Of a DNA stretch of 64,000 nt, positions 1 to 64,000 are shown in pieces; the first letter of the stretch is position 1; each line of letters starts with the position of its first letter. Where the stretch lies: positions 1,280,001 through 1,344,000 of the forward strand of contig OY970067.1 of the NCBI GenBank assembly GCA_963705305.1, given 5' to 3'. A program made the translations under genes and the position numbers. Under the pieces are notes generated by a model, which made no database searches, was not told where the DNA came from, and saw nothing but the letters and a program-made list of their open reading frames with translations. This DNA comes from an uncultured Methylomirabilota bacterium (GTDB lineage: Bacteria > Methylomirabilota > Methylomirabilia > Methylomirabilales > 2-02-FULL-66-22).

Positions 1-53
1 AATAGTTCGCCATTGCGTAGACTCCCCGAAACCTTACACGGGGAGGAGACGCA

Positions 54-1334
54 GTGGACGAGACAGGTAATTATGCGCGACGCTGCAAGGCGATTGCACT
101 GCTGCGGCAGAGGGTCCGGTTCGCAGAGGTGGCTCGGGCGGTGGGCCGCAGCCAGAGCTGGCTGGCGAAGTGGTGGAGGCGCTGCCGTCAGGAAGGGCGG
201 GTGGGACTCCACGACCGGAGCCGGGCCGCGCACCGGATCTGGCGCCGGACCGCACCTCACTTGGTCAGCCTGGTGCTGCGGATTCGCGCGGAGCTGGTGG
301 CCCACCGGACGCGCCGGACGGCCTTTGCGGGTCGGGGCGCGGAGGCCATCCGCTGGGAGCTGGAGCAGCGCGGGGTGCACCGGCTGCCGAGCCTCCGGAC
401 GATCGAGCGGCTCCTGCAAGCGCACGGCTGTACCCGCCGCGAGCGGCGCCGTCGGCGCGGGCGGGGCCAGCCCTGTCCGGCGCCCCGGGCCGCAGCCGTG
501 GGGGCCGTGCAGCAAACGGACCTCGTCGGCCCGCGCCATGTCCGCGGCCCCCGCGGGGTTACCCGCTTCTTCGCCTTCCACACTCTGGAGTACGTCAGCC
601 GAGCGGCGGCCGCCAGCTACTATGGCGCCAAGGGGACCGAAGCCTTCTGTGCGCACTTCCTGCACGCGTGGACACTCCTGGGGGTCCCGGCCGTCAGCCA
701 ACTGGATAACGAGTTTGGCGTCGTCGGGGGCAACCCGTACGGGTTCACCTTCTCGCAAGTGGTGCGCCTGGGCCTGCTCTGCGGGGTCCACTGGTGGTTC
801 ATTCCCCCCGGCGAGCCCGGCCGGAACCCGGACATCGAGAGCTTCAACGGCCTCTGGCAAGCGCGGGTGCTCTGGCGGCACCGGTGCGCCGATCTCCCCG
901 CCGTGCGCCGCACGAGTGCGCGCTTCCTCCGGTACTACCACACCCGCAAACCGCATCGGCGCCTCACCGTCGCCACCCACGGCTCGCGGTTCCCGGGCGA
1001 GGTCCTGGCCGCCGCGCAGGCACTGCTTCGGCCGCTGCCCCCGGGGTTCGCCCTGGACCGCTACCGGGATGCCCGGGGGGCGCTCCACCTGCCCCTGGCC
1101 CGCGGCCGGATCTCCTTCGTCCGCCGGGTCGGCGACACGGGCACCATCGCGCTCCCCGGGGGCGCCTACCGGGTCGGGCGGCGCCTGGCCCGGCAGTATG
1201 TGGTGGCCACCCTCTACACGCATCGCCGCGAGATCGTCGTCAAACTGGACGGCCGAGTGGTCAAGCGCTTCTCCTGTCCGATCCACGAGCCGGTCGTCCT
1301 TCCCCTCTACCCGCTCCCGCGGGGGCGGTGCTGA
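54..1334 (+). CDS. IS481-family-like transposase (HTH + DDE integrase core)
   Basis: N-terminal HTH (AEVARAVGRSQSWLAKWWRR..GLHDRSR), PSLRTIERLL, DDE core QTD...QLDN...PGRNPDIESFN. Confidence 0.8.
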   Translation: MDETGNYARRCKAIALLRQRVRFAEVARAVGRSQSWLAKWWRRCRQEGRVGLHDRSRAAHRIWRRTAPHLVSLVLRIRAELVAHRTRRTAFAGRGAEAIRWELEQRGVHRLPSLRTIERLLQAHGCTRRERRRRRGRGQPCPAPRAAAVGAVQQTDLVGPRHVRGPRGVTRFFAFHTLEYVSRAAAASYYGAKGTEAFCAHFLHAWTLLGVPAVSQLDNEFGVVGGNPYGFTFSQVVRLGLLCGVHWWFIPPGEPGRNPDIESFNGLWQARVLWRHRCADLPAVRRTSARFLRYYHTRKPHRRLTVATHGSRFPGEVLAAAQALLRPLPPGFALDRYRDARGALHLPLARGRISFVRRVGDTGTIALPGGAYRVGRRLARQYVVATLYTHRREIVVKLDGRVVKRFSCPIHEPVVLPLYPLPRGRC

Positions 1335-1432
1335 GTCCCAGGAGCCCGCCCGCCGCGCTCGCTGCACCACACCGTTGGGCGTGCTGCTCGCTGCGGCGGG
1401 CTCTCCTGTGCCATGGGGAACGACCCCGACTG

Positions 1433-1489
1433 GTCTACGATGTTATGGCGGTCCACTGCCTCTGAAATCAGTCTACGATGTTGTGGCGG
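1433..1489. repeat. Tandem 19-bp imperfect direct repeats, probable subterminal transposase-binding sites of the IS481-like element
   Basis: gtctacgatgttatggcgg (1433-1451) and gtctacgatgttgtggcgg (1471-1489); partial inverted copy cgccattgcgtagac at 8-22. Confidence 0.6.
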
Positions 1490-1497
1490 CGCCCACC

Positions 1498-1841
1498 TAG
1501 GAGATTCCTCATCTTGGAAGTGGGTCCATGCTTCTTCACGGTGAGGCCCGTCAGTTCACCGCGCACCCGCTACGGCCGCGAGATCGTCAGGTGCGAGGCG
1601 TACAGCCCTCCGCCGCAGCAGTGCTCTGATCGCCCCAGGCGCCGTGCAGATATCCGTTTCCCGGAGGATCACGTGCTTGTACTGCATCGTAAAGCGTCAC
1701 CGCATCGCCTTGGCCACCACCTCGACCTCGTTTGTGTCTGGTTTTGGAACTGCCACCTAAAGCAGCGCAGTCATTTGCCAATGTCTCCCTCCCCTCTACT
1801 CTAAACTCTGAAGGGGGGAGTGTCTAACTCATACCGGCACA
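1498..1841 (-). pseudogene. IS3-family remnant (left end + degraded orfA)
   Basis: Minus strand begins TGTGCCGGTATGAGTTAGACAC; broken frames read PDTNEVEVVAKAMR*RFTMQYKHVILRE..CTAPGAIRALLR / LYASHLT..RGELTGLTVKKHGP, typical of IS3 OrfA. Confidence 0.7.
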
Positions 1842-1898
1842 GGGGGCGTTTTCATGCCGGATTCAGGTCAACTTAGCGGCAATCATCCCTTGTTTACC

Positions 1899-3542
1899 CT
1901 ATGCTATCTCCAGGCCAGCCCCCTTAGTCGCTGGCAAGGCGTGGACCTCCCATGCCCTGCAAATGCTGGTCCTCTTGGTCTTTAGCGGAGGCCGTCTCCA
2001 GTGGCTGAGCCGCCGTTTAATCTCCTCGTTATCGAGTTGTATGTTCAATATCCTTCCCTCAACATCAATCTCAATTAGGTCTCCGTCCTCCACTGCGGCG
2101 AGGGGTCCTCCCACCGCAGCTTCGGGGGTGATCTGCGTAATAACGGGCCCATACCCGCTGCCTCCGCTAACAGTGCCATCCGTCAGCATGAATACATGCT
2201 CGCGGCCCACCCCCACTCGATCCTCCATTTCCCGCATCACGTGCGGCATGCCCGGCCCGCCACGTGGCCCGACGTATCTCACGACAATAACGTCACCGCT
2301 TTTTACCTTTCCTTTAGTAATTCCATTCCAATACTCCGGGATGGAGTCAAAAACAACGGCGCGGCCCCGAAATTTCATCATGTCGGGAGGAGTGACCGAA
2401 TTTCGACATATGCCCGAAGTACACAAGTTGCCCCGCATGACGACTAGCGATTGCGCGAGGACCGGGTCGTTCACGGGGTGGATGACTTCGCTCCGACGCA
2501 CCCGTGCCCCCCTGATGTTTTCCCTCAGAGTTTTTCCTGTCACGGTCATCACATCGAGGTTTAGGTACCTCTCCCCCAGTTCATTCAGAACGGCCGGAAC
2601 GCCGCCGGCCTCATCGAAATCCGTGATCGTGTACTCCTTCTCCCCATACCCAGCGCCTCCAACCGGCGCGACATTCGTGATGACCGGGACCTCCTTGCTA
2701 ATTCTATCAAACGTCTCTATCGTGATCTCATCATCCAAATCCAGCTCTCTAGCCAACGCGAGCATGTGCCACACACAGTTCACGGATAGACCCATCGCGT
2801 TCATTAGCACGATCGCGTTCTCAAGTGCCGCCTTGGTCATGATGTCCCGCGGCCGGATATTCTTCTCCGCGAGTCGGACTATTTGCTTCCCCGATTCGTT
2901 GGCAATCCACTTCCTCTTTGTCGCAACAGTCGGGATGGTGGAAGCACGCGGGAGGGTCATACCGAGCCCTTCACTCAAGATTTGTATCGAGTTTCCCGAC
3001 CCGAAGCTGCCGCAGGTGCCGATCGTGCATTGCATACCGTGAAATTCACATATCGGGGACTCGTAGTCCTCATACCGTCCCTGCAATGCGGGGCCCGCAG
3101 GGACGATTATCGACGGGAAATTACATCGAGCCGCACCAAGCAAGAGGCCCGGTCCACTCTTGTCGCAGCCCCCCATGAAGACAAGACCGTTTTGAGACAT
3201 TTGCGCTATATTCTCTATTGATCCCGCAAGCACATCTCGTGTTACCGCGCCGTGCCAGGGGACGTCCTCGCCAGACACTTTGGACAGGCATCCGAGCGAC
3301 GGGGTGTTGTCGAGGCATTCCCCGTATACATTGTATTCAAATGGGACGCCGCCTGACGCCCAGATTCCCGCCCGAACAAACTCGGCAAGGCTCCGCAAAT
3401 CAATATGCGCCACATTGCCTTCGTTCCACGTGTTGATGATGGCAATATGCGGCTTCGTCTTGAGATCGTCCTCAGTATACCCCATGATCATCGCTAACGT
3501 AGTCCTTCGCAGACCGATCTTCTCTCCATCATGCGTGCCCAT
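1899..3542 (-). CDS. Dihydroxy-acid dehydratase (IlvD/Edd family)
   Basis: KPHIAIINTWNE..HIDL, GGCDKSGPG, GTCGSFGSGNS, AGGVPAVL, RYVGPRGGPGMP, TDGTVSG, ITPEAAVGGPLAAVEDGDLIEID. Confidence 0.9.
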   Translation of the reverse strand: MGTHDGEKIGLRRTTLAMIMGYTEDDLKTKPHIAIINTWNEGNVAHIDLRSLAEFVRAGIWASGGVPFEYNVYGECLDNTPSLGCLSKVSGEDVPWHGAVTRDVLAGSIENIAQMSQNGLVFMGGCDKSGPGLLLGAARCNFPSIIVPAGPALQGRYEDYESPICEFHGMQCTIGTCGSFGSGNSIQILSEGLGMTLPRASTIPTVATKRKWIANESGKQIVRLAEKNIRPRDIMTKAALENAIVLMNAMGLSVNCVWHMLALARELDLDDEITIETFDRISKEVPVITNVAPVGGAGYGEKEYTITDFDEAGGVPAVLNELGERYLNLDVMTVTGKTLRENIRGARVRRSEVIHPVNDPVLAQSLVVMRGNLCTSGICRNSVTPPDMMKFRGRAVVFDSIPEYWNGITKGKVKSGDVIVVRYVGPRGGPGMPHVMREMEDRVGVGREHVFMLTDGTVSGGSGYGPVITQITPEAAVGGPLAAVEDGDLIEIDVEGRILNIQLDNEEIKRRLSHWRRPPLKTKRTSICRAWEVHALPATKGAGLEIA

Positions 3543-3848
3543 TCCTACGCTGCCTCCTCTCGCTTGTCCGAATTATCTCCTCGATATTTCTCGGTGCACT
3601 CTTCTCTTGCCGTCTTCGATATGCTATTGGATCCTACATGCCCGTGGTCGGACCGCACTCTTCGGACGGAAAATCTAGTATTCATTCATTTTGGTGACAC
3701 CCTTATCAGCTTGATCGGGAAATTGTCGGCTTCCCCCCACCGGTCATAACAAGAGACTTCAAGAAAACGGCAACAGCCGCAGCACTCCAGTCCCCCGCAG
3801 CAACTGTCTCCGCCCTAGCCTCCTCTTAGCACACTCCGCCGGTCGGGG

Positions 3849-4643
3849 TTATATCTTTGGTTGTTTTGCAGTCGCGTGTGCGCGTATTTGACCAATTGTG
3901 TTTGCCGCACTGGTCATGAGTATTGACACTTCGTTCGAATACGGAACAAGCCGAATACCTTTGTTGATCCAGTACATGGCTGACTCTAGATCGGGAACCA
4001 AAAGGCCTGGAATCTTCCCTCGGCGGTGACACGCTCTAATCATCTTGTCCACTTGACGCATGACCTCTGGATGTTTCGTCTGCCCGATGAATCCAAGCTC
4101 ACTGGAGAGATCCCCCCGTCCAATGACCGCGCCGTCGATACCGTCCACCATGAGGATACGGTCCAGATTCCGAATCCCCTTTCGGCTTTCGATCTGTACG
4201 ATGAGTAGCGTTTCGGCGTTAAAGACCCGAGCAAACTGTTTCGCCTCGATGGGTACAAATCCGGTGTGCACCGTCTGAATATTAAAGCCGTGCTCGCCTA
4301 AAGGCGGAAACTTGGTGGCTCGGACAACCGCCTTGGCCTGTTCCTCCGTGTCGACGTGTGGGATTAGCAAACCGAGTGCTCCGGCGTCTAGGGGCCGCGT
4401 GAGGAGGTGCGGGTCTTTCGCGGGCGGCCGGACGATAGGCACCAAGTCGCGCGCGAGGGCTGCCGCGCACAATCTACCTACCGTTTCGATCGAGAAACCG
4501 GAGTGCTCCATATCGAGATAGATGAAGTCGAAGCCGGCCGATGCCAGCACTTGCGGGAGCAGTGGACTGCCCAAGGCGGTTACCCACGTGCCGATCTGGA
4601 CTTTCCCCGCAATCAATTCTCTTTTGACTCGATTTTTGATCAT
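3849..4643 (-). CDS. HpcH/HpaI family aldolase
   Basis: AGFDFIYLDMEHS, LDAGALGLLIPHVDT, KFPPLG, VQIES, GRGDLS. Confidence 0.92.
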   Translation of the reverse strand: MIKNRVKRELIAGKVQIGTWVTALGSPLLPQVLASAGFDFIYLDMEHSGFSIETVGRLCAAALARDLVPIVRPPAKDPHLLTRPLDAGALGLLIPHVDTEEQAKAVVRATKFPPLGEHGFNIQTVHTGFVPIEAKQFARVFNAETLLIVQIESRKGIRNLDRILMVDGIDGAVIGRGDLSSELGFIGQTKHPEVMRQVDKMIRACHRRGKIPGLLVPDLESAMYWINKGIRLVPYSNEVSILMTSAANTIGQIRAHATAKQPKI

Positions 4644-4717
4644 TCCCTCATCCGTGCGTCTCAGCATGTCCTTAACCCGGAGCCGTGAGTCCGGATCTCA
4701 TCACTGGGCCGACTGCA

Positions 4718-5130
4718 CTAGGCACCTGCGAACGCACACTCACTGATACCGCGCACATTGCCGCGCTGCAGCAGGAGGAACACGATAAGGGTTGGTATCA
4801 GCGTGATCAGGAGAATGGCACTGAGTGTACCGAATGCAAATGCCTGCCCCTTATCCTCGAGGATGCGCAAGCCAGTATTGATGTTAGCGATCTTAGGGAT
4901 GATGGCCAAGGCAGAGGCGAGTAAGACTTCGTTCCAAACCTGAAGGAAGGTGAGCAGCACGACGGTACCCATGCCACCCTTGGCCATCGGGAGGTGCATG
5001 GACGAGAACACCCATAGTTCGCTCGCGCCGCTGATGCATGCCGCCCGCCTCAGCCCGGGCGCCGTTCTAAGAAAGGCCTCTCTCATGATCCATGCCGCAA
5101 GCTGTATGAATAATGTAACATATAGCAAGA
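4718..5130 (-). pseudogene. Carbohydrate ABC transporter permease, C-terminal fragment
   Basis: Degenerate EAA loop (RRAACISGASELWVFSSMHLPMAKGG), FLQVWNE, LIPTLIVFLLLQR; N-terminal half missing. Confidence 0.7.
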
Positions 5131-5200
5131 TAAGCCCTTGGCACCGCGTGCCGCGTACAAACAATTCGTCGGTCTCTGTTCCCATGTCAAAGGAATTGCA

Positions 5201-5400
5201 TTAAACGTCGGCGCGAGGATCGACGATTCCGGGCACGGCAATGTGTCCCCTGAGGGGAAACGATCGCATCGCCTGCTCCGCGGGGATTGACTCCTGTTCC
5301 GCTGCCACTCGCCCCGAACGTGCTCCCCGCCCGTGACGCCGTCCCAATTGTTCTTCAGGTTGATCACCCGCCCGTTTTTCAGGAGCAGGTCGCACCGCAT
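5201..5400 (-). pseudogene. Amidohydrolase/dihydroorotase-family N-terminal remnant
   Basis: MRCDLLLKNGRVIN... then, in another frame, LRGHIAVPGIVD; truncated. Confidence 0.6.
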
Positions 5401-5456
5401 TGCTCTTCTCTGCTTGTCGCCCTGCATTCAATCCTGCGGAGCCTCGCGTGTTGGCG

Positions 5457-6167
5457 TTACACGATACCACGATCCCGCAGCATATTCCTCAGTGTGCCGA
5501 CCGAGAGCTCAAACACATCCAGGGCGACCGGGCAGACTTGGTTACACTGCCGACATTCGGTGCAGGCCCGCACCCCTTCGCTTATCGCTTCCAGTAGACG
5601 ATCGGCCTCATCGCGGGGGTCCAAGGCGAGACGGGCGAGATCCAGCATATGCAAGGGATTCAGCTGCTCCTGGCTGTTTCTAATCGCCTCTGCACAGGCC
5701 TCGACGCAAATCCCGCACCTGATACAGGCCGTGTACTTGCCCAGCAGTTCGGACTCCCGTCCAGTCGCTCTCCCGCCGTGGGCTCCAACCGCCATTGCCT
5801 CGGGGAACGGCCGCAAGCTAGCACGCTCGTACAGATCCACCGTGAAATCCACCATGAGGTCCTTAATCAGAGGGTAGCAGGTCAGTGGCTCGATCACGAG
5901 CAAGTCGCGTTCCCTGCGCTGGTACACGCGCTCCTTGCACGCTAGCACAGGCCGACCATTGACATTCACGGCACAGATGCCACACTTGAACATCCGACAC
6001 TCTCGATGGAACGCAAACGGTTCCCCATGCTCATACACGTATTCCAGTAGGTCCAGGACAGTGGTGTGCTCGTCATAGGAGACCACGTACTCCTGGTAGG
6101 TTGGGGCTGGATCCTGTCCAGGGTCAAAACGGAACAGTCGCACAGTCAGATTTTCTCCCCGGTTCAT
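5457..6167 (-). CDS. Succinate dehydrogenase/fumarate reductase-type iron-sulfur subunit
   Basis: 2Fe-2S motif CRMFKCGICAVNVNGRPVLAC, IEPL..YPLIKDLMVD, 4Fe-4S-type motifs CIRCGICVEAC and CTECRQCNQVCP. Confidence 0.88.
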   Translation of the reverse strand: MNRGENLTVRLFRFDPGQDPAPTYQEYVVSYDEHTTVLDLLEYVYEHGEPFAFHRECRMFKCGICAVNVNGRPVLACKERVYQRRERDLLVIEPLTCYPLIKDLMVDFTVDLYERASLRPFPEAMAVGAHGGRATGRESELLGKYTACIRCGICVEACAEAIRNSQEQLNPLHMLDLARLALDPRDEADRLLEAISEGVRACTECRQCNQVCPVALDVFELSVGTLRNMLRDRGIV

Positions 6168-7846
6168 CGCATATCTCTCGCTGCTGACATGAGGCACCCC
6201 CGCATGCGCGTTCCATCACTGTAAACCAAGATGCTCTTCGTCCACTCGGCCGATTCCTTCGGAAAGTCTATACGATAATGAGAACCCCGTGATTCTTGGC
6301 GTTGCAGCGCAGCCATGATCAGCATCTTCCCAACGTCCAGTAAGCTAGCATTCTCGATGGCCTCCACCCACTCGAGGTTCGCCGTCGGATTCTTCGAGCG
6401 GATGCGCGTGCGCCCCAAATCCACGTGTTCGATTTCCTCGAGCGTGTGTTGGGCATCGAGCAATCCGGCCTCGCTTCGAACAAACCCGACTCGTTCCCAC
6501 ATTGTCGTCTGGATTTTCCGCCGGACTCCGCGCGCGGTGTACGGGCCTTCCTGCTCGAGCACGGCGAATAGGCGCTTCGCCTCTTGGGCGACCTCCTCCA
6601 CATCAATCTTCTCGCGGGCCCGGCTCTTCGCGGCAAGGGCTGCTGAGCGGCCAGCGCGCTTCCCAAAGACGACTGCCTCGGCCATCGCGGTCGACGCTAG
6701 TCTCTCCGCACCATGGAGTCCACCCGACGTTTCTCCTGCCGCGAACAACCCCGTGATACTCGTCTCATGCCGTTCGTCAACAACGACGCCGCCGGGGAAG
6801 AAGTAAGGAGCCAGAGTGACTTCAACTCTTCCCTCTGCGGCGATGGTCTCGCTCATTGACCTGAGCACCTGCTGGACGAACGGGAATGAGGGGCCCAAGG
6901 GGTCGAGATTGGTGAAGTCGTACCAAACACCGCCGTGCGGTGAGCCGCGTCCCTCTCGCTGCTCCAGCGAAATGCCGCGCAGGTACATGTCCTTGGTATA
7001 AAGAGTCGCTTCCGGGTAGCGCTGCTCCATGAAAAGCTCACCAGCAGCGTTGTACAGTCGGGGCTTGGTACCGGGCAAAGTGGATGGTTCACCCAGCACC
7101 TTTCCCCTAAGCCCCGGCGGATATGCGAGGCCTATGGTGCAGGACACGAATTCCATGTCCCGTAGCCTCGCACCGCATCGATATGCCAGGGCGTATCCGT
7201 CCCCCGTGGCCGATGCCGCGGCGCTCTCGCCGAAGAGCTGGCCAGCATTACCTGTAGTGAGAACAATGGACTTGGCCCGGATTAACTCCACACGGCCGGT
7301 TTTTATATTCAGGCCGACGGCCGCGGTAGCGCGATCCCCAGTCCTGAGCAGTTTCGTGATGAGGATCTGATCGATGATACGGACACCCTTGCGCACGACT
7401 TGGGGAATCAGACCATACCGCAGGATTGTTGTCGCATTAAGCCACGTGGCCATGAGCATCCGCGGAAAGGAGTGGCCCCCGACACGCAGGATGCGAAAGT
7501 TGGCTTCGCCGTCTCGATCGAAGGTCACGCCGTACTTTTCGAGACCCACAACCTCACCATTCTTGATCTCGGTGACAAAGAGTCGGACCAATGCAGGATC
7601 GTTCAGATACCGGCCGCAACGGAGCATGTCATCCACGAAGCACTCTTCGTTGTCTGGCGGTTGCAAGACGCCGGCGATCCCTCCTTGTGTAGAGGCCGTG
7701 ATCCCCGTCCTCCCCACCAATCCCTTACTTGCGAGTAACACCTCCGCCCCGCAAATTCTGGCTTCCAGAGCGGCCATACTTCCGGCTGCACCGCCGCCGA
7801 TAACCAGTACGTCGGTGTCATACGTGGGAAGAAATCTAAGGTCCAT
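6164..7846 (-). CDS. FAD-dependent oxidoreductase, SdhA/FrdA/NadB superfamily (non-canonical active site)
   Basis: DVLVIGGGAAG, TGDGYALAYRCGA..DMEF, GLFAAGE..GLHGAERL, RQESRGSHYRIDFP; 4-nt overlap with the Fe-S gene. Confidence 0.88.
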   Translation of the reverse strand: MDLRFLPTYDTDVLVIGGGAAGSMAALEARICGAEVLLASKGLVGRTGITASTQGGIAGVLQPPDNEECFVDDMLRCGRYLNDPALVRLFVTEIKNGEVVGLEKYGVTFDRDGEANFRILRVGGHSFPRMLMATWLNATTILRYGLIPQVVRKGVRIIDQILITKLLRTGDRATAAVGLNIKTGRVELIRAKSIVLTTGNAGQLFGESAAASATGDGYALAYRCGARLRDMEFVSCTIGLAYPPGLRGKVLGEPSTLPGTKPRLYNAAGELFMEQRYPEATLYTKDMYLRGISLEQREGRGSPHGGVWYDFTNLDPLGPSFPFVQQVLRSMSETIAAEGRVEVTLAPYFFPGGVVVDERHETSITGLFAAGETSGGLHGAERLASTAMAEAVVFGKRAGRSAALAAKSRAREKIDVEEVAQEAKRLFAVLEQEGPYTARGVRRKIQTTMWERVGFVRSEAGLLDAQHTLEEIEHVDLGRTRIRSKNPTANLEWVEAIENASLLDVGKMLIMAALQRQESRGSHYRIDFPKESAEWTKSILVYSDGTRMRGCLMSAARDMR

Positions 7847-8485
7847 GACTGCTCCCTCAGACGGGATGCCCCCTTTATGGAATATGACGCATCCGCAGGC
7901 CACGCCAACGGAGTAGGTGGGCTTGCCGCGAGTGCGACCCGGAGAGACGGTCCCCCGGAACCTCCTTGGTTGCAGGGTATTTGCGGTAAGGTAGGACCAA
8001 GGACGAAAGACAGGACAAACACCCGTTCGAGTCAATGGTAACTCGTTCTCTCAATGCTCCATCTGGCAGGTGGCCACGAGAGAGAGCTGTGATCTCAAAA
8101 GGCAAGAGTCCTTCTCGCAGCATTCTTCTTTCCATCCGTCTTTCTGCCTAGTGGACTTGGGCAGCTTAAAGACTAAAGACCAGCTAGTTTACCTAATTGC
8201 CCGCCACCCCTTGTGTCCATCCATCAGCCCTTGCCAGCAGACTACATCAGAATTCCCGCCTTAGGCCATAGGGGGTCCTCCCTTGCCGCTTCTCTGCCTA
8301 GATCGCATTCATAGTTGCGAACAAAAATACCTTCCGACCTTCCTTCTCGAGGGTGGGGCGGTAATCTTTTTCAGACGTGACATCGCGATGGGTGCTGGTC
8401 CCTTCGGCTAACTCAGCATGGCTTGCATCCGTATCCGTACTGTCCAATAAATAGGAAGCAGTTTTGGGCTCCTCTCCCAAAAGTG

Positions 8486-9700
8486 TTAGGGGAGCGGGAG
8501 CTGCGCACAGCAGTGGTAGATGGTCGAAATGTACGTCCACGTCGTCCGGAAGCCGAACGCCCGATGACTGATCGCCTTCGCCTTGCTGCTCATCCCCTCC
8601 AGGGCCCCGTTGGTGACTCGGAGGGTCGTCCAGGCCAGGATGCCATCGAGATGTACGCGGAGGGTCTGGGCCAGTTTTACGAAGGGGGCCAGCCGGCTGT
8701 GGCTCGCCCGCCAGAGCCGCTGCCGGAGGTGGGCCGCGGCCCAGGCCGTAGAGCGGTAGTCCCAGAACCGCCGGAGGTCCTCCTTGAGGAGGGCCGCCCG
8801 TACGATGGGGGCGTTCAGGCCGACGAGCGCCGACAGCCGGGTCCGTTCCGCCCGCTCCAGGTTCTCGGGGTTCTTCAGCCAGAGGAGCCGCGTCCGCGTG
8901 CAGGCCGGTTTCTCCGCCTCGGCCAGCTGTCGCCCCAGCTGCCGGCGCACGGTGTCCACAGCCTCAGTCGCATAGCGGGTGAGGCGGAACCGATCGAAGA
9001 CCACCATCGCCGAGGGCACGGCCTGCCGGACCACCGCCAGGTACGGCCGCCACATGTCGCAGCAGACGACCTGGATCGCCCGGGCGCGGCGTTTCCCCAG
9101 CCAGGCGAAGAACCGCTGGAGCGTGGCCTCTTCCCGCTCTTTCCCCACCCAGACCACGCGGCGGCGCGCCAGGTTGGAGTCGAGCGTCTGGTACCGCAGG
9201 CCCTTCCGGCGGCTCACCTCGTCGATCCCCATCAGATGGAGCGGGACCCACCGGCGATGGGCCACACCCCACAGGACGGCCGCCTCCACGACACTGGCCA
9301 CCATCTTCCAATTCAGGCGGAAGTGGGCCGCGACGCTACGCCAGTCGAGCTTCCGGGCAAGCGTGGCCACGGCCCGCGCCAGGCTGTGGGTCGCCCGCTG
9401 CCACTTCTCGGCCCGGGGGATCCGCTCGACCCGGAGGCCGCAGATGGGGCACCGCACCCAGGCCGGGGCATAGATCGGCCAGAGGGGCTGGTCCCGCACC
9501 GACAGATCATGCAACCGGCGGGCCGGCCGGCGGGTGTCGGCTACCTGGGACGGGGGCCGTCCGCACGCCCCGCAGGCCAGCCGGCGGCCCGGCAGGCACT
9601 CCACCTGGGCCACCAGGCTGCCGTCTGGTTGCTCCTCCACGTGGGTAACAGTATGGGCTTTCATTCCGAGGGATTTCCTGGGCCGCGTTTCCAGGCGCAT
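8486..9700 (-). mobile_element. ISL3-family transposase
   Basis: Zn finger (CGACG...CPICG), GIDEVS, VCCDMW, VFDRF, TNGALEG..RAFGFR. Confidence 0.9.
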
Positions 9701-9870
9701 CGGGCCTTGGCCTCCTCTCTTCGGGTTGCGACCCCCGAGGAGGATAGGCGAATCTCCCGATGCGCTTCTACTTTTCGATGCTTACGCGCTCAGGAGGTTT
9801 TGGGGTACCAACCGAGATTTGAGTGAGAGTATGGCACTCACAATCAACGCTGTCAAGACAACGTATCGCG

Positions 9871-11390
9871 CCCTAATCTCCGGCTAAGCGGTGGCCAGCC
9901 GGGCGATCTTGCGCCGCGCCCGGACGAGCAAGGCGTGCTGCAGGGCGCCCGAGAGCCGCAAGAGCGTCCGTCGGGCATGCGCGACGACCTTCCCGACGGT
10001 GTTGAACAGCAGGAACCGGAGACGCTTCGGCCGGGCGGTCCGGAGATCTCCGGGTAAGGTCAACCGCTTGAGCGCGGTGAGCAGGTTGTAGGTGAGCACG
10101 TTCAGCCGGAACCAGGCGGCGTTCGCCCCGAACTTCCCACTGGGCAGCGCGGCGGCCGCCAGCTCGGTCTTGAGGACGTGATGGGTGTGCTCGATGGTCC
10201 CTGCTTTCTCCCGGTGCCACCGGAGGATCGTGAGCCCATCCTCCGGCCGATTGGTGACCACGGCGAAGTACTGCACGCTACTCCCGTCGGCGAAGAGGCT
10301 CCCCTGGCGTCGCTGGATACGCACCGCGAGGTAGCGGCGAACGCACGGCCGCGCCTTCCGGTGATCGCCATCCTCGGGGACGTAGGGGACTTCGGCCCAG
10401 GCCCGGATCGCCTCGGGCTCCTCCCGCTCGAGCTGCCAGGCGGCCGCGGGGAGGCGCCGGATCTCGGCCTGGAGCTGCGCGGACATATCGGCGCTAATCG
10501 CGTAGGCGATTTTCTTCTCCTCGCACCAGCGGAGGACCTCCGTCTCGTAGAGGGCGCTGTCGGCCCGCAGGGAGATGCGGTCCACGCCCTGGGGCAAGTT
10601 GGCCACCGCCTGTTCGAGGACGCGCACGTTGCCGCACCCGGCGGGCACCTGGCCATCGCGGAACTGGTCGTGCACGATGACATCGTGCTCGGCCCAGAGG
10701 ACCACGACGGGCTGGTAGCCCCGGGTCCCGTCGTAGGCCACGGTCGCCGCGTCCTTGTGGCTCTCGACGAGCGTCGCGTCCACATCCAGGGTGGCCGTCG
10801 CCGCCCGGGCCCCGCGCTGGACGCCCGCGACCAGCGTCCGGTTCGCCTGTCCGAGGCCCGCCAAGGGGGCGGACTCCAGGGGGACCGTGGCCGCGGGCCC
10901 GGCCACCCAGAGCGGCCCGTCCTCCACGTGGAAGGCCTCGAGGAAGTCCCGGACCGTGGTCGCGGCCGGCAGGGGGTAGCCGAGCAGCGTGGCCAGGGCC
11001 TGATCCTCCCGGAGCGTCGTGAGGTCCTGGCAGCGGTCCCCGCCGCTCGTCCACAACGCGACGAGACTCTCCACGAGCTGCGAGGGGGGTAATCCGCGCT
11101 GCCGCTGCTTGACCGCAACGTGGGTGTCGACGGCCTGGGCCACCCCGAGCTGGCGGAACAGCTCGATCACGAGCGGGACCCCGGCCCGGCCCGTGACCAG
11201 CGTGGGGTCGATCGCGTCATCGATCTCGAACGGCAACCGGGGCGAGGTGTCGGGCATCGCTCTCCTCCTTGTGGTGTTTGCACCCACTGGGTGAAACCAA
11301 GCAAGGCCGATGCCAACCCCGCGGGCCGCGCGCACTGCGGGCCGCTGCGTGATTCGCGATCCCCCTCAACTTCTTAGCCGGAGATTAGGG
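9871..11390 (-). mobile_element. IS1380-family insertion sequence
   Basis: Perfect 18-bp terminal inverted repeats ccctaatctccggctaag (9871-9888) / cttagccggagattaggg (11373-11390); cgcg duplicated in the flanks. Confidence 0.9.
9884..11257 (-). CDS. IS1380-family transposase
   Basis: TLDVDATL, GYQP, LRADSALY, AGTIEHTHHVLK, PSGKFGANAAW, RLRFLLF. Confidence 0.9.
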   Translation of the reverse strand: MPDTSPRLPFEIDDAIDPTLVTGRAGVPLVIELFRQLGVAQAVDTHVAVKQRQRGLPPSQLVESLVALWTSGGDRCQDLTTLREDQALATLLGYPLPAATTVRDFLEAFHVEDGPLWVAGPAATVPLESAPLAGLGQANRTLVAGVQRGARAATATLDVDATLVESHKDAATVAYDGTRGYQPVVVLWAEHDVIVHDQFRDGQVPAGCGNVRVLEQAVANLPQGVDRISLRADSALYETEVLRWCEEKKIAYAISADMSAQLQAEIRRLPAAAWQLEREEPEAIRAWAEVPYVPEDGDHRKARPCVRRYLAVRIQRRQGSLFADGSSVQYFAVVTNRPEDGLTILRWHREKAGTIEHTHHVLKTELAAAALPSGKFGANAAWFRLNVLTYNLLTALKRLTLPGDLRTARPKRLRFLLFNTVGKVVAHARRTLLRLSGALQHALLVRARRKIARLATA

Positions 11391-11397
11391 GCGCGCC

Positions 11398-12748
11398 TGT
11401 CTTTGCTCAGCAAACTTGTCCGCCCCTAACTGTTCAGCCATTCTGTCCGCTCTCTTACCCATGCAGAGGAGGACAGACGGCACTGACCCCAGAGGAAGGA
11501 CGCCGCTTGCATCTCCTCAATCTGCTCGAGCGGGGGCAGATCACAACCGCCCAGGCGGCCGAGGCGTTGGAGCTCACCCCCCGCCAGATCCGCCGGCTCC
11601 GAGGGACGCTCCGGCAGGCCGGCCCCGCCGGGCTCGCCCACCGGAGTCGGGAGCGACCGGCGCACCATCGTCTCGCCGCCCCGCTGCGCGCCCAGGTGGT
11701 CGCCCTCGCCCGGGGCCGGGACTGCGGGGCTCAACGATGTGCACCTCACCGAGAAGCTCACCACCCTCGAGGGGCTGCCCGTCAGCCGGGCGACGGTCCG
11801 CCGGCTCTTGCGGGCCGCCGGGGTCGCGTCCCCGCGCCGCCGCCGCCCACCCCTCCATCGCCGTCGCCGGGCCCGCCGGGCCCAGGCCGGGCTCCTGTGC
11901 CAGCTCGACGGCAGCCCCGACGCGTGGTTTGGCTCCGCCCAGCCCGTCTGCAGCCTCCTGGGGGCCATCGACGACGCGACAGGGACCCTCCTCGCGGCCA
12001 CCTTCCGGGCCCAGGAGGATGCGGCGGGCGCCCTGACCCTCCTCCGCACCCTCGGCCAGACGGTGGGGCTGCCGGCGGCCGTGGCCACCGACCAGCACGG
12101 GATCTTCCTCCGGAACGATGCCCACTGGACGCTCGCCGAGGAACTCCAGGGCCACCAGGACCCGACGCAGGTCGGCCCCGCGCTCGCCACGCTCGCGATT
12201 GCCCACCTCGTGGCCCAGAGCCCCCAAGCGAAGGGGCGGATCGAGCGGCTCTGGAACACCCTGCAGGACCGCCTGGTGGCGGAGCTCCGGCTCGCGGGGA
12301 TCACGACGCTCACGGCCGGGGCCACCTTCCTCGCCACCACGTTCCTGCCCGCTTTCACCGCCCAGTTCGCCGTCCCCCCCACGATGGCCGCGAGCGCGGA
12401 CCCGCCCGGCCCCCCGGGGCTGGGATCTGGCCCGCATCTGGGCGTTCCATTACGCGCGGGCCGTGGCCGGGGACAACACAATCCGCGTCGAGGAGGTCCG
12501 CCTCCAACTCCTGCCGGGGCCCGGGCGCCGCAGCTACGCGAAGGCCGCGGCCGATGTCGTCCAGTGCCTCGACGGGTCGTGGCGCGTCTACATCCGCGAC
12601 CGGCTCGTGGCCATCACCCCCGCACCGGCGGACCCTGGGCAATTGCGGGCGCGGCGGCGCCGGTGACGTCTCCGGTTCCCTGGCTCCGGCCCTCGGGGCA
12701 GACATTTTTGCTGACCAGTTAGGCGGACATTATCGCTGAGCAGCGACA
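11398..12748 (+). mobile_element. IS1202-like (ISNCY) insertion sequence with frameshifted transposase
   Basis: TGT...ACA ends with imperfect IRs (tgtctttgctcagc / gctgagcagcgaca); transposase pieces in three frames: HTH (AQAAEALELTPRQIRRL), GLLCQLDGS..AIDDATG, SPQAKGRIERLWNTLQDRL; 16-bp flanking duplication gacaacgtatcgcgcc. Confidence 0.85.
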
Positions 12749-12934
12749 GACAACGTATCGCGCCTGTAGTAGATGCTCAGTGAATTTGTCCTGTCCTTCC
12801 TGAATACTGGTAATTACTATCGCGGTTGATCTTTCCCACGATCTGCTGCAAGCTGCCCGCCTCTGATCATTCCCTCTTGGATGAATTTCGGGAGGGAGAT
12901 GTCTTACGATGGGTTAGAGGTGGTAAATTTCGGA

Positions 12935-13105
12935 GTGGCGGTTCCGGTGGCGGCTCGATAACAGTGCCAGAAATGCGTACTTCGTCATTGCCCGCGGACC
13001 GCATTCTGGCGGTTGTCAACCGCTAGGGCACTGTTTCTGACACTAGTAAATCGAGGAGTTGGGAGTCTTCTCGGGGCGGGGTGGCGGTTTCGGTGGCGGT
13101 TCGAT
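12935..13105. repeat. 25-bp imperfect direct repeat, each copy containing tandem GTGGCGG
   Basis: gtggcggttccggtggcggctcgat (12935-12959) vs gtggcggtttcggtggcggttcgat (13081-13105), 23/25 identical. Confidence 0.7.
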
Positions 13106-13120
13106 TCGCAGTCCGGGCGT

Positions 13121-13834
13121 CTACACCCCCGACACCCCCGCTTCCACCATCTGCCGGAGGCGCTTGAGAATGACCACCAGACGCGCCTGGCTCGCCGTAT
13201 CCGGGGGAAGATGGGCGGGGAGGGCTTCGACGAACAGAGGGGTTGCCAGGAGCGTTGCCAAACGCCTACCGAGGAATTGGCGAAGCTCGGGATTGGCCTG
13301 CGCAACCTCGTCAATGATCTCGGCCCGGCCATCGATGAGCGTAACAATGTCCTCAAGATCGCGGCTAGCGAGATAGTCCCCGCCACCGCGCCCGGCCAAA
13401 GCTTCCAGCTTCGTGGCCAGGAAGTATGGGGCCGTCACAGCACGGATCTGCTCGCCGCCCGGGAGGACGATCGCCTGTGCATTGATGAGGGCCGGCCGGT
13501 ACCACCGATTGCCGAAGCCCAACACACGCTCGTCCGTCGGCATGATATCGAGAATGATCTCCGACGCTCGCCACCGGCAGAGAGGGGCACTCGGCGTTCG
13601 GTCCTCAACGAAGCCGGCCGTCCGAAGCTCGCCTGCCAGCTGATAGTACTCCGCCAGCGACCCCACCTCGGTGATGACGTCGACATCCCGTGTGGGACGG
13701 ACCTCGGGAGCCGCCGGATCGGTCAGGAGGAGGGCTGTCGCGCAGCCGCCCAAAAAGACCATGCGATCAACAAGGGGTCCAAGGTGGGCCACAGCCCGGG
13801 CGATGAGGACCAGGTTCGGATCAGTCGGCCGCAT
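13121..13834 (-). CDS. Nucleotidyltransferase-fold protein (AbiEii-like putative toxin)
   Basis: VFLGGCA...RPTRDVDV (GG + DxD NTase motif), ATKLEA..GRG...SRDLEDI. Confidence 0.7.
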   Translation of the reverse strand: MRPTDPNLVLIARAVAHLGPLVDRMVFLGGCATALLLTDPAAPEVRPTRDVDVITEVGSLAEYYQLAGELRTAGFVEDRTPSAPLCRWRASEIILDIMPTDERVLGFGNRWYRPALINAQAIVLPGGEQIRAVTAPYFLATKLEALAGRGGGDYLASRDLEDIVTLIDGRAEIIDEVAQANPELRQFLGRRLATLLATPLFVEALPAHLPPDTASQARLVVILKRLRQMVEAGVSGV

Positions 13835-14351
13835 CTGAGGCCTGGAGTCGTTCCTCGAGGAGCCGCACGGCCAGCGCCCGCTCGCGGGCCCCGCTCCCGC
13901 GCACTGCGTCCACCAGCACCAGGAGCTCGTAGAGCTTCGGATCCTTGCGCGCCGCCCGGGGTGCCGCCTTGTACAGGGGGGAAAAGGCAAGCCCGCGCAC
14001 CTCACCCTCCGGGTCCGGCCACACCGGGGGGAGATCGCTCGACGGCGCCAGCTCGTCACGGAGCGGCGGCGCGGCGTAGGCGGTTGGCATTCCGCGAGTC
14101 GGCGCGCCGCGCTCGGGGACGAACGCATACTGCACGCCGTGAGTGAGAAACTCCTTGAGGGCGGAAGTGACGGGGGCGACAAGGTCGTCACGGGGCGTGG
14201 CGAGACGCGCCGCCACCGCCCGCTTCACCGCCGCATGGACTTCCGACGGACTCATGCCCAGGTCGGCAGCGAGCCCGTTGTAGCTCCATCGCGCTCGACC
14301 GAGCGAAACGAGCTTGAGGAGGACAAGCACGTCTTGCGGTTTGAGAACCAT
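13821..14351 (-). CDS. HTH protein, putative antitoxin partner of the nucleotidyltransferase
   Basis: MVLKPQDVLVLLKL..LAADLGMSPSEVH (HTH), EFLTHGVQYAF, TRGMPTA, LYELLVLVDAVRG; overlaps the downstream gene. Confidence 0.65.
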   Translation of the reverse strand: MVLKPQDVLVLLKLVSLGRARWSYNGLAADLGMSPSEVHAAVKRAVAARLATPRDDLVAPVTSALKEFLTHGVQYAFVPERGAPTRGMPTAYAAPPLRDELAPSSDLPPVWPDPEGEVRGLAFSPLYKAAPRAARKDPKLYELLVLVDAVRGSGARERALAVRLLEERLQASDAAD

Positions 14352-14939
14352 CGGGCTGTTCTCCATTCGCGAATAGAGAATACACCAGCCATGCTCTGAG
14401 GTGAACAGAAAAAGAGCGACCCGCCCAGGTAATTGCAAGATCCTCGACAGACCTACTGGATGGTGGCAGCGCGGGTGGCGGTCCATGAACTTCCCTCCTC
14501 TCAGACTATCAAACACCAATTGTTCCGATGACGTGAATGGATGTAATAACAGACAGTTGCCACATTGCGGTAGCAACGATAGCTGCCTTACTACGCCTAT
14601 ATCGTAACTGGACTGGTTTTCCCATCCATCCACTATGCTTGGGAGAAAACCGAAGGCTGAGGGTCTGAATCTTACTCGCGGACCCTGCGGGTTTCCAAGT
14701 TCCGCCTTGTTCTTCGCGTTAGCCTTTGTGCATACTTGTGTTGCCGGGGCAACAAAAGGCTGTCTTGCGGGCGCGCGTTGGCGCGTACCTCCGGCAACGA
14801 TCCGTCAGGATCTCAATTTGCATGGCGACCAGACCGGAGGGTCAGGGGATGAGCCGCAGTTGCTATGTTTCTACACAGTTGCCTTTGTGCTGGATGTCGC
14901 CAGTTGTGACGATATGCTTCCTCCTGCTATTCTATCGTC

Positions 14940-15437
14940 ATGCAGCACAAAGCGAAGCAGGAGTTGGCGATCTCCAAAGGGCAGGCAATGGGGCTCTGCT
15001 GGTTGCTGCAACAGCCCCTCGGATCGGGCGGGGAGGTCCTTGCGGGGCTCACGCGGACGCTGGCCTTTAGCAGGCCACTGAGCGGCACAGAATGGTCCGC
15101 GGTGCCACCCGCGGACCGGGAGCGGGAGACGCGGGCCTTTCACCAGCGGGTGCTGCGACTCTTCAGCAAGGGCATCCCGATTCGCTGCCCGGTCGTGGCG
15201 AGGGTGTCGCCCACCGCACGGGGGCTGAAGGTCGAACGGTTCCGGGACGCGAAGGCGCGGGATCAGGGGCTGCTGCAGCTGCTGGAGGCCCGAGGCAGCC
15301 GCCTGCGCCGATGCCGGCTCTGCGAGTCATGGTTCTGGCGGGAGCGCAAGCGCGAGTACTGCGAGCCCTGCTTTCAGTCGGGCACGGCTCGCAGCAAGGT
15401 CCACCGGGCGAAAGCGAAGGCGGCGCAGGCAGGCTGA
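14940..15437 (+). CDS. Hypothetical protein with C-terminal CGNR-like zinc finger
   Basis: RLRRCRLCESWF..REYCEPC..ARSKVHR; start uncertain. Confidence 0.5.
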   Translation: MQHKAKQELAISKGQAMGLCWLLQQPLGSGGEVLAGLTRTLAFSRPLSGTEWSAVPPADRERETRAFHQRVLRLFSKGIPIRCPVVARVSPTARGLKVERFRDAKARDQGLLQLLEARGSRLRRCRLCESWFWRERKREYCEPCFQSGTARSKVHRAKAKAAQAG

Positions 15438-15527
15438 GGCGAGACAATCTCCATGGCGCTGGGGAAAGGGGAGCGAATCTTTCCGCCGAGCGCCGTGGAG
15501 CAACGCAAGCGCCGGGCATAGCCCCCC

Positions 15528-16694
15528 TCACGCCATCTTCCTGCGCTGTCCCCGCTGCTTCTGACACGCCATGCAGAACGTCGCACCGGCGAAGAACCGC
15601 CGGGAGTACTCCGCAATGCGCTGGCTCACCTGGCTGCCACAGGAGCCGCAGCGCAGGGAAATCTCTGCCGGCTTGGCCGGAGCGGGGGGCTGGGGTGCGC
15701 TGGCAGTCTCGGCCTGGAGCATTGCCTCCGTTGTGGGCGTTGACGACTCGGGGATCCTCGGCTGGGTCTCGCCGGGAGTCGTCGCCGCTTTTGGGGCCGG
15801 CGCAGGGGGCGAAGTGACGCATTCGGGAAGCACGGCGCCTGTAGTGGCCGACTGCTCGTCCATGGTAAGAACACTGGACACGGTGCCGGCCGCGGGCGTG
15901 CTACCGGGGGCCCGGTTGGACGCGGCGGGGGCACCATGGATGATTGCATCGGGACTCACCGGGGCGAGAGTGTCCTCCGGCACGGCCACGTCGAAGGGAA
16001 TCGGCGGCGGCAGGGCCTTGTAGCGAACGATAGCCTCGGGGGACCCATCCCACTCGATCTGCAGGAGGTAGTGCGTCTTCTTCGTGCCCTCGCAGGAGAT
16101 GACGCAGGCTTCCCGGCGAATGGTGAGAGGGATGCCGCTGATCCGCCCGGCGGTATTCCGCAGATGGGCGAGGACCCCCAAGATGCGGGTGGCGTTGTGG
16201 ATGGAGCCCGTGTCAATCTGGTAGACCCCGGCGGCGTTCACCTTCGGGATGGAGAGCATGAGGTGTGCCTTGAGGCTACACTCCTTCGTCTGCAGCCGGT
16301 TGCAGGGGCAGGGCACCGTGACCTGGGTGTTGGGGGGATGGTTCCCCCGGATCGCGGCGCGCTGCTCCGGGTCGCAGTCGGCCCAGCGGCGGGTGGCCTG
16401 CTCGTTGTTCCCCTTGCAGCGGACGCCGCCCGCCCCGTACCACTTGAGCGAACAGTCGAAGACCCGGGTGAGGTCCTCGGTGGGGAAGTACACATCGGTG
16501 AGGGTGGTGGGGCTGTCGCCGAAGACGCGCTTGAGGTCCCCCCGCGTGTCGTCGAGGACGAACGTGTTGGTCTCGACGGGGCGGCTCTTGCCGGTGCTCG
16601 TGGGCGCCTTGACGCCCAGGCGGATCTTCCCGAGGCGGGGGAGGTGCGGGCGGAGCCCCTTGATCCCGGTGAAGTGACGCGGAAACGTCTGCAT
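15528..16694 (-). CDS. Phage gp3-like recombination protein (recombination directionality factor-like) with C-terminal Zn ribbon
   Basis: LPRLGKIRLG, CKGN, GVYQIDTGS, GRISGIPLTI; low-complexity linker; CGSCG...FCMACQ; RBS aaggag. Confidence 0.7.
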   Translation of the reverse strand: MQTFPRHFTGIKGLRPHLPRLGKIRLGVKAPTSTGKSRPVETNTFVLDDTRGDLKRVFGDSPTTLTDVYFPTEDLTRVFDCSLKWYGAGGVRCKGNNEQATRRWADCDPEQRAAIRGNHPPNTQVTVPCPCNRLQTKECSLKAHLMLSIPKVNAAGVYQIDTGSIHNATRILGVLAHLRNTAGRISGIPLTIRREACVISCEGTKKTHYLLQIEWDGSPEAIVRYKALPPPIPFDVAVPEDTLAPVSPDAIIHGAPAASNRAPGSTPAAGTVSSVLTMDEQSATTGAVLPECVTSPPAPAPKAATTPGETQPRIPESSTPTTEAMLQAETASAPQPPAPAKPAEISLRCGSCGSQVSQRIAEYSRRFFAGATFCMACQKQRGQRRKMA

Positions 16695-17028
16695 GGCGGA
16701 CTCCTTGCGGTGAGAGGGAGGTGGATTCCTCAGGGGCAATTGCTATTCCCTGGTTCTTGCGGTGGCGCGCAAGAACCACGAGTCAAACTTCTCAGGGGAA
16801 TCAATATCGCGCTCCCTTGGATTCACGCAGGGCGCGGGCGGTGCCCGAAACCCAAGGGTGGCAAGTTGGCAAGTTTGGTCGGGTGAAGGTTGATCGTCGA
16901 AGCGACGGCGGCCCGCCCCTGGACGCTCGAGGTCGGGGGAAGCTCTTGATCGGTCGCCTGCGGGGAGGTGCCCTGAGGGGCCCGGGCACCTGGCGCGATG
17001 AGACCCGCTTCTTCGCCGGGTGACGCCG

Positions 17029-18180
17029 TCAGGGGCTGGAAACCAGCTGGGGTGCGGGGGCGACCTTGACGGGATCGACCTTGAGGATCTCGACGGTCTT
17101 GGGGATCGTCGCTGCGCGGCGGATGGGGGCCGGGATGAGATCCTCGTTCAGGATCTCGCGGTGCTGGAGCACGACCTTGGCGACGTGGCCGCCGCCGAGG
17201 CCGCTCTTGGCGCCGGCGGCCTCCAGGGCGCCGAGGATCACGGGGCGGAGCCGCTTCGTGGTGGCCTCCGCCTGTGACTTCGCGCGGCTGGCCGTGTAGT
17301 AGTCGGCGAGGAGAGCGGCGAGTTCGTCGTCGAGTTTTGCGGACGGCGTGCGAGCCGCGACCTCCTGGTCGTAGGCGGCCCAGCACAATTTCCCCCAGCG
17401 GCAATAGCTGCAGCGCCACGAGTCGGCGCGGTAGGGACGGACCGGGAGGGTGCGGTGGGCGGCGTACGCCTCCACGGCCTCGAACTTGGCGACGGCCCCG
17501 GTGAAGACGCCGTCAAACACCTCGCCGGAGGCGTGGTAGGTCCCCTCGCTGGCGATGACCTCGAGGATGGTGACGCTGTCGCTGACGGCGTCGTACTGGA
17601 TCCGAAACTCGACGTACTGGGCGGTGTTCTTGTTCTTGATGAGCAGGATCGCCTCGCGAATGGCTTGCCTCGCCTGCTTGAGCCCGCGGAGGTAGCAGCA
17701 GCACTGAGCGACGTAGTCCATCGGGGGGACGCCCGCGAGGGCCTCCTGGAAGCTGAAGTGGTTGATCGCCTTCAGCTCCAGGAGGCGGGTGACGCCGAGG
17801 AGGTCATCGACGAGGGCGTCGATGTGGCCGTGCATGCGGTCGGGCGGGATGTATTCGCCGCAGACAGTGCAGATGAAGCCCTCGCCGATGGGGTGCGGGA
17901 GGAGGATGTCCACGGGGAACTGGCGACCATGGACGATGACGGCCGCCTTCTCCAGCCACTTGATGGTGAGATCCTCGTGGATCTTGCCGTCGTCGAAGAC
18001 CAAGAGAACCCGGCCCGGGAGGGGTGCGGCAGGCGTGTCGAGGCGGTGGTAGACCATCTGCCGGATGCACCGCCCCGGATTGTCGGGCCCGCTGGGACTG
18101 GCCATGGACGGACGCGGGTGGTACGGCTGCTCGTCGTCTTGGGTGGCCTGGGCGACTTTGTGGATGACATCGGCAAGCAT
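17029..18180 (-). CDS. Cas4-like PD-(D/E)xK exonuclease (phage type)
   Basis: RPS...CIRQ..Y, G.IHE, GHIDA...LLELK, Y.AQ...Y, CSYCRWGKLC (four-Cys Fe-S staple). Confidence 0.8.
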   Translation of the reverse strand: MLADVIHKVAQATQDDEQPYHPRPSMASPSGPDNPGRCIRQMVYHRLDTPAAPLPGRVLLVFDDGKIHEDLTIKWLEKAAVIVHGRQFPVDILLPHPIGEGFICTVCGEYIPPDRMHGHIDALVDDLLGVTRLLELKAINHFSFQEALAGVPPMDYVAQCCCYLRGLKQARQAIREAILLIKNKNTAQYVEFRIQYDAVSDSVTILEVIASEGTYHASGEVFDGVFTGAVAKFEAVEAYAAHRTLPVRPYRADSWRCSYCRWGKLCWAAYDQEVAARTPSAKLDDELAALLADYYTASRAKSQAEATTKRLRPVILGALEAAGAKSGLGGGHVAKVVLQHREILNEDLIPAPIRRAATIPKTVEILKVDPVKVAPAPQLVSSP

Positions 18181-18666
18181 ACAGGGCTCCTCGGTGAGGG
18201 GTTCACCGGGGACAGCGGCCATCCTATCGCGCGGCGGAGCCGCAGGGGATCGGGTAAGTTGTCGGAGTGCATAGGCGAGGTCCAAGCCGAGCCGACGAAT
18301 CTCTCCTAACATTGGATGTTTCGGAGGCGCGAACATACCCGACACGCCTAGACCAGTTACCAGCAATTACCGGCCGATGCCGGGGAGGACGGTACCACGA
18401 CTCGAACGGGCATTCCGGTTCTCGTGACCCTCCGATGATCCGCGGCCAATTGACCTCTCTGTCTCGCACGCGGACTTCACGAACTCCGTCCCGACCGCCA
18501 ACTGGACCAGCAAATGCGAAAACGCTCAACCAGCGTTGACGCTCCGAGGGTTCTCCTTTCGCCGTGCCCCACCTTGACTTTCCCCTGCGCAGTGATAGTG
18601 TTTCTCGTGAATCGCGCGAAGGCATGGCATCGTCCACAATATGTCAGGGCGAGTCGGGCGCTCGGG

Positions 18667-19461
18667 ATGGCGATCTCGGATAAGGCTCGGAAGATTCTCT
18701 GGGGGCGGTCAGGTAACCGGTGCGCAATGTGCCGGCGCGAGTTGGTCGTCGCCGCAACCTCTGCAGACGACGATTCCGTAGTCGGCGATGAGTGCCATAT
18801 CGTCTCCGCGGCCGGTCAGGGTCCACGGCACGATCCAGCGTTCCCGGAGAATTGCCTCGACGAACCTGCGAATCTGATCTTGCTCTGCCGCGTGCACCAC
18901 AAGATGGTGGACGATCAGCATGAGACCTACACGGCGGAAGTGCTTCGAACAATGAAGGCAAACCATGAAAGGTGGGTGGCGTCCACGCTGACCGAGGGAA
19001 AGGTCATAGCTCCGGTCCGCGTGCGGCGCTTGAAGGAGAATATCCCAAGCCATTTCGTGCGGCTCACATCGGGCCGGGATCTCTTTGCAGTTGTCGATGG
19101 CGCGTCCGGGTACGCTTTTCAGCACGACGAGCCAGCGTCGGAGGCAGAGGCACAACTTCTCGCCAGCTTCCTCCAGGAGATGCAAGACTACGGCGAATTA
19201 TCGAGTGACCTGGAAGCTGGAGACCGCGTCCAGGCAGCCTTCAGGTTGAGTGCTCTACTAGAGAACATCGAGCAGGCAGGCTTCTGGGTGTTCGGCGGAG
19301 GGGAGGTCCGGCGGCTTGAGGGCGGAGGCACCGCACCATCCCCATTTCCCGTCGCCATCCTCCAAGTGTTGCGCAAGGACAACCCTGAGATCCTCAGGGT
19401 GGATCTCAGGTCGGCGCCCGGTCAGGATCCCGAGGTGGTGCGGCATACGGTGCAGAGGTAA
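18667..19461 (+). CDS. HNH endonuclease
   Basis: KILWGRSGNRCAMC...ECHIV...GPR...NLILLCRVHHKMVD. Confidence 0.85.
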   Translation: MAISDKARKILWGRSGNRCAMCRRELVVAATSADDDSVVGDECHIVSAAGQGPRHDPAFPENCLDEPANLILLCRVHHKMVDDQHETYTAEVLRTMKANHERWVASTLTEGKVIAPVRVRRLKENIPSHFVRLTSGRDLFAVVDGASGYAFQHDEPASEAEAQLLASFLQEMQDYGELSSDLEAGDRVQAAFRLSALLENIEQAGFWVFGGGEVRRLEGGGTAPSPFPVAILQVLRKDNPEILRVDLRSAPGQDPEVVRHTVQR

Positions 19462-19611
19462 CGACTTGCAGGCGAGCCGCCTGCCTACAACTTAGCTACC
19501 GGCTTTGCTTGCCTCGTACAAGAGGCGTCTGATACAGGGAACGATGCCCGACAAGGCCGGCCCCGGCGGCGCGCCGGGCGGACCGACATTGCTTTCGAGA
19601 TGCATAACGCG

Positions 19612-20370
19612 ATGGAAGAGCCAATCGATTCCAGTATCTCGAATCCAATGGCGCCTTCCCCGGCCCCGGCGGACCAGCCGGGTGCGGCCCCTGTCGCGAT
19701 GGCCGACACGGAGGGCGTGTGGACAACTCCACGAATCGAGCTGAAGGCCTGGCTGTATCGGCATGCGCCCGGCTTATCTGCACTGTATGCCGGGGCAGTT
19801 CACCTGATCTTTGGTCTTCCCGTCCCCGGGCGTGTTCGCTTTATCGCTCATGCGATACGGGAGGTCTGTAACCGTCTGCCCGACGCCGTGTGCGGTGTGG
19901 AAACTGAACGTCTCGACTACGCCACGAGAATGGACGGGATTGCGGGAGCATGGGAGAGAAGCGGTCTTAGGCTCGACGCATCAGAGTACGCGGGTGAAGC
20001 ACCGGGGCCAGAAGGGCCGGGAAGAGTGCCCGTTGATGCCGCCCTGTTCGCAAAACTGTTAGCGCTCGTTGGGGATCATGCCAGAGGACGTAAGAGACCC
20101 GAGGAGAACGCAGCGCGTTTATTTGAGGCGGTTTCACCGGGGAATCGCGCCTTGCGCGAGATGTTGGCGCCCGTGATACGGCAGTGGGTTGGGGTAGGCC
20201 GTTGGTCGGTAGGCAAAGCACACGACTGGAAGCTGCTGGACGAAGAGTACCCGGAACAGGACCTCCGACGAAAGTTCGAACTGTTCGAAACAACACTCAT
20301 GGCGCTGGCACTGGGCTTCTTTGAAGCCGTGGATGAGTTGGATGAAATCCTGGAAGAGACCAACTCCTGA
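19612..20370 (+). CDS. Hypothetical protein, possible HEPN-like nuclease (AHxxRE motif)
   Basis: LYAGAVHL...RFIAHAIREVCNRL...GKAH; start uncertain. Confidence 0.5.
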   Translation: MEEPIDSSISNPMAPSPAPADQPGAAPVAMADTEGVWTTPRIELKAWLYRHAPGLSALYAGAVHLIFGLPVPGRVRFIAHAIREVCNRLPDAVCGVETERLDYATRMDGIAGAWERSGLRLDASEYAGEAPGPEGPGRVPVDAALFAKLLALVGDHARGRKRPEENAARLFEAVSPGNRALREMLAPVIRQWVGVGRWSVGKAHDWKLLDEEYPEQDLRRKFELFETTLMALALGFFEAVDELDEILEETNS

Positions 20371-23233
20371 TGAGGTGTCCCGGGCCGTGTCCCTCCTCGG
20401 TCACCCGGGGCAATACGGGTATTTCTTCGATCGACTTCAGAACCCGCTCTGGCTGGGACCACTGCTTCAAAAGGGCTTCTTCCGGCAGCCACTGACACCC
20501 ATATCCGACGCCAAGACTGGGTCCATTCGATTCCCGCCCTGGCCCGAATCCCGGTACTTGGCGCGGATGGCCACCCTCCAGGAAGCGCAGGAAGAAGTGC
20601 TGCAAGTCGTACTGAACATTCCTGACACGGAGAATACCGCCGTCCATGAAGATCTTGCGGATGTAGCTCTGGCGCTACCAGTGCAATTGTCAGTTCGGCT
20701 AGTCCCAAAGGCGAAGAAATGGGCTGAAGCACGCTACCAGTTGCGCCTGCCGGAGAAACTGGGTGCTGTGGTGGGGCGCCTCGCCCAGGGCGGGGCCGTC
20801 GACGGGGCCCTTGATCTCGCTCGGACGCTCCTAGCGGTCTTGCCTGATCCTCGCACTCTGCCTGCCGCCGAGCTTCCCGAAGCAATGCGGCTAATGCCTG
20901 AACCGACGGCCCGCTTCGACGTTTGGGATTATGAACAGATCCTCAAGAAGCACTTGGATCAACTGGCCGAAGCGGCAGGCGTGAGGGGGCTCTCGCTCTT
21001 CGCCGATCTCCTGGAGTCGGCCATCACGCTATCTCATCGGCGTGCTGATGGTGCGCCGCCGGAGGACTACTCCTGGATCTGGCGGCCGGCGATCGAGGAG
21101 CACGAGCAAAACCGTCGGGAATCGATCAGGACTCTCCTCGTCAGTGCCGTCCGCGACGCCGCGGAGGGATTGGCGAGTCGCGCGCCAGCCTCCGTGTCGG
21201 AACTCGTCCGATTACTTGAAGCGCGTGATTGGCCGGTCTTTCGCCGCTTAGCGTTGCATCTCCTGCGGCGCTACCCGGACTCCGCGATAACGCTCGTCGA
21301 GGAACGGTTCACGAACCGGAATCTTTTTGATGATCAAAGATTCCGTCACGAGTACGTCCTAATGGCCGCGGACGTGTTCGCCCGCGTGTCCGAATCTGCC
21401 CGGCAGACGTTTCTGGACTGGATTGACCAGGGGCCGGACCTGGTCGCCTTCCGAGCGAGGTATCGCGAGGAAGGGGGTGCGGATCTCGGCGACGGGGATG
21501 CTGTTCGCTACGGCAAGATCTGGCGTCGAGACCGCCTTGCGCCCTTGAGCGGTGCCCTTCCCCCGGAATGGAAACAGCGTTATCTGGAATTGGTCGCTGA
21601 TGTCGGCGAGCCACAACATCCGGAGTTCGCGGCCTACATGGAAAGCGGGTGGGTTGGTCCGACGAGTCCGAGGTCAGCTGACGACCTTCGAGCGATGTCG
21701 GTGGCGGACATCGCTGCCCTGCTGAACATGTGGACGCCATCGGGCGACTGGTTTGGTCCCTCCAAGGAAGGTCTCGGGCGTGAACTTGCCTCAGTGGTGC
21801 AGGCCGATCCTGAGCGATTCGCCAGGGAGGCTCGACTCTTTGCCGGCGTCAATCCCACGTACGTCCGTGCTGTCGTGCAGGGGTTGGCAGACGCAGCCAA
21901 GGAGGGCCGCGCGTTTGCCTGGCCGCCCGTAATTGATCTATGCCAATGGGTCGTTCGGCAACCCAGAGAAGCTGTGGCGGGCCGCCGCACCGAGGATGAG
22001 GATCCGGACTGGGAGTGGACGTGCAAGGCCATTGGAAGCTTGCTGTCCGCTGCATGCGAGCAGGGTGAGGCGGAACTGCCATTTGATCTTCGTGAACGTG
22101 CATGGGCAGTTCTTCGGACGCTCACCGACGATCCTGACCCGACGCCGGAGTACGAAGCCCGATACGGCGGGACAAATATGGAACCCGCCACGCTGTCGAT
22201 CAACACTACTCGCGGCGAAGCTATGCATGCGGTCGTTCACTATGCCCTCTGGGTTCGTCGGCACATTGAGCAACTTACGGATGGACCGGCGCTTATCGCA
22301 TCGGGGTTCGAGGCAATGCCAGAAGTTCGTGGAGTTCTAGAGGCGCATCTCGATCCAGCGAACGACCCGAGCCTGGCCATCCGGGCTGTCTACGGGCAGT
22401 GGTTCCCCTGGCTCGTGCTCCTCGATCGTGCGTGGGCAGCAGCTCAGATACTTCGTATCTTTCCGGCGGATAGGACAGACCTTCGGGGCGCTGCCTGGGA
22501 GACATACATCGTCTTTTGCAGACCGTACGACAACGTGTTCGAGGTTCTGGAGCCGGAGTATTCGAGGGCGGTGGAGCGGCTCGGCGATACCGCCCGGAGC
22601 GTCGGTCATCACCTCGGCGATCCCGAGGCGCACCTTGCTGAGCATTTGATGGTCTTCTATGGCCGCGGAAAGCTAACTTTGGATGCGCCTCCCAACTTAC
22701 TCGCCGGGTTCTTTGAAAAGGCGCCTGGCCTGATTCGGGGGCGAGCGATCGAATTCATCGGCCGCAGCCTCCGGGACGAGAAGGGGCAAATTCCCGCTGT
22801 CGTCCTGCAACGGTTTTCGGCACTGTGGGAGCGGAGGATTGAGCGGGCTCGTGCTGGGCCGGGCGATTCTGTTGATGAACTTGCCAACTTTGGTTGGTGG
22901 TTCGTGTCCAAGAAATTCGATGAAGCATGGGCCATTCACCAGCTTGGAGAAGCGTTACGACTAGCGAAGAAGGCTGAGCCTGATCACATGATCGCCGAGA
23001 CGCTGGCCGAGGTGGCTGTTCGCAGACCTCGCGAAGCTGTGGAGTGTCTTGCGGCTCTAGTTGAGGCCGATCGTGAGGGCTGGGGTATTCTTGGGTGGGA
23101 CAAACAAGCGCGCGCGATTCTGGCGGTTGCGATGGGAAGCGGCGACCGAGCGGCGCAAGAGGTGGGGACCACCCTGATTCACCGTCTAGGCGTTCTTGGA
23201 AGACTCGAATTTCGTGATCTGTTAAGGGTTTGA
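20342..23233 (+). CDS. Large alpha-helical hypothetical protein, putative defence-associated
   Basis: ~960-aa open frame, Trp-rich helical repeats; YFFDRLQNPLWL..L..KGFF, WPESRYL, WIWRPAIE, SINTTRGEA; overlaps the upstream gene. Confidence 0.8.
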   Translation: MKSWKRPTPDEVSRAVSLLGHPGQYGYFFDRLQNPLWLGPLLQKGFFRQPLTPISDAKTGSIRFPPWPESRYLARMATLQEAQEEVLQVVLNIPDTENTAVHEDLADVALALPVQLSVRLVPKAKKWAEARYQLRLPEKLGAVVGRLAQGGAVDGALDLARTLLAVLPDPRTLPAAELPEAMRLMPEPTARFDVWDYEQILKKHLDQLAEAAGVRGLSLFADLLESAITLSHRRADGAPPEDYSWIWRPAIEEHEQNRRESIRTLLVSAVRDAAEGLASRAPASVSELVRLLEARDWPVFRRLALHLLRRYPDSAITLVEERFTNRNLFDDQRFRHEYVLMAADVFARVSESARQTFLDWIDQGPDLVAFRARYREEGGADLGDGDAVRYGKIWRRDRLAPLSGALPPEWKQRYLELVADVGEPQHPEFAAYMESGWVGPTSPRSADDLRAMSVADIAALLNMWTPSGDWFGPSKEGLGRELASVVQADPERFAREARLFAGVNPTYVRAVVQGLADAAKEGRAFAWPPVIDLCQWVVRQPREAVAGRRTEDEDPDWEWTCKAIGSLLSAACEQGEAELPFDLRERAWAVLRTLTDDPDPTPEYEARYGGTNMEPATLSINTTRGEAMHAVVHYALWVRRHIEQLTDGPALIASGFEAMPEVRGVLEAHLDPANDPSLAIRAVYGQWFPWLVLLDRAWAAAQILRIFPADRTDLRGAAWETYIVFCRPYDNVFEVLEPEYSRAVERLGDTARSVGHHLGDPEAHLAEHLMVFYGRGKLTLDAPPNLLAGFFEKAPGLIRGRAIEFIGRSLRDEKGQIPAVVLQRFSALWERRIERARAGPGDSVDELANFGWWFVSKKFDEAWAIHQLGEALRLAKKAEPDHMIAETLAEVAVRRPREAVECLAALVEADREGWGILGWDKQARAILAVAMGSGDRAAQEVGTTLIHRLGVLGRLEFRDLLRV

Positions 23234-23443
23234 GCTAAAGCCGGAGCTTCCCCGACATCGCTCATTCTGCCGTAGCATCGCTGGCCTACTGAGGATGAGG
23301 GCCTCCCACGGCCCCAACAGATTTACGAGCAGTTGTCCCATCTCCTCGTACCACGCGTCGTCCGGTTCTCCTTCGATGTGGAGAATCAGCGGTGGGTCCG
23401 TCGCCGTTTGTCGCTCGGGTCGGGTGCCGCCTTCCTTCTTCAT
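23222..23443 (-). CDS. Small hypothetical protein
   Basis: MKKEGGTR...LILHIEGEPDDAWYEEMGQLL; coupled (ATGA) to the upstream HTH ORF. Confidence 0.4.
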   Translation of the reverse strand: MKKEGGTRPERQTATDPPLILHIEGEPDDAWYEEMGQLLVNLLGPWEALILSRPAMLRQNERCRGSSGFSSNP

Positions 23444-23799
23444 GTCCGATCCTTCCACAACTCGATCTGGCGATCGAGGTCTGTCCGGTCAAAGAGCAGC
23501 TTCCGCAGCTCGCGGCGATTGGGAAGCGGAATCCGCACGCGGTGTAAAACGCCCGCCCACTCCAGGCTATGGATCGTCCAGGGCGAAACGCTGAGATAGC
23601 GTGCGGCTTGAGCGAGGTCCAGGAGCCGCGGGTCGAGCGGGAGTGGGGTGGGCTTCGGCACATCCTCTGGTTTGGGGTGCTTCCGGGGGCGCCCGGGTCC
23701 TCTCCGGGCGTGCAGCAAGGGTTTGTCGGGAGGATCGGCCTTCCTTCGTCCTCCATTCCAAGGGATCGCGGCAGTCGCTCGCGGTGCCGGTCGATCCAT
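23440..23799 (-). CDS. Excisionase-like (HTH_17) DNA-binding protein
   Basis: PRLLDLAQAARYLSVSPWTI...LLFDRTDLDRQIE; start uncertain. Confidence 0.6.
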   Translation of the reverse strand: MDRPAPRATAAIPWNGGRRKADPPDKPLLHARRGPGRPRKHPKPEDVPKPTPLPLDPRLLDLAQAARYLSVSPWTIHSLEWAGVLHRVRIPLPNRRELRKLLFDRTDLDRQIELWKDRT

Positions 23800-24233
23800 C
23801 GGTCAAGTGCCTCTTTGTCAAAGCGCACGGACCGGCCCAGCTTGATCGCGGGCAGCCGATTCTTGATCCGCTAGCCTCGCCCCGCCAAAGATGTGCGCGA
23901 GAGCCCGAGATAATCCGCGGCCTCTTGGATCGTGAGGAGTCGTCCTCGCGGTGCCACCACTTTCTCTCCGTGGTCATTTCTCGCGATGCCAGTGCGTTCC
24001 GGCCGCCCTGGCCGGCTCACCGGCACCGCGACATCCGGCCGCAGATTGTCAGCAGCCTCTGCTCGGCGCTCCCGTAGGACTTCTTCTACTATTACATCGG
24101 CGATCAGCCTCACCCATATCTCAGCCGCCGGAGAAAGGCGCTCTTTGATCGACTCAGCCAGACCAATACCATCCTTCTGTGTTGCGTCCGCGGTCTGGGT
24201 CGAGTCGTCGGTCTCCTTCTCTGGTTCTCCCAT
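23780..24233 (-). pseudogene. Excisionase-like HTH gene interrupted by a stop
   Basis: RLLTIQEAADYLGLSRTSL..RG* followed in frame by RIKNRLPAIKLGRSVRFDKEALDRWI. Confidence 0.6.
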
Positions 24234-24376
24234 GATCACATGAGCCTCCTCTACGGAGCGCTGGCTACGGCGACCGTCCGGCCTGAGTCCGCGCTTCCTT
24301 ATTCGGTGGCAGTTCGTTTTGACACAACGTCGCCGTCTGGACCAATCCTCGGGGGGCAGGTCAGTTTGGCCGGCAT

Positions 24377-24952
24377 TCAGAGTTGTTTTAAGAACCCTAG
24401 ATACCCCTTGCGGGCCAGGACGGCCTCTATTTCAGCTCTTGTCAAGCCCCTCTTCCAGAAACTCTTCCAGAGAAGGCGCTTGGCCAAGGACCGGATCGTT
24501 CGCCAAGGAACATCGAGCTTGAGGACCTCGTATAGGTTTGCGATTAAGTTTCTGATGTCTATCTGAAATCGGCGACAAACGGATACAGCATGCCACAGGT
24601 CGGGGCCTGAAAGATCAACGAGAGCATTCCCCTCGAAGTTGCGACCATGTTTATGAATAGCCTCGGCAATGGCACCAGCAACAAGAATGCTGGACAGGCG
24701 GTAGGCTACTGGTTGTGCATTCGCCTTCAGGTGATTCGGGAGGCCGGCGAACAATAGCTGCCAGGAATCCCTACTAATGATTGCCCCAGCGAGAAGGTTG
24801 TCCTCTCCGTAGTCCATTATGGTAAGGCCGTTTCCCTTACGATCTATTGACGATCGAGTGCATGAGTATTCCGCAAAGTAAGCTGCAACAATGTGACCGG
24901 CTTCATGAAGAGTGGCATTTCTGATACTGTCGAAAAATCTACAGATGGACAT
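24377..24952 (-). CDS. Zinc metallopeptidase-like protein (M41/M50-like HEAGH)
   Basis: ATLHEAGHIVAAY...LVAGAIAE...D; visibly more AT-rich than its flanks. Confidence 0.65.
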   Translation of the reverse strand: MSICRFFDSIRNATLHEAGHIVAAYFAEYSCTRSSIDRKGNGLTIMDYGEDNLLAGAIISRDSWQLLFAGLPNHLKANAQPVAYRLSSILVAGAIAEAIHKHGRNFEGNALVDLSGPDLWHAVSVCRRFQIDIRNLIANLYEVLKLDVPWRTIRSLAKRLLWKSFWKRGLTRAEIEAVLARKGYLGFLKQL

Positions 24953-25245
24953 ATGAAGGCACCTTATTGTGTCGTCCGTTGCTTGAAGTCGTTCAAAGCT
25001 AGGGGATAGCCATGGTGCATGTCAAGGAGCGTCTGGCGCACTGCAAGAGGCGGGGCGCAGCCGGCTAGCCTCGCCTACCCCCGCCCCGGTTGCCCGACTA
25101 ATCTCGGCGCCTGTTGACCGGCTTCAGGAACCTCCTTCTCGACGCGCCCTCGATTATCGAGGTGAAATGGGCGGGGCTGGGGTCGAGGACACCATGAGGA
25201 GATCGCCGCTCTCCCACGATGATCCTCGCGACGGTGGGGGAGCTA

Positions 25246-26380
25246 GTGATCTGTAACAGAAATAGCTTTACAATCAGGTGCTGTATGTGTACAAGGGCTC
25301 ATGTTTACTCCAGCGCGGGCGCTCACGATCGACGAGAATCAGCGGAAGCGACTCCGGTTCCTGGCGAACTCGGGCAAGACACCGCAGAAGGTGGCCCTGC
25401 GGGCCCGGATCGTCCTGCTGGCCAGCGAGGGCGTCCCCAACAACGCCAGCGCGGCGCGGCTGGGCACCAGTCGCCCGACGGTGCTGCTGTGGCGGAGCCG
25501 GTTTCAGGCCCGCGGGGCGCCCGGGCTGCTGAAGGAGGCGCCGCGGCCAGGCCGCAAGAAGGCTCTCTCGCCTGCGGTCGTGAAGCGGGTGGTCGAGGCG
25601 ACCTTGCACAGTACCCCGCGGGGGGCGACGCACTGGAGCACCCGCACCCTGGCCAAGGCCCAGGGCCTCTCCCACATGACGGTCCAGCGGATCTGGAAGC
25701 AGCATGGGCTGCAGCCGCACCGGGTGGAGACTTTCAAGCTCTCCCGCGATCCCCACTTTGTCGAGAAGCTGCGCGACGTGGTGGGGCTGTACCTCGATCC
25801 GCCGGACCGGGCCCTGGTCCTGTCGGTGGACGAGAAGAGCCAAATCCAGGCCCTCGACCGGACCCAACCGGGGCTGCCGATGAAGCGGGGCCGCTGCGGC
25901 ACGATGACCCACGACTACAAGCGCCACGGGACCACCACCCTCTACGCGGCCCTCTGCCTGCTCGATGGCAAGGTCATCGGCCAGTGTCTGCCCCGGCACC
26001 GCAGCCAGGAGTTCCTCCGCTTCCTCCGTACCCTCGATCAGCAGACGCCGGCGGCCCTGGACCTGCATCTCATCGTGGACAACTACGGCACCCACAAGAG
26101 CCCCCCGGTCCAGCGCTGGCTCCACCGCCACCCGCGCTTCCATCTCCACTTCACGCCCACGGGCAGCTCCTGGCTCAACCTGGTCGAGCGCTGGTTCCGC
26201 GAGATCACCCAGAAGCGCATCCGTCGCGGCAGCTTCGCCAGCGTCAAGGAGCTCCTGGCCGCGATCCAGGAGTACCTCGATGAGTACAACCGCGCTCCCA
26301 AACGCTTCGTCTGGACCAAGAGCGCTGACATGATCATGACGAAGGTCGATCGTTGTAAAGCAGCGTTAGTTACACAACAC
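25246..26380 (+). mobile_element. IS630-family insertion sequence
   Basis: IRs gtgatctgtaac / gttacacaacac, each flanked by TA within CTAG. Confidence 0.88.
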
Positions 26381-26383
26381 TAG
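25301..26383 (+). CDS. IS630-family transposase
   Basis: VDEKSQIQAL, HDYKRHGTTTL, LIVDNYGTHK, FTPTGSSWLNLVERWF. Confidence 0.95.
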   Translation: MFTPARALTIDENQRKRLRFLANSGKTPQKVALRARIVLLASEGVPNNASAARLGTSRPTVLLWRSRFQARGAPGLLKEAPRPGRKKALSPAVVKRVVEATLHSTPRGATHWSTRTLAKAQGLSHMTVQRIWKQHGLQPHRVETFKLSRDPHFVEKLRDVVGLYLDPPDRALVLSVDEKSQIQALDRTQPGLPMKRGRCGTMTHDYKRHGTTTLYAALCLLDGKVIGQCLPRHRSQEFLRFLRTLDQQTPAALDLHLIVDNYGTHKSPPVQRWLHRHPRFHLHFTPTGSSWLNLVERWFREITQKRIRRGSFASVKELLAAIQEYLDEYNRAPKRFVWTKSADMIMTKVDRCKAALVTQH

Positions 26384-27603
26384 CTTCCCTCCCTTATCCT
26401 CTGCGCGCACCCGCGGCAGAGGTGTTCGGGAAGGCCAGCATGAACTGGGCATTGGTCCGGCGAACACGGGGACTCGTACCCGCAGAGGTACGCAAGGACC
26501 GTGCATCTATTCCCTCGCCAATTCCGACCCTGCAGGGGAGGGCACAGGTCCCGGATTCGGGAACCGCGGCGGAATACGCAGGTGTCGAAGGCCCGGGCAT
26601 TACACATCTCGGCCGCATACTCGAAGGACACGTCGAACTGTTCAAGGTAGGCCCCCTCCGGCAACCGCCGGTCGGCCTTCAGGGTATCGTGCCATTCGCG
26701 AAGCGTTCCGGGCAGCACAGGCCGGCCGAAGGCGTGCGTGAAGAAGAAACTGTTCCACACGTCTCCGGGGACTTCGAGCGCACTGAGCAGGGTGAGCCCG
26801 CCTCCCCGGAAATACTCGATGATGTCCTGACACCCTGTGGTCTGGAGGGCTGCCAGGAAGGGCGGCATGAGCGCACTGCCCGGCTTCACGTAGTCCCGGA
26901 ACGCCGCCCACACCCGCTTGAAGTACCGGTCGTCCGATGTCATCCAACGGCGGTACTCCCGCTCCAGCACGTGCGGAGAGCCGAAGAGGTCGGCTAATTC
27001 GCGATCCCTGGCATCGATGGCACTCGAGAAGGCAGTTGACCGGGAGGTGGGAAGCTTGTTGGAAGCGCTCCAGTACGTCAGGAGATAGAGCAGGTAGGCA
27101 ACTCGGTGTACCATATCGTCCCCACCGTGCTGGGCTGCGGCTCTCCAGAAGGCGGAATGGTCGGCAAGGTAGCGCATCACGTTCCGACCGTGGTGCGCGA
27201 GAGTGGCGAGCGTTGCGGCGATCGAGAAGAGGTGCATGGGGTAACGCGGCGCGACGCTGATCGGGTCCTGCCCATCCCGCTGGGTGAGGGAGGTGAGCAC
27301 GTCCACCTTCCGGTCCTTCTCGGCCGGGCGGGAGAAGGCGTGGAGGACCGCCAGTGGAGGCCGTCGCGCCTGCGCGTAGTCATGCACCAGTTCAGCGAGA
27401 ATGGGGCCACCTTTCTCCCACACCTGCTGATACGAGCGCTGGGCATCAAGGATGTAGCAGAGCCAATGGGTCAAGACCTGCTCGGCGGGGGGAAGGCGCT
27501 CAAAGACAGGGCCGGGGATCTGACTCTCCGTCCGGTACCAGCGAGCATGGTCTAGCCACGTGACGACCGGCCACATGTTCACCAAGACAGACGGGACTCT
27601 CAT
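26380..27603 (-). CDS. Hypothetical protein with Cys-rich C-terminus (possible HhH-GPD-like)
   Basis: 407-aa ORF with RBS ggagg; LTHWLCYILD, KRVWAAFRDY, LEVPGDVWN, multiple C-terminal Cys. Confidence 0.7.
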   Translation of the reverse strand: MRVPSVLVNMWPVVTWLDHARWYRTESQIPGPVFERLPPAEQVLTHWLCYILDAQRSYQQVWEKGGPILAELVHDYAQARRPPLAVLHAFSRPAEKDRKVDVLTSLTQRDGQDPISVAPRYPMHLFSIAATLATLAHHGRNVMRYLADHSAFWRAAAQHGGDDMVHRVAYLLYLLTYWSASNKLPTSRSTAFSSAIDARDRELADLFGSPHVLEREYRRWMTSDDRYFKRVWAAFRDYVKPGSALMPPFLAALQTTGCQDIIEYFRGGGLTLLSALEVPGDVWNSFFFTHAFGRPVLPGTLREWHDTLKADRRLPEGAYLEQFDVSFEYAAEMCNARAFDTCVFRRGSRIRDLCPPLQGRNWRGNRCTVLAYLCGYESPCSPDQCPVHAGLPEHLCRGCAQRIREGS

Positions 27604-27836
27604 CGTGGCCTCCGGTCCTTTCCTATCCTCTCCCGGCGCGGAAAATCTCGGGGACTCTCATACCTCTGAACCCGCTCGATCCTCTCCACCCAATCACGGT
27701 ACCGTTCATCAGGAGCAAATGCAGCCTGTCCGGGCATGTCGTCCTCGCAAGGTCGGCCGGGGAAACGATCAAGGCGTCGCCCGTCCTGCCCTGTCTAAGA
27801 AACTCGTCTCCACTCGCAGAGGCGCCTCCTCGGCAC

Positions 27837-29006
27837 TCAATTCGACACGGGATGAGCTCGCAGCCACTGATCGAGGGTGGTCGGCGGAGGAACCGTCGGC
27901 AGCCGGAGCAGCCGTGCATACCGATCGATGACCGATGCGCTGGGATCGACGATTGTCGTCCGCGCAGGCACGCAGGCAGTCAACAAGAGCGTCCATACCG
28001 CCGCATCCGCTGGCGGCAGGCTATACCCCACGATCACCGTTTCCTCTGCCGCACGTAGTGCGTCAGCCGCTTTCTTCCACAACCTTCGGAACACGGTGTT
28101 GCCGCTCTCCTCGCCGCCGTAGTCCTTTAGGAAGCTTGGATGAAGCAGAGTCTGGTCTTGGTCGGAGGGTCGTTCCGGCATTGAGGCATCGACCAGGGAG
28201 ATGTCGAGCGCCTGCAGGAACAGCGGGTCGAGAGAGATCTCGGTGCCAAGCGGTGCCGGCGAGAGCGCCTCGCGCGGCAGCGGTCCACCGCCTGCCGCCA
28301 CTGTCGCGCCAGGGCGAAGGTGAGGCTTGCGGTACCATCCCGCGGCCCCGTGCAGGTGCAAGACCTTTACCGCGGACTGCGGAAGCGCGACCGGCGTAGC
28401 AGTACACCTAGGATCGCAGAATACGAGTGTGGTCCCGTAGCCGTCTCTTGCCGACCACTTGCCTTGATGTAGAAGAGCCCGCTCAATGGTCGAGTCGTAG
28501 TTGAATGTGACGACGACATCGCCTGCGGCGAGTCTTTGCCCAAGACTCTGTAGCGCCATCCAGTCGGACGCCCCGTAGCGACCTCGGTCCTCTTCATGTC
28601 GATGTTGGAAATAGGCCTCCATTGCCCAGAGTAGAATCCGCCGGGTCCTCCGGTATTCCTCAATGTCAGGCGTCAGGCGATCGTAATTGGCTTCCGCAGC
28701 TGCGACATCGCCGGGGCCTTGCCTGCTTGCTCTCAGGATGTTGAGCAGCGCCTCATCGCCCAGGAAGTGAGCGAAGTCCAAGGCAGTGAAGATTTGTTCC
28801 AGGTTTCCGCTCCGATACGCCTCGCGAAGCAGCGGGTTGCCATTGCGCTGTAGCCATCCCAGTGTTGCCGGCCAGTCCGCATCGTATTGAAAGCGGTCGA
28901 AACACCTTTCGCAGCTCCGGACGTACCCGTCAATGGATTCGAGCAGCTGTCCGCCGAGCGGGTAGATCGGAAACGATGCTCCGGCTCCAAGGACATAGGT
29001 CCGCAT
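27837..29006 (-). CDS. SIR2-like domain protein
   Basis: YVLGAGAS, VVTFNYD, VLHLHGAAGW, IVGYSLPPAD. Confidence 0.85.
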   Translation of the reverse strand: MRTYVLGAGASFPIYPLGGQLLESIDGYVRSCERCFDRFQYDADWPATLGWLQRNGNPLLREAYRSGNLEQIFTALDFAHFLGDEALLNILRASRQGPGDVAAAEANYDRLTPDIEEYRRTRRILLWAMEAYFQHRHEEDRGRYGASDWMALQSLGQRLAAGDVVVTFNYDSTIERALLHQGKWSARDGYGTTLVFCDPRCTATPVALPQSAVKVLHLHGAAGWYRKPHLRPGATVAAGGGPLPREALSPAPLGTEISLDPLFLQALDISLVDASMPERPSDQDQTLLHPSFLKDYGGEESGNTVFRRLWKKAADALRAAEETVIVGYSLPPADAAVWTLLLTACVPARTTIVDPSASVIDRYARLLRLPTVPPPTTLDQWLRAHPVSN

Positions 29007-29046
29007 TTGGGCCTCCGGGGTGATCGGCAAGAGAGCTACAAGCTTC

Positions 29047-29970
29047 TCATCCGCCAACCCTTGTCGTCCCGACATACTCCGCGCCTTGAGCGATCGCGGC
29101 CCCGATGTGGCGGAATGCCTCCTGACCGAGCGCGAGGGGATGGACGTTTACCTGGACGGCAAGGGTAAAACGGTCCGCCGTCCGATCCAGCGCGATTGTG
29201 TTAACATGGAAGAGCGCGCCGACAATTAGGCCGTCCTTGGCAACGTCGAGGAGCGCCGCTTTCGTTGTTTCCTGTTCCGAGATCGCGAGGAGCATCCGGC
29301 TCAACCCCTCGGAGGCGCGGTGCTCGTCATAGTAGCCGAGGAAGCTGTCCCCCGGATTCAAGACCCGCGCGACGGAGACCGCGATCAAGCCGAAGGCTCC
29401 TGGCGGTCTGGAGGGGATCTGCCGCTTGAGTTGGGCGTGGGCTTGCTTGATGGCCCGGTCAACGCCGGTTGCCGCGAACGGACGCTTGCATTCGATGAGG
29501 ATCTCGGCCACGCCCAACCGGCAGGTTAGATCGGGATGCTCGCCAAGCTCGACGGGCAGGCCGCCCGCTGCGATCCGCGATGCCAGGTAGAGTTCGAACA
29601 GGGTGTTTCGTGCAGCATTGGTACTACTGGCGTTTTCGTCAGCGAGGAGCGGAGGACCACTCAATACAATCTCAAGCTTGCGCCGCAGGGCCTCGGGATT
29701 CACGTTCCGCAGTTGCTCCAGCGCCTCCGCAAACTCGAGCCCTTCGATCAGGGCCGTCGCGAAATGAACTTGATCATTATGGAGTCGCTCCGCCCTCTGT
29801 GGCGGGATGTCGTTGACGTTGCCGGGCTCGATCAACGAAATCAACTCCTGGATCTTCCGCCGGTGTTCGCTGAACCTGCCACGGCCTACAAGGTCGGCCA
29901 GCCCCACGGAGCGGCAGACTTCAGAAGCCCGGTCGAGCTTGTCCAACACATCCTGAAACCGAATAGGCAT
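29047..29970 (-). CDS. PD-(D/E)xK restriction-endonuclease-like protein
   Basis: NTLFELYLA...HPDL...ILIECKRP. Confidence 0.6.
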   Translation of the reverse strand: MPIRFQDVLDKLDRASEVCRSVGLADLVGRGRFSEHRRKIQELISLIEPGNVNDIPPQRAERLHNDQVHFATALIEGLEFAEALEQLRNVNPEALRRKLEIVLSGPPLLADENASSTNAARNTLFELYLASRIAAGGLPVELGEHPDLTCRLGVAEILIECKRPFAATGVDRAIKQAHAQLKRQIPSRPPGAFGLIAVSVARVLNPGDSFLGYYDEHRASEGLSRMLLAISEQETTKAALLDVAKDGLIVGALFHVNTIALDRTADRFTLAVQVNVHPLALGQEAFRHIGAAIAQGAEYVGTTRVGG

Positions 29971-30042
29971 AGTCTCGTTCCTTGCACCGTCATTACGCCG
30001 ATGTCGCGCCCTGCGCAAGTTGATTCTGCTATTCCGCCTGCC

Positions 30043-30399
30043 TCAGGAGAGAAGCGGCAGGCCCTTCGGGGTCATCGCGTCTAGGATGGGGTGCGTCAGG
30101 AATGCGAAGCCGAGGGAAATCAATAGACGCTTTTGATTCGATTCGATGTCGGGGCGTTGCCACAAGCGGCGGAGGCCGGCGGCGGCAGCGAAGTTCAAAG
30201 CGAGTCCATGGACTAGCGCCCGATGGTTCGGATGAACGGCGGGCTCAAGCACGTCAGGCAGGCAAGCCAGCGCAGCCCCGGCCGCGATAGCGACCAAGAA
30301 TTCCCCAAGAGTCGGCTGTTCGTCTGCCATCTTGCAGAAACCCAGATATGCGACGCCGCCGACTGCGGCGCCTGCTACCGCGTGTCCCGATCTGTTCAC
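30043..30399 (-). CDS. Membrane-bound metal-dependent hydrolase (YdjM-like)
   Basis: GH near the N-terminus, ACLPDVLEP...HRALVHGL, THPILDAMTPKGLP, hydrophobic segments; GTGA overlap with the upstream gene. Confidence 0.8.
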   Translation of the reverse strand: MNRSGHAVAGAAVGGVAYLGFCKMADEQPTLGEFLVAIAAGAALACLPDVLEPAVHPNHRALVHGLALNFAAAAGLRRLWQRPDIESNQKRLLISLGFAFLTHPILDAMTPKGLPLLS

Positions 30400-31238
30400 A
30401 ATGCGGCCTCCTTCGCGGCTGCCCTGTCCTTTGCAGCACAGCAATGGCCATAGCTCTTGCCTGATCCGCACCGGCAGGGATCCTTGGAACCGAGGAATCG
30501 CAAGATTTCGGACGGCTCGTGGCCGACCACACTGCCTGGCCAGGCTTCTTCAATCCCGACACCGCGCTCCCGCGCCTCGACCCACGCCAAGTGCTTCCCG
30601 AGCCAAATAGCGGTGTAGTTTGCGTATTCGCGGACTCCACGCAGTGGCCATGTCCAGGCTCTATCGGCGGGGAAGAGGACGCAGAGGGCGTCGATGTCGT
30701 TGAGCATATGCGGGGGCGGTCCGCTCGGATGTTGGTGGTCAATCCGGGGCCACAGTGACCGTGCGATGGGACAGCCGGGTGGTCGCCGATATGCAATCTC
30801 GATCCGGAAGCCGCCCGCCAAGAGGCGCCCGAGGCGGAGTGCCGGACGTGGGAAATGTTCCCCTCCGCACTGCTCGTAGTGAGCGAGCGCCCCATCCGTC
30901 ATGACCCGGACAGGACGATCTTCATCCAAGTCTGCCACGATGGCCTGGATCTCCTCTAGATCCATCCCTTCGGGAAACGGGGTGATCGTGCCCCGCCAAG
31001 CGAGCACGAATTCCCCGCATTGTACGCGCTCGACCGCCTCTCGCGGAGTCTGGGGCTCTTCCTGACCGATGCAATCGCGACCCAAGGCGACGGCATGGAT
31101 GATTCTCTGCGGGTCGCGGTGACGACGCCGCACGATTGAAGTGAAAGATGGGTAGGCTGAGTGCATGGCGGTGACCTCCCGCTCCCACCAGGGGGTCAGC
31201 AGTTCAATTTCCCACGGGTTGAGCGGGAGGTTGGCCAT
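30396..31238 (-). CDS. Prokaryotic E2/UBC-fold protein with C-terminal SEC-C motif
   Basis: WEREVTAMHSAYPSF, LAWRGTITP, FRIEIAY..PP..P, PH...LCVLFP..W, WL..H..W...WPG...H, DPCRCGSGKSYGHCC; RBS gaggtg. Confidence 0.7.
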   Translation of the reverse strand: MANLPLNPWEIELLTPWWEREVTAMHSAYPSFTSIVRRRHRDPQRIIHAVALGRDCIGQEEPQTPREAVERVQCGEFVLAWRGTITPFPEGMDLEEIQAIVADLDEDRPVRVMTDGALAHYEQCGGEHFPRPALRLGRLLAGGFRIEIAYRRPPGCPIARSLWPRIDHQHPSGPPPHMLNDIDALCVLFPADRAWTWPLRGVREYANYTAIWLGKHLAWVEARERGVGIEEAWPGSVVGHEPSEILRFLGSKDPCRCGSGKSYGHCCAAKDRAAAKEAAL

Positions 31239-31248
31239 GTCATCCACC

Positions 31249-31368
31249 TCACCAGGTTCCATGCGGCCGAGGTGGGTGGACAACTCCGCCGGGCGGCTCC
31301 GGTCGCGGCGGGTGCTGCGGGTGGGGCGGATGGGGGTGCGGATGCTCCTGGTGATCGTCCTTCGACAT
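31249..31368 (-). CDS. 39-aa His/Pro-rich peptide (not in the ORF track)
   Basis: MSKDDHQEHPHPHPPHPQHPPRPEPPGGVVHPPRPHGTW; RBS aaggag 6 nt before ATG; stop 10 nt before the E2-like start. Confidence 0.7.
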   Translation of the reverse strand: MSKDDHQEHPHPHPPHPQHPPRPEPPGGVVHPPRPHGTW

Positions 31369-31464
31369 TTCAGACTCCTTCTGTGCTGAGCCCCTCCCCG
31401 GCGACGGGCCCCGTTTCGATGATGGATGCCGGGCTCCAGTATCGTGTACGGGAATTTCTCGCGT

Positions 31465-31493
31465 ATGATAATTCTTGCACGTGACACAGTCAA
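31465..31493 (-). promoter_or_regulatory. Sigma70-type promoter for the peptide-E2 operon
   Basis: Minus strand TTGACT-N17-TATCAT; CACGTG palindrome in the spacer. Confidence 0.65.
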
Positions 31494-31566
31494 GGAGTAA
31501 TTTCTTGTCGGCGAGAATGACAGGACGTTGCGGAATATAGCCGCCTCGCGGCTAAAGGAGGTCTGC

Positions 31567-31956
31567 ATGCCGGAAGGCATCGACGTGGGGCAGTTGGGCG
31601 ATCGACTCAGGCGAGTCCGAACCGAACGGCGACTGACATTGCGAGAGGTCGCAGGGGCGACGGGTATCAGTATCCCTTCACTCTCACGGATCGAGCGTGG
31701 TGCGGCCAAGGAATTCAAGAGCGGAACGCTGCTTAGCCTTGCGCAGTGGTTGGGGACCAACCTGAATGACTTGACGGGCTCGCCCTCTCCCGTCACGCGC
31801 CGCCACGGTAAGATCGTCGAAGCGACTCCCGACGTGGTGGAACTGCATCTCCGCGCGGACAAGAAGCTGAACAAGAAGAGCGCTACCGCCCTCGCGAACC
31901 TGTTTCGCACGGCGTACGAACAGCTAGCCAAGACGGGTGACAAGGAAGAGCCGTGA
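31567..31956 (+). CDS. XRE-family HTH transcriptional regulator
   Basis: LGDRLRRVR..RRLTLREVAGATGISIPSLSRIERG; RBS aaggagg. Confidence 0.9.
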   Translation: MPEGIDVGQLGDRLRRVRTERRLTLREVAGATGISIPSLSRIERGAAKEFKSGTLLSLAQWLGTNLNDLTGSPSPVTRRHGKIVEATPDVVELHLRADKKLNKKSATALANLFRTAYEQLAKTGDKEEP

Positions 31957-32547
31957 TGTTCCTGCCGTTTAGTGAGCGAGGCAAGCGGTGGGAACCGGTC
32001 GGGCTTCGCCTGCGTCGACTGGCGGGTGTCCGACTCGCGGACCCTTTGGATCCGTGGCTCCTCGCCGGCAAGGTCGGTCTGACGGTTGTTGATGCGCGTC
32101 CTTTCCTGGCAAACCTGCCGGTGGAGGAGCGGGAGCAACTGATCTCAGACGGCGGGTGCTGGTCAGGCGGGATCTTCCCCGTCGCCTTGCCCAACGGTTC
32201 CCGTCTTTGCATGCTGAACCCGAAGCACAACAGGCATCGACAGAAGATCACCCTGATGGAGGAGATCACCCACACCCATCTTCAACATGTGCCCTCTCGG
32301 CTTGCGTACAGTTCAGCGGCTCTCCGGGTGCGGGACTTAGATCCAGAGCAGGAGGCGGATGCCTACGGGATTGGCGCAGCAGCGCTACTCCCGTGGTCGA
32401 CTTTCTTTCCTGCGGTGAACGACGGCCAAACCGTCGAGGAACTTGCGGCAGAATACGGTGTGTCTGAGGAATCTGGTCACCTATCGCATCAAGATCACGG
32501 GAGCGTTTCACCTTTACCGCTCCCGTCAACGCAAGGCACCGATCTGA
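31956..32547 (+). CDS. ImmA/IrrE-family metallopeptidase (apparent +1 frameshift near 32471)
   Basis: LNPKH..HRQKITLMEEITH...QEADAYGIGAAALLP...LAAEYGVSE; the natural tail LVTYRIK... is in the next frame and ends at 32547. Confidence 0.8.
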
Positions 32548-32942
32548 CCTGCGGTTGCCGCCGTTGCCCCGCGGGATCCAAACTGGGGCAAGACGCCCGA
32601 TTGCCTTAGGCGGTGGATCGTTCACGCGGTCACCCTTCCGGGAGCTCGTTTCAGAGCGCCGGGCGGATCCCGATACTGGCTGGATATGGCCAACGCCAAA
32701 TTATGGCCACTTCGTTGTCTCCGTCGGAGCTTTGTGGTACAAGCACAGGCAAACGAAAAGTCGTGGCGGAGGAGCCCAGAGAGATTGAGGGCAGGTTCGG
32801 AGGGTCGGTGCTCTTCGTACTGGACAAGATGTTCAGCACGGGACCGACGTCACACGCGCCTCATGGCTCCTCCCAACAAATAGAGATGTGGCCCATCGGC
32901 TTCCGGGTGGAGGAAGGTGGCCACCAGTACGAAAGATAGGAA

Positions 32943-34451
32943 ATGCCCATACTGACTTGGCTCGATCGGGAAACCGCCATGAAAGCTGCGGAGGCCGTGC
33001 CCTACCGCGTTCTCGACCTCGATCCGAAGCTTTCGGCCGACGACCCTTCCGCCGAAAACCTTATCATCCAGGGCGACAACCTCGAAGCCGTCAAAGCAAT
33101 CATGCCGTACTTCGCCAGCCGCGTGAAATGCTTCGCCATTGACCCGCCCTACAATACCCGGAGCGCCTTCGAGCACTACGACGACAGCCTCGAACACTCG
33201 ACCTGGCTCTCCATGATGTATCCCCGCCTCGAACTCATGCGCGACCTGCTCGCCGAGGACGGATCAATTTGGGTCTGCATAGACGACAACGAGGCTCACT
33301 ACCTGAAAGTCATCATGGACGAAGTCTTCGGGAGGAAGAACTTCATCGCCGAGATCATTTGGCAGAAGCGAACATCACGGGAAAACCGGGCCGCGATCGG
33401 CTCTGCCCATGACACCATTCTGGTCTATGGCCGGATGGAAGCGAAGGCATGGAAGGACCACAGGAACCTTCTACCCGGCACAGGCAAAGGCTACGGTAAT
33501 CCCGACGACGACCCACGTGGCCCATGGCGTTCGATCCCGTTCTCGGCACAGGGCTACCGAATCAATCAGATGTACGAGATCGAGACGCCATCCGGCAAGA
33601 TTGTGTCCCCACCGAAGGGCCGCTGCTGGGGAGCCACGGAACCGGTCTACATAGACTACAAGAAGGCCAACCGCGTCTACTTCCCAAACGATGGATCGGG
33701 ACGCCCCCGAATCAAACAGTTTGAGAACGAAGAGAAGGGCCTTGTCCCGATGTCAATCTGGATGGCCGCTGACGCGGGTGACACAGAGGAGTCGAAGAAA
33801 GAGATTCTCACCCTCTTCGATGAGGAAAGCCCGTTCGGGACCCCCAAGCCCGAGCGCCTCCTTAGGCAGATCATCACTATCGCCACGAATCCAGGCGACA
33901 TCGTGTGCGACCCGTTTCTCGGCTCCGGCACCACGGCTGTGGTGGCTCATAAGATGGGCCGCCGCTACATCGGCGTGGAGATGGGCGAGCAGGCGGTCAC
34001 GCACTGCGTGCCGCGCCTCAAGAAGGTCATCGACGGCGAACAGGGCGGCATCTCCAAGCTCGTCAACTGGCAGGGCGGCGGCGGGTTCCATTTCGCGCGT
34101 CTCGGTCCCCCGATCTTTACTCCCGATGGCGCCATTCATCCGGACATCCGCTTCCCGACCCTCGCCGCGCATATCTGGTTCTCGGAAACCCGGACAGCCT
34201 GGCCCGGCAAGGGCGATTCCCCGTGTCTCGGCAAGCACAACGGCACGGCCTACTACCTGCTTTTCAACGGCATTCTCGGCGACAAGCGTCCGCTCGCTGG
34301 CAATGTGTTGAACACCTTGACGTTCCGCCAGCTGCCCCCGCACGCCGGCCCGAAGATCGTGTTCGGCGAGGCGTGCCAGTGGGGGGCGGACCGCCTCCAC
34401 CGTGAGAACATCGAATTCCGAAAGATTCCGCATGGGCTGAGAGTGCGATGA
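32943..34451 (+). CDS. mod: Type III restriction-modification methyltransferase subunit
   Basis: NLIIQGDNL, IDPPYNT, TPKPERLL, DPFLGSGTT. Confidence 0.92.
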   Translation: MPILTWLDRETAMKAAEAVPYRVLDLDPKLSADDPSAENLIIQGDNLEAVKAIMPYFASRVKCFAIDPPYNTRSAFEHYDDSLEHSTWLSMMYPRLELMRDLLAEDGSIWVCIDDNEAHYLKVIMDEVFGRKNFIAEIIWQKRTSRENRAAIGSAHDTILVYGRMEAKAWKDHRNLLPGTGKGYGNPDDDPRGPWRSIPFSAQGYRINQMYEIETPSGKIVSPPKGRCWGATEPVYIDYKKANRVYFPNDGSGRPRIKQFENEEKGLVPMSIWMAADAGDTEESKKEILTLFDEESPFGTPKPERLLRQIITIATNPGDIVCDPFLGSGTTAVVAHKMGRRYIGVEMGEQAVTHCVPRLKKVIDGEQGGISKLVNWQGGGGFHFARLGPPIFTPDGAIHPDIRFPTLAAHIWFSETRTAWPGKGDSPCLGKHNGTAYYLLFNGILGDKRPLAGNVLNTLTFRQLPPHAGPKIVFGEACQWGADRLHRENIEFRKIPHGLRVR

Positions 34452-37102
34452 AAGACATCAAGTACCAGCAAGACACGCTCACCGTCCTTCAAGAATACCT
34501 CTCCCTCGCCCGGACCTCCGCGCCAAGTGCAGCGTTCGAGGCCGCCACCGCGGGCCTCCCCTCTGCCTTGCGCCGCGAGTACATTGCCCTGAGCGATGCC
34601 GTGGCCGATGCCCCGTACGTTTGCCTCCGCCTTCCCACCGGCGGCGGCAAGACCCTCCTCGCCGCGCTCGCCATCTCTATTGCGGGTAAGGAGTTCCTCG
34701 ACCAGGACTTCCCCCTCGTGGTCTGGCTGGTGCCCACGAAAACGATCCGCGACCAGACGATCAAGGCCCTTCAAACGCCCGGCAACATCCATCACGACGC
34801 ATTGGAAGAACGCTTCAAGGGCCGCTTTCGCGTTCTGGCCGTCACGGATTTTGACCAGCTTCGCCCCCACGACCTCGGCGCCCGCGCCAACATCATCGTC
34901 AGCACGCTTGCCACCGCCCGCGTTGACAACACTGAACTCCGGAAGGTGTACGCGCACAACGAGAACATGGAATCGTTCTTCTCCGGGATCCCGGATACGA
35001 CACCGGACCTCGAACGCGACGAGAAGAAGAAGGGGAAGCCCATCAAGTTCTCCTTCATCAACCTGCTTCACCTGTGTCGCCCGCTCGTGATCGTGGACGA
35101 GGCCCACAACAACACGTCCGATCTCAGCACCGAGGTCATGGGCCGCATCCGCCCGTCCTGCGTCATCGAATTCACGGCTACTCCGGCAGCGAACAGCAAC
35201 ATTCTCTACCACGCGTCCGCCGGCGACCTGTACGCGGCCAGCATGATCAAGCTGCCCATCGAACTCACCCAGCACGCGACGTGGCAGGAGGCCGTCCACA
35301 GCGCCGTCCAGGAGCGTCAGAAGCTCGCGGAACTCGCCCCGAAGGAGAAGGACTACGTCCGCCCCATCACGCTCATCCAGGCCGAGAGCATCGACAGGGA
35401 AGTCACGTGGCAGTTCGTTCTGGATTACCTCCAGAATGAGGAGAGCATCCCGCGCGAGAAAATCGCCGTCGCCACCGGCACGGAGCGCGAACTCGACGGC
35501 ATCAACCTCTTCTCCCAGCAGTGCCCAATCGAACACGTCATCACGGTCAAAGCCCTCAAGGAGGGCTGGGACTGCTCCTTCGCCTACGTCTTCTGTTCCG
35601 TGGCAACCGTGCACTCGAAAACCGAGGTCGAGCAGATTCTCGGCCGCGTGCTACGCATGCCCTACGCCGAGCGGCGGTCACAACCTGCGCTCAATCGGGC
35701 CTATGCGCACGTTTCATCCACGAGCTGGCCCTACGCCGTGCAGCAGATGCGCGACCGCCTCGTGGACATGGGCTTCGATGAAATAGAAGCCGAGGAGGCC
35801 ATCCGCGAACAGCGCCCGAAGCCGATCCTGCAACTTGGCCTTCAGTACCCTATGACCGACTCGACCGCCGGCTTCCCGCTCTTCGACTTCACCGTCCGGG
35901 AGTCCCCGGACCTGACCATCCTCGAACCGGAAGAGCAAGGCTACATCACAGTCCACCAGCAGGAGGACGGCGCCACGACCCTGTCCGTGGACGAGAATAT
36001 CCCGGAATCGGCCCTACGGAAGGTCGAGAAGCAACTCCAGCCCAGAGAGCGCAACGCTCTCCGCGAAACGCTCGCCATCCGCCGCCGCCAGCGCCAGCGC
36101 GACCAGGCTCCCGTCCGCAAAGGCAAGACCTTCATCGTTCCGCGACTGTGCCGCACGATCCAGGGCGAGCTTGAGATTGTCGAACAGGATAATCTCATCG
36201 GCCCCGAGGGCTGGGACCTCGCCGACTATCCAGCCGTCCTCACATCGGACGAGTTCTCCACCGAAGTCGAAGCGAAGCGCTACGAGATTGGCATTGAAGG
36301 CAAGCGCGTCGTGGAACGGTACCTCGGCGCCCAGATGACCCTCGACCTGAAACACATGGAAGAGCCGTGGACCGAGGACTACCTGATCGGGTGGCTCGTC
36401 CGCCACATCGAGGAGTCCCACGTCGCCGATTTCCAGGACATCAAGCAGGTCGCCCTCCGCGCCTTCGTGCGGCGCGTCTTACGGTACCTTACCTGCGACC
36501 GCGGGCTCACGCTGGCCGATCTCCAGCGTTACGCCTTCTCTTTGCACAAAGCCATTGACCAGAAGATCGGCCAGCATCGTGACGCCGCGTTCCACAAAGG
36601 GTTCCAACAGCTTCTTGCCCTTCCCGCCGCGGAAGTCCGCACGTCCTTCGACTACACCTTCGAGTTTCCGCCTGACGGCTACCAACCCCACGGGTACTAC
36701 CAGGGAAGCCGCCGGTTCACCAAGCACTTCTACCCCGAGGTCGGCGAACTGGACCACAAGGGGGAGGAGTTCGATTGCGCCATTGCCATCGACGAATGCT
36801 TCGAGGTCGAGTGCTGGGTTCGCAACCTCGACCACGGCCCGTCCGCCTACAACCTTCCCGTCCCCTCCGGCCGATTCTTCCCTGACTTCGCCGCCAAGCT
36901 CACTGACGGACGGATCATGCTCATCGAGTACAAGGGCGAACACCTCGAAGCCAAAGCCAGCGAGCAGGCAAAAAGAGACATCGGCCGTCTCTGGGAGGAC
37001 CGCAGCGCCGGCAAAGCCCTCTTCCTTTGGGCCGTCAACCAAGACGCCGTCGGCCGCGCCGTCTCGGGCCAACTCAAAGCCAAGGTCGCAGGTTCTCCAT
37101 GA
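34448..37102 (+). CDS. res: Type III restriction endonuclease subunit (SF2 helicase + nuclease)
   Basis: PTGGGKT, VDEAH, TATP, LKEGWDC, QILGRVLR, FFPDF...IEYKG; ATGA overlap with mod. Confidence 0.9.
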   Translation: MKDIKYQQDTLTVLQEYLSLARTSAPSAAFEAATAGLPSALRREYIALSDAVADAPYVCLRLPTGGGKTLLAALAISIAGKEFLDQDFPLVVWLVPTKTIRDQTIKALQTPGNIHHDALEERFKGRFRVLAVTDFDQLRPHDLGARANIIVSTLATARVDNTELRKVYAHNENMESFFSGIPDTTPDLERDEKKKGKPIKFSFINLLHLCRPLVIVDEAHNNTSDLSTEVMGRIRPSCVIEFTATPAANSNILYHASAGDLYAASMIKLPIELTQHATWQEAVHSAVQERQKLAELAPKEKDYVRPITLIQAESIDREVTWQFVLDYLQNEESIPREKIAVATGTERELDGINLFSQQCPIEHVITVKALKEGWDCSFAYVFCSVATVHSKTEVEQILGRVLRMPYAERRSQPALNRAYAHVSSTSWPYAVQQMRDRLVDMGFDEIEAEEAIREQRPKPILQLGLQYPMTDSTAGFPLFDFTVRESPDLTILEPEEQGYITVHQQEDGATTLSVDENIPESALRKVEKQLQPRERNALRETLAIRRRQRQRDQAPVRKGKTFIVPRLCRTIQGELEIVEQDNLIGPEGWDLADYPAVLTSDEFSTEVEAKRYEIGIEGKRVVERYLGAQMTLDLKHMEEPWTEDYLIGWLVRHIEESHVADFQDIKQVALRAFVRRVLRYLTCDRGLTLADLQRYAFSLHKAIDQKIGQHRDAAFHKGFQQLLALPAAEVRTSFDYTFEFPPDGYQPHGYYQGSRRFTKHFYPEVGELDHKGEEFDCAIAIDECFEVECWVRNLDHGPSAYNLPVPSGRFFPDFAAKLTDGRIMLIEYKGEHLEAKASEQAKRDIGRLWEDRSAGKALFLWAVNQDAVGRAVSGQLKAKVAGSP

Positions 37103-37253
37103 CCAGACTCATCCTCACAGGAAAGGGCTTCCAGAAGGCGATCTAAGAAGGTACCGGACACCTTTCGAGCGCTAAGTCCTTGGATTGTTTGATGCGCGAT
37201 TTCAAGTCTTGGCAGGTGGCGCAGAGGGTGCGGTGCCTGAGGAAGCGTGGAAC

Positions 37254-37990
37254 ATGAACGACGGTGAGGCGCACGACGCGGACGGCGAAGGCCCCTCTGA
37301 CAACCCTGCCCAGATTCCGGACCGGTTCATCGTCGCCGAGGAAGAACTCGATGCGGCGGTCCGCACGGAATATGCCAGGTATGTCGAACGCCTCTTGCAA
37401 TGTGAGCCGGATCAGACGGGGCCGGAGGCGCGACAACGGTTATTCGATCCGACCGCATCCCTCGAGCTCAAGCGGGAATTGCTGGCCAAGCTCGCGCGGT
37501 GCGGAACGGTCGAGGCCTATAGAGCCATCGAGCAGTACGCTAAGAGCCCCGATCCTGAGCTGGCGCAATGGAGCAAGATTGCCCTGTGGGAGTGTCGGAT
37601 GTCCCTGGAGGGCGACCTGCGCGAAGAACCTGTCGGCATGATCTTCACGGGGCTCGGCGGAGCAGAACATCGCCTCCGGTATCTTGTGGCCGTTGGCTTC
37701 TCCGGTCTGCTTCTGGACGACGGGCAGCGCCGCAGACTCGTGTCGGCATGACGCATGATATGCGCGCGCTACGATTCCGTCCTGGAACAGGTTCGCGTTC
37801 ACGCAGACCACGTTGTCATCACGCTCCTGATCTCCATGGACTCGGCCGTCGGAACCGTCATTGACGAGGCGATTGCCGCAACCAATGGGGACGACCCGCT
37901 CCTGCGACGAGAGTACCTCGTGACCAATGTCAACGTCCCGACCGAAGAAGAAATTCGGCGTGTCCTGAAAGAGAATCTCCCGAGACGAGA
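37254..37990 (+). pseudogene. Hypothetical gene with an internal TGA (37749-37751)
   Basis: The coding-like frame (LLAKLARCGTVEAYRAIE, IFTGLGG..HRLRY) continues past the TGA as RMICARY...YLVTNVNVP. Confidence 0.55.
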
Positions 37991-38045
37991 TGCCTCGGTA
38001 AGACCTCCCTGCGGGACCCCTGTGTTCGCAGCGGAATCATGGGGA

Positions 38046-39905
38046 ATGGCAATGGCTACCTCGATAGATCGGAAGAAGCGGCTCTCGGCGGCGGATTTCC
38101 TCGAGACGCTAGATGCGCGGCTGACTGCCCTGAAGCCGGCCGAACTCCGTGCGGCACTGATGGCGCACGCCGAGATGCTGCCAGCGGCGAAACGCGGGGC
38201 CTTCCTGGCCATCTTCGAGTTGGCGGATGACGCGGCCGAAACCGGCGGAAAGCGGCGGGGCGCGGGCGCGGAGCGGCTGCTGCGTGATATCGAAGCCCTG
38301 GTCGAGCAGTGTGGAGAGGAGCATTACGGGGGACGGGAGAACGATGAGGGGGACGCGGGCGAGGACGACGACTGGGATCATTATGAATCGGCGCATGCCA
38401 CCTGGCCGAGGGCAAAGATAGACGCCCTGTTCGAGCAAGTGGATGCCGTCTTTCGCGCAGGCGACCTGGCCCTGGCACGCGAGGCCTACGCGAAACTGTT
38501 CGACCTGGTCGCCACCTACGGGGAGGACGGCTTCGACGCGGATGAGGAGGAGTCCGAGCCGGTCGGGGCAACCGATCTCGATGAGGCCAAGGCCCGATAT
38601 CTTCGCGCGCTCTACGAGACGACCGAGCCGGCGCATCGGCCCTCTGCCCTCCTGAAGACGTTGCAGGAACTCCAGTTTGTGGGCGGGCCGGTCGGGATCC
38701 CCGAAATGATCGGCGCGCGCCGCGCCTCCCTGCCGGATCGAGAAGCTTTCCTGGATGCCTGGATCGAACTGCTCCGCCAGCGCCAGTCGGACCAGGCTGG
38801 GTTCATCACCGAGGCACGCCGGCTCCTCTTCCAGGCGGTACGACTACACCAGGGGACCGAGGGGTTGGCGGAGCTGGCGCGGCGGGACGGGCGGCGCCTC
38901 CCGGAGGCGTACCGGAAATGGGTCCAGGCGCTCGCCGAAGAGGATCAGACCGACGAGGCGGTACGGGCCGCCCAGGAGGCGCTGCGCGCGCTCCCCCCCA
39001 GGGGAGAGATCCGGGCCTGGATCGCCGAGCTCATCGCAGAAGCGGCAGCGAAGAACAACGACGGGGCCACAAGGCTGGACGCCCGCCGGGAGGCATTTCG
39101 GGCGACGCCGACCCTCGCCCGCCTTTCATATCTCTGCGAGGCGGCGGAGCCCCTCGGGCAGTTGAATGCCGTGGTCCACGCGGAGACGGCGCAGGTGCGG
39201 ACGACCGTGGGGAGGCAGTCCAAGCAGAAGGGGCAGGATCCGGTGGAGCGGCTGCGGGGGCAGCGCCTCCTCGCGACGCTCCTCCTACTCGACGGTGAGA
39301 CCGAGGAGGCGATCGTGCTGGCGCAGCGGGCCCCGGCCGTAGGCTGGAGCGGGGGAGAGCATCCGGGACCGGTGGTGATGCCCTACCTCCTCTGCGCCGC
39401 AGCCGGCGGGGCGGAGCCCGCTGCCGGGACGGCGCTCGCCGAGATGTGGCGCGGGATCGATGCCGACGAATTACGCTTCCCGCTGTGGGACCTTGACGCC
39501 CTGGACGGCGACTTCGAGGACGAGCCGGAGGCCCCCTGGCCGGACACGTCTCCCACGCCCCGACCGGTGCGGCTCACCCCGTTTCTCCGGACCCAGATCG
39601 AGCGGCAACCGGTCGATCCCGAAGAACGCACTCGCTTCTTGAAGGTGGCCTGGACCCTTGCGGAACGACGGGTCAAGGAGATCCTGGACAAGAAGCACCG
39701 GCGTGCGTACGAGCGGGCCGCCATGCTCGTGGGCGCCGTTGCGGAGGCGCGGATCATGGCCGGGGACACCGGAGGGGGCAATGCCCTTCTCTCGAACGTT
39801 CGCCAGCAATTCTCGCGGTTCTCGGCCTTTACCCGTGAGTTGGACAAGGCCACTCGGCGCTCACCGCTCCTCCCCTCGCCGTCTCCAAAGCCTCGCCGCT
39901 GGTGA
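38046..39905 (+). CDS. Hypothetical alpha-helical (TPR-like) protein
   Basis: Long open frame with acidic patches, ARYLRALYE, RRAYERAA...FSAFTREL. Confidence 0.7.
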   Translation: MAMATSIDRKKRLSAADFLETLDARLTALKPAELRAALMAHAEMLPAAKRGAFLAIFELADDAAETGGKRRGAGAERLLRDIEALVEQCGEEHYGGRENDEGDAGEDDDWDHYESAHATWPRAKIDALFEQVDAVFRAGDLALAREAYAKLFDLVATYGEDGFDADEEESEPVGATDLDEAKARYLRALYETTEPAHRPSALLKTLQELQFVGGPVGIPEMIGARRASLPDREAFLDAWIELLRQRQSDQAGFITEARRLLFQAVRLHQGTEGLAELARRDGRRLPEAYRKWVQALAEEDQTDEAVRAAQEALRALPPRGEIRAWIAELIAEAAAKNNDGATRLDARREAFRATPTLARLSYLCEAAEPLGQLNAVVHAETAQVRTTVGRQSKQKGQDPVERLRGQRLLATLLLLDGETEEAIVLAQRAPAVGWSGGEHPGPVVMPYLLCAAAGGAEPAAGTALAEMWRGIDADELRFPLWDLDALDGDFEDEPEAPWPDTSPTPRPVRLTPFLRTQIERQPVDPEERTRFLKVAWTLAERRVKEILDKKHRRAYERAAMLVGAVAEARIMAGDTGGGNALLSNVRQQFSRFSAFTRELDKATRRSPLLPSPSPKPRRW

Positions 39906-40036
39906 CCAGCAGGCGCCAAGGCAACAGAGCCGCATCACTGCGATCCCCAGAATGTGGGGGTGATGAGAACCGTTGGGGACTGTGGCGGCGGGGCGGCGTC
40001 ATGGGGGGCGCAACAGGAGACCGCGTACGATGGCCG

Positions 40037-40891
40037 TCAGAGGTGAGCGGCGCGGCGCAATGGCCGGTCCGGCGCACAGTGGGTACGGATATGGGCCCAG
40101 CCATTCCGGGCGCCAACTGCCTCTCGCAGGATGTCGACGCGTTCCCCCGTCTTGACTCGCTCGTCGGAAGGCAGTGCGGTCGCCGCGTACTCCTCGACCA
40201 GCCGGATGCGCTCCTGGCGCGTGGCGCCCAGGGTGAGGATCCGGCTGTACACCTCGCAGGCGTAGGCGAACGTCTCCCGCCGGCGAAAGTCGATCTCCAG
40301 CAGCCATTCCCTCGTCCGGGTGTGCGGCAGCCCGGCATACTCGCGTTTCCAGTTGTGGAAGATGTGGGCGGCCTCGTGCACGAGGAAGTCCGCGAAGGTA
40401 TCCGGATCGGTGAAGTAGGTGAGGGCGATATAGCAGGTGGTCTCCTGGCTCAGCCCCACGATGCTGGCAGTCCCCCCGTGCAGCCCCGGGCGGCCCAGGC
40501 CGCCCAGATAAATGTTCCCGAGCTGCCAGGCAGTGTAGGGCCATCGCTGAGCGGCCAACACCGCTTCGATGGTCTCGGGCGTGAGGACAACGACCGCCTG
40601 TTCCAGGAGGCGCATCACCAGTGGCCGCTCGACGGCCGGGAACAGCCCATCCACCATTGGGGCGAGGCGCCCGCGAGCGAAGGCCGCCAGGTCCAGCCCC
40701 GGAGGGAAAGGTGGGGCCTTGGCACCGGTACCGCGGCGGCGGACCTCCGCGATCAGCGCTCCGTTCAGGGCCGCATGCTGCGCGCGTCCTTGCTCGATGA
40801 TGTTCGCGCCGGGCCAGCCGCGCGGGTCGGCGTCGGCCTCGCCCGTCTCCAGGTAGTGACAAATGCGTGCGGCCTGTGTCACGTCATCCAC
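40037..40891 (-). CDS. Hypothetical protein with HExxH motif
   Basis: FADFLVHEAAHIFHN...RETFAYACE. Confidence 0.65.
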   Translation of the reverse strand: MDDVTQAARICHYLETGEADADPRGWPGANIIEQGRAQHAALNGALIAEVRRRGTGAKAPPFPPGLDLAAFARGRLAPMVDGLFPAVERPLVMRLLEQAVVVLTPETIEAVLAAQRWPYTAWQLGNIYLGGLGRPGLHGGTASIVGLSQETTCYIALTYFTDPDTFADFLVHEAAHIFHNWKREYAGLPHTRTREWLLEIDFRRRETFAYACEVYSRILTLGATRQERIRLVEEYAATALPSDERVKTGERVDILREAVGARNGWAHIRTHCAPDRPLRRAAHL

Positions 40892-41039
40892 GAAATTGCC
40901 TCGCCCCTCGAAGGTCCCGCCCGGTCGTCTCTCTGTCCCCGGTCATGGCATTATACCGCAGCTCGTCCGATGGAAGCGTAGTGTCAGCGCCCGGCACCCG
41001 TGCCGACATCAGGGTTCTGGCTGTTCCACGAGGCGCCAC

Positions 41040-41538
41040 ACCGACCCCCTTGCCGCTATCGAGAAAGCCGCCCTCAGTTCCAGAATCACCCACGGGGCCC
41101 CGGGGTGTTTGGAGCCTGCCGGTACTACACCGGCTCGATCCTCAGGGTGCTCGCTCGCCGCCCCAAGGCGGAGCTCCTCGCGCCGCCCTGGAACCCCGTC
41201 CCCAACCTCTGGATCAAATCACCCTGGTCCCCAAGATCGCCACAATGGCCGCTGGGAGCTTCGAGCAGAAAGGGCCCCCGGCCATCCGGGGCACCGGCTA
41301 TGTGGTCGATTGCCCGGAGACCGCCTTCTGGGTCTTCCACAAGAGCCAGTCCTTCAAGGGGAACGCCCTCCTGGCGTTAAACCTCGGCGACGCCGACACC
41401 ACCGGCGCGGTGTAGGGCCAGCTCGCCAGCGCGTATTTCGGAGTCCAGGGCATCCCGTCCGAATTTCTCGCCATGCTGATGCAACGGGAGCTGATCGAAC
41501 AGTCTGCAGATCGCCTCCAGGCGCTGTCAGAGACATAG
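41040..41538 (+). pseudogene. ADP-ribosylglycohydrolase (DraG-like) remnant
   Basis: Broken frames: SSRITHG, ACRYY, IRGTGYVVD..AFW, NLGDADTTGAV*GQLASAYFG..GIP. Confidence 0.8.
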
Positions 41539-42591
41539 GGAGGGCACGCCGCTCGCGGCGTGGAGTCCGCACTGAAGTGCCTCTGGGAGGTGCTGCGTGG
41601 CAACCCAGTACTCGTTGAGATCCTTGTAGGGAGCGAGGTGCTCGGGGCAGAGGCGATGGATGTGCTTGCCCGCCTTCATTGCCGCCTCGGCGAGCACGGC
41701 GCCCCGCTGCTGGCCGGCCGTGTCGGCATCCGCAGCAAGGATGAAGGGGGAGGAGGGCATCTGCGCCCACCACTTCTCGCGGACACTGAGGCCGTTGATA
41801 TCGGCAGCGGGATACCCGGCGGCGAGGCAGGCGAGGGCGTCGAAGAGGCCCTCGACGAGGATACAGCCGTCCTCGTGGAGCGACCAAGCGTAGAAGATCC
41901 CTTTCGTGCCTGGCAGCAGGTCGTGGCGCAGGTCCTTGACGCAGGGGACCGTCGCCCGGCCGTACAGCGCGAGGAGGATGCCGTCCGGGGTGGTGAGGGG
42001 AGCAACGATGCGGGGCTGGCCGGCGCCACGTCTATGGGGCCAGGCGCCGCACGGGGCGTAGCCAAGTCCGGCGGCCCGGGCGACCGAGAGGAGGATGCCG
42101 CGGCTCTCGAGGTAGTGGCGGGCGTGATCATTGGAGAGAAGGTCCTGGCTCCGTCGGAGAAAGGTGTGGACCTCGGGGCGAGCCGGCTGGGGAGGGGGCG
42201 CGGGCTTTCGCAGGGTTCGCGGCAGCATGGCCTGAGCCTGGAGGCCGGCACGAGCCGTGCGGCGGTCGTAACCGTCGACCGCTTCGATGCCGGCGTAATT
42301 GCAGAGAGCGCGAACAGCGTCTCCCGGAGAGAGGCCGCGGACGAGGCTGACGATGTCCACCACGCTTCCGCCCTTCCCACAGCCATGGCAACGCCACGTG
42401 CGGCCGGTGGAGGAGATCCAGGCGGACATGGAGCGGTCACCGTGCCCGTGCTCCACGTAGTTCGGACACTGCATGGACCGGCCGTGGTGTCGCAGGCCAT
42501 GCCACTCGAGCATCTCCCCGATGCTGACCCAGGCTTTGACGGCTGCGAAGAGGTCGAAGGTGGTTGGGGTGGCGGCAACGAGAAGACGCAT
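41527..42591 (-). CDS. DNA primase-like protein (Zn finger + TOPRIM)
   Basis: CP..H.D..S...WRCHGCGKGGSVVD, YLESRGI, LVEGLFDALA, ADADTAG, KDLNE. Confidence 0.85.
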   Translation of the reverse strand: MRLLVAATPTTFDLFAAVKAWVSIGEMLEWHGLRHHGRSMQCPNYVEHGHGDRSMSAWISSTGRTWRCHGCGKGGSVVDIVSLVRGLSPGDAVRALCNYAGIEAVDGYDRRTARAGLQAQAMLPRTLRKPAPPPQPARPEVHTFLRRSQDLLSNDHARHYLESRGILLSVARAAGLGYAPCGAWPHRRGAGQPRIVAPLTTPDGILLALYGRATVPCVKDLRHDLLPGTKGIFYAWSLHEDGCILVEGLFDALACLAAGYPAADINGLSVREKWWAQMPSSPFILAADADTAGQQRGAVLAEAAMKAGKHIHRLCPEHLAPYKDLNEYWVATQHLPEALQCGLHAASGVPSLCL

Positions 42592-42640
42592 GATGGGTTC
42601 AGGACCTGCAATCCGCAGCGTGGTGGGCGCCTCGCATGGG

Positions 42641-43348
42641 TCAGAACAGCGACAGTTGTGCGGCAGCGACTGGGATGACCAGGGAAGGACGGTGGGGCAC
42701 GATCGGACCCTTGGCCGAGGGTGCCGGCGCGAGGATCTCGCGGTGGTATGGGATAGTGTCGGGGGCGTTCAGCGCGGTGCCGCAGAGCGGGCCCGTGGCC
42801 GGAATTCCGTCGGGAATCACGAGGCAGTCGAGGGGGTTCGGGGTCGGGGTCTCGGCCTGGTATCGCTCGAGGATGGCCCGGATCTCGGCGATGAGCGGCT
42901 CCAGCTTGCCCGCCGTTCGCTTGAGGCACCCGATGCCGATGGGGCTGGACACGTCGACAATTTCAAGCCCCTTGCGCCAGACGATCTGCGCGGGCCAGAC
43001 CAGACGAGACCGACACATGGGGCAGCGGGCGTTCTCGCGGAAACGACTGCGCTCCTGGACAGTGTAATCGAGGCCCTCCGGGGCGAATCGGGCGGAGCTG
43101 ATCCAGAACAGGTCGTCGAGGAAGGCGCTCCCCTTCTCCGTCAGCAGGAGGAAAGCGCCCAACGCGATGAGCTGGTTGGCCGCCTCACGCAGCGCCGTCA
43201 CGATCTCGGGGATGAACAAGCGGCCCTCATGGATCCGTCGTGCGAGGCGGATGAGCCGCTTGGCCTTGGCGGTGAAGAAGCGCTGGTCTCTCGGGCTGGT
43301 GTAGCTCAGAGAACCAGCCTTGGTGTAGGCAGCCAGGTCGATCTGCAT
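42641..43348 (-). CDS. Hypothetical protein with Zn-ribbon motif
   Basis: RCPMCRSRL...PIGIGC; ends QLSLF (beta-clamp-binding-like). Confidence 0.55.
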   Translation of the reverse strand: MQIDLAAYTKAGSLSYTSPRDQRFFTAKAKRLIRLARRIHEGRLFIPEIVTALREAANQLIALGAFLLLTEKGSAFLDDLFWISSARFAPEGLDYTVQERSRFRENARCPMCRSRLVWPAQIVWRKGLEIVDVSSPIGIGCLKRTAGKLEPLIAEIRAILERYQAETPTPNPLDCLVIPDGIPATGPLCGTALNAPDTIPYHREILAPAPSAKGPIVPHRPSLVIPVAAAQLSLF

Positions 43349-43373
43349 AGAGAGGTCCTCCGTCTTGGCAGGG

Positions 43374-43919
43374 TTAGCGGTCGCGCCCGGCGTACGGATA
43401 GCTATCGGGGTCATCCCGGACGCCGGCGATGTGTTTACAGGGGAGCCGCTTGAAGCGCCAGACCGGACAGGAACACTGCCACTCGCCCTGGGCAGTCTGG
43501 GAGACAGTCCAGGTCTTGTCCCCGGAGGAGCGCGGCACGGAGTAGCGGGCCTGGTACCGATCCTGAGCGACGCCGAGTAGGGCAGGAAAGAGCTTTCGCT
43601 CGATGTCGGTGGCGGTGATCGTGGTGGTGGTTTCATCCCGCAGGCGAGCCGAGAGAAGCCGGCTGAGCAGGGTCCGCTGCCCGGCAGCCTGCGTTTCGGC
43701 CGCGGCAACCCCGGCCTGCGTGGACGTGCGGAGGTAGTGGGAGAGAATGACCTCAGCAGCACGGCCAAAGGGGGATACGGCATCGAGGCCCGCCTCGGGG
43801 GTCCGGCAGCCGGACGGGAGGGCGAGCACGATCTGGCGGACTCCATTCCCGCAGACCGTGATCCGCTCGATGCCGGTACCGGGGTTCTTGGTGATGTGGT
43901 AGACGAGAACAGTGGACAT
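43374..43919 (-). CDS. SWIM zinc-finger protein
   Basis: WQCSCPVWRFKRLPCKHI. Confidence 0.7.
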   Translation of the reverse strand: MSTVLVYHITKNPGTGIERITVCGNGVRQIVLALPSGCRTPEAGLDAVSPFGRAAEVILSHYLRTSTQAGVAAAETQAAGQRTLLSRLLSARLRDETTTTITATDIERKLFPALLGVAQDRYQARYSVPRSSGDKTWTVSQTAQGEWQCSCPVWRFKRLPCKHIAGVRDDPDSYPYAGRDR

Positions 43920-44586
43920 ACGGGCTCCCGGGGAAGAGCAAGCTCCCGCCGAAGGGTGAGTGGTTGAAGAGGCATGACGTGTGGCGCGTGTGCAAAGGAG
44001 GAAACGTGGGGAATTTCACCGGAGGCAGCGGCCATTCGCTCAGGGGAGACGAGTTGCGTAGAGTAAGGGGTGGCAGGCAAGACAGTGCGATGTGGGGCTG
44101 GCCGGGGATTAGGCCTGCACGATTCCGCGTGCATTCCGCCCCGAAGTGGAAATCGCCCCCCCCCCTGGAGCGGCTCTTTCCGATCCCCATGGTAGCCTAC
44201 ACCCCCGCGGTATTCCTTGGGGCCGGGCCAGCCGTGCACGCCGCCTCCCACCGGAATATGAGATTCTGAGGGTCAGGCCGCGCCATGGGACCCGGCGCCG
44301 GCTAAGAGGGTTCCCAGTGGGGGTCCTCATCCTGTCGCCCACCTGCTTCGTGGGCCAGGCCCTCACCTGACTGCTCGTCGCGCTCCCCCGCGGCACCTCA
44401 GCCGCCCGCCACTGCCGCGACGTGCTGCCTGGCTGATCATGATGCCGGACCCGACCCACGCCCCAGTCTTAGAGGTCCCGGGCCCCTCGAGAGCCCGAGC
44501 ACCGTAGTGCGTCAGGACAAGCAGGATCCGCATCTCGTCTCGGCGCCCCGGACTTTCTCAAATACTGAGGAAGGGCAAGAGCGTGA

Positions 44587-44609
44587 AACGCCTTGACTTG
44601 TAAGGCGTT
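44587..44609. promoter_or_regulatory. Inverted repeat overlapping a TTGACT box upstream of the PHP-ATPase gene
   Basis: aacgcctt-N7-aaggcgtt. Confidence 0.4.
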
Positions 44610-44768
44610 CAGGGCGATCCTATCCGGCTAAGAGGACAACAGTCTCGCTGAAAAATATATTGTGGGCGCCCGGTTCCATTTGCGTGCGCTTGTGGCAGGG
44701 AGACATGAGCGCGTCGGTGAGATGACTCGCCAGTAGGAGGTCGGTCGATAGGGGGGGCGATTCAGAGA

Positions 44769-47456
44769 ATGGCAATAACGACGCCTGCCGATTACCTTGC
44801 GAACGCTTTGAGCCTACCGAGCGGTGCCCGCTTCTATCGGTGTGCGCTGCAGGTCAATCCCTATGAGTACATCATCCGCGAGAAGAAGCCGACTCGGTTC
44901 GCGGATGAGGCCAGCTACAATACTGCCCTTGTCGAAGCCTGCAAGCAGCACGATGTTGAGGTGATTGCTGTCACCGACCATTATAACATCCGTAGCGGAG
45001 CTGGACTGTGCCAAGCAGCGCGTGAAGCGGGACTCCTCGTCTTCCCTGGCTTTGAGGCAAAGACAAAAGACGGTGTGCATTTTCTTTGCCTGTTCGACCC
45101 GACTCGTCCGCCAGACATCGTTGACCGGTTCATCGGTGCGTGCGGCATCCAGGAGGAGGTGCCAGGTGCAGCGAGTCGGACACACGACACGCTGGAACTA
45201 CTGGCGGAGGCCCCAAAGTGGCAGGCAATCTGTATCGCGGCGCATGTAGACTTGCCACGAGGCGGTCTCCTTGGCATCCTCAGCGGCCAACCCCGGATCA
45301 ATGCGTGGAAATCCGAGCATTTCTTGGCCTGCTCGCTCCCTGGTCCGGTCAACTCGGCACCCGAAAGCCTGCGGGCGATTCTTGAGAATAAGACGCCTGA
45401 GTATCACCGCGAACGGCCCGTCGCGGTGATCAACGCCCAAGATGTTAATGGCCCCGATGATCTGGCCAAACCGGGCACCACCTGCTGGATCAAGATGTCC
45501 GAAGTCACGGTCGAGGGACTCCGCCAAGCCTTTCTCGACCCTGGATCCCGCATTCGGCTAGTCAGTGATCCGGTGCCTGAGGAACATGCGGAATTCGTGG
45601 CGATTGCGTGGCAGGGAGGTTTCCTTCGCGACGTCGCTGTGCATCTCAACGAGAACCTCAATGTCCTCATCGGTGGCCGCGGAACCGGGAAATCGACGAT
45701 TGTCGAGAGCCTTCGCTATGTGCTCGGTTTGGAACCGATCGGCGACGAAGCCCGGAAGACGCATGACGGAATCGTTCGTCAGGTGCTGAGGAGTGGTACG
45801 AAGATCTCCCTGCTCGTGCGTTCTCATCGGCCCGCAAAGCGGGAGTACGTTATTGAGCGGACTGTTCCGAATCCACCGATCGTTCGAGATCAATCTGGCA
45901 CCGTGCTGCCATTGACGCCCCTCGATGTGGTGCGCCAGGTCGAGGTTTATGGCCAGCATGAGATCTCGGAATTAGCGAGGAGTGCCGAGAAACGCACGCG
46001 GCTACTTGAGCGCTTCAGAGAGCCTGACGCGAGCCTAGTTCAGCGCAAGACCGAACTCCAGCGGGAGCTCGAACGTTCACGGATCCGTCTGCTCGACATC
46101 CTGAAGGAACAGAGCCAGAGCGAGGAGCGCCTTGCGGCCCTTCCAGCGCTCGAGGAAACACTGAAACGGTTCCAGGAGGCGGGGCTCGAGGAGCGACTCA
46201 AAGACCAGAGTCTCCTCGTCCGTGAGGAGCGAGTCCTCAAGACCATTCCTGAGCGAACCGCGCCATTCCGTCGGCTCCTCGAGGCCCTTCGGACAGCACT
46301 TCCCGTCGACCGCGCCTTCCTCTCCGCCGCGGCCCTCGATGATCTGCCCGGCAAGGCGATTCTCGCGGAAGCCGACCGGGTTCTCGAACGATTCAACCGG
46401 GAAATGGAAGATGTCGTGCAGCGCATGGCCCGCGTTCTCGAGACGGCCGATACCGGCATTGGCGAAGTCCGTCAGCGATGGGATACGCGTCGCCTTGAGG
46501 TCCAGGCTGCTTACGACAAGATTCTCCGGGAGCTTCAGAAATCGCGAATCGACGGCGAAGAGTTCATTCGCTTGCGCCGACAGATCGAGGAGTTGCGCCC
46601 CCTGACAGAGCGGCGAGCACTGCTTGAACGTGACCGACAAGAGCAGGACAGGCGTCGCTTGAATCTCCTAGCCGAGTGGGAAGACATTCAAAGGGAAGAG
46701 TTCCGTCAACTCGACTCCGCGGCCCGGAAAGTGAGCCAGCAGCTCAGCGGCCGCGTGCGCGTTCGGGTGAGCTTTGGCGGAAATCGGGACCCGCTCTTCC
46801 GCCTCCTCAAGGAGCAGATCGGCGGTCGACTCGCCGAGGCGATCGAGATTCTCGGTCGACGAGAACAGTTATCTCTTCGGGAACTGGCCTCCGCCACCCG
46901 AGAGGGCCGGGAGAGCCTCGTCCGAAAGTTTGGCCTCTCTCCCGCCGCCTCTGAGCGCCTGGCGCAGGCCGGGCCTGCAGTTGTCATGCAGATCGAGGAG
47001 ACCGAGTTGATTCACACAACCGCCATCGACCTGAATGTCGCCGCAGAGGGACACGACCCGGAGTGGCGGACATTGGAAGAATTGTCGACGGGTCAGAAGG
47101 CGACGGCACTCTTGCTGCTTCTCCTGCTCGAGTCCGACGCCCCTCTCGTAGTAGACCAGCCCGAAGACGATTTGGACAACCGGTTTATCACGGAAGGTGT
47201 TGTCCCGAAGATGCGCGAGGAAAAACGGCGCCGTCAGTTTGTGTTTGCGACACACAATGCCAACGTTCCTGTGTTGGCTGATGCTGAGTTGATTTTGGGC
47301 CTCAGGGCTGCTGGTGAAGGGGCAGAAGGCCGGGCGGAAATCCCGGTGGAGCATATGGCGTCGATTGATTCCCGTAGAGTTCGGGAGTTGGTTGAGGAGA
47401 TCCTGGAGGGCGGGAAGCCTGCCTTCGAGATGCGCCGCCTGAAGTATGGCTTCTAG
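44769..47456 (+). CDS. PHP-domain + ABC/SMC-like ATPase (TrlF/Ppl-like)
   Basis: PHP motifs IAVTDH, PGFE..DGVH, IAAH; Walker A IGGRGTGKS; coiled coil; LSTGQK, VDQPEDDLD, ATHNAN. Confidence 0.85.
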   Translation: MAITTPADYLANALSLPSGARFYRCALQVNPYEYIIREKKPTRFADEASYNTALVEACKQHDVEVIAVTDHYNIRSGAGLCQAAREAGLLVFPGFEAKTKDGVHFLCLFDPTRPPDIVDRFIGACGIQEEVPGAASRTHDTLELLAEAPKWQAICIAAHVDLPRGGLLGILSGQPRINAWKSEHFLACSLPGPVNSAPESLRAILENKTPEYHRERPVAVINAQDVNGPDDLAKPGTTCWIKMSEVTVEGLRQAFLDPGSRIRLVSDPVPEEHAEFVAIAWQGGFLRDVAVHLNENLNVLIGGRGTGKSTIVESLRYVLGLEPIGDEARKTHDGIVRQVLRSGTKISLLVRSHRPAKREYVIERTVPNPPIVRDQSGTVLPLTPLDVVRQVEVYGQHEISELARSAEKRTRLLERFREPDASLVQRKTELQRELERSRIRLLDILKEQSQSEERLAALPALEETLKRFQEAGLEERLKDQSLLVREERVLKTIPERTAPFRRLLEALRTALPVDRAFLSAAALDDLPGKAILAEADRVLERFNREMEDVVQRMARVLETADTGIGEVRQRWDTRRLEVQAAYDKILRELQKSRIDGEEFIRLRRQIEELRPLTERRALLERDRQEQDRRRLNLLAEWEDIQREEFRQLDSAARKVSQQLSGRVRVRVSFGGNRDPLFRLLKEQIGGRLAEAIEILGRREQLSLRELASATREGRESLVRKFGLSPAASERLAQAGPAVVMQIEETELIHTTAIDLNVAAEGHDPEWRTLEELSTGQKATALLLLLLLESDAPLVVDQPEDDLDNRFITEGVVPKMREEKRRRQFVFATHNANVPVLADAELILGLRAAGEGAEGRAEIPVEHMASIDSRRVRELVEEILEGGKPAFEMRRLKYGF

Positions 47457-47467
47457 GTAATGCGGGT

Positions 47468-48695
47468 ATGACAAAGACAGACCTCCTCGAAATCATCGCA
47501 AACGGCGAGAGCTCCGGAGTCGAGTTCAAGCGGGACACAATCGACAACCGCGCGCTCGCCAAAGAGCTGGTGGCGTTCAGTAATTTCGAGGGCGGCATGG
47601 TGCTTCTTGGAGTCGAGAAGGATGGCACACTCTCGGGCATTGCCCGGCCGAATCTCGAAGAATGGGTAATGACAGCGTGTCGCGACAAGATTCGACCGGA
47701 GCTGATCCCTTTCTACGAAGTTGTCCGCAACCTTGAACCAGGGAAGGACATTGCTGTCGTTCGGGTCAACCGAGGATGGACAGTCCACCATGTTTGGCAC
47801 GATAATCATCGGACGTATTACATCCGGGTCGGAACCGAGAGCCGTGAGGCCAGCTGGGAGGAGTTGGAGCGGCTAGCGCAACAACGCGGCGGGTTTCGAG
47901 TGGAATTACGACCGGTCTCGGGGTCATCCGTCCGGGACCTGGACCTGCGACGGCTTCGTGATTATTTTACTCGGATCCGACAACAGCCTGCACCCGCCGG
48001 CGAGGATGAGGAGGCCTGGCGGCTTCTCCTTGTGAATACGGAGATTCTCGCCGAGCAAGAGGGGACACTCCCGGCAACCGTTTCTGGGGTTCTGCTCTTC
48101 GGAATCGTTCCCAACCGTTTTCTCCCTCAAGCGGGCATCGATGCGGCGGCCTATCCCGGTACGCAAAGGGATTACGCGACGCGCGAGCGTGCGGCACTTC
48201 GCGGGCCCCTAACGCCTCTCGCTGGAGCTAGCGGCATCGTCGAAAACGGCTTGGTTGAGCAAGCACTAGCCTTTGTGCATCGCAATACACGAGTCGACGC
48301 AGAACTTGAGGGGGGCGCCCGGCGGGTTGAACGACGGGAGTATCCCGATGAGGCCGTGCGGGAGACCCTGGTCAATGCCGTCGTACATCGTGATTATCTG
48401 TTGTCCGGCACGAATATTGAACTCTCGATCTATGAAGATCGGCTAGAAGTCATTTCGCCAGGGCGCCTCCCCAACGGCATCACCCCACTGGGAATGCGCA
48501 TCGGCTCACGGGCATCGCGCAATCAAATACTCAAAGAACGTCATGCGCGACTACGGCTACCTGGAGCATATGGGGATGGGCGTCCCACGTAAGATTGTCA
48601 GGGGAATGCAGGAGCATAACGGGACGGATCCTGATCTTATCGAAGATGGAGAGCGGTTTATCGTTCGCCTGTGGAGTCGCACTCGGCAGTTGTAA
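47468..48695 (+). CDS. AlbA_2/Schlafen-domain protein with ATP-binding C-terminus (apparent +1 frameshift near 48535)
   Basis: GESSGVEFKR, LVAFSNFEGG..LGV, EYPDEAVRETLVNAVVHRDY, ISPGRLP; the tail VMRDYGYLEHMGMG is in the next frame. Confidence 0.85.
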
Positions 48696-49002
48696 GATCC
48701 AAGACCGGACGATTCACATTCAATTCATATGCTCCTGGGCGCCGTACTCGCGTCTGACGAAGACGCGAAGTCTCCTTTCGGGCAACGGTCGCCGTGATTG
48801 CTCGGTCCCGCTCAGCGACGCGCCGCCTGCCTTCTCTCCAGATTTCACCCTTGCTGCAACTGAAGCTCGTGGGACCGTACGGGCCATTTGCAGACGACAA
48901 TCGTACGTCAGGACGGAATGAATCCGGGAAGGCTCCGCGAGGACCAGTCACGGGAGGGTCAGGGGACAGATGGCCTGTGAGAAAAAGCGATCTCTGGAGG
49001 GT

Positions 49003-49158
49003 TTAGGGCAGGACCCTGGCGACAGCCATGAGACAGGTTGAAAGAATGGGATGGACGGCAAGGCCCGCCGCTATCCCACCACCAAAAGCGACCCATCCAA
49101 TGACTTCCAGGGCGGTGTCGATGTGGGCACCGGTTTCGTGCTGCACGGTTTTCGCCAT
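49003..49158 (-). CDS. 51-aa small hydrophobic protein
   Basis: Strong RBS aaggaggt; MAKTVQHETGAHIDTALEVIGWVAFGGGIAAGLAVHPILSTCLMAVARVLP. Confidence 0.5.
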   Translation of the reverse strand: MAKTVQHETGAHIDTALEVIGWVAFGGGIAAGLAVHPILSTCLMAVARVLP

Positions 49159-49810
49159 CGTGGCACCTCCTTCTCCGGTTGTGTTAACACCAAGAAAGCG
49201 GTCGCCAGGGCTACCCTGCCGCGCACGAATGCGTCGTGCCCTAAGCCCTCCAACACAAAATAATATAGCATAGAAGTCTCCACCCCTGGCCAAGGAAAGC
49301 TTGGTTCGCGTAACACATCTGTGCAAAAGCCGATGACATCTCTCGGGCTACTACCACCGTGGAGTGTGGCAGGCTCTCGATATGGCAGACTCTCGACAAA
49401 TGCCAAATGCCTTCGGGTACGAGACTGAACCGTAACGATCGGTCAATTGGAGCGCGCTTAGCCAAGAGAACGGAGTTTCCTGCTGGGTACCTCCGTAATG
49501 CATTGCTCTGCGGTTTGAGCGAATTCGCCATCCGCATCTTTGCGAACACTTCGTCCGCGAGCATCCGACCATGTCCTGCCAGGAAATCCTCGGTACCGCT
49601 CTCGCGGATCCCTCGTAAGGGGGCAGTCAGTGTAATGGATCCCAGTCGCGCCTGCGCGCCGGCACCGGAGTGGAGGAGCCGGGACTCTGGCTCTGAAGGT
49701 CCGGACGCCCACCGGCTCCGGAGGCCATCGTCACCGGGGAAGTGCGAAGAACGGCTGAGCGGGTGCGCCAGGTAGGCTGGGCTCGCCGCTGGCCCCCGCC
49801 CGGTACCGGT

Positions 49811-51232
49811 TTAGGCATTGCCGACGGGAATCTCGACAAGCTGCCCCCACGGGGGCTTCTCGCCATGGTGGTCCTCGGGCACGCACCAGAGCACGGGGAA
49901 GGGAGGCTTCCGGTCGGGGAAGTCGGAATAGAGGTCGGTGAGGGCGATCACGACCTCCGGCACGATCCGATGTTCACGGAGGTAGGTGAAGGCAGGAACG
50001 TGGGAGGTGCCGCCCCCCCCGGTGATTTTGAGTGTGCGCAGGAATGTCGGAATCTCCCGGGTCGAGATGCCCTGGTGGACCTCAACGTCGTGCGTGAGGA
50101 TCAGGGTCTCCTCGGCGTAGGTGTGGAGCTTGGCGACTTCCGCACCGAAGGCCTCCAGCATCGGCCGGGAGATGCTGCCGGAGGCATCGATGAGCACCAC
50201 GATCTGGCCGAGGCGCTCGGAGCGCAGGCTCGGGAGGATGAGGTCGGCCTGCACCAGCCACCGTCGGTTCGGCGGGAAGAGAGCGTAGTCGTCCTTCGCG
50301 AGGACGGTACTGGCATACCGCTGGAGCACCCGCTGCCACGGGACCTTGGCCCGGCGGAGCTGCGCCACGAGCCGGGTGATCCCTGCTGGCAGGGTACCCC
50401 GCTGCTCGGAGGCGGTCCAGGCCTCGTAGGCGGCGACCAGGCGGTCGGCGAGGCGCTCCTGGACATCGGCGGAGACTGGGCTGGGGGTCTGGAGGCAGGT
50501 CTGGCCGGGACGGTAGTGCCCGCTGGACCAGTCGGGGGTGTCGGGGCCATCGCCAGCGCCGTTCGCCTGGCCGGGCTCTCTATTCTTCCCCGATGGCTGC
50601 GACCCCCCGGATGAGATGGCGCCGCCCTCCCCGCCCGTTCCCATCTGGTTCCCACCGCCACTTCCACCCACGGACGAAGGGCTCGCGCAAAGATCCGGCT
50701 CCCGCGTGGGGAGGAGGTCGTACAGTTCTTCCGCGGTGAGGCCCTTGGCCCAGGGGAGGTGGACGAGGTCGAAGACCCCGAGACCCGGCACGGCGACGTG
50801 TGCGGGGCGATCGTAGAGGGGCCGCATCGGACTGCTCGGCATCCAGGCGTGCGCGGGGACCTGGATCTCGTCGAGCATGAGATTGACCACGGCATCCGTG
50901 GCGAGATTCCACCGGTCGTGGTCCCGCGGGCCCTCCCGGAGCGCATGGAGGAAGGCGACGTGACCGACCTCGTGGAGGAGCACGTAGCCGAACTGCCGCG
51001 CGGTGAGGACCCGCGTCCAGTACGGGTTGTACCAGATGCGGTCGATCCCGTTGGTGGCGCCGAAGGTGGGGAGGGTCACGCTCGGCTGGATCCGCATCGG
51101 CAGGATGAGGGTGGCCCAGAAGGCATGGCGGACGATGAAGTCGGCCCGGAGGGCCGAGACCCGCTCGGCCTCATGCACCAGGAGGGTGTCGAAATCAGGA
51201 ACGGCAGGCTGGGGTGCCCTGAGGAGTGCCAT
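49811..51232 (-). CDS. Metallopeptidase + vWA-like domain protein (DUF2201 type)
   Basis: ATNG..IWYNP, LLHEVGHVAFLH..R, WNLATD..N, IDASGSI, GGGTS, LTDLY. Confidence 0.85.
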   Translation of the reverse strand: MALLRAPQPAVPDFDTLLVHEAERVSALRADFIVRHAFWATLILPMRIQPSVTLPTFGATNGIDRIWYNPYWTRVLTARQFGYVLLHEVGHVAFLHALREGPRDHDRWNLATDAVVNLMLDEIQVPAHAWMPSSPMRPLYDRPAHVAVPGLGVFDLVHLPWAKGLTAEELYDLLPTREPDLCASPSSVGGSGGGNQMGTGGEGGAISSGGSQPSGKNREPGQANGAGDGPDTPDWSSGHYRPGQTCLQTPSPVSADVQERLADRLVAAYEAWTASEQRGTLPAGITRLVAQLRRAKVPWQRVLQRYASTVLAKDDYALFPPNRRWLVQADLILPSLRSERLGQIVVLIDASGSISRPMLEAFGAEVAKLHTYAEETLILTHDVEVHQGISTREIPTFLRTLKITGGGGTSHVPAFTYLREHRIVPEVVIALTDLYSDFPDRKPPFPVLWCVPEDHHGEKPPWGQLVEIPVGNA

Positions 51233-51234
51233 GG

Positions 51235-52329
51235 TCAGGCCGCCTGGGCGAGGGCCCCGCCCTGGCTCGCTTGCAGGAGCGCTATGATCCGGGTCCGGAT
51301 CCGCTCGAACACCTTGCTGGTGCTGAGCACCTGGAAGGCCTTGGTATCGGCGATCCCCCGCACGAGGAGGGGGAGGAACTCGGCAGAATACCCCGACGCC
51401 TCCATCAGCGCCAGGAGGTGAGGAGCTTGCGCCGCGGTGAGTCCCCGCGTCCGGAGGAGCTGCACGACCGAGAAGGTGAGTGCGTAGAGGAAGGCGGGGT
51501 CAGCACTCTGGAGGGGTGGGAGCTTCCCCTGGGTGAGGATCGCGTCCACGTCCACCTGGCGGTAGACGGCGTGAAAGGTGGCCCACTCGTTCGCCGCGGC
51601 CTCGCCCACGCAGCCGGCGAGGATCCGCTTCCGGTCCAGCGCAGGGAGGTTCATCCCATCGGCCTGGGCGGCCATCGCCCACGAGCGAGGCGTCGGAAAG
51701 GCGGTCTCCCCTGTCATCTTGAACAGCCCGGGCTCCTTCCGGAAGGCGATGTAGGCGATGATATCGGGACTGAGGTTCTTCTGGGTGGCCCAGTCGATCC
51801 ATGCATCCGCGTCGACCCGCAGCGTGAAGTGGACAAAGCGGTTCCGGAGGGCCGATGACATCGCAACGGCGAGGGCCTCGTCCTCCTCGCGGTTGCCGGC
51901 CGCCATCACCACGGTCCGGGGATGAAAGCGGTGCGGGCCGATTCGCTTCTCAAGGACGATCTGGTAGGCGACGCTCTGGTGGAGGCGGGTGACCGCGGCG
52001 TTGATCTCGTCCAGGAACACCAGGCAGGGCTCATCGCAGGCCACGGTGACCCAGTCGGTGGCGTAGCGAAGCAGGGCCCGATTCTGGTGGTCGGGCACGT
52101 TGATCCCGGCGATCTCAGAAGGATCCTGCTGGGCCAGGCGGACGTCCACAAGGCGGAGCTGCAAGTCGGCGGCGATATCCGCCGCCATCGCGGACTTGCC
52201 GCCACCGGGGCAGCCCAGGACCAGGACCGACAGTCCTTTCGTGAGGCAATGCTGGGTGAGCCGCTTGACGATAGGGTACGGGTACCCTTCCGACACGGGA
52301 AACACGGGGGCGAGGACCGACTTGGCCAT
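51235..52329 (-). CDS. MoxR-like AAA+ ATPase
   Basis: GCPGGGKS, FLDEIN, AAGNR, ALRNRF, PTPRSW. Confidence 0.88.
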   Translation of the reverse strand: MAKSVLAPVFPVSEGYPYPIVKRLTQHCLTKGLSVLVLGCPGGGKSAMAADIAADLQLRLVDVRLAQQDPSEIAGINVPDHQNRALLRYATDWVTVACDEPCLVFLDEINAAVTRLHQSVAYQIVLEKRIGPHRFHPRTVVMAAGNREEDEALAVAMSSALRNRFVHFTLRVDADAWIDWATQKNLSPDIIAYIAFRKEPGLFKMTGETAFPTPRSWAMAAQADGMNLPALDRKRILAGCVGEAAANEWATFHAVYRQVDVDAILTQGKLPPLQSADPAFLYALTFSVVQLLRTRGLTAAQAPHLLALMEASGYSAEFLPLLVRGIADTKAFQVLSTSKVFERIRTRIIALLQASQGGALAQAA

Positions 52330-52636
52330 GACGAGCTCCTCGGAGAGGGGTCGATGGGGGAGACAGCTACGGCTGGGGCAGCCTGCATTTCATCGCTGTC
52401 CATGCGCCTGCCATACCGGAGGCATGGGGGCACGAAACATGTGAGGGGCATCACCTGTGTTACAGGGGGGAAGGGGATGACGGGCTCCATGCGGTCACCA
52501 ACAACTTCATTAGCGGTGTCGGGGAGAGGTGGCTCCGAGGAGTCGCTCAAGAGGTCCGTCGGTCTGGTATGGTAAGGTCTAGTGCGTGGTTCCCCAAGGC
52601 CGGCAAGGGCTAAGCAGAAGAGATGACGGAGGGAAT

Positions 52637-53260
52637 CTACTCTTCTGCTCGTGCTCGGTTCGAGTCCTTGTTGGTTCTCGGGGGAGGGCAATTCTGGGCT
52701 TTCGGAGGAGACTGTCTCGCTGGATTGAAGGCTAACGTGTAGCGCGTGAGCGGCGGCTGCCGCGCTGACTCTGAAGCCGACATCCCCACCCCGTCCGCAG
52801 GACGTGCTTGTTGGCTACCTTGGATGTCGACCTTCTCAAGCTGCGTGGGCCAGGCGCCCTGGCCGTTACCTCCCTTAAAGAAGACACGTGTATTGGGCTG
52901 TATCGACGAGATGACGAACTCCTGAGTGTACTCGTGTGGCTCGCCGTTCTGTTCGAACACGGTGCGCCTTAACACCCGATCGCCGGGCTTGAGGTTCAGC
53001 TTGCTGATGGCGTCCAAGCTGCGGCGCCGCAGTTCCTCGTCAATCTTGGCAGATGCTACGCGCACGCTATCAGCCACTAAGCTGAGCCCCAGCCGTCGTC
53101 CGAACTCAAGCTGCTTTTCAGTCACAGGCCGGCGACCGTTCCGTTCACCTATCGCGAATGCTACCTCATCCAGGATTCGGGCGGCGGCAACCGATTCGCT
53201 GTCGCCCGAGACGTCCACCCCGAGGGCCTCCGCAATTCGGACCTGTTGTGCTGTCGCCAT
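52637..53260 (-). CDS. Hypothetical protein (cassette-like; frame runs through an attC-like site)
   Basis: MATAQQVRIAEALG...TEKQLEF...LKPGDRV...RVFFKGG. Confidence 0.55.
   Translation of the reverse strand: MATAQQVRIAEALGVDVSGDSESVAAARILDEVAFAIGERNGRRPVTEKQLEFGRRLGLSLVADSVRVASAKIDEELRRRSLDAISKLNLKPGDRVLRRTVFEQNGEPHEYTQEFVISSIQPNTRVFFKGGNGQGAWPTQLEKVDIQGSQQARPADGVGMSASESARQPPLTRYTLAFNPARQSPPKAQNCPPPRTNKDSNRARAEE
52730..52816 (-). other. Degenerate integron attC-like site
   Basis: Minus strand AGCCAAC-AAGCACGTCCTGCGGAC ... GCCGCTCACGCGCTACAC-GTTAGCC: complementary R''/R'-like boxes and L-like arms at the 3' end of an orphan gene. Confidence 0.5.
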
Positions 53261-53920
53261 GAGCATCTCCCGAGCGCGTCGAGTGGCAGCGACCTTGCGC
53301 TGATTTGGACTCTCGAATCAGCTGGCCGTATTGCGTCCCCATGGCTCGTTATGCTCCGACGAGGACCATCCAGCGAACGAGCAGTCAACGGGGTCGGCGC
53401 CTCTCCAGTTGAGTACGTTGGTGGCTGAGACAATGTCGAAGTGCTGGTCTGAAGAAGTCTCGCGGGCGTTTCGGGATACCTCGTTCTACCGGTTGGATTG
53501 CGGGAGGAGCGCCAGGTGAACCTTGCGAGAAAAGGTATCGCCGAGCGCAGGGGCTGTCAACTACAAGACCTTGTCTCGGCAGCACGAGGGGCTCCGGATA
53601 CAGACCATCAAGCATACCTCCGACGGCAGATCGAGATGGCCAGGGTGCAGCGCCGAGAGGTAATGATTCTTGGGGGGGGTAACGCTGCCTTGGACGAGAG
53701 ATGGCCGAATAGGTCGAAGCCCCGGGAGCTGGAATGCTCCTTTTGGACCCAGTCAGCGCCTCCTCAAGGATTTAGGCAGGGCTGAGCGAGGCGTGCGCCC
53801 CACGCGTCAGACCGATGGGCCGGGGGGGATGGTCTCATCGGGCAGCGCACCCGATGGCGGATTCCCTGGTGTCTCCGCAGCGTCGTCTCCATCGCAGACC
53901 GCACCCACGCTCGACTGGAC

Positions 53921-56177
53921 TCAGAACAGCGCGAGCTGGGCGAGGTGGGGCCGCTCGGCGAGGAGGTCCTGCAGGCGGTCGGCGGTGACTTCGATTCGGC
54001 TGGTCTTCTTGCGGCGGGGGTGGGTGTGCTCGATGAGAATCGACGATGAGGAGTTTGCTCCCGATCTGTTCCAGGGATTCGGAGATTGCGGTGATCGGTG
54101 GCGCCGGCGCCATCGCGGTCATGGTGAGGAGCTGCTCCATATCGCGCTTGCGGAGGCGGGCCCAGACGGCCTCGGCGGATTCGGTGGAGCCGACCCGGTG
54201 GACTAACGCGCGGGCAAGCTCCAGGACGAGGGAGTCGGCAGGGTCCGCAAGGACGCCGAGGCCCTCGCTGCCGAGCTCCCCCTCGATGGCGAGGGAGGCT
54301 TCGAGTTTCGTCGCGATCAGCCGGAGGGCTGTGTCCTGCATGGTGCCCAGGTACGTGAGGAAGAATACGCGGCAGGGGGCGGTCTGCCCGATCCGCCAGG
54401 CCCGTCGTGCCGCCTGGCGCAACGTGTAGATGGAGTACCCCGGACAGAGGTACACCATCGTGGGCGTCCGGAGCATATCAAGTCCGGTCTTGACCAACTC
54501 GGGGTTACAGATGAGGACATCGAGCCCCGCATCCAGACGTTCCTGGATCCACGCCTCCCGTCGGGCGGCCTCCACGCTCCCCTTCAGCACGGCCACCCGA
54601 AGGCCGGCGGAGGTGAGGAGTTCCGCGATCCGGGGCGTGAGGTCCCGGGTCTCGGTGAAGGTGACGTAGACCAGCACGCGCCGCCCCTCCTGCTGGACTT
54701 CCTTCCGGCACAACTCGACCAGTTCTTCCTCCTTCGGCAGGGGCCCGGGCACCCTCGGGGCGGAGGCGATCACCTGCTGGGTGTGGGGGTCCACCACGAT
54801 CTCCTCACGGAACGCCGCCTGGTCCGGGTAGCACAGGAGGCTCTGCAGATATGCAGCGAGGAGGTGTCGAGAGCCCGCGGCGAGCGCGTCCCGCACCGCC
54901 TGGAGGAGAGCGTCCGCGAGGCCGTGGTAGGCGCGGGCGAGGTCAGGGGACATGCTGAGGCTGACCACGCGCTCCTCGTAGGGCGGCAGAGCATCCGCTA
55001 CATCGGCCAGCCGGAGGAAGATGGTGTGTGGCAAGAGGTGCCGGCCCAGGACGAGTGGCGAGATGCCGGGTTTCCGGCGAATACTCACGGAGTGCGTCTT
55101 GCCCCGCACCGTCCGGGCGTCGCAGGCGTCCTCATGGGGACCCAGGCGCGTGATCTTTTCCTGGATGCCGTACCGGGCCATCCACGCTTGGACATTCCGG
55201 TACTGGAAGCCGTCGGCGACCAGGGCAGAGGCGTTGGCCCGGAAGAGGACGTGGAAGAGGTTATCTGCATACCCGCCCAGAAGGGTCCCGGTGAGCGTGA
55301 GGGTCCAGTCACAGGCTGCGGCGAGCGATCCATAGGCGTGCCCCTGGCCGGTGGCCGCCCCCTTCAATTCGTGCACTTCGTCCGGGATGAACAGGTCAAA
55401 GACCCCCCGCAGATGGTGCTTGATGAACGTGGCCGGCGCGTAGCGGCGGGGCCCCTGGGGATCAGGCCCGAAGGCCGGTTCGCCGCAGGCAGGGCAGAAG
55501 GTGTGCGTCCGGCGGAGCTGCGCGTCCGTGAGGGGCAGCCCGTCCGGGTCCCGCAGGATGGCCCCGCAACCACAACAGGCCGGCTCGACCCATGTCTGGA
55601 GGGGCGCAGACGGGTTCGCGGGATCGCGCTGTGCCCGGCGGCGGTGCCAGACCGCAGGCTGCCACGCGTAGTGGAGCTTGGCGCGCTCGCGGCTCAGGAT
55701 CCAGACCTCAGGGGCCGTGGGGGCGAGCGGCCCGTGCGCACGGATCGCGTCGGCCAGCCGGGTGAGGTGGCCAAGGGCATCGCGCCCGCCCAGGGGAATC
55801 GCACGCACGGTGGGCAGGACCGCCTTCGCCTCCCGCTCCCATTTCGGCACGAGATGGGGCGGGCACATGACGAGGGCGCGGAGAGGCCGCGGGGCGAGTG
55901 CCAGGAGCGCCAAGGCCACCGTGGTCTTCCCCGTCCCCATCTCCCCGCAGAGGTGGACAGCGCGGTCGCCCGTCACGAAGAAGGCCTTGGCGATGGCCTT
56001 GGCTGCCTCGGCCTGCGCCGGGTAGCACCGCCGAGGGAGCGCGGCGAGGGCCGCATCGTACTCGGGAGTCGTCCCCGCGTCCCGGAGGGGATCGTGCAGG
56101 ATCTGGAACGTCTGGGCCACCCGCTGGGCGAGCGGCTCCCCGAATCGGTCCAGGAACTTGGTGAGGCGGTTTGGCAT
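53921..56177 (-). CDS. SF2 (SNF2-like) helicase of ICE type (apparent +1 frameshift near 54038)
   Basis: GEMGTGKT, MCPPHLVPKW, DEVHE, LTGT, VKTGLD, QAARRAWRIGQ; the alternative-frame tail ends QLALF. Confidence 0.85.
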
Positions 56178-56256
56178 GGCGCGGCCTCCCGAGGAGAATT
56201 CTGGAAGAGTGAGCGCCCAAGCGTGTCCGGGTAGCTCCCGAGATTCCTGAGGGTGC

Positions 56257-57108
56257 TCAGAGCTGGACCATCGTCCCTGCACACGGTGCGGCGATCGGCT
56301 GCTGTGGGGCAGCCAGATTGGAACCGGGCGCCCCGAGCGACCCCGCCCCCGTTGATATCGGCTCGGGTGCGGGGGGTGGCCGGTGGGGTGGGAGGCGCTC
56401 GGGCGGAGGAGCGGGGAGCACCTCCGCCGCGATCGGCAGGGCCCCCTGCACCAGGGCGGCTGTGACCGCCTTGGCGAGGCGCTCGGCGTTGTGGAGTACC
56501 TCCCAACCGAGCCAGGGGCCCTCACCCTGGAGGGGGAGCAACGCCTCCTCGGTCTCCAGGTGGTGCCACAGCCAGGGGGCCCACGATGAGCGGAGAGGGA
56601 CCGGGGTGCGGGCATCGATGGCGCGGAGGAGCCTGGCCGGCGCGTCCTCTGCCTGCGTAGCAGGAAGGAGCAGGCTGAATCGCTGTGGCGAAGCCGCGGG
56701 GGTCCAGTCCGCCACATAGAGGCCATGCACCTGGCCGCAGGGGAGGCGGCGGACGATCCGCCGAGCGGGAATAGCTTCCGAGGACAGAACGCCCACCTTG
56801 TGCCGGCCTCGCCAGGACGGCATGTCGGTGTCGGCACGACCGACGAGCGTGATGGAGTCCTTCGCGCCTGGCCGGAGGAGGGTCGCCAGGATCGCGTGGA
56901 CGGCCTCGGTCGCCCCGCCAAGGGAGAGGAGGCGAAGGGCGTCCCCCGGGGCGGCGAGGTACGCGTGGACGAGGGCGGTGGCGCCACGGCACTCAGCGTA
57001 GAGAAACGTGGGTGGAGGGGTCACGAGCGCTCCTGAGGCAGCGGAATGAACAGGACGTGGAAGGAGGTTCCCCGAGGGCAGCCGGGATCGTATCGCAGTG
57101 ACCCTCAC
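56257..57108 (-). CDS. Hypothetical ICE-backbone protein
   Basis: Lies between the methyltransferase and helicase; LRLLSLGG..AV.A, TPVPL..WAPWLW; start uncertain. Confidence 0.6.
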   Translation of the reverse strand: MRVTAIRSRLPSGNLLPRPVHSAASGALVTPPPTFLYAECRGATALVHAYLAAPGDALRLLSLGGATEAVHAILATLLRPGAKDSITLVGRADTDMPSWRGRHKVGVLSSEAIPARRIVRRLPCGQVHGLYVADWTPAASPQRFSLLLPATQAEDAPARLLRAIDARTPVPLRSSWAPWLWHHLETEEALLPLQGEGPWLGWEVLHNAERLAKAVTAALVQGALPIAAEVLPAPPPERLPPHRPPPAPEPISTGAGSLGAPGSNLAAPQQPIAAPCAGTMVQL

Positions 57109-58151
57109 TGCACCGTCTGAAGCGTGCCGGTGTGGAGGTCCAGGGCGGTGATGACGATCTTCAGGGTGTCCCGCTCCGTGATGGTCCGGCTCCCGTCGGC
57201 GTGGGTCTCCTCGCTCCGCATGCTGGCCTTCTCGGTGCGCCCCTTGATGAGCACGGGGTGCCCGGTGCGGGGATCGCAGACCAGCTCGTTGTTCAGGTGG
57301 CCGCTGGCGAGCACAAGAGCGAGGTGACCCCGCCGCAGCGGCATGAGCGGCCGGAATCCTTCTGCGCCAGCCGGCGGGGTGAGCAGGCGGAGGAGCATCG
57401 GGTAGGCGCCGTGCTGCGCGATCTCGCCCACGAGGTCCTGAGGGTCCACCGCTACGCGCTGGAACAGCGGAGGGTGCGCCGCCGGGGCGACCGGCACTCG
57501 ATAGGGTGGATCCAGAGCTGTCGGCAGGTCGGGGGGGATGCTCATCCCGTGGCCGATAGCCCGGAGGCTCTGAGCGACGCCGTCATCCCGGCAGGGCGAG
57601 TCCTTCCGGATCCCGAAGAGCACGACCTGCGCGAAGCGGTCGTACGCCTCCCCGGGGAAGCGGAAGACCTGCAGGTCGCGCAGGTGCTGGGCGAGGACCG
57701 GGACCAGGCGGCGGTCGAGGCGCCGGTCCGGCAGGACGAAGACAAGGATGCCATTCGGGTGCAGGTAGCGGAGGGCGGCCTGAAGGAAGAGGAGTTCGAG
57801 CCGCCGCGTGGCCTCATCGGGCTCTGCCTTGGCGTCGTAGTCGTAGGGCGGATTCAGGAAGACGAGGCCGAAGGCCCCATTGGTGACGCGAACGCCCCGG
57901 ATGTCGGCGTGGAGCACCCGAGTCAGCGCCGTGGCGGCGGTCTCCGCTCTCCCCCGGTGGAGCTCGATGCCGAAGCGCTCCACGGGGTCGAGGGCCGCCG
58001 TGACGTCACAGAGCGCGGAGCCGTCTCCGCAGCACGGGTCGATCACACGGACCAAGCCGGGCGCGGCGGGGACCAGGCTTCGGGCGATCGCCGCGCTGAC
58101 GTCGGGTGGGGTAGGGTAATAGCCGAGCTTGCTCTTGCCGGCAAGGCGCAC
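57105..58151 (-). CDS. Class I SAM-dependent DNA methyltransferase (DUF6094-like)
   Basis: KLGYYPTP, IDPCCGDG, GIEL, FLNPPY, PLMPLRRGHLA. Confidence 0.85.
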   Translation of the reverse strand: MRLAGKSKLGYYPTPPDVSAAIARSLVPAAPGLVRVIDPCCGDGSALCDVTAALDPVERFGIELHRGRAETAATALTRVLHADIRGVRVTNGAFGLVFLNPPYDYDAKAEPDEATRRLELLFLQAALRYLHPNGILVFVLPDRRLDRRLVPVLAQHLRDLQVFRFPGEAYDRFAQVVLFGIRKDSPCRDDGVAQSLRAIGHGMSIPPDLPTALDPPYRVPVAPAAHPPLFQRVAVDPQDLVGEIAQHGAYPMLLRLLTPPAGAEGFRPLMPLRRGHLALVLASGHLNNELVCDPRTGHPVLIKGRTEKASMRSEETHADGSRTITERDTLKIVITALDLHTGTLQTVQ

Positions 58152-58413
58152 GACGCAACTCCTTCGGAGGACGATCCCTCCCCTCAAACATTCCAACTGG
58201 CAGGCTTTGGGGTCGCGGTCGAGCGACCGACATCTCCTACCCGGGGGTTCCGTCTGGCGGCAGTCCCCAAGGGGTGTCGTCGATGCCGACGCTCATGGTG
58301 GATGGTGGCGGCGTCTTCTGTGGATAGCTGTCCTCTGCGCGCCGTCGGCTGGAAGGTCCTCGTCAAGTGACCTCCGCTGCCTGGGGGCGCCCCGGCACCG
58401 AGGACCCCGGGTG

Positions 58414-59619
58414 CTAACAGGTCCGGTGAAGCCACGCCCGGAGGCGCTGGAGCGGCGAGTGGGGCCTCGAGTCAGGGGTGGCGTGGGCTGCGAGCACCGG
58501 GACCAGGCACGACGCGGGAGCCCCGTGGCGGCAGAGCCAGAGCAGTTGCTTCGCCCGGGTCACCGCGACGTAGAGCAATCGCACCTCCTCGGCCTGCGCT
58601 GCCGGCGTGGCCGCGAACGGCGAGGGAGCGATCCCCTCTTGGCACCCGGCGAGGAAGACGACGGTCCACTCACCCCCCTTGGCCTGATGCATGGTGAGAA
58701 GCGCGATGGCGGTCCCGGGCTGGCGAGGGCCTTCGAGCGTTGCACTGGTGTCACGCTCCTCCCAAGAGGGTGGGCTGTACGTCTTCACGCCACAGCGCCG
58801 GGCCTCCTGACGGAGGATGCCCCCCTGGGCATGCGTCCGGATAAGAATGGCGATTTCCCGGGCGGGGATACCGAGGGCAAGGAGCGTCCGGACTTCCTCG
58901 AAGATCCGTCGGGCCTCCTCCGTGGGACTCGCCGCGGCGATCTGCCGGATGGCGGGATGGGCCTCCAACCGGACCGAGGCCAGGGTCCGACAGGGCGCCC
59001 CGGCGGGGGCGATCGGGGCGAGGAGAGTCCGAGCTGCCTCGACGATCTGGCGGGCGCTCCGGTAGTTCTCGGAGAGACAGAGGGTCCGAATGGGTGGAGG
59101 GAAGTACCGCTCCGCGTGGAGGAGATATTCGGCTGAGGCCTGGCGGAACCCATAGATCGCCTGGTCGGGATCCCCGACGAGGAGGAGCTCCGCGTTGGCC
59201 GTATGCGCGTGGAGCGCGGTGAGAAAATCGACCTGGCTCCGGTCCAGGTCCTGCGCCTCATCCACGGCGATGAGGGTGAGGTCCTTCACCCAGGCCGGGG
59301 CGACCCCGTCCCGCAGCACTTCGGTACAGCGCGGCATAAGAGCGTCAAGGTCAAATGGGTCGGGGCAGCGGTTCACGTCCACCAGGATCCGGCGCGCCAG
59401 AGCATGGAGGGTGCAGAGGCGCGGCGCGGGTACCCCGTGCCTGGCAAGCCGGTCCCGCATTTCCTGGGCCGCCTTGCGGGTGAAGGTGATCCCCAGCAAG
59501 GACCTGGCCGGGGCACCAGCTCTGAGCCGCGCGAGGAGCCACTCCACGATCAGCCGGGTCTTGCCGGAACCGGGTCCGGCGAGCACGCGATGAACCGTAC
59601 AGGGCGAGGCGGTGGACAT
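58414..59619 (-). CDS. Compact UvrD/Rep-like SF1 helicase
   Basis: AGPGSGKT, TFTRKAA, VDEAQD, VGDPDQAIYGFR, ENYRS, TMHQAKGGEW, EEVRLLYVAVTRAK. Confidence 0.9.
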   Translation of the reverse strand: MSTASPCTVHRVLAGPGSGKTRLIVEWLLARLRAGAPARSLLGITFTRKAAQEMRDRLARHGVPAPRLCTLHALARRILVDVNRCPDPFDLDALMPRCTEVLRDGVAPAWVKDLTLIAVDEAQDLDRSQVDFLTALHAHTANAELLLVGDPDQAIYGFRQASAEYLLHAERYFPPPIRTLCLSENYRSARQIVEAARTLLAPIAPAGAPCRTLASVRLEAHPAIRQIAAASPTEEARRIFEEVRTLLALGIPAREIAILIRTHAQGGILRQEARRCGVKTYSPPSWEERDTSATLEGPRQPGTAIALLTMHQAKGGEWTVVFLAGCQEGIAPSPFAATPAAQAEEVRLLYVAVTRAKQLLWLCRHGAPASCLVPVLAAHATPDSRPHSPLQRLRAWLHRTC

Positions 59620-59732
59620 CGATGGGCTCCGTGGTGGATGAAGGCTGCACCAGAGGCAGAGGGAGCCTCTATCAAGGCGTGGGCCACCTGCTCGGGACCA
59701 GGCTCTCCCCTCCCACGACTCGCACCGTCCGA

Positions 59733-60269
59733 TCAGTCACTCCCTGCCGTGCGGGGCAGGCGACGGCGGTACTCCTCGATGAGCCCGTGGTCTGCGAAGG
59801 AGTAGCGGTCCTCCAGGCCGAGGATCACATGATCGATGACGGGGATCGCCATGAGCTCGGCGGCCTTGATCAGCTGCTCGGTAAGCCGTCGATCCATGGC
59901 GCTCGGGGCGCTGTTGCCGCTCGGGTGGTTGTGGACCAGGATCGTGGCCGCGGCGTTGGCGAAGATCGCCGCCTTGAAGACCTCCCGCGGCGCGACGGAC
60001 GCCTCGCTGGTGGTGCCCTTGCCGACGAGGTAGATACCGACGGGCCGGTTATCGGCCGACAGCAGGAGCGCCCAGACCTCCTCGTGGGGCAGGTCGCGGA
60101 GGAAGTCGAAGGCGCGGGCGACGTCGGCGCTGCTCGTCACGCGTGCCGGAACCTCTGCAGCCGTGGGCCGATGCCGGTAGGTGACGATCATCTCCCGGAC
60201 CCACGAGGCGCACGGGGGCACGGTCCGGGACTTGGCGTCCTGGAGCAGTGGCAGTTGCTGAGAGGCCAT
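59733..60269 (-). CDS. radC: RadC-like JAB domain protein
   Basis: PREVFKAAI..NA..ILVHNHPSG..PS..D...IDHVI. Confidence 0.9.
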   Translation of the reverse strand: MASQQLPLLQDAKSRTVPPCASWVREMIVTYRHRPTAAEVPARVTSSADVARAFDFLRDLPHEEVWALLLSADNRPVGIYLVGKGTTSEASVAPREVFKAAIFANAAATILVHNHPSGNSAPSAMDRRLTEQLIKAAELMAIPVIDHVILGLEDRYSFADHGLIEEYRRRLPRTAGSD

Positions 60270-60895
60270 GGGGAACCTCGGGAAATGACCCGGCGGACGT
60301 CGTCCGGGGCCGGGAGGAGGTGCGTGCAGTCGGAGCCGTCCCCCGGCCGCAGGCTGCGAAATGGCCATCCGCCGAAGCACGGGCCGGCGGGGCGTCGAGT
60401 GCCCCAGGCGTCGCGGACGGTCATCTGGTCTCATGGGCGGCCACCGACGGCCGGCGCGGGGACCCAGACCACAGGGGGGACGCGGGATCTCATCGCCTGG
60501 CCCCCTCGATCCCTGCCCCCCATCTTCCCTGCCATGCGTCCGAACCGGCAGGCAGTCAGGGAACCACACCCGAGGGGAGGGTGCGGTCCCCTGACACGAG
60601 GGGCGGGAGGTGCGCGAGGGCTCCGGTGGGTGGAAACACCGCCAGCTGCGGAGGATGAGCTCGCCGGTCTGGAGGTCGGCGCAGTAGGTCGCCGGATCGG
60701 CGGCCGGGTGGCGCGGCGGGTGTGACGGGGACAGAACCGTCGGCGAGATCGCTCGGATGCTCGGTGTCGCCGAGGGCAGTGGAGATCCGATCGTCAGGGA
60801 CACCGGCGGATCGTGGGCGCACCCTGACACAGCCCGAGACGCGCCAGGGGAGGTCCCTGATGCGTCTCGGGCATGGTGGGAACGGGCGGCCCTGA

Positions 60896-61307
60896 TCAGA
60901 ACGGGACCTCGTCCGCGTTCGCCGGGGCGCCCGCTTCCGCCTCGGGCGCACTCGGCCCGGTGCCGTTGCTCGACCGGGGCCCGACGAACTGCACTCGCTC
61001 GGCGACCACCTCGAGCTTGCTACGCTTCTGGCCTTCGGGCGTCTCCCAGTTGCGCTGCTGCAGGTGCCCCTCGACCAGCACCGTCCGGCCCTTGGCGAGG
61101 TGCTGCCCGCAGGTCTCGGCCTGTTTGCCCCAAACGACCACCGTCAGGAAGCAGAACGTCCTCGCGCTTCTCGCCGGCCTGGGTGGTGTAGGCCCGGTTG
61201 ATGGCTAGGTCGAAGGTGCACACGGGGCTCCCGCTCGGGATGTACCGGAGTTCGGGGTCGCGCACGAGGTTGCCGCCGGCGAACAGCTTGTTCATCGTGA
61301 AGGCCAT
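60896..61307 (-). CDS. ssb: Single-stranded DNA-binding protein (apparent +1 frameshift near 61157)
   Basis: MNKL..GNLVRDPELRY / VVWGKQAE...LAKGR.VLVEG.L..R.WE..EGQKRSKLEV; C-terminal DEVPF. Confidence 0.9.
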
Positions 61308-62844
61308 GGTCCCGCTCCTTTCGTGCCCTCCCACTGGAGGGCGGCAGGGGCGTCAGAATAGGTGCCCCGGGGTGGAGGATCTATGAGTCGAGGGGTCCCA
61401 GTGCATCGGGGGCATGGGGCATCCCCTTGCACTACCGCGCACACCTTCGGAGGCCTGGACGATAGTCAGGAGGGCGTTCAGTAGAGAGGGGGCGAGGCGC
61501 ACCCGCGGGCATCGAAGAATGCTCGGAGATCGTGGCAGGCGGCGAGAAAGGTCCCGGCCGTCTGGGGGTGCTCCCGGTTGCCGGCAACGGTGAGTGCCTC
61601 GGAATCCGCGCCGATTCCCGGTGAGGTGCACGGCAACCCGGGGTGGGCTGGTTGGCAGAGGTCACGAGCGCAGCGTCAAGCGCTCGGACCGGAGGAACCG
61701 AGCTCCGCGGGAGTCCCCGGTCCGGGCGCCACGGCTGTGCGGCGTCCGGGGGGTCGAGCGGCCGATAGTGTGGAGCTCGATGCCGGTGAGGCCGAGATGC
61801 TGGAGCGTTTGCCTCGCCTCGGCGATCGTCATGCCGACGGATTTCGAGAGGATGATCGTCCTGCGCATGCCTGTCTCCTGTCCCTGCGCCTCCAGCGAGC
61901 CGGACTCGGTCGCAGCCGATGAGGATGGGTGCATCAAGGACAGCGTCTATCCCGTGGAAGCAGAGCGAGGCGAGGTCAACGGGGGCGCCGAGCCGCGGAG
62001 AGATGTCACGGATGGGCCGCGAGACCGCAGGGTGCCGAAGGGCAGCCGTCATCCCATTGTGGGGCAAGAACTGTAGGGCGGACCGGAGGCGCTTGCGGCA
62101 GCCTCGACAGGCGGCGATGGCGGCTCCGGCGCCTGCGATCGGCCGGATGGTGTGGTCGCGCAAGACCGGCGAGATGGAGACAGGTCAGGCATTCGTGACG
62201 GGGGGTCGCAACGGGCGAGGCTGCGCGCCTCAGCAAAGGCGCTGCACGGCGGGGCAGCGGTTCTGGCACGGCAGAGGTCTAGCAGACTCAGCGGGCATCG
62301 CGACGACGGGAGATTCACGAGGGGCAGCGGTCATCGAATTGCCGGTGCGATGGGTGTCGACAAGCAGCGGATGGAGGGACAGGAATCGCCGGGGAGAGGG
62401 GGGTGATGCCTACGGCCGCGGCGCAGGGCGTGTCAAGGATTGGGCGGCGGCGAGGTGGATGTCTTCGGAGATGGGGGAATCGTGATCGGTGCTATTCACA
62501 GTACCCGTGGTGGTCGGGTGGTGGCAACGGGGGCGGCGCGCGCGAGCGCTCGCAACGATCGAGGCGTTAAGGGGGCACGGTCTTGCGAGAGCCTCCGCAT
62601 CGTGGAGCGGGCTGACTGGATTACCAGCGACGGCTTGAAAGACGTCAGGCAGATCGGCCGTCGTTTCAGCCTCTGGACCTCACAGAAGCTGGACCGCTCG
62701 ACGCGGCAACGGAGTTCGTTCGGAGGTCTCCGATGTTGCTCCGGCATGTGACACAAATCTGCAGAGCGGTGCACTTCGTGACTGGTGGAGGGGACCGCGA
62801 TGGGGATGGGCGAAAAGGGTGTTGGGAGACGCAGTGATTGCTAG

Positions 62845-63125
62845 GGGTGGAATCGACAGCCCTTTTTGCCAAACCATCGAACAGCAAAATCGCCCACTTA
62901 GCGCGCCGCCCCACAGAGTCGTTAACCGCCCGTCGGTAACCGGCGCAACGTCGCCTACAGCAAATCCGCGAGGTTCCGGTCCCGCACGGGCCGCATTGGC
63001 AAAGGGGTGGATTCGACCGCTCGGATGGGCGGGGCGATCCTGGGCGTGCGTCGGTAACCGCGCGGTTACCGACGCACGCCATGGCGCGACTTCCGGCCGT
63101 CAACTGTATCCGGGTGGAATCGACC
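62845..63125. repeat. Three copies of GGGTGGA(A/T)TCGAC
   Basis: Copies at 62845, 63005 and 63112. Confidence 0.75.
63043..63080. repeat. Perfect 38-bp palindrome
   Basis: ggcgtgcgtcggtaaccgc|gcggttaccgacgcacgcc, no loop. Confidence 0.95.
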
Positions 63126-63811
63126 GAGGCCACCGCTTCCCTCAGGACCCTTAGCGGTGCCGACTCCTGCTCCAATGCAACACGGCGTGTCGGAAAGCAG
63201 GAAATGGATAACTCGCGGTCAGTCCTGAACGAAACCGGAAATGTGCATGTCGAAAGACAACATCGGGTGGCCGATCACTCGAGTGTCTGAGGATTCACGG
63301 TGAGTTATGATGACCCGCGATGGTGAGCCGGTGACGACGAGGCTGAGCCGCCTGCTGCGGTGGGCGGTCGAAGCCATCGCCGCCAGGGGCGATCTTTGCG
63401 TCGATTGGTACCACCGGGCGGGATGATTCAGGGGCGGCGATGCCGGCGGCGAGAGGGTGCCAGAGGATCCGGTAGTCTTGCAGGACAAGCCTCGGCTCCG
63501 AGTCCAGGTGGCAGGCTGAGACGACAGAACTGGAGGGCCCGGCCCTCCAAGTCCAGAGCGCTGCCGGCGTACCGACCTGGGGCAAGATCCTCGCACAGGG
63601 CGCAGCAAACGACAGGCGCCGACGCCCTCACCACGGAAGGGCGCGGTGAGAATCGACGACTTCCTAGATGCACCCGAGCGCCCCGAGAGGGCTGGGAACA
63701 ACCAGAACGGTCAGGGTGAGGCTGGGGGGCCAATCCCCGCGACGGCCATGTCGCATGGGGCGGTCGGTTTGGCCAGCCATGCCCCCCCTCTGACGCCTTT
63801 TCCGTCCTCGC

Positions 63812-64000
63812 CTACCACGGCCTTTGGGGTGGCGCGGGCGGGTCCATGAACAGCACGATCCCAAGCAGGTATGCCACCAAGCACAGCGCGAGAATGATCG
63901 GCGAAAGCGTGGTGGCGTACGCCCAGAGCCTCAGCGCGAGGTCGAATTCACCGAGATCCTGGCCGCGGCGAACTGCTCGTCGGTGGCTCCGCACCGCCAG
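63812..64000 (-). CDS. Partial membrane protein (5' end outside the window)
   Basis: Open frame to the window edge with hydrophobic segment LSPIILALCLVAYLLGIVLF. Confidence 0.45.
   Translation of the reverse strand: MAVRSHRRAVRRGQDLGEFDLALRLWAYATTLSPIILALCLVAYLLGIVLFMDPPAPPQRPW

Follow-up and report, generated by a model that had tools for sequence, protein, structure and literature searches.

The micro-ORF and its place in the operon

What could a 39-codon reading frame do that stands between a promoter and the gene of an E2-like protein? The window (the whole 64,000 nt stretch of DNA analysed here, from an uncultured Methylomirabilota bacterium) carries such a frame on its minus strand, where an earlier note had pointed to a micro-ORF at 31249..31368. 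The frame encodes 39 aa, and its translation is MSKDDHQEHPHPHPPHPQHPPRPEPPGGVVHPPRPHGTW. The repeats and glycines that the note had described are all in the peptide, which has HP units, two HPPRP units, G27-G28, and G37 two residues before the end. We could also corroborate the claims of a strong ribosome binding site and of a first gene after the promoter. An AAGGAG lies 6 nt before the ATG, the only sigma-70-like site within 31000..31700 (TTGACT-17-TATCAT; shuffled sequences have a mean of 0.2) lies upstream, and the interval between this promoter and the micro-ORF has no ORF with a comparable ribosome binding site. A scan of the micro-ORF and promoter region for terminator-like sites returned 0. 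The features of the locus, in window coordinates, are as follows.

26380..27603, minus strand: 407-aa protein (p407), no family match; operon membership uncertain, with a 234-nt gap
27837..29075, minus strand: 412-aa protein, variable cargo, sub-threshold SIR2-like
29047..30018, minus strand: 323-aa protein (p323), variable cargo, no family match
30043..30471, minus strand: YdjM-like membrane protein, variable cargo (PF04307, E 1e-8)
30396..31238, minus strand: E2-CBASS-type E2-like protein, 280 aa, with a C-terminal SEC-C motif
30683..30681, minus strand: codon of Cys186, invariant
30710..30708, minus strand: codon of His177
31249..31368, minus strand: micro-ORF, 39 aa plus stop (ATG 31368..31366, TGA 31251..31249), with a variable His/Pro-rich N-part and a conserved C-terminal tail
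31258..31281, minus strand: codons of the conserved tail V30-G37 (V-H-P-P-R-P-H-G)
31257..31252, minus strand: codons of T38-W39, the variable part past the Gly
31380..31375, minus strand: Shine-Dalgarno sequence AAGGAG, 6 nt ahead of the micro-ORF ATG
31493..31465, minus strand: sigma-70-like promoter TTGACT-17-TATCAT (10/12 matches), divergent from the XRE gene
31567..31956, plus strand: XRE-family HTH regulator, CapH-like (HTH_31 E 2.5e-12; capH E 4e-4)
31953..32609, plus strand: ImmA/IrrE M78 metallopeptidase, CapP-like (PF06114 E 4e-9; capP E 2.8e-5)

An ORF of this size is insignificant by itself, because the 5-kb stretch around it is overlapped by 72 ORFs that reach 30 aa or more. Similar sizes being this common, the micro-ORF might be a chance frame in a GC-rich 5′ UTR, a reading taken up again with the conservation data below. 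The DNA is GC-rich, and a spurious 580-aa frame crosses the same region. The description of the micro-ORF as unannotated agrees with protein data. A collection of 15 billion proteins includes the 280-aa neighbour but none of the four micropeptides queried (0/4), and several gene callers have extended the E2-like ORF over the micro-ORF in the wrong frame (entries P0002, P0004, P0006-P0008, P0010, P0014, P0016 and P0024). With the partner gene missed or overrun by gene callers, the annotations of these operons are systematically incomplete. A look for RNA data over 30400..31960 turned up DNA contigs only, with small shares.

Conservation of the peptide, its tail and the flanking genes

In a collection clustered at 90%, 23 proteins are close relatives of the E2-like protein. 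The DNA of 21 related loci was examined, and after removal of two without the upstream region (L010 and L021) 19 were usable. These amount to 15 distinct loci, given the duplicates L005=L006, L014=L015=L016 and L017=L020. Exactly one micro-ORF occupies the same position in 19/19 loci with upstream DNA (15 distinct). Conservation of the C-terminal motif across loci had been suggested as a check in the earlier note; each of the 19 peptides ends in PPR[PT][HF]G followed by one or two residues, with V-x-P-P-R-[PT]-[HF]-G as the tail. The micro-ORF is conserved even where the E2-like protein is only 26-32% identical to that of the window, and MAEKEKNNEQGHSGEHRQDGNHRQDEKHRPPEHRVKPPRPFGS is an example peptide from such a locus. 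The alignment of 16 peptides (the 15 distinct loci and the window) has no variation at M1, V30, P32, P33, R34 and G37 and next to none at P35, and it has either His or Phe at position 36. The peptides span 32-52 aa, with an N-part that varies in length and sequence and that is His-rich and charged throughout, in both the close and the distant clade. An SD-like GGAG or GAGG run precedes the ATG in all the loci with sequence upstream (15/15), and the distance from the micro-ORF stop to the E2-like start is 1-10 nt in every locus read.

In the frame of the micro-ORF, a set of 11 loci (15 codons, 55 pairs) gave a pN/pS ratio of 0.14 and a set of 16 loci (8 codons, 120 pairs) one of 0.22; the two other frames gave 2.9-4.3. 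The pairs are non-independent, which leaves the contrast between frames unaffected. Synonymous codons are varied: Pro uses up to four codons per position, Arg is encoded by both CGN and AGG, and Gly by four codons. Length differences among the micro-ORFs keep the frame. Given the pN/pS contrast and the synonymous variety, the micro-ORF is under selection at the level of the peptide. It stands above chance on three counts, namely its conservation in 19/19 loci, the SD-like runs in 15/15 and the pN/pS contrast between frames. With position, start, SD, frame and tail conserved in 16 distinct loci, and with pN/pS well below 1 in the micro-ORF frame only, we regard a chance ORF as practically out of the question.

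Three observations at single loci count against a model in which the peptide is a tag. The peptide of L009 has zero Lys. The micro-ORF of L023, a locus from the only other genome in the phylum of the window with a true homologue of the E2-like protein, is MADEKEQKDKDKDKDKHHPPRPVPQPTQHPQR and ends in ...PTQHPQR, without Gly. At L056 there is no recognisable partner ORF.

The tail is not confined to micropeptides. At L057, a SMODS/DncV (CD-NTase)-like protein (E 2e-4, below the cut-off) ends in ...VPRPTFGSDE and is encoded directly upstream of the E2-like gene, and at L058 a DUF3892 protein ends in ...RSHGVHGNWELL. Among the 148 representatives listed, seven have the tail fused in frame N-terminal to the E2-like domain (for example ...GRVIHPAPTHG), where it follows a coiled coil, a DUF3892 domain, or low-complexity stretches rich in Pro or in His/Asp/Arg. 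An eighth regex match, P0155, has the motif inside its C-terminal part and was discarded. Since the tail recurs on unrelated proteins that are beside or fused with one enzyme family, it acts at the protein level. In the AF2 model of one natural fusion (P0113) the whole N-part, including the tail, has pLDDT of 41-49; with the tail disordered, the model gives no docking in cis, a further point against the tag.

These findings bear on whether the peptide matters or only its translation. Polyproline motifs depend on EF-P, and a stalling leader had been among the proposals of the earlier note. As a cis-acting leader, the Pro-rich frame would impose translation pauses, at PPG/PPR or at the stop codon, that set the translation rate of the E2-like protein, and the peptide would be a by-product. 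The spacing of 1-10 nt between stop and start at every locus agrees with this, as do the HPP and PPG runs of the close clade and, in the window, a minimum-energy fold that allows pairing between the H-P-P-R codons and the SD of the E2-like gene. However, the distant clade is devoid of PPG/HPP runs yet keeps V-K-P-P-R-P-F-G, and the His-richness of the N-part is retained beyond the needs of an exit-tunnel motif. The tail also ends full-size proteins, and in the fusions (7 of the 148 listed) a leader role is impossible. Moreover, the leader RNA folds no better than shuffled sequence (z -0.38), there are 0 terminators, and the complex prediction described below passes its controls. As the main role of the micro-ORF, a stalling leader is thus improbable.

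Two related designs were rejected. A classical (terminator) leader does not fit 0 terminators, a z of -0.38 and only 1-10 nt from stop to start. A programmed frameshift from the micro-ORF into the E2-like gene cannot be a conserved device, since the relative frame changes from +1 in the close clade to 0 or +2 among the distant loci; the latter also all have their own E2-like ATG. Translational coupling and a function of the peptide can coexist.

The genes on the other side of the E2-like gene are far less constant. The cargo of the window is mostly unshared, with the YdjM-like gene recurring only in L004. L014 carries an HNH nuclease, L002 a nucleoside hydrolase and a metallophosphatase, and L005, L008, L011 and L017 have no same-strand cargo. 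The 412-aa cargo protein matched SIR2_2 at E 0.0013, below the cut-off, and the PADLOC SIR2 model at E 4e-4. Pfam gave no match, even at E <= 1, for p323, p407 or the ORFs that lie downstream in L009, L023 and L057.

Divergent from the micro-ORF are the XRE and ImmA/IrrE genes, with a type III restriction-modification pair beyond them, and the locus is a defence island. An HTH and/or M78 gene was detected upstream in 10/15 distinct loci (L002, L003, L005, L007, L008, L009, L011, L012, L014 and L017), in a scan that left out L004, L013, L018 and L019. The two are separate genes in L002, L003, L005 and L008 and are fused in L014 and L017, M78 alone was detected in L007, L011 and L012, and L009 has an HTH by Pfam and an M78 by tblastn. 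Two upstream ORFs of L001 gave no HTH or M78 match. As the cargo differs from locus to locus and HTH/M78 recurs, the conserved core consists of the regulator pair, the micro-ORF and the E2-like gene. By gene content the regulators are a CapH/CapP-like pair, that is, an XRE HTH repressor and an M78 peptidase adjoining the operon. CapH/CapP-type regulators beside operons of ubiquitin-related genes are reported in bioRxiv 10.1101/2022.04.27.489752, and from the same source we take their mechanism of induction, by DNA damage.

The E2-like neighbour and its predicted complex with the peptide

Two starts are available to the E2-like gene, an ATG 10 nt and a GTG 1 nt past the micro-ORF stop, and the 280-aa form that begins at the ATG is the one in public sources. 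This protein is matched weakly by the PADLOC E2 models (E 9e-5 and 2e-4). Precomputed PF26395 matches, which the Atlas names E2-CBASS, are on 18/23 of its homologues, and its own Atlas neighbours are named Type II CBASS E2/SEC-C. Its AF2 model has pLDDT 79 and pTM 0.81, and the best 50 VIA matches of that model are UBC, UEV and RWD folds only. These include the TSG101 UEV 2f0r_A (Z 8.1, rmsd 3.0 A, 122 aligned), the S. marcescens CdnG-E2 8hsb_B (Z 8.1, rmsd 3.9 A, 137 aligned) and the Vps23 UEV (Z 7.9, rmsd 4.2 A, 135 aligned). UFC1, E2S, BubCD 9eav_D (Z 6.1, rmsd 3.4 A, 109 aligned) and Cap2 7to3_A (Z 6.0, rmsd 3.6 A, 119 aligned) scored lower. Foldseek returned nothing at E <= 0.001 for this first model (best E 0.08), and its matches were nearly all UEV or E2. 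For a second family member, whose AF2 model has a core pLDDT above 90, the SmE2 chains ranked first and second (8yjy_B, E 9.5e-3; 8hsb_B, E 1.3e-2). The fold matches are middling, with Z 8.1 and a Foldseek E of about 0.01 at best. A sequence search of the PDB with the family profile found SEC-C motifs only (SecA, YchJ), and no solved relative of the UBC core at the sequence level. By these models the 280-aa neighbour has a UBC/E2 fold, and among solved structures the E2 of Serratia E2-CBASS comes nearest to it. We place the enzyme in the E2-CBASS E2 family or close beside it.

Across 17 sequences, Cys186, Pro176-His177, His120/Cys124/His128, Lys215-His216 and His240 are invariant. Cys186 is also invariant in a wider set (10/10 aligned), in which His177 is nearly so, and from this conservation Cys186 and the nearby His177 are the putative catalytic pair, presumably matching C101 and H87 of SmE2. 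The E2-like protein of L023 keeps Cys186, but its positions 177 and 240 are Gln and Gly instead of His. A Gly-less peptide is paired at this locus with the loss of His177 and His240, a co-variation (n = 1) in favour of the tag reading; L023 could be a co-degenerated, binding-only pair, as a single case. At L001, the E2-like gene is broken over three frames.

The family comprises 779 representatives (50% identity, E <= 1e-3) and is sparsely distributed. True homologues occur in 2/251 genomes of the window's own phylum, where the other matches cover only the SEC-C end of SecA-like frames of ~900 aa. There are homologues in 4/401 genomes of the phylum of L002 and in 1/401 of the class of L001, the one being the seed itself. 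Relatives of the E2-like protein were found neither in plasmid and phage records (tblastn) nor in viral contigs.

Prediction of the complex of peptide and E2-like protein gave a score of 0.84, and the best of three controls reached 0.05. Three runs scored 0.84, 0.62 and 0.84 and shared at least 42% of contacts. The score mark was reached by 116/157 solved complexes and by 2/215 mismatched pairs, counts that apply only roughly here, as the prediction ran on alignments of our own. The peptide has pLDDT of only 45-55 in the model. On its side the predicted interface comprises residues 26-37, which is the conserved block. On the enzyme side it comprises residues 104, 107-114, 119, 121, 176-179, 186-189, 192, 194-195, 207-208, 211-212, 235-240, 245 and 256, and thus covers a strand edge and the regions of the invariant His177, Cys186 and His240. 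A contact between G37 and C186 was not among the lowest-error pairs listed. The pass may owe something to likeness, since a CdnG-E2 complex has been solved. The prediction supports binding of the conserved tail to the catalytic region of the E2-like protein, short of demonstrating it.

Binding might be all there is. The peptide would then never be conjugated, and would serve as a non-transferred pseudosubstrate, plug or small subunit that regulates the action of the enzyme on other substrates or on the cargo proteins. The E2-like protein would be either a UEV-like binder of proline peptides or a protease with its pocket occupied by the peptide. The complex prediction speaks for docking and is silent on chemistry, and the top fold matches include the UEV domains of TSG101 and Vps23, whose PDB titles name PTAP and PSDP peptides as ligands. 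The L023 pair, a Pro-rich peptide without Gly and an E2-like protein without His177, is of the kind expected. In addition, the main product of SmE2 is a self-linked, inhibited complex of E2 and partner, according to bioRxiv 10.1101/2022.05.25.493364. Two features argue the other way. Cys186 is needless for binding and yet is invariant in 17/17 and 10/10 aligned members. Gly37 is likewise invariant, is encoded by four codons and is followed by a short variable overhang, like the processed Gly of E2-CBASS partners. On balance we consider binding without conjugation unlikely, though a real contender.

Alternatively, the E2-like protein may be no more than a maturation protease that releases a bioactive peptide. 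Once free, the peptide might chelate metal, serve as a RiPP-like product or, being proline-rich, bind ribosomes. The peptide presumably resembles proline-rich antimicrobial peptides in a general way, and its His-rich composition is kept in both clades. Protease activity of an E2-CBASS enzyme is described in bioRxiv 10.1101/2022.05.25.493364. Cleavage at G37 would, however, take off just one or two residues, a trivial maturation, and the part of the peptide that is conserved is the part that docks, the remainder being highly variable (32 to 52 aa in total length). A search of the operon for RiPP maturases (YcaO, radical SAM, Lan and similar) and exporters was negative, with two of the cargo proteins family-less, and on these grounds we set aside the RiPP-like precursor that the earlier note had entertained. 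A released peptide is accordingly quite unlikely.

A candidate peptide tag and its relation to known systems

The peptide is positioned beside an E2-CBASS-type E2, and the same tail is present on other partners and in fusions. It consists of a recognition tail and a variable low-complexity part, which makes it a candidate for a minimal substrate or tag, one that lacks the beta-grasp fold. We therefore favour, at a probability of roughly 55%, the reading in which the micropeptide is a processed substrate or tag of the E2-CBASS-type enzyme, minimal and beta-grasp-free. Of the four readings proposed in the earlier note, the tag with a cut at HG|TW fares best, once modified. The E2-CBASS-type neighbour, by analogy, and the conserved Gly with its one or two following residues speak for the cleaved tag; the likening to Pup did not stand.

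The analogy is with Serratia. As described in bioRxiv 10.1101/2022.05.25.493364, SmE2 acts as a Cys protease on its CD-NTase partner: it takes off the residue past the conserved Gly406, forms a Gly406-Cys101 thioester and goes on to an isopeptide bond with Lys159 or with further cGAS molecules; the system has no E1, and two His are close to the Cys. In the favoured reading, the micro-ORF, probably coupled in translation to the E2-like gene across the 1-10 nt from stop to start, would yield an intrinsically disordered peptide of ~39 residues. Its tail (V30-G37) is predicted to add as a strand along E2-like residues 104-114 and then to enter a pocket formed by the invariant P176-H177, C186 and G235-H240. 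By analogy with SmE2/CdnG, the enzyme would cut after G37 and release TW, keep the peptide as a G37~Cys186 thioester, and hand it to a lysine on the enzyme itself, on another peptide or on a target. E1 and ATP would be dispensable. The peptide would thus fill the place of the CD-NTase in E2-CBASS, with nothing left but the tail and a variable low-complexity part that is His-rich and charged. The divergent XRE/ImmA (CapH/CapP-like) pair probably switches the module on after DNA damage, to judge from its counterparts.

A more specific version is that of a two-gene tagging system, in which an E1-independent Cys transpeptidase of E2 type places a disordered tag of 30-50 residues on phage or host proteins. 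The enzyme would cut after the conserved Gly and write the tag singly or as chains, and in loci without cargo the tagging itself might be the defence function that DNA damage induces. We advance this version tentatively, as falling short of even odds. If true, no smaller ubiquitin-like conjugation system would be known, and it would offer a plausible picture of E2-based tagging before Ubl domains and E1 enzymes. Conjugation of the peptide would mean that E2-type enzymes can tag with a bare tail, without E1, ATP or a ubiquitin fold, which bears on the origin of ubiquitin-like signalling, and it would add one more compact DNA-damage-induced module to the bacterial defence systems. The peptide being naturally His-rich, conjugates should be retrievable on metal-affinity resin, which offers a cheap test. 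In the literature outside subscription journals, no account turned up of a micropeptide that accompanies an E2 of this kind. What is new here is the micropeptide partner of an E2-CBASS-type enzyme; E2-CBASS and CapH/CapP were already known.

Several known systems resemble parts of this one. Pup of the actinobacteria is a small disordered tag without a beta-grasp fold and with a functional C-terminal end, and in these respects the micropeptide is like it. Pup systems have PafA/Dop enzymes and a C-terminal GGQ/GGE, and the PafA ligase is glutamine-synthetase-like, whereas the enzyme here is a UBC-fold Cys enzyme. We rejected a Pup-type tag, as the operon has no PafA or Dop and the peptide ends in HGTW instead of GGQ/GGE. 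A beta-grasp modifier, which requires about 70 or more residues, was rejected as well for peptides of 32-52 aa with low complexity and pLDDT of 45-55. Bil/Bub operons share the defence-island setting, UBC-fold enzymes and CapH/CapP-type regulators, but they also have genes for E1, a deubiquitinase and a beta-grasp Ubl, and no such gene was found in the window operon. The TSG101/Vps23 UEV domains have in common with the E2-like protein a UBC fold, there binding a short proline-rich P(T/S)AP or PSDP peptide (per PDB titles), a likeness by fold. In contrast to the E2-like family with its invariant Cys186, UEV domains are without a catalytic Cys.

The closest comparison is with E2-CBASS, the E2-only form of type II CBASS (S. 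marcescens CdnG-E2, PDB 8hsb/8yjy). The two are alike in membership of, or nearness to, PF26395, with SmE2 as the nearest solved fold, in a partner gene immediately upstream whose product ends in a conserved Gly and a few residues, and in the absence of E1 and JAB (here by family search of the operon). The Gly is highly conserved among E2-CBASS partners, according to mLife 2026 (PMC12948482). The E2-like protein of the window differs from SmE2 in an extra C-terminal SEC-C motif and a longer N-terminus. E2-CBASS has a cyclase and a cyclic-nucleotide effector, and the window operon has neither; the SMODS/CD-NTase family is absent from all window operon proteins. With no cyclase in the operon, the system is not CBASS. 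The partner in E2-CBASS is a CD-NTase of ~400 aa, in which a structured helix/sheet element (SmCdnG residues 352-398) is needed for E2 recruitment, as mLife 2026 (PMC12948482) states; here it is a disordered peptide of 32-52 aa without such a recruiting element, which counts against the favoured reading. The same source describes CdnG tails as varying in sequence, whereas the tail of the micropeptides, V-x-P-P-R-P-[HF]-G, is strongly conserved.

Partners carrying the C-terminal tail

The tail of the micro-ORF is not confined to the short peptide. In two related loci from other genomes, P-R-P-x-[FH]-G forms the C-terminal end of a CD-NTase-like protein and of a DUF3892 protein, each adjoining an E2-like gene.

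Tail-bearing proteins and the E2-like genes beside them
L057:523-1422, CD-NTase-like protein, with the E2-like gene at L057:1423-2220
L058:812-1174, DUF3892 protein, with the E2-like gene at L058:1174-2010

In other family members an in-frame fusion places the tail and the E2-like domain itself in a single protein (cited for P0065, P0054 and P0113). Because the tail recurs on CD-NTase-like, DUF3892 and fused proteins, we infer that the E2 family serves several kinds of partner.

A Gly-less peptide and conserved residues of the E2-like protein

Only one micro-ORF lacks a C-terminal Gly, that of locus L023 (L023:1044-1142), which ends in ...PTQHPQR. It is paired with an E2-like protein (L023:1150-1977) that is also the sole member in which Gln replaces His177 and Gly replaces His240; Cys186 is retained. 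The L023 peptide and enzyme may have degenerated jointly. Positioned apart from the Cys186 loop, residues 120-128 of the E2-like protein (window 30396..31238 (-)) hold an invariant H-x3-C-x3-H motif (His120, Cys124 and His128), which might be a second metal site besides the SEC-C motif.

Annotation of the micro-ORF and its possible translational coupling

The E2-like frame remains open far 5′ of the gene, giving 580 aa (window 30396..32138 (-)). In several public homologues (P0002, P0004, P0006-P0008, P0010, P0014, P0016 and P0024) gene callers picked an upstream start, so that the micro-ORF region is read in the wrong frame (...IRSTRRGLSRP...) and the micro-ORF is concealed from annotation. 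In an alphaproteobacterial MAG (L001, G251:C39:64539-65211) the E2-like gene is broken across three reading frames, whereas the micro-ORF is intact; the gene has either decayed to a pseudogene or been misassembled.

The SD-like run GAGGTGG ahead of the E2-like ATG is base-paired, in the minimum-energy structure, to the H-P-P-R codons within the micro-ORF (window 31241..31275 (-)). Such pairing would make translation of the E2-like gene contingent on that of the micro-ORF. The fold of the whole leader was no better than shuffles (z -0.38).

Neighbourhood of the module

The module is adjoined by the paired Mod (502 aa) and Res (884 aa) genes of a type III restriction-modification system (window 32943..37102 (+)). 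A Mod gene 38-40% identical to this Mod, with the start of a Res gene, lies next to the distant module of L017/L020 (205..1917 (-)), reflecting either a recurring neighbourhood or shared defence-island traffic. Directly after the last cargo gene is a transposase whose DDE_3/HTH Pfam domains are IS630-like (window 25301..26383 (+)), a position consistent with the edge of a mobile or rearranged island.
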